From an uncultured Chloroflexia bacterium (GTDB lineage: Bacteria > Chloroflexota > Anaerolineae > Anaerolineales > Anaerolineaceae): a DNA stretch of 32,000 nucleotides. The stretch covers positions 1,200,001 to 1,232,000 of the forward strand of contig OY969938.1 in assembly GCA_963704755.1 (NCBI GenBank), read 5' to 3'. The notes under the pieces are model-generated. The model ran no database searches, was not told where the DNA came from, and saw only the letters and a list, made by a program, of their open reading frames with translations. Position numbers and translations under genes: made by a program. How positions within the stretch are numbered: position 1 is the first letter of the stretch; each line of letters begins with the position of its first letter. Below, piece after piece: positions 1 to 32,000 of this stretch.

Positions 1-56
1 AGGGTTAAATTTTGTACGGCTTCAGGCAATACTGCCATATATGCTCACGCTTCCGG

Positions 57-410
57 CTAAAGGCCCATTCCGGAAAGACCACCGGCTAACGGGCCCATTT
101 TTTCTTCGGCTAATTTTCGCGATTGATCCAAAGCCATATTGACCCCGCTCAGGATCAGGTCCTGGAGCATTTCGGCGTCCGCATCTTTGAGCATATCCGG
201 ATCGATCTCGATCCCTTTGCACACTTGCGCGCCGGTCATGGTCACTTTGACTGCCCCGCCACCCACCGATGCTGTGACGGTCGCTACTTCCAACTCAGCC
301 TGGGCTACTTCCATCTGCTCCTGCAGCTTGCAAATCTGCGACATCATCCCGCTGCCACCGCCCATTCCGCCCGGCATCATGCCACGGTTCATACCTTTAC
401 CTTTTGCCAT
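57..410 (-). CDS. ybaB: YbaB/EbfC family nucleoid-associated DNA-binding protein
   Basis: 117-aa ORF with a Gly/Met-rich N-terminus, then the LQEQMEVAQAELE...VKVTMTG...IEIDPDML...EMLQDLI pattern typical of YbaB. It begins 15 nt after the dnaX stop, matching the conserved dnaX-ybaB arrangement. Confidence 0.9.
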   Translation of the reverse strand: MAKGKGMNRGMMPGGMGGGSGMMSQICKLQEQMEVAQAELEVATVTASVGGGAVKVTMTGAQVCKGIEIDPDMLKDADAEMLQDLILSGVNMALDQSRKLAEEKMGPLAGGLSGMGL

Positions 411-424
411 ACTATAAACCTCCT

Positions 425-2137
425 TTAATCTTTCTGGACGATCTTGCCGCCCAGGTTCAAAGCCGCGTTCACCATACCATCCGCATCCACGCCCAGGTCG
501 GCCGGGTTTGAACTGTTCTTAGCCCCAACGACCACGCACTTGACTGCCACTTCTTTTCCCAAAACCTGGGAAATCGCGGATCGAGCTATCTTCAAATTAT
601 CTTCCTTTTCCATCTTGGCGCTCAATACCTGGCTGGCAAACCCCAGGTGCAGCACTTCTTCGCGCATTGTAATCGATTTGCATGAATTGAGCAGACCTTC
701 GGTGGTTTTATTTTGCAGTTTAACTGCCGCACGAATCCGATCCCAGTTATCCAGGATGTTTTGCAGGCTCACGCCCCCACCTGGCCTGGGCTCTGCCTGG
801 GCAGCCGAGTCCGAGTCGGCGTGAGTAACCGGAACCTGGCTTTGTGCTGCGGAAAGGCCGGCTTGTTCTGCCGGCGGGTTGGCCTGCCCGGCTGGCGGAC
901 TGGCTTGTTCTGTCGCGGCAGCTTTTTCCTGATGGGATTTTTGGACCTGGGGCTCGGGTGGCTGAGTCACCGCTGCTGGCCTGGGCCGGTTTTGAACTAT
1001 CGGCTGCCCGGTGGGAACAACCTCTTGCACCGGGCTGGTCACCGCAACAGCCTGCGGGCCGCGATAATCGACCGCCTGGGCAAAAGCCAGTTCCAGAGGC
1101 AATCCGGGCTGCCAGCCGCTGCGCACCTCACTGGCCGCGCCGTTGAACAACCGCAGGGTCTCCAAAAGATGCGGCATGTCGAACTCCTGGGCGTGTTTAG
1201 CGAGGCGGACTTTCTGTTCGGCAGTCGCCTCGACCAGGTCGGCATTGCCCATGCGGACCAGCAGCAGGTTACGCAGGTAATCCACCACCTGGCGGGCAAA
1301 TTGGCGCGGATCGGATCCGCTGTCGAGTGCAGTATGGATGCATTCCAATCCTGCTGCCGGCTCGCGCCGGATCACCGCCTCGATCAGGTCAACCACCATC
1401 TGACTGGTCGCAGTGCCCAACACCTGCTGAGCCACGGCCAGGTCAACCGCCTTGCCAGTCGAAGTCAACTGGTCGAGGAGAGAAATCGCATCACGCATGC
1501 TGCCGGTGGCCTGGCGGGCGATCAGGGTCAGCGCATCGGGTTCGACCTGCAAGCCTTCCTGCTCGCACAACTTGCCCAGGTAATTGACGATCGTCTGGAC
1601 AGGGATTTTACGGAATTCATGCCGCTGGCAGCGCGAGAGCACCGTCGCAGGTATTTTGTGGATCTCGGTGGTGGCCAGGATAAAAATGGCGTGAGAGGGC
1701 GGCTCTTCCAGGGTCTTCAATAAGGCATTGAAAGCCGCTGTGGAGAGCATGTGGACTTCGTCGATTATATAGACTTTAAATTGGCCCTGGCTGGGGGCAA
1801 AATTGATTTTTTCGCGCAGGTCGCGTACGTCGTCCACGCTGGTGTTGGAGGCCGCATCGATCTCGATCAGGTCCATGAAGCGGTTGTCATTGACGGCCAG
1901 GCAGTGCTCGCACTGATCACATGGGCGATTGGCCGGGTCCGGGTCCAGGCAGTTAACCGCCTTGGCCAACAGCCGGGCAGTTGTGGTCTTACCGGTGCCG
2001 CGAGGACCGGCAAATAAATAGGCGTGGCCTACCCGCCCGGAACGAATCGCGTTTTGCAGAGTAGTTACAATGTGTTCCTGGCCTACGACCTGTTCCCAGA
2101 GGTGCGGGCGCCATTTTCGATACAGGGCTTGCGACAT
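425..2137 (-). CDS. dnaX: DNA polymerase III subunit gamma/tau
   Basis: 570-aa ORF. AAA+ clamp-loader module with Walker A GPRGTGKTT, a Cys cluster CDQCEHC, Walker B IIDEVHML and sensor LSRCQRH. A Pro/Gln/Ala-rich linker precedes a C-terminal tau-like domain. Confidence 0.95.
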   Translation of the reverse strand: MSQALYRKWRPHLWEQVVGQEHIVTTLQNAIRSGRVGHAYLFAGPRGTGKTTTARLLAKAVNCLDPDPANRPCDQCEHCLAVNDNRFMDLIEIDAASNTSVDDVRDLREKINFAPSQGQFKVYIIDEVHMLSTAAFNALLKTLEEPPSHAIFILATTEIHKIPATVLSRCQRHEFRKIPVQTIVNYLGKLCEQEGLQVEPDALTLIARQATGSMRDAISLLDQLTSTGKAVDLAVAQQVLGTATSQMVVDLIEAVIRREPAAGLECIHTALDSGSDPRQFARQVVDYLRNLLLVRMGNADLVEATAEQKVRLAKHAQEFDMPHLLETLRLFNGAASEVRSGWQPGLPLELAFAQAVDYRGPQAVAVTSPVQEVVPTGQPIVQNRPRPAAVTQPPEPQVQKSHQEKAAATEQASPPAGQANPPAEQAGLSAAQSQVPVTHADSDSAAQAEPRPGGGVSLQNILDNWDRIRAAVKLQNKTTEGLLNSCKSITMREEVLHLGFASQVLSAKMEKEDNLKIARSAISQVLGKEVAVKCVVVGAKNSSNPADLGVDADGMVNAALNLGGKIVQKD

Positions 2138-2141
2138 AAAG

Positions 2142-2408
2142 TTAATCTCTTTCGCTGTTTACATTTTCATTCGCGGAACCGGGCAGCACCGTAGCCAATT
2201 CACTGTGAGCAATCAAAGGAACCAGGCAAAAATGCCAGGATGGGGCCTGTTGGTTGTGGGCAAAGATTTTGTGGTTCGCCAGGTTTACCTGCTCGCGCTC
2301 ATCGAAAGTAGCGCTATCACAAAAATCACGCAAGTATTTCTGGCGTATATCCTTGATCTCCGTCTCCATCCTTTTCATTCGCTCCGGCCAACCACCGGTT
2401 TCTGGCAT
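2142..2408 (-). CDS. hypothetical small protein (88 aa), possibly translationally coupled to dnaX
   Basis: Internal ATG of the 2142..2600 track ORF; the longer version would overlap the upstream LTD gene. Its stop lies 4 nt before the dnaX ATG. I recognise no family. Confidence 0.3.
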   Translation of the reverse strand: MPETGGWPERMKRMETEIKDIRQKYLRDFCDSATFDEREQVNLANHKIFAHNQQAPSWHFCLVPLIAHSELATVLPGSANENVNSERD

Positions 2409-2527
2409 CACTGGCAATTGCGCTTGAGAATCGGCCGGAAAATAATGGATAGGTTCCTCGTTATTGGCGGGCTCATGGATGGAAGCGGTGTTGTTCGACA
2501 ATGTGTGGGCCTGTGTAAGCAGCAATA

Positions 2528-3064
2528 TTATGGTATGGTATAAGAAGCGCGGACATTGCCCTGCGGATCGGTAAGCGAAGCGGTGTCGCCGCTGCGCCAA
2601 ACGGCGCCATTGAGCCCCCAGTAAAGCTCGATCACCGTATTGGAGCCGCTGCGGGTATACAGCCTGACCGAGCCATTTTTACTCAAAGTAAGATCCGGGA
2701 ACGTATAATCGTCGCTACGCCCGTTGCTGACCTTCCAACCGCTCAGGTTCAAATCGCTATCACCCACCCGGCTGAAGACAATCACTTCGTTGGCCATATC
2801 GCCGGCGCCGATGACGGTGTCGATACGGATGACGGTCTGGTCCACGGGAGGAAGAGTAGCCGGTACCGGACTGGCGTCACCTGTGGGACTGATCCCGGTC
2901 AACCCGGATGTCTGGCCGGTCGCGGGTAAGTTTCCCGATGAGGAAAGCAAGGCAGGGTGTTGGGTCCGGTCCCACAGCACCAGCACCACCAGGGTGGTGG
3001 CTGCGGATACGATTATATTCAGAATTAAAAACGGTAGAACTCGCTTCCAGGATCTCATCGACAA
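2528..3064 (-). CDS. membrane-anchored lamin tail domain (LTD) protein
   Basis: 178-aa ORF with an N-terminal hydrophobic anchor (LPFLILNIIVSAATTLVVLVLW) and a Pro/Ser/Thr linker. The C-terminus is LTD-like (EVIVFSRVGDSDLNLSGWKVSNGRSDDYTFP...GSVRLYT...WRSGDTASLTDPQGN). The track start is TTG at 3064; ATG at 3058 is an alternative. Confidence 0.8.
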   Translation of the reverse strand: MSMRSWKRVLPFLILNIIVSAATTLVVLVLWDRTQHPALLSSSGNLPATGQTSGLTGISPTGDASPVPATLPPVDQTVIRIDTVIGAGDMANEVIVFSRVGDSDLNLSGWKVSNGRSDDYTFPDLTLSKNGSVRLYTRSGSNTVIELYWGLNGAVWRSGDTASLTDPQGNVRASYTIP

Positions 3065-3154
3065 TTCACCGTGGGCAAAAAATTTGCTGGCTGAATCATA
3101 GCATATTTTTGGGTAAAATCATCTTAAATGCCCAACCGTACCGGAAAGTACCCT

Positions 3155-3203
3155 GAATTTGAGGTGTTGGTGGAGGCTTCACCCCCACCAACACCTCAAA
3201 TTC
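3155..3203. repeat. intergenic palindrome, family 1 (TTTGAGGTGT core): 19-bp perfect arms, 11-nt loop
   Basis: GAATTTGAGGTGTTGGTGG (3155-3173) is the exact reverse complement of 3185-3203. It lies between the divergent LTD and NYN genes, so its position is not that of a terminator. Confidence 0.9.
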
Positions 3204-3340
3204 GAGAGGCCCTTTAATATAAGCCTGGGCAATCACAAATCGTCTTAATTGCTCAGCCTCCTGTAAAATGTTTCCCTCCTCTGAGCCACCCAAAATGGTA
3301 GTGATAGATCAGCGGGAACCAGGAATCTGAAGGAGTTTGA

Positions 3341-3815
3341 ATGCCTTACCTGGTTGACGGACACAATCTGATCCCCTACGTTCCCGGGATAAACCTGACC
3401 GACCCGGACGACGAAGATAAATTGATCGACCTGCTGATCGATTTTTGCCGGGTACGGCGCCAAAAAGTCGAGGTATTTTTCGACCAGGCTGCACCCGGCC
3501 GGGCCGGCCGTTCCAGCCGCGGAGCCTTGACCATTTTTTTCGTCGCCGCCAACCTGACTGCCGACGAAGCCATTTACCGGCGCCTGCAAAAACTGGGAAA
3601 AGATGCGCGCAACTGGAAGGTGGTCAGCTTCTGACCGGCAAGTCCAGGCCAATGCAAAATCCAGCCTGGCCACCGTAATCCCCTCGGCAGATTTCGCCCA
3701 AAGTATTCTGGAGACGAAAGGCGCCGGGAAAGAGAAATCCGGCTCGCAGGCCACCGAGATGAACCCCGCCGAGCTGCAGGAATGGCTGCGCCTGTTCAAG
3801 GACCGAAAAGACTGA
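3341..3815 (+). pseudogene. NYN/YacP(Rae1)-like PIN-fold RNA-binding protein, interrupted by a 1-nt frameshift near 3623-3631
   Basis: AAGGAG RBS 8 nt upstream. The N-terminal MPYLVDGHNLI motif is typical of YacP-like NYN proteins. Frame A stops at 3632-3634 after KVVSF. The +1 frame continues SASDRQVQANAKSSLATVIPSADF, which restores the conserved VV(S/T)SDR motif if one nucleotide is removed. Confidence 0.7.
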
Positions 3816-3912
3816 AACCGCAAGCTTGGCCGCGCTGCCGGCCGTCAGAATTATAAGGAATTTCTTATACATTTTTAATACAAATTAGACCGTATTGGTG
3901 TATATTTGTTTT

Positions 3913-4059
3913 CAGACACCGGAAAATAAAATTTATTGGTAGTAGGTGTCTGTCCACCTGAAAGCGCCGCAAGCATGTCCCCCCCATGTTCTGTGGATAT
4001 CGCTCAAGGTGGCATTCCCTCCCTGAGGATCGCCAGGCGTGTCCCCCCCACGCCTGGCG
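3913..4059 (+). other. cluster of three stem-loops, two with identical UCCCCCC loops (candidate C-rich-loop sRNA)
   Basis: Stems seen: CAGACACC/GGTGTCTG (3913-3952); AGCATG/CATGTT (3972-3990, loop TCCCCCC); CGCCAGGCGTG/CACGCCTGGCG (4031-4059, loop TCCCCCC, followed by GGTTCGTTTAAAA). A further unpaired TCCCTCCC lies at about 4015-4024. Confidence 0.3.
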
Positions 4060-4084
4060 GTTCGTTTAAAAGCCTGTCCGTGGT

Positions 4085-5365
4085 GCCTCAAAATAAAATG
4101 TTACTTTGGGATAATCGTTGCCTCAAATAGAAATGTTACCGGAGAATTCTTAACAATTGATTGACCTTTTTATTGATACTGGCCTGTAAGGACACAGGGT
4201 TCAGATGAACATATTGGGCAGTAAGACTGGCCTTGACTTTCAGGGGAAGAAGTCCTGGGCTAAGACCCGGCGATAGGGGGTCTTGGCCAGATCATACTTA
4301 CGGATCGTCTTGCCGTCAACGGTTTCTTTAGCAATCAGTTTGAGAACTGGCTGGAAAAAATTGATGTAAAGACGCAAATCGGAGTAAATGGATTTGAGCA
4401 AGGCAAGTTCTTGTGGGGTTTCGAAGCGGTCATAGCCAATGGTATGTCGAACAACCGACCAATTCTTCTGTTCCACATGAGCCTGATCATTCTTGTGGTA
4501 AGGCCGCGAACGCGTAAAGGTAATGAGTTCGCTCTGGCAGTATCGCAAAAGTGTATCGTTGATGAATTCACTGCCATTGTCTGAATCCAATCCCAAAAGA
4601 GGAAAAGGCAGGTTATGGCGCAATTCCTCAATGGCTTGAGAGACAGCTGTCTGGGTTTTGTTGGCCAGGCCCAGGCACTCGGTCCAGCCGGTGGCTAAAT
4701 CGGTTGCAGTGAGGGTATTGAGGTAGGTACCCTCGGTGGTTGTACCACAATGGGCCACCAGGTCGATTTCCAGAAAGCCTGGCTTCTCGTCCTCCCAAGG
4801 GGTAAAGGTGCGGATGGGAATGGCTTGTTTGAGCAAACTGCCCGGTTTGGTAGTCCCAAGCCCACGTGGGGTGGGGGCGAGGCGTGCCTTTTTCAAACAG
4901 CGATCTATGGTGGCCCGGCTCAAGCTCAACAAAAGCGCTTTGGTTTCCTCGCTCAACTCTATTTCCTGCCAGCGCTCTAAAACATCCACCATTTCAGGAA
5001 TAAAAGGCTGTAGTCGTTTTGAGCAGATGCACCCACTAACTTCCCAAATCTTTTCCAGAGCCACGACGACTTCCCCGTTGTATTTCTTCCGTCGCCCGGC
5101 TTTCTTCAACCCCTTTGGCTTGGAACCATGCTTCAACAGCCGAATAGCGTATTTACGATGATATCCGCTTGTGGCGATAAATTCATCCAGAATCTGTTTC
5201 TTCTCGGCTTTCCTGGCTTTCAAATAGCGCGGACGAATGCTTTCTAGCATCTCCCGCCGACTGCGTTAACTCATCATGAGCTCCCTCTGCGGTGCTTTAT
5301 TCCGCGTTAGGGTAACATTTATTTTGAGCCAACGTTATTTCGCAAAGTAAGATTAATTGTGAGGC
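4085..5365 (-). mobile_element. insertion sequence (~1.28 kb) with imperfect ~56-bp terminal inverted repeats and a single rve-type transposase gene
   Basis: Left end 4085-4140 aligns by eye as the reverse complement of right end 5311-5365, roughly three-quarters identical with a few indels. Each end contains two copies of a GCCTCAAA(T)A(A/G)AATGTTAC-like submotif. I saw no target-site duplication. Confidence 0.75.
4240..5250 (-). CDS. DDE (rve/integrase-core) transposase, IS family uncertain
   Basis: 336-aa ORF with an N-terminal HTH-like region (KKQILDEFIATSGYHRKYAIRLLK). Candidate catalytic residues are D in FLEIDLVAH, D in LGLDSDNGSEF, and E in HVEQKNWSVVR. Confidence 0.85.
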   Translation of the reverse strand: MLESIRPRYLKARKAEKKQILDEFIATSGYHRKYAIRLLKHGSKPKGLKKAGRRKKYNGEVVVALEKIWEVSGCICSKRLQPFIPEMVDVLERWQEIELSEETKALLLSLSRATIDRCLKKARLAPTPRGLGTTKPGSLLKQAIPIRTFTPWEDEKPGFLEIDLVAHCGTTTEGTYLNTLTATDLATGWTECLGLANKTQTAVSQAIEELRHNLPFPLLGLDSDNGSEFINDTLLRYCQSELITFTRSRPYHKNDQAHVEQKNWSVVRHTIGYDRFETPQELALLKSIYSDLRLYINFFQPVLKLIAKETVDGKTIRKYDLAKTPYRRVLAQDFFP

Positions 5366-5376
5366 AATTCGCTGTC

Positions 5377-5405
5377 TTGCGAGCCACGAATTCAAATGCT
5401 ATAAT
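5377..5405 (+). promoter_or_regulatory. sigma70-type promoter of tRNA-Arg
   Basis: TTGCGA (5377-5382), a 17-nt spacer, then TATAAT (5400-5405). The -10 element ends 13 nt before the mature tRNA 5' end. Confidence 0.6.
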
Positions 5406-5418
5406 CCAGACGCAATCA

Positions 5419-5491
5419 GCCCCCGTAGCTCAATGGACTGAGCAAGGCACTCCTAACGCCGAGACTGTGGGTTCAACTCCCACCGGGGGCA
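5419..5491 (+). tRNA. tRNA-Arg (anticodon CCU)
   Basis: Hand-folded cloverleaf. Acceptor GCCCCCG/CGGGGGC, D arm GCTC-AATGGACT-GAGC, anticodon loop CTCCTAA, T arm GTGGG-TTCAACT-CCCAC, discriminator A, no encoded CCA. The anticodon stem has only 3 Watson-Crick pairs, flanked by A27-G43 and A31-C39. Confidence 0.8.
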
Positions 5492-5495
5492 CAAG

Positions 5496-5544
5496 TAGCG
5501 GGTAGCTTTTAGCTTTTAGCGGTTAGCTTTTGGCTGGTAGTATG
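5496..5544 (+). repeat. heptad tandem repeat (TAGCNNN)x7 directly downstream of tRNA-Arg
   Basis: TAGCGGG TAGCTTT TAGCTTT TAGCGGT TAGCTTT TGGCTGG TAGTATG, read directly from the sequence. Confidence 0.8.
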
Positions 5545-5683
5545 AAAAAGTTTGGAATGGATGTTCGGGCCGGTCTCCAGACTGAGCCCGCTCTTCGACG
5601 CACGTCGGAGAACCCGACCTGGAAAGCCATATAACGCCAGGCAGAAAAGCATACAAAAATAGTAAGTTCGTTTGCCCAAAAGG

Positions 5684-5717
5684 AGCCCGGCGCAGGCCGG
5701 GCTTCGTGTTTTTGTTG
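5684..5717 (+). terminator. intrinsic terminator-like hairpin + T tract (module C1)
   Basis: AGCCCGGC-GCAG-GCCGGGCT followed by TCGTGTTTTTGTTG. Confidence 0.65.
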
Positions 5718-6026
5718 CAGCGATTTCAATCGCCAACGTAGAAATGGACGCAGCGGTTGAAATCGCATCTACAAGTACACAAAGCCCCACCTTCGTGGGG
5801 CTCGATCCGCACCCAGGCGATAGCCTAAATCCCGACTTTGAAAGCTGGACTACGACCTCAATAATCCCATAGTTTGGGTCTGCAACATGTTTCACACCCC
5901 AAGCGATCGGGCCGGTCTCCAGACCGAGCCCGCTCTTCAGCGCGTATAGAAGAACCCGGCTTCGAAAGCCGGGCTACGTAGATGCAGAAAAGCGCCCAAT
6001 TAGGATGATTTCGTTCGACAAAAAGG

Positions 6027-6060
6027 AGCCCGGCGCAGGCCGTGCTTCGTGTTTTTGTTG
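6027..6060 (+). terminator. intrinsic terminator-like hairpin + T tract (module C2)
   Basis: AGCCCGGC-GCAG-GCCGTGCT (one stem mismatch) followed by TCGTGTTTTTGTTG. Confidence 0.55.
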
Positions 6061-6314
6061 CCGCGACTTCAATCGCCAACGTAGAAATGGACGCAGCGGT
6101 TGAAACCGCATCTACAAGTACACGAAGACCCACCTGCGTGGGTCTCATTTCGACCGAAGCTAATTTGCACCCCCAGTGTTCGGGCCAGCCCCTCCTCACT
6201 TCAGGCTCCGGCCGAGCCCGCTCTTCAACCCGTATAGAAGAACCCGGCTTCGAAAGCCGGGCTACGTAGATGCAGAAAAGCGCCCAAATGGGATGTTTTC
6301 GTTCGACAAAAAGG

Positions 6315-6348
6315 AGCCCGGCGTAGGCCGGGCTTTGTGTTTTTGTTG
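6315..6348 (+). terminator. intrinsic terminator-like hairpin + T tract (module C3)
   Basis: AGCCCGGC-GTAG-GCCGGGCT followed by TTGTGTTTTTGTTG. Confidence 0.65.
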
Positions 6349-6764
6349 TCGCGACTTCAGTCGCCCAGTAAAGCTTTATCCATGCCTGAAGGGTGGCAAA
6401 TTATCTTCTTCACCAGGATACGGCGGTTGAAACCGCATCCACAAGTACACGAAGACCCACCTTCGTGGGTCTCAATCCGACCGAAGCTAATTTGCACCCC
6501 CAGTGTTCGGGCCGGTCCCTCCGCACTTCAGGCTCCGCCCGAGCCCGCTTTTCATCATTGGCAAGGCCCCCGGCTTCGAAAGCTGGGCTGCGACCTCAAA
6601 ATCTTCACAGTTTGGATATATGACATGCCTCACGGTCCAAGCGATCGGGCCGGTCTCCAGACCGAGCCCGCTCTTCAGCGCGTGTAGAAGAACCCGGCTT
6701 CGAAAGCCGGGCTACGCCAAAGCGGTGAAGCGAACAATTATCTCAATGATATTAGTCTACAAGG

Positions 6765-6798
6765 AGCCCGGCGCAGGCCGGGCTTTGTGTTTTTGTTG
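6765..6798 (+). terminator. intrinsic terminator-like hairpin + T tract (module C5)
   Basis: AGCCCGGC-GCAG-GCCGGGCT followed by TTGTGTTTTTGTTG. Confidence 0.65.
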
Positions 6799-6887
6799 CA
6801 GCGACTTCAGTCGCCAACGCGCGCTTACCAAAAATCTATTTATGCTATCATTATTTCCAACTACCACCTTACGGAGTAAACACACTC

Positions 6888-7226
6888 ATGGATAACACCG
6901 TCGTCTTATTCACCCGCAATGGATTGGGGGACGCCCCCGCCGAACTACAGCAAAAACTGGTCGTCAAGTTCCTCTCACTGATGATCGCATCAGGCGATTT
7001 GCCGGCAGTGATTTTGTTCTACACCGAGGGGGTCAAGCTGGCTTGCCAGGGTTCCCCCGTCCTGGAGCAGCTCAATCAGTTGGAAGCCAGGGGCGTACGG
7101 CTGGTCTTGTGCAGCACCTGCCTGGAATTCTTCGGCCTGGTCGACCAGGTTGCGGTCGGGATCGTGGGCGGTATGGGCGATATCCTCACCACCTTGCAGA
7201 ACGCCGGAAAAGTGCTCAGCGTCTAA
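6888..7226 (+). CDS. DsrE/DsrF-like protein resembling the C-terminal domain of YedF-type sulfur/selenium relay proteins
   Basis: 112-aa ORF. The pattern VVLFTRNGLGDAP.EL..KL...FL..L......P..ILFYTEGVKL...GSP.LE.L..LE..GV.L..C.TCL..FGL...V.VG..GGM..I matches the YedF/DsrE-like fold family. Confidence 0.7.
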   Translation: MDNTVVLFTRNGLGDAPAELQQKLVVKFLSLMIASGDLPAVILFYTEGVKLACQGSPVLEQLNQLEARGVRLVLCSTCLEFFGLVDQVAVGIVGGMGDILTTLQNAGKVLSV

Positions 7227-7642
7227 GAATGCTCGCGCAAATGCCCGACCAGTTCGATTTCGATCTGTGAACACAGGTTGGGGTTCTGCCAGGCTGATTC
7301 CGGCAACTGCCAAAGCAGCTCGATCCATTCCCGGCGGCGCTGCTCGAACAGCGCCATCACCGCGGCTTCATCCCAGGCGGCAAAGCGATCCACGGCGGCC
7401 GCGTTGAACGCATCCACGTCGTAATCCGGTGATTTCCAATCCGGGTCGTCCAACAGGCACTTCACCGCCGGGATCCCTTCTTCCCACCAGGCAATCACGT
7501 GCCCCAGCAGGTCGGCCAGGCGCAGGTAGCCTTGCTGTTCGACAAACTGCTGCCGTTCAGCGGGCGCCAACCGCCGGATCATTTCGGCATAGGCCTTCCA
7601 ACCCTCCAGCGCCGCCAAACATTCTGTTTTCAACGAATCCAT
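7223..7642 (-). CDS. ClbS/DfsB family four-helix-bundle protein (DUF1706)
   Basis: 139-aa ORF; GHVIAWWEEG and the C-terminal ELVGHLREH are typical of the DinB-like ClbS family. Its stop overlaps the DsrE-like stop within CTAA at 7223-7226. Confidence 0.75.
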   Translation of the reverse strand: MDSLKTECLAALEGWKAYAEMIRRLAPAERQQFVEQQGYLRLADLLGHVIAWWEEGIPAVKCLLDDPDWKSPDYDVDAFNAAAVDRFAAWDEAAVMALFEQRRREWIELLWQLPESAWQNPNLCSQIEIELVGHLREHS

Positions 7643-7667
7643 GCCTTTTATCCCCTCCCTGGGCCAG

Positions 7668-9701
7668 TTACAGGCCCGGGCACGAAAATTCTTGCGCGAC
7701 CTCGGCCTGGACGGTTTCCCAATCCCCGTTCTCTGGCGGGTTGGTCAGAATTGTCTGCCAAATTGAGCACAAATAGCCTTGCTGGCTTTTATCCAATTGA
7801 ATGACCCGTTGACTGATTTTCATTGCTGTTTCGGCGTCGCCAGCATCGACCGCCCCTTTAATAAAATGAGTTAACTCGACGGGTACATTTGGAGCGTACC
7901 CCAACAAATCGGCCTCAGCCAGCAAGCTCTTAGCCTGATTCCAGTCACCTGTCTGCATAGCCAGGTCGGCTTTCTCAAAATAATAGCACCAATCCCGCAC
8001 CGGCTCGGGCGTAAAAACCTCGGCCAGGTAAGGGTTGTTGTTGGACTCCAGGGTTATTCGACTCAAGTCACTCAGCGGCAGGGCGGACGCAACCATATCG
8101 TTCAGGCCAGGCATCCCCTGAAAGCTCTGATCGGCAACCCACAAACATTGACCTTCTACAGATTTGAATTGAATGACCAGGCTATCGGAAGCATTTCCAT
8201 CGAAGGTCAAATGCTCCATGCGGTTTTCATGCAAATTCGTATCGGGTTGGGGCAAAGACCGCGAAGTGAACTTGCCCAGATCGTAATACCAGTAATCTTC
8301 CGTCTCTTTCCCGTCCGGCTGGCCATACACAAAATTGATCCACGAATCATCTACCCAAGAGCCGGTAACTAAAACGCCATCCCCAAAAACGGCCGTACCC
8401 GGCTGCAAGCCCGGGGCGCGCCATTTCAACTGCCAGAACAGGCGCACCTCTTTTTCCCAGGTCCAGCGAAAGGTGTTTTCCAGGCGGAACTGGTAACCGG
8501 CTCCCAATCCGATCAAAACGCACAGCAGCAGCACCTGCGCCCGGCGGGTGAGCAGCAAATCGAACAGGCTCACCAGCGCCAGGCTGGCCCCAAACAAGGC
8601 CGCCAGGCCAAAACGGTCGGCGTAATTGCCGGTGGACACGATGTGCTGGTTGATCAACCAGGCCGGCAAGAACCCGGCCAGCATGACCAGCAGGCTGATT
8701 CCTAACCAGCTCAGCGATTTTTTGCTTCCGTTTGCCTCTTCCTTTGGCTTGAGCAGCGCGCGTGCAAAAAAATAGGCCAGGGCGGCCACGCCAACGGCCA
8801 ACAGCCAGGAAATCAGCGTCGATCCGGGGGTGATATCGATAGTAGTTGGCTGGTAGGTTTTGTACCAGGCCCCGGCAAGCGCTTCGACTACATCCCGCAG
8901 TCCTTTGACTGCAAAATCGATCAGCGTTTTGACCGGCGTTGATAACAGGCCGGTCAAAACGACCGGCGCATTGCGATCCACACCGGCGGTGGGCATAAAA
9001 AACAACCGCCAGACCACAAATATCCCCAATGCCAGCAGGTAAGGCGCCTCGTTGACCAGTGTTTTTAGCCAGCGTTGCTTCTTATCGCCTACATCCCGCA
9101 GCAAGGCCCAGATCAATACCGGGCGGATCAATTCCAGCCCGACAAAATATTCCAGGGTAAACAATTGCAGCCCGGTGGACAGCACCGCCAGCACTGTGGC
9201 CGGGATACGCCAGCGTGGATGGCGCATGGCCAGGATCATCAAGGCCAGCGAAGCCCCATACAGGCTGAAGCACAGCCAGTGGTCGCTAAACGTGACCCCC
9301 GCGGTCTGCTGCAGGAAAATAGGATACACCAGCGACAACGCCGCCGCCAGGCTGATCAGACCCTTCTTCTCCGGCCAGGTTTCCTTGAAGCTCCACCATA
9401 GCAGCACCGTCGCCAGCCAGCGCAGCCCTAAAGACCAAAGCTGCCAGCCTACCCGCGAGTAGCCGTTCAGCAGAAAGCCGATCCACCAGGGCCAGGCCCC
9501 AAAAGGACGGTCGACCGCGAAAGAATACTCTTGCAAGCGCATAAACCCGCCCTTGAACAACTGGTACAGGTCCACCCAATCGTCCAGGTAATATCCTAAC
9601 CAATGGGATTGCAATGCATAAGCGATTAGCGCCAGCAAAAGCAGCGCCAGCGGGATGGGGAAGATGAATTGGATCTTGCCGCGGAAGAGGCGTATGGGCA
9701 T
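7668..9701 (-). CDS. large polytopic membrane protein, GT-C-like putative glycosyltransferase with a C-terminal soluble (TPR-like) domain
   Basis: 677-aa ORF. The first ~420 aa contain at least 10 hydrophobic segments; the rest is a hydrophilic C-terminal domain. It sits 25 nt upstream of the ClbS-like gene on the same strand. The family call is inference. Confidence 0.65.
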   Translation of the reverse strand: MPIRLFRGKIQFIFPIPLALLLLALIAYALQSHWLGYYLDDWVDLYQLFKGGFMRLQEYSFAVDRPFGAWPWWIGFLLNGYSRVGWQLWSLGLRWLATVLLWWSFKETWPEKKGLISLAAALSLVYPIFLQQTAGVTFSDHWLCFSLYGASLALMILAMRHPRWRIPATVLAVLSTGLQLFTLEYFVGLELIRPVLIWALLRDVGDKKQRWLKTLVNEAPYLLALGIFVVWRLFFMPTAGVDRNAPVVLTGLLSTPVKTLIDFAVKGLRDVVEALAGAWYKTYQPTTIDITPGSTLISWLLAVGVAALAYFFARALLKPKEEANGSKKSLSWLGISLLVMLAGFLPAWLINQHIVSTGNYADRFGLAALFGASLALVSLFDLLLTRRAQVLLLCVLIGLGAGYQFRLENTFRWTWEKEVRLFWQLKWRAPGLQPGTAVFGDGVLVTGSWVDDSWINFVYGQPDGKETEDYWYYDLGKFTSRSLPQPDTNLHENRMEHLTFDGNASDSLVIQFKSVEGQCLWVADQSFQGMPGLNDMVASALPLSDLSRITLESNNNPYLAEVFTPEPVRDWCYYFEKADLAMQTGDWNQAKSLLAEADLLGYAPNVPVELTHFIKGAVDAGDAETAMKISQRVIQLDKSQQGYLCSIWQTILTNPPENGDWETVQAEVAQEFSCPGL

Positions 9702-9806
9702 GTGGGTTTCTCTCAGATAGTAACACCCGGAGTATAACGCAAATTATCCTCCGGCGGATTCTAAATTGTGGTTTTTATATTTTGCCCCGGTTGGTTTAAA
9801 GGTGAA

Positions 9807-9857
9807 GGTGTTCTTGTTGCTTTTCGCGCGCTTTGCGCGAAAAGCAACAAAACCACC
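9807..9857. repeat. intergenic palindrome, family 2 variant (23-bp arms, 2 mismatches)
   Basis: GGTGTTCTTGTTGCTTTTCGCGC / GCGCGAAAAGCAACAAAACCACC. Related to the elements at 14898 and 25481. An outer CCCGGTT...AACCGGG (about 9786-9880) extends the symmetry. Confidence 0.8.
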
Positions 9858-9984
9858 CCGATTCCCCCCAAAAACCGGGAAGCTGCCAGAAAACTTGCCT
9901 CCTGAGTAGGGGCGCTTATAATCAGGCCATAGCTATTTATGCATTCAGCGCAGCTCAAACCATACCCCGGGAATTAAATCTGCC

Positions 9985-12688
9985 ATGGTTAGCGACAATA
10001 TGCCGGCTCAAACAAAAAACACTTACGGCTTGCTGCACACCAAGCTCATGCCGCCGCGCCTGCATACGGGATTGCTGCCGCGGCCGGCCCTGTTCGACCG
10101 CCTGGACCAGGCCCTCAAAAAGAAACTGACCCTGGTCATTGCCCCCACCGGCTTTGGCAAATCGACCCTGGTCGGTAGCTGGATCGCCGCCCGGACTGCC
10201 CAGGCTGCCTGGGTGACCCTGGACGAGAACGACAACGACCCGGTCCGCTTCTGGACCTACCTGATCACTGCTTTGCACAACTTCGCTCCGGCGTTGGGGA
10301 AAACTTCGTTAGCCGCCCTGGCTGCCCCCCAGCCCTCTACCGACCAATCCGTGCTGGTGCCACTGATCAATGACCTGGCCCAACTCACTGAGCCGTGCGT
10401 TTTGGTCCTGGAGGACTACCAGGTTATCCAATCCGGCGAGATCAACGAAGCCGTCACTTACCTGCTCCAAAATCTGATCGATCCGCTCCACCTGGTGATC
10501 CTTTCGCGCAGCGAGCCGGACTTGCCTTTGGCCATTTTGCGCGCCCGGAACGAGCTGACTGAAATCGACGCCGCCGACCTGCGCTTTTCGGATGAAGAGA
10601 CCCAGGCTTTCCTGCACTCAGCCATTCAAAGCGACCTCCCCTCCGAGGCGGTCAGCCAGCTCCAGGAAAGGACAGAAGGTTGGCCGGCCGGTCTGCGACT
10701 GGCCGCCCTGGCGCTGAACAATCAGAAAGGTCAGGCCGGTCTCGAAAGCGTACTGCAATCCTTTTCTGGCAGCCATCCGTATGTGGCCGATTACCTGATC
10801 CAGGAAGTGTTCAAGAACCAGTCCCCCAACGTGCAGACGTTTTTATTGCGAACCGGCTTCCTGGACCGCTTGAACGCGTCCTTGTGCGAAGCGGTCAGCG
10901 GCATAGCCAAATCGGCCGGGCTGCTGGAAAAGCTCGCCCGGGAAAGCCTGTTCATCGTTCCCCTGGAGAAAAGCGGCCACCAGGCCTGGTACCGCTACAA
11001 TCCCCTATTCGCCGAAACTATCCAGTATTTAGCCCGCCAGCGCCTGGATGCGGTCGAGATTACGACCCTCTTCGAAAAGGCCAGCGCCTGGTATGAATAC
11101 CACCAAGATTATGAAAATGCGGTTGAAGCAGCGTTGTCAGCCAGGCTTTACCCGCGTGTGCTCACCTTGATCGAGAAATACATCGAAATTCAATCCATAA
11201 CCGCGGTCCAAACCCTAAAGCGCTGGTTGAGCAGCGTCCCGGATCAATATATTTTCGAACAACCGGAAGCCAGTTTTACCTATGCGCAAGTTATATTATT
11301 CACCGAAGACCGTTATGCCCCGGATATGGCGTCTAAGCTCGAACCTTACCTGAACGCGGCCGAAAAAAGTTGGGGGAAAGAAAATAACCGTGCCCGGTTA
11401 GGGGCCGTAAAGTCGCTCAGGGGAATCACTGCCTGGTGGCAAGGTGATATTGCGAAAGCCTGCCGGCTTGCGCAACAATCTCTGGACGAAATTCCCGAAA
11501 CGGATATTTTTTGGAGGGGCAACAGCCTGCTCATCAGTGCGTTTGGCGACCTGAACTCAGACGATATCTTCGCGGCGCAAGACACGATTTTGGAAGCGCG
11601 TGCCCTGTTAGGCGCAGCCAATAACATTTACGGCGTTTTAGCCGCCACCCAGATCCTGAGCGCCGCCGATTACTGGCTGGGCGAACTGGAACAGGCCCGC
11701 CAGTTGAACGAACAGATCATCGCAGAAGCAGTCGGCAGTGAGGATATGCTCGACGACCAGGGCATTGCCCGCCTGTCCCTGGCAAATATCAGCTACGAAG
11801 AAAACGATTTGCCTACCGCCGAAAACTACCTGCAAGAGGCATTGGACCTGGCGACCCGGCGCAGAAACGAGCTGCTACTGGCCCTGGTGACCGGCCGCCA
11901 GGCCCGCCTGCAGCTTGTCCGCGGAAAACCCGCCCAGGCCGTGGACCTGCTTGAAAGCCCAGGCCACCCGGCTGCAAAACCCCAATGCCCTGCGCGAGAT
12001 CGATATCGCCCTGGCAGAAATATCTGCCCACGTCCCTGCACCTGCGGCAGCCGGCAAATCTGCGCTGGAAGCCCGCCAGGGATCCGGCAGCCTGTTATTC
12101 CTGGAACAAGAACGACTGATGTTCGCCCAGGCCGGCAAATTGATCCGCGCCGGGATGAATTCAGAGGCGTCGAAACTCCTCGCCGGCCATGCGGCGGACG
12201 CGGCCAAACACGGCCGCATCCGCAACCAGGTCGAAGCCCTCTGCCTGGAAGCGCTAGCATATCAGGCTGCCGGCCAGCCGGAGAACGCCAGAGCTGCTTT
12301 GATCCAGGCATTGGCCGTTGGGCAGGCCAAAGGTTTCGTGCGCCTGTTCATCGACGAAGGCGTCGAAATGGCCGGCTTGCTCAAGCAAGTCATTCCCACT
12401 TTATCCAAACGCGCCCTGGCCATGTACGCCACCACTTTACTGCAAGCTTTTCCCAGCGAAATCGGCGCCGTGCCCCCCGGGGCTGCCGGACTGATCGAGC
12501 CGCTCAGCCAGCAAGAGCTGCGCGTCTTGCGCTACCTGGTGGCCGGCCTGTCCAACACCGAAATCGGCCAGGAGCTGATCGTCTCGACCAACACGGTCAA
12601 AACCCACGTCAAGAATATCTATCGCAAGCTCGACGTAAGCACCCGGGGTGAAGCCCGCCAGGTCGCCCACGAGCTCAACCTGATTTAA
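9985..12688 (+). pseudogene. MalT-like STAND ATPase / LuxR-family transcriptional regulator, interrupted by a 1-nt frameshift near 11951-11958
   Basis: N-terminus LLHTKLMPPR...LTLVIAPTGFGKSTL (MalT-type P-loop), then a long helical/TPR region. After ...AVDLLE the first frame becomes Arg/Pro-rich nonsense. The +1 frame continues AQATRLQNPNALREIDIAL...GFVRLFIDEG... and ends with a LuxR HTH (LSQQELRVLRYLVAGLSNTEIGQELIVSTNTVKTHVKNIYRKLDV). Confidence 0.85.
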
Positions 12689-12810
12689 CTCACCTGCCCC
12701 GGCGATCACAATCACCCGCTCGATCACCCCAATCGGGTGAAGTTAAACGTTTGCCCCGGCCATAAAATAAGATCATCGATAACCAATCAAGTGGGTGCAG
12801 AAAGTGACCC

Positions 12811-12855
12811 AATTTGAGGTGTTTGTAGAGCGAAGCTCTACAAACACCTCAAATT
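12811..12855. repeat. intergenic palindrome, family 1 (21-bp perfect arms, 3-nt loop)
   Basis: AATTTGAGGTGTTTGTAGAGC-GAA-GCTCTACAAACACCTCAAATT. Confidence 0.9.
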
Positions 12856-12893
12856 CAGGATTTTCAACAATTTTAGAACGAGGAAGGCAGGCA

Positions 12894-13481
12894 ATGACAC
12901 AACGGACGATGTACGCCGGGACAAGTCCCAGCATAATTATTAAATCAGGCCTGGACGTGACGGTAAAAGGGATCGACGGAGATCAGATTTCGGTGGTGAC
13001 CGGAAAGCTGATGGGCTTAAAAATCGAGCGAAAAAAGGATGAGATCGAGGTCAAAATCGGCGGCAGCGGCGAGGTTTCGGTACCCCGGGGAGCGGATGTA
13101 AAAATTTACGCCGGAAAAAATATCACCCTGGAAGGCTTGGATGGAACTGCCGATGGGTACGCCGGCCTGCACCTGACCTTTCGCGACGTAGCCAAACTGG
13201 GGCGCGTGTCGGCCGGCGGCCGCATGGATATCGACTGCCGCTCGATGACCGGTATGGACAACACTTATAAGTCTGGCATGGACCTGCGCTTTCATGTCCA
13301 GGACCTGACCAGCGCCCGTGTGCGCATCAAGGATATTGGCGGGTACTGGGAAGCCCAAATCGGCAGCGCCGAAAAGTCGATCTATCTGAAGTGTGGCGGC
13401 GATGCCATTCTGGTCACCGACCAGGAAGTACATGCCCTGCCCCCCGACTACATCCTGGGCAAAATCGAGAAACCGGCCTGA
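12894..13481 (+). CDS. beta-strand-repeat protein, DUF4097-like (putative adhesin/LiaG-like fold)
   Basis: 195 aa from ATG 12894, with GAGGAAGG upstream. The longer track ORF would translate the palindrome. Repetitive G-x-[IV]-x-[IV] strand pattern (VTVKGIDGDQISVV, VKIGGSGEVSV, VKIYAGKNITLEG...). The function call is weak. Confidence 0.6.
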   Translation: MTQRTMYAGTSPSIIIKSGLDVTVKGIDGDQISVVTGKLMGLKIERKKDEIEVKIGGSGEVSVPRGADVKIYAGKNITLEGLDGTADGYAGLHLTFRDVAKLGRVSAGGRMDIDCRSMTGMDNTYKSGMDLRFHVQDLTSARVRIKDIGGYWEAQIGSAEKSIYLKCGGDAILVTDQEVHALPPDYILGKIEKPA

Positions 13482-13535
13482 TTTTTGGCCATAGTTATTA
13501 ACGGTATCGGGTCTCCCGTTTTAAACGGGGAAATA

Positions 13536-13590
13536 CCCAGATTTGATGTGTGTGGGCAGGCGAAACCCGTCCACACACATCAAATCTGGG
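13536..13590. repeat. intergenic palindrome (20-bp perfect arms, 15-nt loop), related to family 1
   Basis: CCCAGATTTGATGTGTGTGG ... CCACACACATCAAATCTGGG. Confidence 0.9.
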
Positions 13591-13631
13591 AGTACCACCC
13601 GTCAGAAACAGAAGAGGTAGGGTATATTTTT

Positions 13632-14858
13632 ATGGTTACGAAAAACTCATCCAATAAACGAGCGCTGGGGTTGATCTTTTTCATCATGCTGATGGATATT
13701 ATCGGTTTGAGCATTCTCAGCCCGGTTGCTCCTTATATCGTGGCCCAATTCAGCAGTGACGCCTTGATGGTCACCCTGCTGACCGTCATCTATGCCGCGG
13801 CCCAATTTCTGGCCGCACCTATCCTGGGCAAAATCAGCGACCGGGTCGGCCGGCGGCGGGTGCTGCTGGTGTGCGTCTTCGGCTCGGCGATCGGCTATTT
13901 CATCTTCGGTATCGGCGGCGCTTTGTGGATATTGTTCCTCTCGCGCCTGATCGATGGGATCACCGGCGGAAACCTGTCCACGGCGGCGGCCTATATTGCC
14001 GACATCTCCAAACCCGAAGAGCGGGCCAGAAACTTTACCCTGATCGGCATGGCCTATGGCATTGGTTTCATCCTCGGGCCGGCCCTGGGCGGCGCCCTGG
14101 GCCAGATCAGCCTGAACGCGCCTTTATTCGCCGCCGGGGTGATCTCACTGATCAGCGTCGTATTGGTGTACTTCTGGCTGCCCGAATCGCTGCCGCGCGA
14201 ACGCCGCGAAAAAGCCCCCCTGCGCCTCAAAGACTTCAATCCGCTCGTCTCGATCGGCTACATGATGCGCAAACCCGGCCTGGGGGCCCTGCTGCTGGTT
14301 TATTTGCTCTTCAATTTCGCCTTTGACGGCGGCAATAGCACCCTGGGCGTGTTCGTAGTGCAGAAGTTCACCACTCAACCCTGGGTGATCGGTTCTCTGT
14401 TCGTCACCACCGGTATCTCCCTTGCCATCGGACAGGCGCTGCTGGTCAAAAAGGTGGTGCCGGTCTTCGGTGAAAAACGCATTGCCCTGGTCAGCCTGAT
14501 CGGCACCGGGATTGGCTATATTTTCTTCGTCAGTATGCCGGCCTTGTGGCTGCTTTACCCGGTCGGCTTCCTCCAAATGGGTGTGACCGGCTTCATCTGG
14601 TCCTGCCTGGGCACGTTGTGCGCCAACGCTGTGCCAGACAATGAACAGGGCCTGCTGGCCGGGGTCAACGCGGCCCTGGGCGGCCTGGCTTCCATGCTCG
14701 GCCCGCTGTGGGCCGGGGCTGTCTACGACCAAATCTCACCGGCCTCGCCGTACTGGATGGGCGCAATCGTTCTGGTCATCGCCAGTTTGATCCTGATTCA
14801 GGTCAAAGTGAAGGCGCCGGCCGCTTCTCAAACCGCGCCCTCCTCCGCAGCAGATTAA
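13632..14858 (+). CDS. MFS transporter, TCR/Tet-family efflux pump-like
   Basis: 408 aa from ATG 13632. 12-TM style hydrophobicity and MFS motif A GKISDRVGRRRVLL. The N-terminus LGLIFFIMLMDIIGLSILSPVAPY is typical of TetA-class pumps. The upstream part of the track ORF covers the palindrome. Confidence 0.9.
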   Translation: MVTKNSSNKRALGLIFFIMLMDIIGLSILSPVAPYIVAQFSSDALMVTLLTVIYAAAQFLAAPILGKISDRVGRRRVLLVCVFGSAIGYFIFGIGGALWILFLSRLIDGITGGNLSTAAAYIADISKPEERARNFTLIGMAYGIGFILGPALGGALGQISLNAPLFAAGVISLISVVLVYFWLPESLPRERREKAPLRLKDFNPLVSIGYMMRKPGLGALLLVYLLFNFAFDGGNSTLGVFVVQKFTTQPWVIGSLFVTTGISLAIGQALLVKKVVPVFGEKRIALVSLIGTGIGYIFFVSMPALWLLYPVGFLQMGVTGFIWSCLGTLCANAVPDNEQGLLAGVNAALGGLASMLGPLWAGAVYDQISPASPYWMGAIVLVIASLILIQVKVKAPAASQTAPSSAAD

Positions 14859-14879
14859 ATCACGCACCTGGTAACGAAT

Positions 14880-14973
14880 CAGCCACCGCAAATGATTGGG
14901 GTGTTTTTATTGTTTTTCGCGTGCTTCGCACGCGAAAAACAATAAAAACACCCCAAATTTCCGCACTGGCCTG
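14880..14973. repeat. ~95-bp MITE-like palindromic element, family 2 (core 27-bp perfect hairpin 14898-14954)
   Basis: GGGGTGTTTTTATTGTTTTTCGCGTGC-TTC-GCACGCGAAAAACAATAAAAACACCCC. The flanks are also similar to the copy at 25464-25557. It lies between convergent genes and may act as a bidirectional terminator. Confidence 0.85.
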
Positions 14974-14998
14974 AGTATTAACAACCCTTTTTATACGG

Positions 14999-16801
14999 TT
15001 ACTTCAACATCATAAAACCTTTTTGCATATCGCCCGGCTGGATCAGCGCCAGGCGCGGGTTGTAATCGTCTTTGGGCGTGCAGGGCAGCGGGAAATTCCA
15101 GCAGTCCGGCCCGTTGACCGGGTAATACACCACCAGGCCCGCATCGGTCGTCTGGCTGGTGAGCGTGTCCGGCGGGCGGGCAGACGCATCGATCTGCGCC
15201 GGGCTGGGTGGACTGATCAGGTACTGCCGGCTGAGGTTCTTGGAAAACTGGTCCGGTGACATCCAAAAAGTCAGCGCCAACAGCAAGAGTATTGCTCCCC
15301 AGGCGCTGACCCGGGTCCAACCGGCGCCGGCCAGCAGGTGATATCCCAGCAGCAGCAGGCCGACCAGCAAAGACCAGAACACGGCGCCCGAAAAGCGGTA
15401 ATCCGGCGCCAGGATGAACCAGTAAATCACCCCCACCAGGCTGATCCCGGCCAGCACCAGCGGACCGGCCGCGGCGCGTTTCGCCTCGGAAGCGATCTTT
15501 TTTCTGAAAACGAAGAACAGAGCTGCTTCGGCCAGGATCAACACCAGGCTGAGCAGAAAATCTTGTTTGACTTCATATACGAAGTTACGCGACCAGTTCA
15601 GGAACCAGCTCCAGTCGCCAGTGTACACAATCGTAGCCGAACGGGTGCGCGCCCAACTGGAAATCACACCGGCAACCGGTGCGGAGAGGTAATCCGGCAT
15701 CGTCCAGGGGAAAGGGAAGGAAATAAAAGTAGAGGGGAAAAGCAGATAACCGCTCAAGATCAGGTTGCGAACCAGCCAGGGAATGCCCCAGACCGCCAGC
15801 AGCCCGACCCAGCCCAACATGTAACGGCCGTCCCGGCAGGGCGAGAATTTGAAGCGCACAATCCATAAAATTAGCACCGCCAGCAGAACCAGCGCACCAA
15901 AACCGGCAAAACTGAGCTTGACCGTCAGCCCGACCGCCACCAGCAGCACGATCGCCAGACACTGCCGCTGGAAGGCCTCGAATTCCGGCTCCAACTCGAA
16001 AAGGCGCAGCAGCTCGCCGCCCAACACGAATTGCAGGGTGAAAATCGGGAAATCCGGCGAATACCCTACCAGGTAAGCGGTGCTGGTCTGCCAGATCACA
16101 AAGGGCAGCATCAACGTGTAGTAGAGGTTGTGGTTGAGTAAGCCCTCGCGCGAGCGAACCACCTGGTACAGCCCGGATCCACCCAGCAGGATGGCTACAT
16201 AGGCCAGCACCGTGTTGACCAGGTAATAGGCCTGGCCGCTCAAAAAGCCGGTATTGAAGGCTGCCGCCAACAGGAAATTGGAATTGTTGAACGCCAGGCG
16301 GTGGTGCAGGTTGCCCAGGCCGGGGACGATGGCGTAGGTGTTGATCCAGGTGACTGTTTGCAGGTGATACAGCCCGAAATCGGTGTGGGGGGTGCTGAAC
16401 ATAACGTGGTTGGCGATCATCACGGCCGGCGCCAGCCCAATCAGCCCCAGGACGACTGCCGCCTTCTTGTCCAGGCTGGCGAAATAAGCGCTCACCCGTT
16501 GGCGGGCCAACACCCAGCCCAGGACGGCCGCCAGAACCAGCACGCCCAAGGAGAGTAGATCGATTTTACGGAAGAAATGCCAGATCTGCAGGAAGCCAAT
16601 CGCCATGCCCCAACCGGTAAAGAAGGTCAGCAGCAGGCGTTGGAAGCCCAGCCGCCCGCGCTCCGGCGGCCAGGGGAACAACAGCCCGATTCCAATAAAC
16701 ACAGGGACTTGCAGTAAGATGCCGAGGGTATTCGTTAACATAAGGGGGGTACCGGCTGAAATTATAACGTACCAAGGATAAAAAGAGAGATTTATGCCCA
16801 A
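14999..16801 (-). CDS. large polytopic membrane protein (O-antigen polymerase / GT-C-like, family uncertain)
   Basis: 600-aa ORF, hydrophobic throughout (at least 12 predicted TM segments), with a short Pro-rich C-terminal soluble tail. The track start is TTG at 16801; ATG at 16741 (MLTNTLG...) is an alternative. Confidence 0.7.
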   Translation of the reverse strand: MGINLSFYPWYVIISAGTPLMLTNTLGILLQVPVFIGIGLLFPWPPERGRLGFQRLLLTFFTGWGMAIGFLQIWHFFRKIDLLSLGVLVLAAVLGWVLARQRVSAYFASLDKKAAVVLGLIGLAPAVMIANHVMFSTPHTDFGLYHLQTVTWINTYAIVPGLGNLHHRLAFNNSNFLLAAAFNTGFLSGQAYYLVNTVLAYVAILLGGSGLYQVVRSREGLLNHNLYYTLMLPFVIWQTSTAYLVGYSPDFPIFTLQFVLGGELLRLFELEPEFEAFQRQCLAIVLLVAVGLTVKLSFAGFGALVLLAVLILWIVRFKFSPCRDGRYMLGWVGLLAVWGIPWLVRNLILSGYLLFPSTFISFPFPWTMPDYLSAPVAGVISSWARTRSATIVYTGDWSWFLNWSRNFVYEVKQDFLLSLVLILAEAALFFVFRKKIASEAKRAAAGPLVLAGISLVGVIYWFILAPDYRFSGAVFWSLLVGLLLLGYHLLAGAGWTRVSAWGAILLLLALTFWMSPDQFSKNLSRQYLISPPSPAQIDASARPPDTLTSQTTDAGLVVYYPVNGPDCWNFPLPCTPKDDYNPRLALIQPGDMQKGFMMLK

Positions 16802-17195
16802 AAAGTCTCATTAATTGAGTCGAAGCACACAAAACATTTATCCGATTTGAAGAAATGAAACCCGCAAAACCCAAAATACTTTGCCTTCCTATTGAGCATT
16901 ACTGTATAAAAAATATTTATAAACGAAAGCGATTCTGTATTTTGGGTTCAAACAATCTTGATCAACCACAATTAAATTCTACTGCGCAAAATTGGGCCAG
17001 CGTGAATGAATTTGGCCGCGCGGTCCGTGGAGAATGTCCCGGCCTGCCTGTCAGTGAGCTGCAGAGGGAACATCCCTGGATCTGACTGACCGTTATCGAA
17101 AACCGGACTGGAACGCATCACCCGCCCCCAGGATATATTCGGACAAATATAGTACAATTTTTACAGCGCGGTTCCTGGTGGATAGGTTTGGCAAA

Positions 17196-17906
17196 ATGAT
17201 ATTTGGCTTTGATACTCGAAGTTCAGATTCGCCCCTGGTTCAATCTGTTTGGCGCTCTCACAGTGAGGGCGGCGGTTCTTTTATCTCAACCGCTGCGAGC
17301 CAATGGGAAATGGTCGTGACCAAACAGCGAGACCAATTGACCTTGAGTGTACGCGGACCGGAGACGCAGGCATCCCCCGCACCGGTGCCGGAAGACGCGG
17401 AGTTTTTGGGCGTTGTCTTCAACCATGGCGTGTTTATGCCCCAGTTGCCGAAAAGGAAACTGGTCGATAATGAAATCCACTTGAACGAGACCGCCAAAAA
17501 CACATTTCAATTTCTTGGTTCTTCCTGGGAATTCCCCACATTCGAAAATATGGATACTTTCGTCGAGCGTCTCATGCATGCGAATGTTCTGGTTTTCGAT
17601 ACCATCGTGACGGCTATTTTACGCGGGCAGACGATTTCCTTGTCTCGGCGTTCGATCCAGCGGCGCTTCTTGTACGTGACCGGGTTGACTTTTAAAACCA
17701 TCCAACAGATCAAGCGCGCGCAGCACGCTTCGTCGCTCCTGAAAGGGGGCATGCCGATCGCAGATGCTGCCAACGAGTCAGGATATTTCGACCAATCCCA
17801 TTTAACCAACTCCCTGAGACGTTTCTATGGGCAAACCCCGGTTGAGATCGCCAATCAAGCCAATCTTCACAGTGGCGTTTTTTTCCAAGACGAGAACTCC
17901 CCGTAA
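17196..17906 (+). CDS. AraC family transcriptional regulator
   Basis: The C-terminal AraC-type HTH pair (RRSIQRRFLYVTGLTFKTIQQIKR...AANESGYFDQSHLTNSLRRFYGQTP) is clear. ATG 17196 is preferred over GTG 17178. Confidence 0.85.
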   Translation: MIFGFDTRSSDSPLVQSVWRSHSEGGGSFISTAASQWEMVVTKQRDQLTLSVRGPETQASPAPVPEDAEFLGVVFNHGVFMPQLPKRKLVDNEIHLNETAKNTFQFLGSSWEFPTFENMDTFVERLMHANVLVFDTIVTAILRGQTISLSRRSIQRRFLYVTGLTFKTIQQIKRAQHASSLLKGGMPIADAANESGYFDQSHLTNSLRRFYGQTPVEIANQANLHSGVFFQDENSP

Positions 17907-17945
17907 AAATATAATAGGACAAACAATATCCAAGAGGAATTTCCG

Positions 17946-18515
17946 ATGAGAAAATTGATTGTTCACCAATTTATTACGTTGGATGGCGTGATTCAAGCGC
18001 CAGGCGATGCTGTGGAGGATGTCGACGCGGGCTTTCCCTACGGCGGCTGGTCGATGCCTTACTGGCATGATGACATTGGCGCCCATTTTGGCCAGGCGTT
18101 TGCGCAAGCCAACTCGCTGCTGCTGGGGAGGAAAACCTGGCAGGGCCACGGGAAAGCATTCGGGCCTCATCCCGACCAGGACCCCTTTGTGGGGATGAAA
18201 AAGTATGTGGTTTCCAATACCTTGCAGTCGGTCGAAACCTGGTCGGATTCATTCATCATCCGCGGCGATGCGGTCGAAGAAGTACGCAAGTTGAAAAACC
18301 AACCTGGAAAGAACATCATTTTGGATGGGAGCAGCGTTCTACTGCGCAGCCTGATCGAAAACGACCTGATAGATGAGTATATGCTGCATGTATACCCGCT
18401 GGTGCTTGGTATGGGAAAGCGCCTGTTTCCGGATGGGAAGCGAATTCCATTGAAGCTGATTGAAGCAATCCCACTGCCAACCGGTGTCATCTATCAAAGA
18501 TACCAACCCGAGTAA
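17946..18515 (+). CDS. dihydrofolate reductase family protein (RibD C-terminal domain type)
   Basis: 189-aa ORF. MRKLIVHQFITLDGVIQAPG...GGW..PY...LLLGRKTW...KKYVVS.TL...IILDGSS.L..SLIENDLIDEY.L.V.P..LG.GKRLF is characteristic of this family. Confidence 0.9.
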   Translation: MRKLIVHQFITLDGVIQAPGDAVEDVDAGFPYGGWSMPYWHDDIGAHFGQAFAQANSLLLGRKTWQGHGKAFGPHPDQDPFVGMKKYVVSNTLQSVETWSDSFIIRGDAVEEVRKLKNQPGKNIILDGSSVLLRSLIENDLIDEYMLHVYPLVLGMGKRLFPDGKRIPLKLIEAIPLPTGVIYQRYQPE

Positions 18516-18536
18516 GTTCCATCGCTTAGTACGGAT

Positions 18537-18579
18537 GTTTCCCCGAGATATGCCTGCTACAGGCGTATCTCGGGGAAAC
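18537..18579 (+). terminator. 19-bp stem-loop after the DHFR-family gene (probable terminator)
   Basis: GTTTCCCCGAGATATGCCT-GCTAC-AGGCGTATCTCGGGGAAAC with one G-U pair. A T6 run follows 12 nt downstream. Confidence 0.55.
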
Positions 18580-18686
18580 CATAAGGCCCTTTTTTCAGCA
18601 GACCATGTGGTTTAATGGCGCCATATCACGATTCCGAATAATTAATAGTTGGGCAGGCTATCCTATTGAGGAATCGCTAAAAACTT

Positions 18687-19445
18687 GTGCAATTTAAATT
18701 TGTAAAAGAAAAACTGGACTACTCAGATCTTGCTAGCGGGCGAGTTTTTTATAGTATGTCAGGACATCCTGCTTTTCCTATCCGGCTGGCGAGTGAAATA
18801 TTCCAACGTTGTCTGGCAAATCGAAAAATTGTCTACAATAATTCAACGCCATGTACCCTATACGACCCCTGTTGCGGCGCAGCCTATCACCTCAGTGTAC
18901 TGGCTTATTTACACAGAGAGCATGTTCGAGAAGTCATTGGCTCGGACATAGATGAAAAAGCAATCACTTTGGCAAGCCAGAATCTCGGGTTGCTTGGTGT
19001 CGCTGGTTTGGATAAACGCATCAGCGAAATCTCTAAAATGTTCGAGATGTACCATAAAGATTCTCACAAAGACGCTTTAGCCAGTGGGTATATTTTAAAA
19101 GACAGAATTTCTGCTTTAGAGCAAGAACATCCGCTAACTACAAAGGTGTTTCAGGCAAGTGCCACAGACAGCAAAACGATTATCAAAAATGTAAAAACCA
19201 AATCAGTGGATATTGTTTTTACTGACGTTCCGTATGGGCAACACTCCCATTGGCTCGGTTTGAATTCCAACGAGGAATTGGACCCGCTCGGGTTAATGCT
19301 GAATGCGCTTGTTGAAATCCTTTCCACATCAAGCATTGTGGCAATCGTTGCCGACAAACAGCAAAAGGTATCCCATAAAGGTTTTCAAAGCGTTGAGCAA
19401 TTTCAAATAGGAAAACGGCGAGCAGTTATCTTGAAACCTAACTAA
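18687..19445 (+). CDS. SAM-dependent methyltransferase with (D/N)PPY-type motif IV (N6-adenine or N2-guanine class), orphan
   Basis: 252-aa ORF with a GTG start. Motif I-like LYDPCCGAAY and motif IV-like FTDVPYG. It lies in visibly AT-rich DNA (37% GC in line 19081-19140). Confidence 0.7.
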   Translation: MQFKFVKEKLDYSDLASGRVFYSMSGHPAFPIRLASEIFQRCLANRKIVYNNSTPCTLYDPCCGAAYHLSVLAYLHREHVREVIGSDIDEKAITLASQNLGLLGVAGLDKRISEISKMFEMYHKDSHKDALASGYILKDRISALEQEHPLTTKVFQASATDSKTIIKNVKTKSVDIVFTDVPYGQHSHWLGLNSNEELDPLGLMLNALVEILSTSSIVAIVADKQQKVSHKGFQSVEQFQIGKRRAVILKPN

Positions 19446-19458
19446 TCAATAGACGCTT

Positions 19459-19775
19459 TTATGTTGTCACTGCCCGCTCGTAAAATAGGACCTCCACTCT
19501 TTGAATATGCTCGACCACATTCGGGTCCCGGATTTCGTGATAAATAGACAGACCAAGCGTATACGGCAAGAATAAATCATCGATATCATCGAGAATTCTA
19601 CACAATTCATTAAGGTTAACCCTGAACCGCCACGTAAGGTAAGCTCAATATCCGAGCCATTCCGATAGTTGTCTTTGGCGCGTGATCCATATTGAATAGC
19701 TTGATCCACATACGGGTGCTCTTTAAGGACCGTACGAATTTTCCGAATGGTGCTTTCAGACAGGCCATAATTCAT
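19459..19775 (-). pseudogene. MNT-type minimal nucleotidyltransferase (HI0073-like antitoxin-type), frameshifted near 19615-19625
   Basis: N-terminal YGSRAKDNYRNGSDIEL is the GS-x-D-x-D/E nucleotidyltransferase signature. After RGGSG the track frame gives nonsense. The -1 frame reads VNLNELCRILDDIDDLFLPYTLGLSIYHEIRDPNVVEHIQRVEVLFYER, the conserved C-terminus, and stops at 19459. Confidence 0.75.
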
Positions 19776-19927
19776 TCCTGTTCCTCCCGCCTCAATTCAT
19801 CCAATTTGTTACGAACCACAATGAATTCACCGATATATGCATTTAGTACGGCAGTGACAATTTCGGCTGCCGTGGCTTCGTCGTAGGTATATACTAGACC
19901 GCTTTTGCCGAGGTTGGTAATCGACCA
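19772..19927 (-). pseudogene. C-terminal remnant of an HI0074-type nucleotidyltransferase substrate-binding (HEPN-like) protein
   Basis: My manual translation gives WSITNLGKSGLVYTYDEATAAEIVTAVLNAYIGEFIVVRNKLDELRREEQE*. This resembles the ...RN.TSHTYDEE.A.EI...I..F... C-terminus of HI0074-family proteins. There is no start codon, an in-frame stop lies upstream, and its stop overlaps the MNT ATG (ATGA). Confidence 0.45.
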
Positions 19928-19986
19928 TAGGTTAATTATATAAAATAATGCTATTGATGAAAATTACCCTTTATAGGAAAAAGCTG

Positions 19987-20055
19987 TTAGCAATTAGCCC
20001 TTAGCCATTAGTAAAAAAGCTAATCGCTAAAAGCTACACACTAACAGCTATCTTG
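19987..20055. repeat. heptad-periodic repeat downstream of the tRNA-Glu copies (TTAGCNN x4, then NNNAGCT x5)
   Basis: + strand: TTAGCAA TTAGCCC TTAGCCA TTAGTAA AAAAGCT AATCGCT AAAAGCT ACACACT AACAGCT. In the tRNA orientation the second half reads TAGCTGT TAGTGTG TAGCTTT TAGCGAT TAGCTTT. Confidence 0.75.
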
Positions 20056-20236
20056 TGCCCCCAAGCGGATTCGAACCGCTGTTTTGGCCTTCATGACACC
20101 TCGACGGTGTGAGAGGGCCATTGCTAATCGCTATCTGCTATCTTGTGCCCCCAAGCGGATTCGAACCGCTGTTTTGGCCTTCATGACACCTCGACGGTGT
20201 GAGAGGGCCATTGCTAATCGCTATCTGCTATCTTTG
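20056..20236 (-). repeat. two tandem ~90-bp units, each holding a partial tRNA-Glu (positions 27-73) with a 19-nt anticodon-loop insertion plus three TAGCNNN heptads
   Basis: Units 20056-20145 and 20146-20236 are identical by eye apart from one extra T. In each, the first 36 nt equal the tRNA 3' part. Then come a 19-nt CATGACACCTCGACGGTGT, GAGAGGGCCA (anticodon stem/loop 5' side) and heptads. Confidence 0.85.
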
Positions 20237-20309
20237 TGCCCCCAAGCGGATTCGAACCGCTGTTTTGGCCTTGAGAGGGCCACGTCCTGGGCCGCTAGAC
20301 AATGGGGGC
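20237..20309 (-). tRNA. tRNA-Glu (anticodon CUC)
   Basis: Hand-folded. Acceptor GCCCCCA/TGGGGGC, D arm GTCT-AGCGGCCCA-GGAC, anticodon arm TGGCC-CTCTCAA-GGCCA, T arm AGCGG-TTCGAAT-CCGCT, discriminator A. It closely resembles canonical bacterial tRNA-Glu. Confidence 0.9.
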
Positions 20310-20323
20310 GCTAAACCGGATGG

Positions 20324-20352
20324 ATTTTATCACGGCTGTTTACCGGCGTCAA
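20324..20352 (-). promoter_or_regulatory. sigma70-type promoter of tRNA-Glu
   Basis: On the - strand: TTGACG (20352-20347), a 17-nt spacer, then TAAAAT (20329-20324), 14 nt upstream of the tRNA 5' end. Confidence 0.55.
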
Positions 20353-20442
20353 CCTCCCATTGATTGACTTTGATTAACTCTGATGCTATGATTAACTTTG
20401 TTCATTTTATTTTCAAAACTGCTCAAGACAGGCTAAATAAAG

Positions 20443-20495
20443 CCTGGTTTGAGGTGTCGGTAGGTGCTCTCCACCCGCCGACACCTCAAACCAGG
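20443..20495. repeat. intergenic palindrome, family 1 (18-bp perfect arms, 17-nt loop)
   Basis: CCTGGTTTGAGGTGTCGG ... CCGACACCTCAAACCAGG. Confidence 0.9.
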
Positions 20496-20697
20496 AGTTG
20501 TGAGTCGGCGGGTTGGGTAGTTATCTTTTTTTTATTTTCATCATCCCGCACCTTAACAAATTCTTTTTATTTCTTTGAGAAATCCGTGTGGTAAGGGAAG
20601 GACGCGTATGGGGTAAAAAATAACACCTGCGCCTCTGCCCAATCACGGCAATTTCCAAAGACCTCATTCATTTTCATTATTTTTTCAAGGAGCTATT

Positions 20698-21795
20698 ATG
20701 AGCATTGATACCATCGTCCGCCTTATCGGAATGGTCGTATTTTGTGTGGTCGGTGTCGTGTGGGGGGCTGATCTGGGCCATCTGGCCAACATCACTCCAG
20801 ACGCAAATACATTCAGTGTCGAGCAATATGCCTTTACGATCGGCCTGGTCGGCGCCCTGACCGGTCTGATCCTTACTCCGTTCTTAACCACCCGCCCTAT
20901 TCGCGCGATCCGCTCAACGTTGACGCGCATCTCTGCCCAAACATTATTTGCGGCCCTGATCGGACTGATCGCCGGTTTGATTATCGCCGTTCTGTTAGCC
21001 TTTCCGCTTTCACGCCTGCCCTCGCCTTTTGGTGAAATTTTTCCCTTCATGGGCGTGATACTATTTGGCTACCTGGGCGTGTCGGTTTTCGTGATGCGTC
21101 AAAACGATATGTTCTCCATCTTCGGCGTTTTCTCCAAAAACCAGTCTGCCAACCAGGCGGACGGTCAGAGTGAAAGCGGGGCAGGTTGGGCCGAATCACG
21201 CACCATTCTGCTCGACACCAGCGTGATCATCGATGGACGCATCGCCGACATCGCCCGCACAGGTTTCCTGCCGGGCTCCTTACTGATCCCGCATTTCGTC
21301 CTTAATGAATTACAATACATCGCCGATTCACCGGACAGCCTGCGGCGCCAGCGTGGCCGCCGTGGAATGGAAGTGCTGTCTCAATTGCAAAAAGAGCCAA
21401 CTATTCCGGTGCGGATTAACGATATCGACGTAGAAGGCGTCCGCGACGTGGATGACAAACTGGTCATCCTGGCCCGCCAACTGCGCTGCCCGATCCTGAC
21501 CAACGATTACAATTTGAACCGTATCGCCGAGCTGCAGGGGGTCACTATTCTCAATGTCAACGAGCTGGCCAACGCCGTCAAATCGGTGCTGCTGCCGGGT
21601 GAAAACCTGTTCATTCGGGTCATCCAGGAAGGCAAAGAGTTGGGCCAGGGTGTGGGTTATATGGACGACGGCACTATGGTGGTCGTCGAGAGTGGTAAAG
21701 AATTTATGGGAGATGAATTAATGGTCACCGTCACCAAAGTTTTACAAACCGCCGCCGGACGGATGATCTTCGCCAGACCGGAAAACGAACACTAA
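20698..21795 (+). CDS. PIN/TRAM domain-containing membrane-associated protein (YacL-like)
   Basis: 365-aa ORF with AAGGAG 7 nt upstream. N-terminal TM segments, a PIN domain (ILLDTSVIIDGRI...LNEL...DDKLV...TNDYNL) and a C-terminal TRAM-like beta domain (GVGYMDDGTMVVVE). Confidence 0.9.
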   Translation: MSIDTIVRLIGMVVFCVVGVVWGADLGHLANITPDANTFSVEQYAFTIGLVGALTGLILTPFLTTRPIRAIRSTLTRISAQTLFAALIGLIAGLIIAVLLAFPLSRLPSPFGEIFPFMGVILFGYLGVSVFVMRQNDMFSIFGVFSKNQSANQADGQSESGAGWAESRTILLDTSVIIDGRIADIARTGFLPGSLLIPHFVLNELQYIADSPDSLRRQRGRRGMEVLSQLQKEPTIPVRINDIDVEGVRDVDDKLVILARQLRCPILTNDYNLNRIAELQGVTILNVNELANAVKSVLLPGENLFIRVIQEGKELGQGVGYMDDGTMVVVESGKEFMGDELMVTVTKVLQTAAGRMIFARPENEH

Positions 21796-22532
21796 TGCGC
21801 GAATGGATTATCGGACGCAACCCGGTTTACGAAGTATTGCAAGCTCGCCGCCGGCAAGTTTTTCGTTTGATTATTGCCAGCGGAGTCGAAGAGAAAGGTC
21901 GTTTGAGCGACATCCTGACCCAGGTCAGCAAACGCCACATCCCGCTCGAACGTGTCCCTCGCCAGAAGTTGGACGAGTTAGGTGAAGGTCACCAGGGAGT
22001 TGCCGTCGAAGTTAACGGATATTCCTACAGCGATATAAGCAAAATCCTGGAAAAGACCACCCATTCAGACCATGCTCCCCTGGTGCTGCTCCTGGATATG
22101 TTGCAAAATCCGCAGAATTTGGGCACTTTATTACGAACAGCCGAAGCTGCCGGCGTGGATGGCGTGATCATCCCGCTGCGAAGGTCGGCGGAAGTGACCC
22201 CGGCAGTCGTACACGCCTCGGCCGGCGCGACCGAGCACCTGCGCCTGGCTCAGATGAATCTCGCCCAGGCCATGGAAACGCTTAAAAAAGAAGGCTTCTG
22301 GATCGTTGGGCTGGACGGCGGGCCTGGGTCAAAGCCGATCGAATACGCCCCCCTGGATGTACCCCTGGCGCTGGTCGTCGGAAACGAGGGTGAGGGCATG
22401 CGCCAATTGATCCGCCAGAAATGTGATCTGTTAGTCCGCCTGCCTATGAACGGGCAAATTGAATCGCTCAACGCTGCCGTCGCCGGCTCGATCGCGCTCT
22501 ACCTGACCCTGCAAGCCCGCAACAAAAAATAA
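21795..22532 (+). CDS. rlmB: 23S rRNA (guanosine-2'-O)-methyltransferase RlmB (SpoU/TrmH family)
   Basis: 245-aa ORF. N-terminal GRNPV.E.L substrate-binding domain and SpoU motifs (LDMLQNPQNLGTLLRTAEAAG, LVVGNEGEGM, IESLNAAVAGSIALY). Its start overlaps the stop of the PIN/TRAM gene. Confidence 0.9.
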   Translation: MREWIIGRNPVYEVLQARRRQVFRLIIASGVEEKGRLSDILTQVSKRHIPLERVPRQKLDELGEGHQGVAVEVNGYSYSDISKILEKTTHSDHAPLVLLLDMLQNPQNLGTLLRTAEAAGVDGVIIPLRRSAEVTPAVVHASAGATEHLRLAQMNLAQAMETLKKEGFWIVGLDGGPGSKPIEYAPLDVPLALVVGNEGEGMRQLIRQKCDLLVRLPMNGQIESLNAAVAGSIALYLTLQARNKK

Positions 22533-22570
22533 TCGCAGGGATCCTCCCTTTGGCCTTTACTGGTAACCCG

Positions 22571-22930
22571 ATGAACGATGATTTTCAAATCACTGAGATC
22601 AGTCCCTCCGAACTGAAAACCTGGCTGAAAGACGGCCAGCCCATCCTGGTTCTGGATGTTCGCGAACCGATGGAATTTTCCTGGGCAGCTTTACGCCTTC
22701 CACAGGTTCATTTTGTCCCGCTTTCCGAACTGGAGCACAAAGGATTGGAAGCCTTACCTGCCGAAGCCCGGGAACCATCTGCCCGGGTGGTGGTGATGTG
22801 TCACATGGGCGAACGCAGCGCAATGGTGACCGATTGGCTGCGCAGCCAGGGATGGCAGAACACTTTCAACCTGTCCGGGGGGATCGATGCCTATGCTCAC
22901 GAAATCGATCCTTCGATAGGGTTTTACTAA
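22571..22930 (+). CDS. rhodanese-like domain protein
   Basis: 119 aa from ATG 22571 (the track TTG start is at 22550). LVLDVREP.EF... and active-site loop CHMGERS. Confidence 0.85.
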   Translation: MNDDFQITEISPSELKTWLKDGQPILVLDVREPMEFSWAALRLPQVHFVPLSELEHKGLEALPAEAREPSARVVVMCHMGERSAMVTDWLRSQGWQNTFNLSGGIDAYAHEIDPSIGFY

Positions 22931-22978
22931 GAATTTATTTTTTTGACATGCTTTGACGGATCGGCATAACGGATAAGA

Positions 22979-23035
22979 CCCCGAAATCGAGATGTTTGCG
23001 GGGACGAAGCCCTCGCAAACATCTCGATTTCGGGG
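22979..23035. repeat. intergenic palindrome (22-bp perfect arms, 13-nt loop)
   Basis: CCCCGAAATCGAGATGTTTGCG ... CGCAAACATCTCGATTTCGGGG. Confidence 0.9.
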
Positions 23036-23092
23036 GTTACCAGTACAAACCCAAATTTATACAAATTCTTTTCTTTTAGAGACACGTATTTC

Positions 23093-23986
23093 ATGAAAAA
23101 AGGCATTATCGCTACCATCCTGGCATATTTTATTTGGGGATTTTTCCCGGTCTATTTCAAATGGCTAAATGTCGTCCCGGCTTTTCAAATTATGACCAAC
23201 CGGGTGGTGTGGTCTTTCTTCTTCGTAGCCGGGGTATTACTTTTCCGGGGTGAAACCAGGAAATTGTTGAAAGCCATGACTCTGCGGACCGGCCTGATCT
23301 ACCTGGCCGCCGGGCTATTGTTAGGAGTCAACTGGCTCACTTACGTCTGGTCGGTCAATGCCGGCCATATCGTCGAAGCCAGCCTGGGATATTTCATCAA
23401 CCCGTTGGTCAGCGTGATGCTGGGATTGTTGTTTCTGCACGAGCGACTTCGTCCGCTGCAATGGATCCCGGTCGGCCTGGCCACGGCCGGAGTGGTCTAC
23501 CTGACGGTCGTATACGGCTCGCTGCCCTGGATCGCCCTGGTGTTGGCCTTTTCGTTTGGCTTGTATGGACTGATGAAGAAAATCGCCCCGTTCAGTTCTC
23601 TTCAAGGCGTCACGGTAGAGACGGCCATGATCTTCCTCCCGGCCGCGATTTACCTGATCGTCGTTGGCGCCCAGGGACAGGGTGCATTAGGCCATGCCGG
23701 CGCCCTGGTGACCTTCCTGCTCATCCTGAGCGGGGTAGTCACTGCCATTCCATTGCTACTATTTGCGGTCGGCGCCCACGATGTACCCCTGGTGGTGCTG
23801 GGATTGCTGCAGTACATTGCGCCGACCTTGCAATTCGCCATCGGTGTATTTCTTTACGGCGAGGCCTTTACCGCCACCAATGCGGTTGGGTTCAGTGTAA
23901 TCTGGCTGGCCCTGATCCTGTTCTCGTTGGAAAGCGTGTACGCCAGCCGCCGCTCCACCCTGTTAGCCGCTTCCCAGGTCAACTAA
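23093..23986 (+). CDS. rarD: EamA-family transporter RarD
   Basis: 297-aa ORF with 10 TM-like segments. The N-terminus GIIATILAYFIWGFFPVYFKWL and NRVVWS are typical of RarD. Confidence 0.9.
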   Translation: MKKGIIATILAYFIWGFFPVYFKWLNVVPAFQIMTNRVVWSFFFVAGVLLFRGETRKLLKAMTLRTGLIYLAAGLLLGVNWLTYVWSVNAGHIVEASLGYFINPLVSVMLGLLFLHERLRPLQWIPVGLATAGVVYLTVVYGSLPWIALVLAFSFGLYGLMKKIAPFSSLQGVTVETAMIFLPAAIYLIVVGAQGQGALGHAGALVTFLLILSGVVTAIPLLLFAVGAHDVPLVVLGLLQYIAPTLQFAIGVFLYGEAFTATNAVGFSVIWLALILFSLESVYASRRSTLLAASQVN

Positions 23987-24009
23987 CCTGACAAATCAGG
24001 TTGAGAATG

Positions 24010-24038
24010 TGTATGCGGGAGCAATGCTCCCGCATACA
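24010..24038. terminator. 13-bp stem-loop between convergent rarD and thioredoxin genes (probable bidirectional terminator)
   Basis: TGTATGCGGGAGC-AAT-GCTCCCGCATACA. Confidence 0.5.
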
Positions 24039-24058
24039 AACGTAAACCGTCCCAGCGA

Positions 24059-24496
24059 TTAACCCCCAGGTGTTTCTGCGCTGCTCAGGCCGGCTTTGGT
24101 GAGCTGGTGGACCAACTCTTCGGTACGGGTGACGCCGTGGTTGACGTGCACCGGGCTGCCGTTTTCATCCAGAATGAACGTCGTCGGCACGCTCAAAACA
24201 CGCCAATCGCGCACCATATCAGGTTGCTGGTAAGCGTCGATTTCGATCACCTCCAGCCGGTCGCCATAAAGATGTTTAATGCTCTCGATGGCAGGCCGCT
24301 GCATGGTCCGGCAAGGGACGCAGTCCGGAGTGGTGAAATAGAGAATGGCCGGCTTGTGGTGTTTCTGCAGGGGTAAGCTGCGCGCCGATTCCTTTACCTT
24401 GTGCAAAATAATCCGGTTGGCGAAAAGATATAGCCCAATACCGCCGGAAAATAGCACCAGAAAGGCCAAAAACCGATAAAGATAAACCGGGTTCAT
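24059..24496 (-). CDS. membrane-anchored thioredoxin-family protein
   Basis: 145 aa from ATG 24496, with GAGGAAACC upstream. N-terminal TM helix and active site TTPDCVPCR (CxxC), plus VPTTFIL. Confidence 0.85.
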   Translation of the reverse strand: MNPVYLYRFLAFLVLFSGGIGLYLFANRIILHKVKESARSLPLQKHHKPAILYFTTPDCVPCRTMQRPAIESIKHLYGDRLEVIEIDAYQQPDMVRDWRVLSVPTTFILDENGSPVHVNHGVTRTEELVHQLTKAGLSSAETPGG

Positions 24497-24506
24497 GCTG
24501 GTTTCC

Positions 24507-24980
24507 TCACCGGGGTCGTAAACCTGGGAAGGTGTTGGGCGGCGGTGCCTTGTGGAATCCGGGCACATTCAAGCGATGGAGCCAGTAATAAACCGCGCAG
24601 CCGGCGCAAAACCCCACAAACAGGTTCAATGCCGCCAGGAAAATGACCAGCCAGGTAAAGGCCCATCCGGCGATGACCGCACCTGATAAAAGAAACAGCG
24701 TCGAAATTGCCAGCACTACCCCGCCAAAGCCCTGGGCAAAGCGATGCGGCTCAGGATTATCCTGAATCACATCCGCGCGGACGAGATGCAGCGGGCGCAA
24801 AACATATTTATAGATCCATACGAAACCGGGCTTTCCCAGCGCAGTCCCGGCCAGCATGAATAAACCTACTCCTGCCACCAGCCAGTGCAGGTTAAAGATG
24901 AAAGCCAGGGCCAGCCCCAAGATAATCACCGCCTGGTTTGTACGGATCGCAGAATGATCAACAGATTGCAATTCAGACAT
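24507..24980 (-). CDS. DUF4395 domain-containing membrane protein
   Basis: 157 aa from ATG 24980, with AGGAG 8 nt upstream. RTNQ....LG.A......W......MLAG...G.......Y..VL.P.......DNPEPHRFAQG.G and C-terminal FCAGC match the DUF4395 pattern. Confidence 0.8.
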   Translation of the reverse strand: MSELQSVDHSAIRTNQAVIILGLALAFIFNLHWLVAGVGLFMLAGTALGKPGFVWIYKYVLRPLHLVRADVIQDNPEPHRFAQGFGGVVLAISTLFLLSGAVIAGWAFTWLVIFLAALNLFVGFCAGCAVYYWLHRLNVPGFHKAPPPNTFPGLRPR

Positions 24981-25408
24981 CAGTTCAACTCCTGTAGGAG
25001 ATAAGCCTGGTTCACCAGGGATTATGGGCGATCTAAGCATTCTCACGATTTTCGCCAGCGGGAACCATGCAAGAAATCTTATTTCGAAAGGCTGGGCAAC
25101 TCCAAATCGTTCTTCTTGGGTTTGCCCCATCCCCAATGCCAGGGAGAATTTAAATAAAACGAGCGGGGGGCACTCTTAACAAAAGAGACCGCTACCGCTC
25201 GATCAAACCATCCATCCAACCGGATGGGTTATAAACCGAATTAGCGTAGGGCGGTCATTGAGTCCGCCGGGTACAGATGCAGGTAAAAGTTTTCATCATT
25301 AAGTCCTGTTGAATTATTATGATAATTATAATACTAATTATCGTGTATGCAAGGTTTTTTGATCTGTGAGTGATGAAAAAGTCGTTTTTCAACGATTAGA
25401 TTGGGTAT

Positions 25409-25441
25409 ATACGGTGGGGTCGCGAAGTCGCCCCACCGTAT
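25409..25441. repeat. intergenic stem-loop (11-13 bp)
   Basis: ATACGGTGGGG-TCGCGAAGTCG-CCCCACCGTAT. Confidence 0.7.
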
Positions 25442-25463
25442 TTACCCGAATTTCGTAACCACT

Positions 25464-25557
25464 CAGCTACCACAAAAGTGAGGGGTGTTTTTATTGTTTT
25501 TCGCGAGCAAAGCTCGCGAAAAACAATAAAAACACCCCTAATTTCCGGACCGGCTTG
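25464..25557. repeat. ~95-bp MITE-like palindromic element, family 2 (core 28-bp perfect hairpin 25481-25539)
   Basis: AGGGGTGTTTTTATTGTTTTTCGCGAGC-AAA-GCTCGCGAAAAACAATAAAAACACCCCT. The stem is nearly identical to 14898-14954, but the stem tip and loop have changed in a compensatory way. Confidence 0.85.
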
Positions 25558-25709
25558 AGCAGAAACCAAATTTTAAAAATGGCAAGTAATTTTGTGACTG
25601 CCCATTCAGGTTGAGGAACGCCTCCCATCAACTGTGGACATTCCCTTTTGTTAGGCCACTGAAGTTAGGGTAAAATTAGGCACACTATCCGAAAGGATTC
25701 CCATCCACA

Positions 25710-26633
25710 TTGTTTGAAATCGTTTTCCTCGGAACATCGGCATCTGCGCCGTCTATCCGGCGGAGTTTGCCGGCTTTGGTAGTTAAACACGACGAATATC
25801 GTTTTTTGGTGGACTGCGGCGAAGGTACGCAGCGCCAGATTTTACAATCCGGGATCGGTTTCAAACACATGAACCGCATCCTGATCACCCACGGCCATTT
25901 GGACCACATCCTTGGCCTGGCCGGCTTGCTTTCCACGTTTATGCGTTGGGAAACGATCGAGGGACTCGAAATTTACGGCGGGCGAGGGGCGCTGGAGCGG
26001 ATCCGAGATCTGCTCTTTCAAGTGGTGCTGCGAGGCGCCGAAGCGCCGATGGACATGAAGCTGATCGAAGTGCAGCCCGGCCAAATTATCAACGAGAACG
26101 ACTTTACCGTCACGGCCATCCCGGTTCTCCACCGCGGGCCGGATAATTACGGCTACGTGTTCGAAGAAAAAGGACGCCGTCCATTCCTGCCCGAAAAAGC
26201 CGAGGCCCTGGGAATACCCAATGGGCCTTTACGCAAGGCTCTGGTAGATGGTCACCCGGTAAATTTGGCGGATGGACGTGAAATTTCACCGGAAATGGTT
26301 CTGGGAGAATATCGACCGGGCACCCGCCTGGTGGTTGTGGGCGATACCGGCGATACGGCCAGCTTGATGGAAGCCTGCCGTGGCGCCGACGGCCTGGTGA
26401 TCGAGGCGACTTATCTGGAGGAGGAAAGCGACATGGCCCGTGCTTTCGGCCATATGACCGCCAAACGGTCGGCCACACTGGCCAAAGAAGCCGGCGTGCA
26501 ACAACTGATCCTCACCCATCTCTCCCGGCGCTACCGTGAAAAAGATATCCTGGCCGAAGCACAATCGGTCTTTGAAACTGCTGTCGTTGCCCGTGATTTC
26601 GACGTCGTCCAGATACGGCGCAGCGAAGCCTGA
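25710..26633 (+). CDS. rnz: ribonuclease Z
   Basis: 307-aa ORF with a TTG start. IVFLGTSASAPS..R.L.A......E..LVDCGEGTQRQ and the metallo-beta-lactamase motif ITHGHLDHILGL, plus C-terminal LTHLS.RY. Confidence 0.9.
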   Translation: MFEIVFLGTSASAPSIRRSLPALVVKHDEYRFLVDCGEGTQRQILQSGIGFKHMNRILITHGHLDHILGLAGLLSTFMRWETIEGLEIYGGRGALERIRDLLFQVVLRGAEAPMDMKLIEVQPGQIINENDFTVTAIPVLHRGPDNYGYVFEEKGRRPFLPEKAEALGIPNGPLRKALVDGHPVNLADGREISPEMVLGEYRPGTRLVVVGDTGDTASLMEACRGADGLVIEATYLEEESDMARAFGHMTAKRSATLAKEAGVQQLILTHLSRRYREKDILAEAQSVFETAVVARDFDVVQIRRSEA

Positions 26634-26656
26634 TCCAACTTTAGTGGAATTTTTCG

Positions 26657-28525
26657 ATGAACCCCACACCCGATCCGGCTCTTCGCACGCCCAAAAACAG
26701 CGCTAAAACCGCTTGGGCTATCCTGTTGATCCTGTGCCTGGCCGCCGGGGCTTTCCTGGTTTGGCTGGCCGCGCTGGATTATCCTCACGCCCACAATCTG
26801 GCCAATCTCTTCTCGCCAGATAGGAACATGCAGGCTTTTACAACCTCCTGGTATCAACGCCTGCATCTGGTCGCCATCCTCGCCGGAGCGCTGGCGCTGG
26901 GGATTGGTGCGCTCCTTGCCACCTTCCCCCGCCAGGCCCGGGAATGGCTTACCGGGCTGCCGGGGTTCGTCCGGACCTATTTTCACCGGCTTCCCGTCGA
27001 CGTCAAAAGCGCCTTGGTTGGGTTCCGGCAGTTAATCAGCCGGCGAACAGTCCTTCTTTCGCTCGTTGGAGTGACCCTATTGGCCTTTCTGGCTCATTTG
27101 TGGTTCCTGCATATGCCCATCGGCCATGATGAAGCCTATTCCTTTACGATATTTGGTATCAAGCCTCTATCGATCGGCCTGCGCGACTACCATTACCCCA
27201 ATAACCACATTCTCAATACTCTGCTGGTGCATTTTTCTTACCTCATCTTTGGCATCCGCGATTGGTCGATCCGCCTGCCATCCTTCCTGGCCGGGGTTTT
27301 GATGGCTCCGGCTGGTTATTTGCTTGCCCGGCGCTGGTATGGACAATGGGCCGCTTTGTTAGCCGGCGCAGCTATCGCTGCTTCCCCGGTCGTGACTGCC
27401 TATGCGAGTGCATCCCGTGGTTACACCCTGGTGGCGCTGTTTACCTTAACCGCGTTTCTCCTGGCTGCTGAACTAACCCGTAAGAACAACCGCTTTCTGT
27501 GGATTATCCTGGCAGTGGTCTGCTCGCTGGGTTTCTACAGCGTGCCGGTTTTCTTCTACGCGTTCGGGCTGGTATACACCTGGCTGGGGCTGGTCTGGCT
27601 TTTCGGCAAACAGCCAGACGGGTATACCCGCAGCGGATTCTTTTTCGCGATTTTGTTATCCGGATTAGCATCCCTGGCGCTGACCGGCCTGCTCTACCTG
27701 CCGGTGATCACCTATTCGGGATTCAATGCGCTATTTGACAACCCCTGGGTAGCCGCGTTGAGCTGGCACGATTTTATCCCCACCTTGTTGACCCGCCTGG
27801 TCGAAATCCGCGCCGATTGGAGCCAGGCAACCTCCGCTCTGGTCATCGCATTAGGCCTGACCGGCCTGCTTGCCAGCTTTTTTCCTTTGGGGAAGACAGC
27901 CGGCAGACCACGGCTTTTTTCTCAATCATGCCTGGTGTTTATCCCCCTTATCCTGGTCGTTCAACGTCCCAATCCCTGGGCCAGGACCTGGTTTTCGCTC
28001 TATCCGCTGCTGATCACCTGGTCGGCTGCCGGCCTGGTCGGATTGGCCACCTGGTTCGGAGGGTATTTCCACCTTCCGCCCCGGTTCGGCCGGGTAGCCC
28101 TGGCGGTTGCAATCGCCGGGATGGCGTTCGGAGCCGTCCAGTACACGCTGGCCACCTATCCCGGGCTAAAAACGAGCTACGATCCTATCGAACAATCCGC
28201 CCTATACATCCGCGACCACCTCCAAGAAGGCCAGGTCGTTGTCATCACCGCCCCCGATGATGCCCCCATGTGGTATTACTTTTACAAATACAACCTGCCG
28301 CAAGAGTCGCTCCGGCGGGATATCCCCTTTGATTCGGCCTACGTGGTCGTCGACGAAGCCAATAAGGAAACCCTCCAGGAAGTGGTTGCTGACCGCGGGC
28401 CAGATTCGGTCTTTTTCGAATGGGACACCGCCCGGGTGGTAGCCAGCTTCGACCCCATAAAAATCTACCAGGTCGATGCCGACCAACAAATCATTCAGCA
28501 TGCCTATTCTCAGGTAAAGCCGTGA
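26657..28525 (+). CDS. glycosyltransferase family 39-like (ArnT/PMT-type) polytopic membrane protein
   Basis: 622-aa ORF with at least 11 TM segments. First periplasmic-loop motif HDEAYSF and YHYPNNHILNTLLVH, then a C-terminal soluble domain. Confidence 0.75.
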   Translation: MNPTPDPALRTPKNSAKTAWAILLILCLAAGAFLVWLAALDYPHAHNLANLFSPDRNMQAFTTSWYQRLHLVAILAGALALGIGALLATFPRQAREWLTGLPGFVRTYFHRLPVDVKSALVGFRQLISRRTVLLSLVGVTLLAFLAHLWFLHMPIGHDEAYSFTIFGIKPLSIGLRDYHYPNNHILNTLLVHFSYLIFGIRDWSIRLPSFLAGVLMAPAGYLLARRWYGQWAALLAGAAIAASPVVTAYASASRGYTLVALFTLTAFLLAAELTRKNNRFLWIILAVVCSLGFYSVPVFFYAFGLVYTWLGLVWLFGKQPDGYTRSGFFFAILLSGLASLALTGLLYLPVITYSGFNALFDNPWVAALSWHDFIPTLLTRLVEIRADWSQATSALVIALGLTGLLASFFPLGKTAGRPRLFSQSCLVFIPLILVVQRPNPWARTWFSLYPLLITWSAAGLVGLATWFGGYFHLPPRFGRVALAVAIAGMAFGAVQYTLATYPGLKTSYDPIEQSALYIRDHLQEGQVVVITAPDDAPMWYYFYKYNLPQESLRRDIPFDSAYVVVDEANKETLQEVVADRGPDSVFFEWDTARVVASFDPIKIYQVDADQQIIQHAYSQVKP

Positions 28526-29235
28526 GCGACCGTCCCACCATTGACCACCTGGTACGCTCAAAACGCAAAACGATCGCCCTGGTCATCCGCCCGGATGGGG
28601 CTTTGGAAGTGCGCGCGCCATTACGTATGGCCAAAGCCGACATCGATGAATTTATCCGCCGCAAGACCCGCTGGATCCGCAAACACCAGGAAATTGCCCG
28701 CCAAAAGACCCCCTCTCGCCTTGCCCGTCATTACCGCGAAGGCGAACCCTTCCTCTACCTGGGCCACAGCTATCCGCTCGAGTTCAGTCCCTCTCCGCGT
28801 AAACGCCTGACGTTGACCGATAAATTCATCCTGCCCGTGATCTCCAGCGAGGAAGCCGCCGCGCTCTTCGAAGCCTGGTACCGGGCCCAGGCCCGCGAAG
28901 TATTCGAAAAGCGCCTTCAATATTACAGCCAACTGACCGGCTTGACCTGCAAAAAAGTGCGCATCAGCTCGGCGAGAACCCGCTGGGGCTCGTGCAGTAC
29001 GTCCGGCACCATCAGCTTCACCTGGCGGCTGGTGATGGCGCCGCAGGCCATCATCGACTACGTCGTCGTCCACGAACTGGCCCATACCCACGTTCACAAC
29101 CATGGCCCGGACTTCTGGGCCCAGGTGCGCGCCATCCTGCCTGATTACGCCGCCCGGCGGGCCTGGCTCAAAGTCAATGGCGCCCTGCTAGATTTGGGCG
29201 TGGCTGCGGACGAAAAAATGTACCGTGAAGTTTGA
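28522..29235 (+). CDS. M48-family/YgjP-like (DUF45) metallopeptidase
   Basis: 237 aa from GTG 28522, which overlaps the stop of the GT39 gene (GTGA). KRKTIALVIRPDGALEVRAP and zinc motif VVVHELAHTHVHNHG. Confidence 0.85.
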   Translation: MSDRPTIDHLVRSKRKTIALVIRPDGALEVRAPLRMAKADIDEFIRRKTRWIRKHQEIARQKTPSRLARHYREGEPFLYLGHSYPLEFSPSPRKRLTLTDKFILPVISSEEAAALFEAWYRAQAREVFEKRLQYYSQLTGLTCKKVRISSARTRWGSCSTSGTISFTWRLVMAPQAIIDYVVVHELAHTHVHNHGPDFWAQVRAILPDYAARRAWLKVNGALLDLGVAADEKMYREV

Positions 29236-30311
29236 ATCACATTAAAGTTGGGCAACACATCTACGCACTGTTGGCAGAATTGAAGAGCGAGCACCAGGCA
29301 GAAACGGCCTACCAGGTGTTGGCGCATTTCTTTCGCGATAATTTCCAGGTTGAAGAGCAAGCCGTGCAGCCCAAGGCCCATGAGGAACTGAGTGTCGGGT
29401 CGCTGCAATCCGTCGATGACCTGGAAGCCACCTTTCGACGCAAGCGCGGGGAAGAATACAAAGGCTATATTGCTGCAGTGAGTGAAACCTGTGATCCGAA
29501 CAACCCGTTGCAGTTAATCACCTATACGGAGGTGGCGCCTAACAATGTGGACGATGCCGATCTGTTCGTCAATGCTCTTCCACAAATTCAGGAACGTATG
29601 CCTTTGACAAAGATGTACACCGATGGTGGCTTTGGCAGTCCGGCCGCCGATACGGCATGCCAACAAGCCCAAGTTGAACAGATCCAGAGTGCCATTCGCG
29701 GCGCAACGTCTGCCGCAGATAAGTTCAACCTGGATGATTTCGAAATTTGCCAAGATGAGCATTGGAAACCGACCCACATGACCTGCCCCAATGGGCAAAC
29801 GATTGAAGTTGAAGCTGGTCGAACGACTGGCTATATAGCTGATTTCGATCCGCAATGCTGTCAGACCTGTTCTTTTGCAACTGCCGGTCGCTGCCGGGCC
29901 AAGCCCTCCAAACACAAACCGTGTTTCACCCTCAGCTTTACCCAGCAGGATGTGAACTGGGCACGCAGGCAGCACCGACACCAGGCCGAGAAAGCTGCCA
30001 AGCGCAATCTGCGTTCAGCCGTGGAGGCCACAGTGCGTTCGCTCAAACATCCCTTCCCGGGGAGCAAACTGCCTGTGCGCGGTCGGTTTCGCACGGCTTG
30101 CCTGATTATAGCCTCGGCTGCTATGACCAATCTCCGCCGGATCCATCGTTACCGCCTGGAATTGATGCAAGAGGAAGCCAAAAAAACGCAAGAAAACCTG
30201 ATTAAAACCGCTCAACCAACCTGTCAGGATTCTTTTTTGCTTCCCCATTGGCTTCTTGCCTTATTCCGTTGGCTCCCTGTCCAGCCTGCTTTTTCAGGCT
30301 TGGGCTATTAG
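29232..30311 (+). pseudogene. 5'-truncated IS1182/IS5-superfamily DDE transposase remnant
   Basis: Contains the second catalytic-D region (MYTDGGFGS), a Cys-rich CPNGQ...C..C insertion and the E region (RSAVEATVRSLKHPF...VRGRFRTACLIIASAAMTNLRRI). It lacks the N-terminal DNA-binding region and first-D region. It begins exactly at the stop of the M48 gene. Confidence 0.6.
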
Positions 30312-30443
30312 TACTCCATTTTTTCAGTGGACTCATTTATAACAATCGATTTAAACCTGAAGCGACCGTAGAATCGAATAAAGTCATAGGTTTGAAAAAC
30401 GGGTTCAATATTGATTCAACAAGTTTTGCGTGATTCAAAGGAA

Positions 30444-32000
30444 TTAATTTTGCTCACAGGAATAGCGAAAGACTAAATCGCCTGATTGGAGTTGATTGTT
30501 AATCTGCATTATTCCATCTGGATATTTATCATCTTTACTATAATACAACACAAAGGCATTATTTTGAGTGCCCTGAGGAGCAGAAATAACTATTTTTAGA
30601 GATTGATCAATCGATACCTCTAACGGTGGTATCTTAAAATAATGTAGCTGATTATCTGCCATATTCAAAGTAGATAATTGAGTAGTATCTAGTGTTTTTC
30701 CAAATTGATCCAGGATTTGAATTGTAATCGGAGGTGTATCCTTACGGCCAAAAGTACCGAAGAAGAGACCTATCTGATCAATGTCTCCTTGGCACTCTGA
30801 GAGAAAGCTTTGGCTAACCTTGTCACCAGCGACAATATTCGCAGTCACTGTCTGGGGGGGAATACCGGACAAGGGATATCCACAAGCATATGGCCAATTG
30901 GCTTGATTGTCAGCCTGAATAAATTCAATACGTTTGAATTGCAAAGAATAAGTTTCTGGTCCATCGTTGGATATCCGAATTTCGATACCAGTAACATGAA
31001 TACCTGGGGACAAGTTTAGGAGTCGCAGTGGGTAAGTATAAGTATGTTCTTCACCATCTGCCAACAGTGGAAGATTAAATCCGGTTACCTGTCCATTGTC
31101 GAGTGTAAAAATAATAAACAGAGATCTGGGGCTCAACTCAGGTTCAACTGCAAGAGAAATAAGAAAATCCGAATATGCGGGTAAGCATGCGCTGTTGGAT
31201 AAATTTAACTTAAAAGCAGGGTTAGAACCAATAGTCCATTCCGACGGATCAGCTTTTGACTGAGTGGCATTCGTGCCGGAAAGAACATAAGGATTTGTGA
31301 AAAGATTTACTGATTCCGAATCCTGGACAGCAGAAGCACTTTCTGCCAGATCTGTGTTATCAGGAGCAATTACCAACGATTCTGATTGAATGGGCGTTGG
31401 ATTAACATGCAAATCAATGTGTGGAAATTGGAACATCGCCCAAGCACCCGCACCATTTTCATCACCTTTGGTCTCGAAATCAATTATGATTTGTTGGCCA
31501 GCATAGGCAGATAATGGGATATTTACCGGGGTCCATGTATGCGAGTCGGGTTGCAGCGTTTTTTCGAATACAACCTGCTGATTGTCACTTGAGGTCAGTC
31601 GGATGGTAAAAGTAACTTTATTTTCTGTGGCTGAGGAAACACCCGCTTGATAATTAATCCCGACAGCAGTTTTTAGATCCGCTGAAATTAGCTGCTCTGG
31701 AATCTCAACCGTCCAACTGACCGTATGTGGTGCCGGGATCAAAACATCCAAGTGTTTATAATCCGACCATTGGGACATTGCTCCATCCAAACCAGTCCAC
31801 CAGGTAATATCAGTAGGCAGAGCATCTGTTTTTACCCGATCTTCAAAAACATACTCGCCCTGAAGAGTTTTTTCCTGGTAAGGACCAAATACAGAAAGGT
31901 CGTACTGCTCTAGAGGAGATGCCAGACTTGTGAGAAAACCGTTGTTACCGACCCCCCATTGGAAAACACTGCCTTCGCAATAGGTTGGCGCTGTCTGGTA
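30444..32000 (-). CDS. large hypothetical protein, partial (5' end outside the window), beta-rich and probably extracellular
   Basis: The frame stays open from 31790 to 32000 with no stop. My translation reads YQTAPTYCEGSVFQWGVGNNGF...TGLDGAMSQW. The DNA is low-GC (43% in line 31081-31140). I recognise no motif. Confidence 0.7.
   Translation of the reverse strand, partial: YQTAPTYCEGSVFQWGVGNNGFLTSLASPLEQYDLSVFGPYQEKTLQGEYVFEDRVKTDALPTDITWWTGLDGAMSQWSDYKHLDVLIPAPHTVSWTVEIPEQLISADLKTAVGINYQAGVSSATENKVTFTIRLTSSDNQQVVFEKTLQPDSHTWTPVNIPLSAYAGQQIIIDFETKGDENGAGAWAMFQFPHIDLHVNPTPIQSESLVIAPDNTDLAESASAVQDSESVNLFTNPYVLSGTNATQSKADPSEWTIGSNPAFKLNLSNSACLPAYSDFLISLAVEPELSPRSLFIIFTLDNGQVTGFNLPLLADGEEHTYTYPLRLLNLSPGIHVTGIEIRISNDGPETYSLQFKRIEFIQADNQANWPYACGYPLSGIPPQTVTANIVAGDKVSQSFLSECQGDIDQIGLFFGTFGRKDTPPITIQILDQFGKTLDTTQLSTLNMADNQLHYFKIPPLEVSIDQSLKIVISAPQGTQNNAFVLYYSKDDKYPDGIMQINNQLQSGDLVFRYSCEQN

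Follow-up and report, generated by a model that had tools for sequence, protein, structure and literature searches.

Between a tRNA-Arg (CCT) gene and a DsrE/YedF-like gene, the window analysed here (a 32-kb stretch of the genome of an uncultured Chloroflexia bacterium) contains a dense series of repeated hairpins, which raises the question of whether this interval encodes a family of regulatory RNAs or is repetitive DNA of another kind. The initial annotation had read it as tandem structured RNA genes on the + strand. Part of that reading stood: the array is non-coding and co-oriented, carries four predicted terminators and keeps its local hairpins, but the idea of selected + strand RNAs as independent genes was unsupported. 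The array is real and locally amplified, and nothing we found shows that it encodes regulatory RNAs. The explanation towards which we lean, with some reserve, is that the array is non-coding and lineage-specific and arose by amplification within the 3′ trailer of tRNA-Arg, where its C modules would be serial intrinsic terminators.

The array (window 5562–6820) consists of co-oriented recurring hairpin modules, all on the tRNA-Arg strand (Table 1). Sequence inspection, repeat families and unit alignment recovered every annotated module, A to H, at or a few bases from its assigned position, and the unit alignment reproduced their order, ABCDEF / B′H / ABCDEFG / ABCDEFG / ABH / ABCD. Module C occurs in four copies at ≤1 mismatch (0.02 expected) and module B in three exact 26-mers (0 expected), while a degenerate A-S-B pattern matches all five cores, again with 0 expected. 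Here, S is an extra 5-bp hairpin (TCTTC-N10-GAAGA) between A and B that was missing from the annotated modules. Together with ~14 nt upstream, A-S-B forms a core of ~85–100 nt, found by CM search as five repeats and one degenerate copy, the latter in the B′H unit (5769–5856, 16.3 bits). The long A of core 3 has a 15-nt additional loop, CCTCCTCACTTCAGG-rich, and the two short A-B-H units carry no C terminator. C-D and E-F are the arms of a 51-nt, 76% inverted repeat. The third D-E-F block is longer, as annotated, by a net 39 nt; however, the supposed insert of ~55 nt is a replaced linker (56 versus 17 nt, 13/56 identity). Between-unit homology begins at TGTTCGGGCC and stops after GCCAACG of D5. 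Weak H-like similarity (AGTTTGG) could push the array start to ~5546. Heptamers resembling those that follow tRNA-Arg also occur after tRNA-Glu, the other tRNA gene of the window (self-BLAST).

Table 1. Features of the tRNA-Arg to dsrE/yedF-like interval, in window positions.
Feature	Position	Strand	Basis and remarks
Sigma-70-type promoter of tRNA-Arg	5377..5405	+	TTGCGA-17-TATAAT, TG extension; promoter scan, 10/12 matches
tRNA-Arg (CCT)	5419..5492	+	ARAGORN; Rfam tRNA model, 59.2 bits
Heptamer repeats, TAGCTTT-like, immediately 3′ of tRNA-Arg	5496..5540	+	TRF
Entire repeat array, 1259 nt	5562..6820	+	Repeat families, self-BLAST, unit alignment
Core 1 (pre-A, A, S, B)	5555..5638	+	CM R1, 79.3 bits; folds; B hairpin destroyed
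C1, first predicted intrinsic terminator 3′ of tRNA-Arg	5682..5717	+	10-bp stem, −20.8 kcal/mol, tail GTGTTTTTGTTG
D1-E1-F1, three small hairpins	5718..5804	+	With C1, a 121-nt imperfect palindrome
Degenerate unit, B′ then H1	5810..5908	+	Lacks A and S; B′ damaged in part
Core 2 (A, S, B intact)	5897..5980	+	CM, 107.1 bits
C2, predicted terminator copy	6025..6060	+	G>T stem mismatch, −13.6 kcal/mol
D2-E2-F2-G2	6061..6180	+	Repeat families, unit alignment
Core 3, long A variant	6170..6268	+	CM, 94.5 bits; + strand A·C mismatch
C3, predicted terminator copy	6313..6348	+	Terminator-like on the − strand too
D3, replaced 56-nt linker, E3-F3-G3	6349..6507	+	Unit alignment
Core 4 then H4	6497..6646	+	CM, 72.7 bits; long A, divergent S, B with G·T pair
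Core 5	6635..6718	+	CM, 105.9 bits
C5 predicted terminator and D5, truncated final unit	6763..6816	+	Start codon of the dsrE/yedF-like gene 72 nt downstream
DsrE/YedF-like gene bounding the array	6888..7226	+	Pfam DsrE; TIGR03527 YedF-like below cut-off

The annotated absence of coding potential was borne out. A six-frame Pfam search of the array gave 0 hits, and protein searches were empty apart from a low-complexity chance match: a six-frame chimeric query against 5.8 billion proteins produced 8000 word candidates and 0 at E ≤ 0.1, and exhaustive phmmer with the longest ORF (113 aa) retrieved only a low-complexity repeat protein. Type I toxin-antitoxin repeats (LDR/Sib-like) were rejected, as the array ORFs vary from unit to unit and the unit-3 linker interrupts them, and AAGGAG lies in the C stem without a start codon within 5–12 nt. 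At the gathering scores of Rfam 15, only the two tRNAs of the window pass and the array has no match; even at E ≤ 10 its best matches lie far under gathering (MIR9672, 25.6 versus 74 bits; RsmY, 17.4 versus 57).

Within the 32-kb window and the collections searched, the modules are confined to this locus. Self-BLAST and CM search found none elsewhere in the window (~30.6 kb of flanking sequence). The exact B 21-mer occurs in 185,579 GTDB species representatives only as four isolated generic hairpins (Trinickia, Acidobacteriota) with no neighbouring module. JGI metagenomes gave 0 hits to the C pattern and a tolerant A-S-B pattern, as did viral contigs to the B, C and A-S-B patterns. BLAST of the whole array matched heptamers only among plasmid records (a Pseudanabaena plasmid) and nothing among phage records, and a literature search on repeats in Anaerolineae returned nothing relevant.

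The array is likewise absent from the relatives L006, L007 and L008. In the syntenic relative L007, which keeps the −10 region of the tRNA-Arg promoter, tRNA-Arg(CCT) is followed by pfkB, an 87-aa gene, a 356-aa gene and then dsrE, without modules; in the closest relative, L006 (82% DsrE identity), a 365-aa gene abuts dsrE. Homology to the relatives picks up again only from the start of the dsrE/yedF-like gene, and the array may occupy the site where ancestral genes between tRNA-Arg and this gene were lost. An independent Logan contig of 1.2 kb is 100% identical to window 6687–7858, which excludes an assembly artefact at the array's 3′ end; the contig breaks at a 30-mer common to three B copies.

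Comparison of the units indicates how the array may have arisen. Self-BLAST revealed two long collinear blocks, 5565–6266 against 5907–6592 (74% over 745 nt) and 5831–6081 against 6569–6819 (82% over ~255 nt), which, together with the common orientation of the modules, form the pattern of tandem or segmental duplication rather than that of separate insertion events. Identity between units runs in blocks that disregard the distinction between stem and loop, loops and linkers being as conserved as stems. Units 1 and 2 agree closely in A (26/27), C (35/36), the D-E linker (17/17) and the E-F linker (15/16) and poorly in S (13/21), B (16/26) and the spacer (29/45), whereas cores 2 and 5 share 71/73 positions of A-S-B, loops included, and units 2 and 5 only 29/49 of the spacer. 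Such blockwise identity points to segmental duplication and gene conversion and fits tracts of different ages. Some copies are decaying, with the B1 hairpin destroyed, A and S deleted in the B′H unit and C2 mismatched. The array would thus have expanded at this locus, through either unequal crossing-over or tandem duplication of segments, with gene conversion and decay following. Deletion bias is usual in bacteria, and the persistence of a 1.26-kb array whose copies have diverged by ≤40% hints at a benefit beyond one terminator.

The four + strand intrinsic terminators proposed earlier are present as good predicted sites. C1, C2, C3 and C5 rank top among the terminator-like sites of the whole window, in which the total terminator count is at chance level; the scan scored three of them as strong on the + strand and C2 as weaker because of the G>T mismatch in its stem. 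The T tract, previously said to be intact on the + strand only, is indeed intact there in all four copies, but C of units 2 and 3 is terminator-like on the − strand as well (CCTTTTTGTC tail). The scan found no terminator between tRNA-Arg and C1. We therefore propose, as far as sequence allows, that + strand transcription of the array would start at the tRNA-Arg promoter and meet the C modules as Rho-independent terminators in series. C1 would stop most transcripts, leaving a ~225-nt structured trailer (heptamers, A1, S1, B1), while C2, C3 and C5 would stop read-through, with C5 insulating the downstream gene. Hairpins A, S, B and D–H would be co-amplified passengers, giving any read-through RNA a high degree of structure with no detectable selection as trans-acting RNAs.

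The same units could instead be a tandem family of two to four paralogous + strand sRNA genes, which we consider possible but doubtful. Each gene would be an A-S-B-spacer-C unit of ~155–190 nt with its own terminator, acting in trans, for example through pairing of C-rich A loops with ribosome-binding sites, and unit 1 would be the tRNA-Arg 3′ trailer. The layout, with three hairpins and an A-rich spacer before a strong terminator and its U tract, is typical of sRNAs, and none of the four C copies has lost its terminator. The distance from B to C is exactly 70 nt in 4/4 long units despite a spacer difference of ~40%, which suggests a constraint on length, unneeded in a passive passenger. Tandem sRNA arrays are also known, such as NsiR1 (PMC4030482). 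The promoters, however, do not follow the units. The sole promoter scan match within the array, TTGAAA-16-AATAAT (5838–5865), lies in B′/H1, about one being expected by chance; both H modules precede an intact core and terminator, but the counterpart in H4 is weak and there is none in unit 3, so that no per-unit promoter is conserved (promoter scan and sequence). The TTGCAG-18-TAGAAA promoter of the initial annotation has a −10 hexamer without T at position 6, escaped the scan and has no counterpart in unit 3.

Structure and strand weigh further on this point. Paired cells make up 97.6% of the named helices C, D, E and F and 90.8% of A, S and B, against 27–48% in controls with the 3′ partner slid by 1–3 columns, which establishes the hairpins as real. 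The G-U pairs adduced for a + strand RNA do not survive a full core tally, which gives 5 G·U against 6 A·C/C·A: + strand A·C mismatches would be G·U on the − strand, so the tally carries no strand signal. Outside it, E1 adds one for the + strand and D2 one for the −. Both strands are predicted to fold equally well, with a small advantage for the − strand in unit 2 (−118.3 kcal/mol, z −5.1, against −107.7, z −4.1, on the + strand). The compensatory change reported in stem F is present and keeps the local hairpin, as one of three such changes in total (local hairpins D, F and A). Covariation is nevertheless not significant: the observed score is equalled or exceeded in 113/500 and 182/500 shuffles, and the RNAalifold covariation terms are ~0 or unfavourable. 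The argument that a + strand RNA is under selection fails, and the loops and linkers as conserved as stems, the degenerate units, the empty Rfam search and the absence of the array from all relatives and collections searched also speak against independent sRNA genes. A single long CDEF hairpin, which is the MFE fold, was rejected as well; substitutions in D, E and F preserve the local hairpins at the expense of D:E and C:F pairing, and the compensatory changes in F and D favour the local hairpins over this long pairing.

A bolder form of the sRNA reading appears rather unlikely to us. It would make the array a young, still-amplifying tRNA-linked family of terminator-bounded three-hairpin RNAs with anti-Shine-Dalgarno-like C-rich apical loops, made from the tRNA-Arg trailer and weak internal promoters and trans-acting on mRNAs, in an Anaerolineae lineage for which we came across no described regulatory RNA family. 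The A loops are C-rich (UCCA; CCUCCUC) and may resemble the anti-Shine-Dalgarno loops of known sRNAs, which is only a lead.

It is unlikely that the array is a local cluster of small mobile palindromes, BIME-like and locally amplified, with B as a REP-like element and CDEF as an ERIC- or MITE-like palindrome of 121 nt. On the − strand, B reads GTAG-CCCGGC-TTTCGAA-GCCGGG in 4/6 copies, that is, GTAG directly followed by the palindrome (GTAGCCCGGCTTTCGAAGCCGGG), which is the tag defining GTAG-type REPs (PMC3733652); A, C and F are without it. The complementary CDEF arms, the equal folding of both strands and the mosaic in which modules combine would fit such elements, and REPs, found chiefly 3′ of genes, can serve as RNA elements (PMC3733652). 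Yet the modules, including all six copies of B, lie on one strand, whereas REPs alternate in BIMEs (PMC2817692), and the collinear blocks run across several modules. No target-site duplication flanks CDEF (left AAAAG; right GATCC, ATTTC or AATCC), the flanking window holds no further copy, the B 21-mer recurs among species representatives only as the generic hairpins described above, and there is no RAYT gene within the window. The neighbouring rve protein is the transposase of an IS481-like element that has inverted repeats of its own, but the ends of this element are GGTAACATTTATTTT-type and have no kinship to any module, so that the array shares no ends with this candidate parent IS.

Scars of serial integrations at the tRNA gene, with repeated att sites, had been raised as another alternative, which we regard as very unlikely. 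The array does adjoin the tRNA 3′ end where gene content departs from the relatives, and tRNA-Glu in the same window has two tandem partial 3′ copies, but no module resembles the 3′ end of tRNA-Arg (self-BLAST of 5493–6887 and sequence). B is only superficially T-arm-like: its stem closes with C:G, and a tRNA T arm closes with G53:C61. No tyrosine or serine recombinase lies nearby, the rve neighbour being the transposase just described. A tRNA-like core or tRNA pseudogene was also rejected, as ARAGORN found nothing at default and, at 70%, only a poor cloverleaf with 3 acceptor-stem mismatches.

We give very little credence to amplified remains of a decayed gene, namely the pfkB 3′ end that abuts tRNA-Arg in L007: the − strand of B reads AFEAGFFY against SFDAGFMY in the L007 PfkB motif, and a 23-nt segment of L007 (7634–7656) matches B at 87% identity and lies about as far from the tRNA, but the Smith-Waterman scores fall within dinucleotide shuffles (35/300 and 29/300 as high), and neither the six-frame Pfam search nor tblastn and tblastx with the relatives' genes, which gave noise, revealed significant protein-level homology. 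Hardly tenable, too, is the idea that an attenuator or riboswitch-like cis-regulatory leader belonging to the dsrE/yedF-like gene was duplicated upstream; the last A-S-B-spacer-C5 unit ends 90 nt before the start codon, but a promoter-like TTACCA-15-TGCTATCAT (6825–6851), seen by eye and uncalled by the scan, lies between C5 and that codon, dsrE in the relatives is leaderless and translationally coupled to the upstream gene, Rfam gives no match and the consensus fold has no evident alternative antiterminator pairing.

If the locus is only amplified trailer and terminator DNA, it exemplifies how tRNA-adjacent non-coding repeats accumulate and homogenise in a Chloroflexota genome, and canonical intrinsic terminators would exist there, though they are otherwise rare in the window. 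If it gave rise to discrete abundant RNAs, these would be the first sRNA family for Anaerolineae, with sRNA genes caught in the middle of tandem amplification. The finding concerns one locus in one genome and opens no larger question yet.

Several known systems share features with the array. Like the BIMEs and REP clusters of E. coli and other bacteria, it is an extragenic mosaic that lies 3′ of a gene and combines short GC-rich imperfect palindromes with other motifs; some of those clusters act as terminators or RNA-stabilising hairpins, and B bears the − strand GTAG tag by its stem. A genome usually holds more than 100 REPs, and within BIMEs their orientation alternates (PMC2817692), whereas the array has one orientation, collinear multi-module blocks, no RAYT in the window and no copy outside the locus in the data searched. 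NsiR1 comprises 12 tandem copies, each with its own promoter, and is conserved across all heterocystous cyanobacteria (PMC4030482). Both are direct intergenic repeats, and the long units of the array likewise each end in a predicted Rho-independent terminator; in contrast to NsiR1, the array has no conserved per-unit promoter, contains degenerate units and has nothing comparable in relatives. Further tandem sRNA gene arrays are LhrC1–5 and PrrF1/2.

The 178-bp repeats of E. coli tyrT (RtT RNA; Rfam RtT) are tandem, lie 3′ of a tRNA, are co-transcribed with it and are released as small structured RNAs. The array shares the tandem arrangement immediately 3′ of a tRNA gene; each tyrT repeat, however, includes the tRNA 3′ end, whereas the array holds no tRNA fragment and has no Rfam hit. 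The tRNA-Glu locus of the window (20056–20235), with its partial 3′ copies, fits the RtT/tyrT architecture better. ERIC/IRU, Correia/NEMIS, RUP and BOX elements are dispersed families of tens to hundreds of copies, many of them flanked by target duplications. The ~121-nt imperfect CDEF palindrome is similar to ERIC in size and form, and the modular make-up of the array to the A/B/C-style composition of BOX; unlike in ERIC-type elements, variation in the array favours four local hairpins over one long hairpin. A further parallel is rrnB T1-T2, in which tandem terminators follow a strong stable-RNA promoter. There, as would be the case here, serial intrinsic terminators 3′ of a stable-RNA gene insulate the next gene, but in the array a single module supplies all of them, its copies spanning 1.1 kb inside an amplified repeat.

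The interval between tRNA-Arg and the dsrE/yedF-like gene is made up wholly of recurring modules over window positions 5562–6820. The sequence, its repeat families and the unit alignment placed every hairpin module of the initial annotation at its proposed position and in the proposed order (ABCDEF / B'H / ABCDEFG / ABCDEFG / ABH / ABCD), and added a fourth small hairpin missing from that anatomy, S (TCTTC-N10-GAAGA), between A and B. This repetition lies far beyond chance: module C occurs in four copies with ≤1 mismatch versus 0.02 expected, module B includes three identical 26-mers, and a degenerate A-S-B pattern matched five of five cores with 0 expected. Two pairs of blocks are collinear, 5565–6266 with 5907–6592 (74% over 745 nt) and 5831–6081 with 6569–6819 (82%). 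A covariance model of the core, which comprises A-S-B and ~14 bases upstream (~85–100 nt), gave five matches at 73–107 bits plus a degenerate one at 16 bits. What lies between successive cores is either the short segment H or a long segment made up of a 45-nt spacer, C, D, E and F, to which units 2 and 3 add G. The two arms of a 51-nt inverted repeat (76% complementary) are formed by C-D and E-F. The start of B lies exactly 70 nt from the start of C in all four long units (5612–5682, 5955–6025, 6243–6313 and 6693–6763), the spacers being only ~60% identical between unit lineages, and pairing is possible between the conserved GCAGAAAAGC of the spacer and the U tract that belongs to C.

Features of the tRNA-Arg and tRNA-Glu regions (window coordinates)
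Feature	Position	Strand	Remarks
IS481-like insertion sequence	~4084–5354		just upstream of tRNA-Arg promoter
IS481-like inverted repeats	near 4126–4140 and 5311–5325
IS481-like rve-domain ORF	4240–5250	−	336 aa
tRNA-Arg promoter	5377–5405		good sigma-70 type, TTGCGA-17-TATAAT; upstream of tRNA
tRNA-Arg(CCT)	5419–5492	+
TAGCTTT-type heptamers	5496–5540		45 nt; directly 3′ of tRNA-Arg, ahead of array
dsrE/yedF-like gene	start 6888
Lower G+C stretch	17900–20000		G+C 0.42–0.49; downstream of tRNA-Glu
AviRa-type rRNA methyltransferase	18687–19445		in low-G+C stretch
Pol-beta-type nucleotidyltransferase	19467–19775	−	in low-G+C stretch
RibD_C protein			in low-G+C stretch
tRNA-Glu(CTC)	20236–20309	−

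In agreement with the initial annotation, the array is non-coding: its ORFs vary between units, none of its six frames gave a Pfam match, a chimeric query built from the six frames matched none of 5.8 billion proteins, and an exhaustive phmmer search of its longest ORF against 1.84 billion representatives gave only a low-complexity chance match. The Rfam cmscan proposed there as a check matched tRNAs only, even down to E ≤ 10, and the array belongs to no Rfam family.

The only convincing promoter predicted here is that of tRNA-Arg, a terminator scan of the window found no terminator between this gene and C1 (the C copy of unit 1), and no terminator-like site in the whole 32 kb ranks above the C copies. 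On these grounds we favor, with slightly less than even confidence, a reading in which the array is the 3′ trailer of the tRNA-Arg transcription unit, enlarged by amplification, with transcription and termination as predicted from sequence. C1 would stop most transcripts, yielding a structured trailer of ~225 nt; read-through would be caught by C2, C3 and C5 (in units 2, 3 and 5), the last of which would insulate the dsrE-like gene; and unequal recombination between units may have amplified the array. The dsrE-like gene appears to have its own promoter-like site (TTACCA-15-TGCTATCAT, 6825–6851), read from the sequence alone and given no call by the scan. Terminator-like hairpins occur in the window at chance level against shuffled sequence (19 versus 21.9 expected; 22 versus 19.1), and among them only the C modules are both strong and canonical, which suggests that intrinsic terminators are uncommon in the source genome.

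Window 6687–7858 is matched at 100% identity by an independent Logan contig, so an artefact of a single assembly does not account for the array's 3′ end. Matches to homologs in a syntenic relative (L007) are split for NYN_YacP (3341–3628 and 3627–3806; apparent frameshift at ~3627) and for a MalT-like gene (10354–11871 and, in another frame, 11906–12685; apparent frameshift at ~11880–11910). Either the genes are pseudogenes or the long-read assembly contains indel errors, and the latter would affect trust in homopolymer lengths, including the T tracts, outside the stretch that the Logan contig confirms exactly.

The local hairpins are real: paired cells reached 97.6% in the helices of C, D, E and F and 90.8% in those of A, S and B, falling to 27–48% when the partner column was slid. 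The compensatory change initially described in F (C-G to A-T) is present, and two more accompany it: one in D, where T-A has become C-G and D2 represents a C·A intermediate, and one in A. The minimum free energy fold shows CDEF as a single long stem; the modules nevertheless behave as separate hairpins, since these changes preserve local pairing and harm the alternative D:E and C:F pairing. Covariation overall did not rise above shuffles, the observed score being reached by 113/500 and 182/500 of them, and RNAalifold covariation terms were approximately zero or unfavorable, so the statistics lend no support to selection on an RNA. The argument for a + strand transcript from G·U pairs fails on a full count: the cores hold five G·U pairs on that strand versus six A·C/C·A mismatches (G·U on the − strand), E1 favors the + strand whereas D2 and the long A3 favor the other, and unit 2 as a whole has a slightly better fold when read from the − strand. 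The only surviving asymmetry is the T tract following C, intact on the + strand in 4/4 copies as claimed (with T5 on the − strand in two). The evidence offered for functional RNAs thus does not survive counting. We consider it possible but doubtful that the units are independent sRNA genes, as first proposed; the sRNA-like layout, the fixed spacing, the A loops rich in C (UCCA; CCUCCUC) and, in B'/H1 of the degenerate B'H unit, a promoter-like TTGAAA-16-AATAAT speak for them, but the units share no conserved promoter, covariation lacks significance and the relatives examined do not have the array.

Units resemble one another in blocks, irrespective of whether positions lie in stems or in loops. 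Units 1 and 2 agree closely in A (26/27), C (35/36) and the D-E (17/17) and E-F (15/16) linkers and poorly in S (13/21), B (16/26) and the spacer (29/45); units 2 and 5 share 71/73 positions of A-S-B, loops counted, versus 29/49 of the spacer; and units 2 and 3 are 91–94% identical over ~290 nt. Some copies are also decaying: B1 no longer forms its hairpin, A and S are missing from the B'H unit, and a stem mismatch weakens C2 (−13.6 versus ~−20 kcal/mol). Blockwise identity and decay together are a signature of concerted evolution by segmental tandem duplication, gene conversion and decay; they do not bear the mark of independent insertions or of helices under purifying selection. Against this reading stand two observations, namely the fixed B-to-C distance despite ~40% spacer divergence and the persistence of a 1.26-kb non-coding array.

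Source names of DsrE homologs include Anaerolineaceae, Longilinea and Chloroflexota; the contig that holds the window measures 4.87 Mb. Neither the closest relative (L006, DsrE identity 82%), where a 365-aa gene also overlaps the dsrE start, nor L007 (76%) contains any module. Gene order in L007 is DnaX, LTD-domain protein, NYN_YacP, tRNA-Arg(CCT), pfkB, 87-aa gene, 356-aa gene, dsrE and MalT-like gene, and not until the dsrE start codon do the relatives become homologous to the window again; the array therefore sits where ancestral genes were lost. At the position of the IS481-like element L007 has two other genes, and the ends of this element are unrelated to the modules. Modules were likewise absent from the other 30.6 kb of the window, from JGI metagenomes (C and A-S-B patterns) and from viral contigs (B, C and A-S-B); GTDB representatives, scanned with B only, gave four isolated generic hairpins, and plasmid and phage records, queried with the whole array, matched only the heptamers.

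A REP/BIME- or MITE-like cluster would explain the GTAG tag of B on the − strand, which marks GTAG-type REPs (PMC3733652), and the ERIC-like form of CDEF. We regard it as distinctly unlikely: all modules share one orientation, whereas REPs in BIMEs alternate (PMC2817692), target duplications are missing, and neither the remaining window nor the collections scanned yielded dispersed copies. Serial integration scars at the tRNA gene are very improbable, as none of the modules is similar to the 3′ end of tRNA-Arg, B departs from the canonical T arm, and the core was rejected by ARAGORN. Decay of pfkB, suggested by its position beside tRNA-Arg in L007 and by the − strand reading of B (AFEAGFFY, resembling the PfkB motif SFDAGFMY), was rejected as scarcely credible because the local alignment score lies within the dinucleotide-shuffle range (reached by 35/300 and 29/300); that the array is a leader of dsrE merits just as little weight. 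A 23-nt pfkB stretch in L007 (7634–7656), encoding a GAGD...AGF motif, is 87% identical to B at a similar distance from tRNA-Arg, an odd coincidence though not significant by shuffling.

RtT/tyrT elements are tRNA-linked trailer repeats. Beyond tRNA-Glu(CTC), two tandem 90-nt units (99% identical; region 20056–20309 with the tRNA included, − strand) each hold a partial tRNA-Glu copy that spans anticodon stem to 3′ end; in each copy a 19-nt insert, CACCGTCGAGGTGTCATGA, sits precisely at the junction of anticodon-loop positions 37 and 38, and heptamer-like AGATAGC repeats precede each unit. These units match an RtT/tyrT-like architecture, or att-scar duplication, more closely than the array at tRNA-Arg; no integrase was found in their neighborhood. 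The lower G+C stretch may be a small island at tRNA-Glu. TAGCTTT/TTAGCNN heptamers lie directly 3′ of both tRNA genes (at tRNA-Glu, 19987–20050), with a 95% match between loci; in the plasmid and phage search their sole match was a similar run on a Pseudanabaena galeata plasmid.

The array is real and unusually tidy, at one locus in one genome, and represents new, apparently lineage-restricted extragenic mosaic repeats of hairpins and terminators. Of every family compared it lacks one or more defining features. The way in which it would work comes nearest to tandem terminators, RtT/tyrT-type trailer repeats and BIME-type mosaic hairpin clusters, and is less like tandem sRNA arrays such as NsiR1 (PMC4030482).
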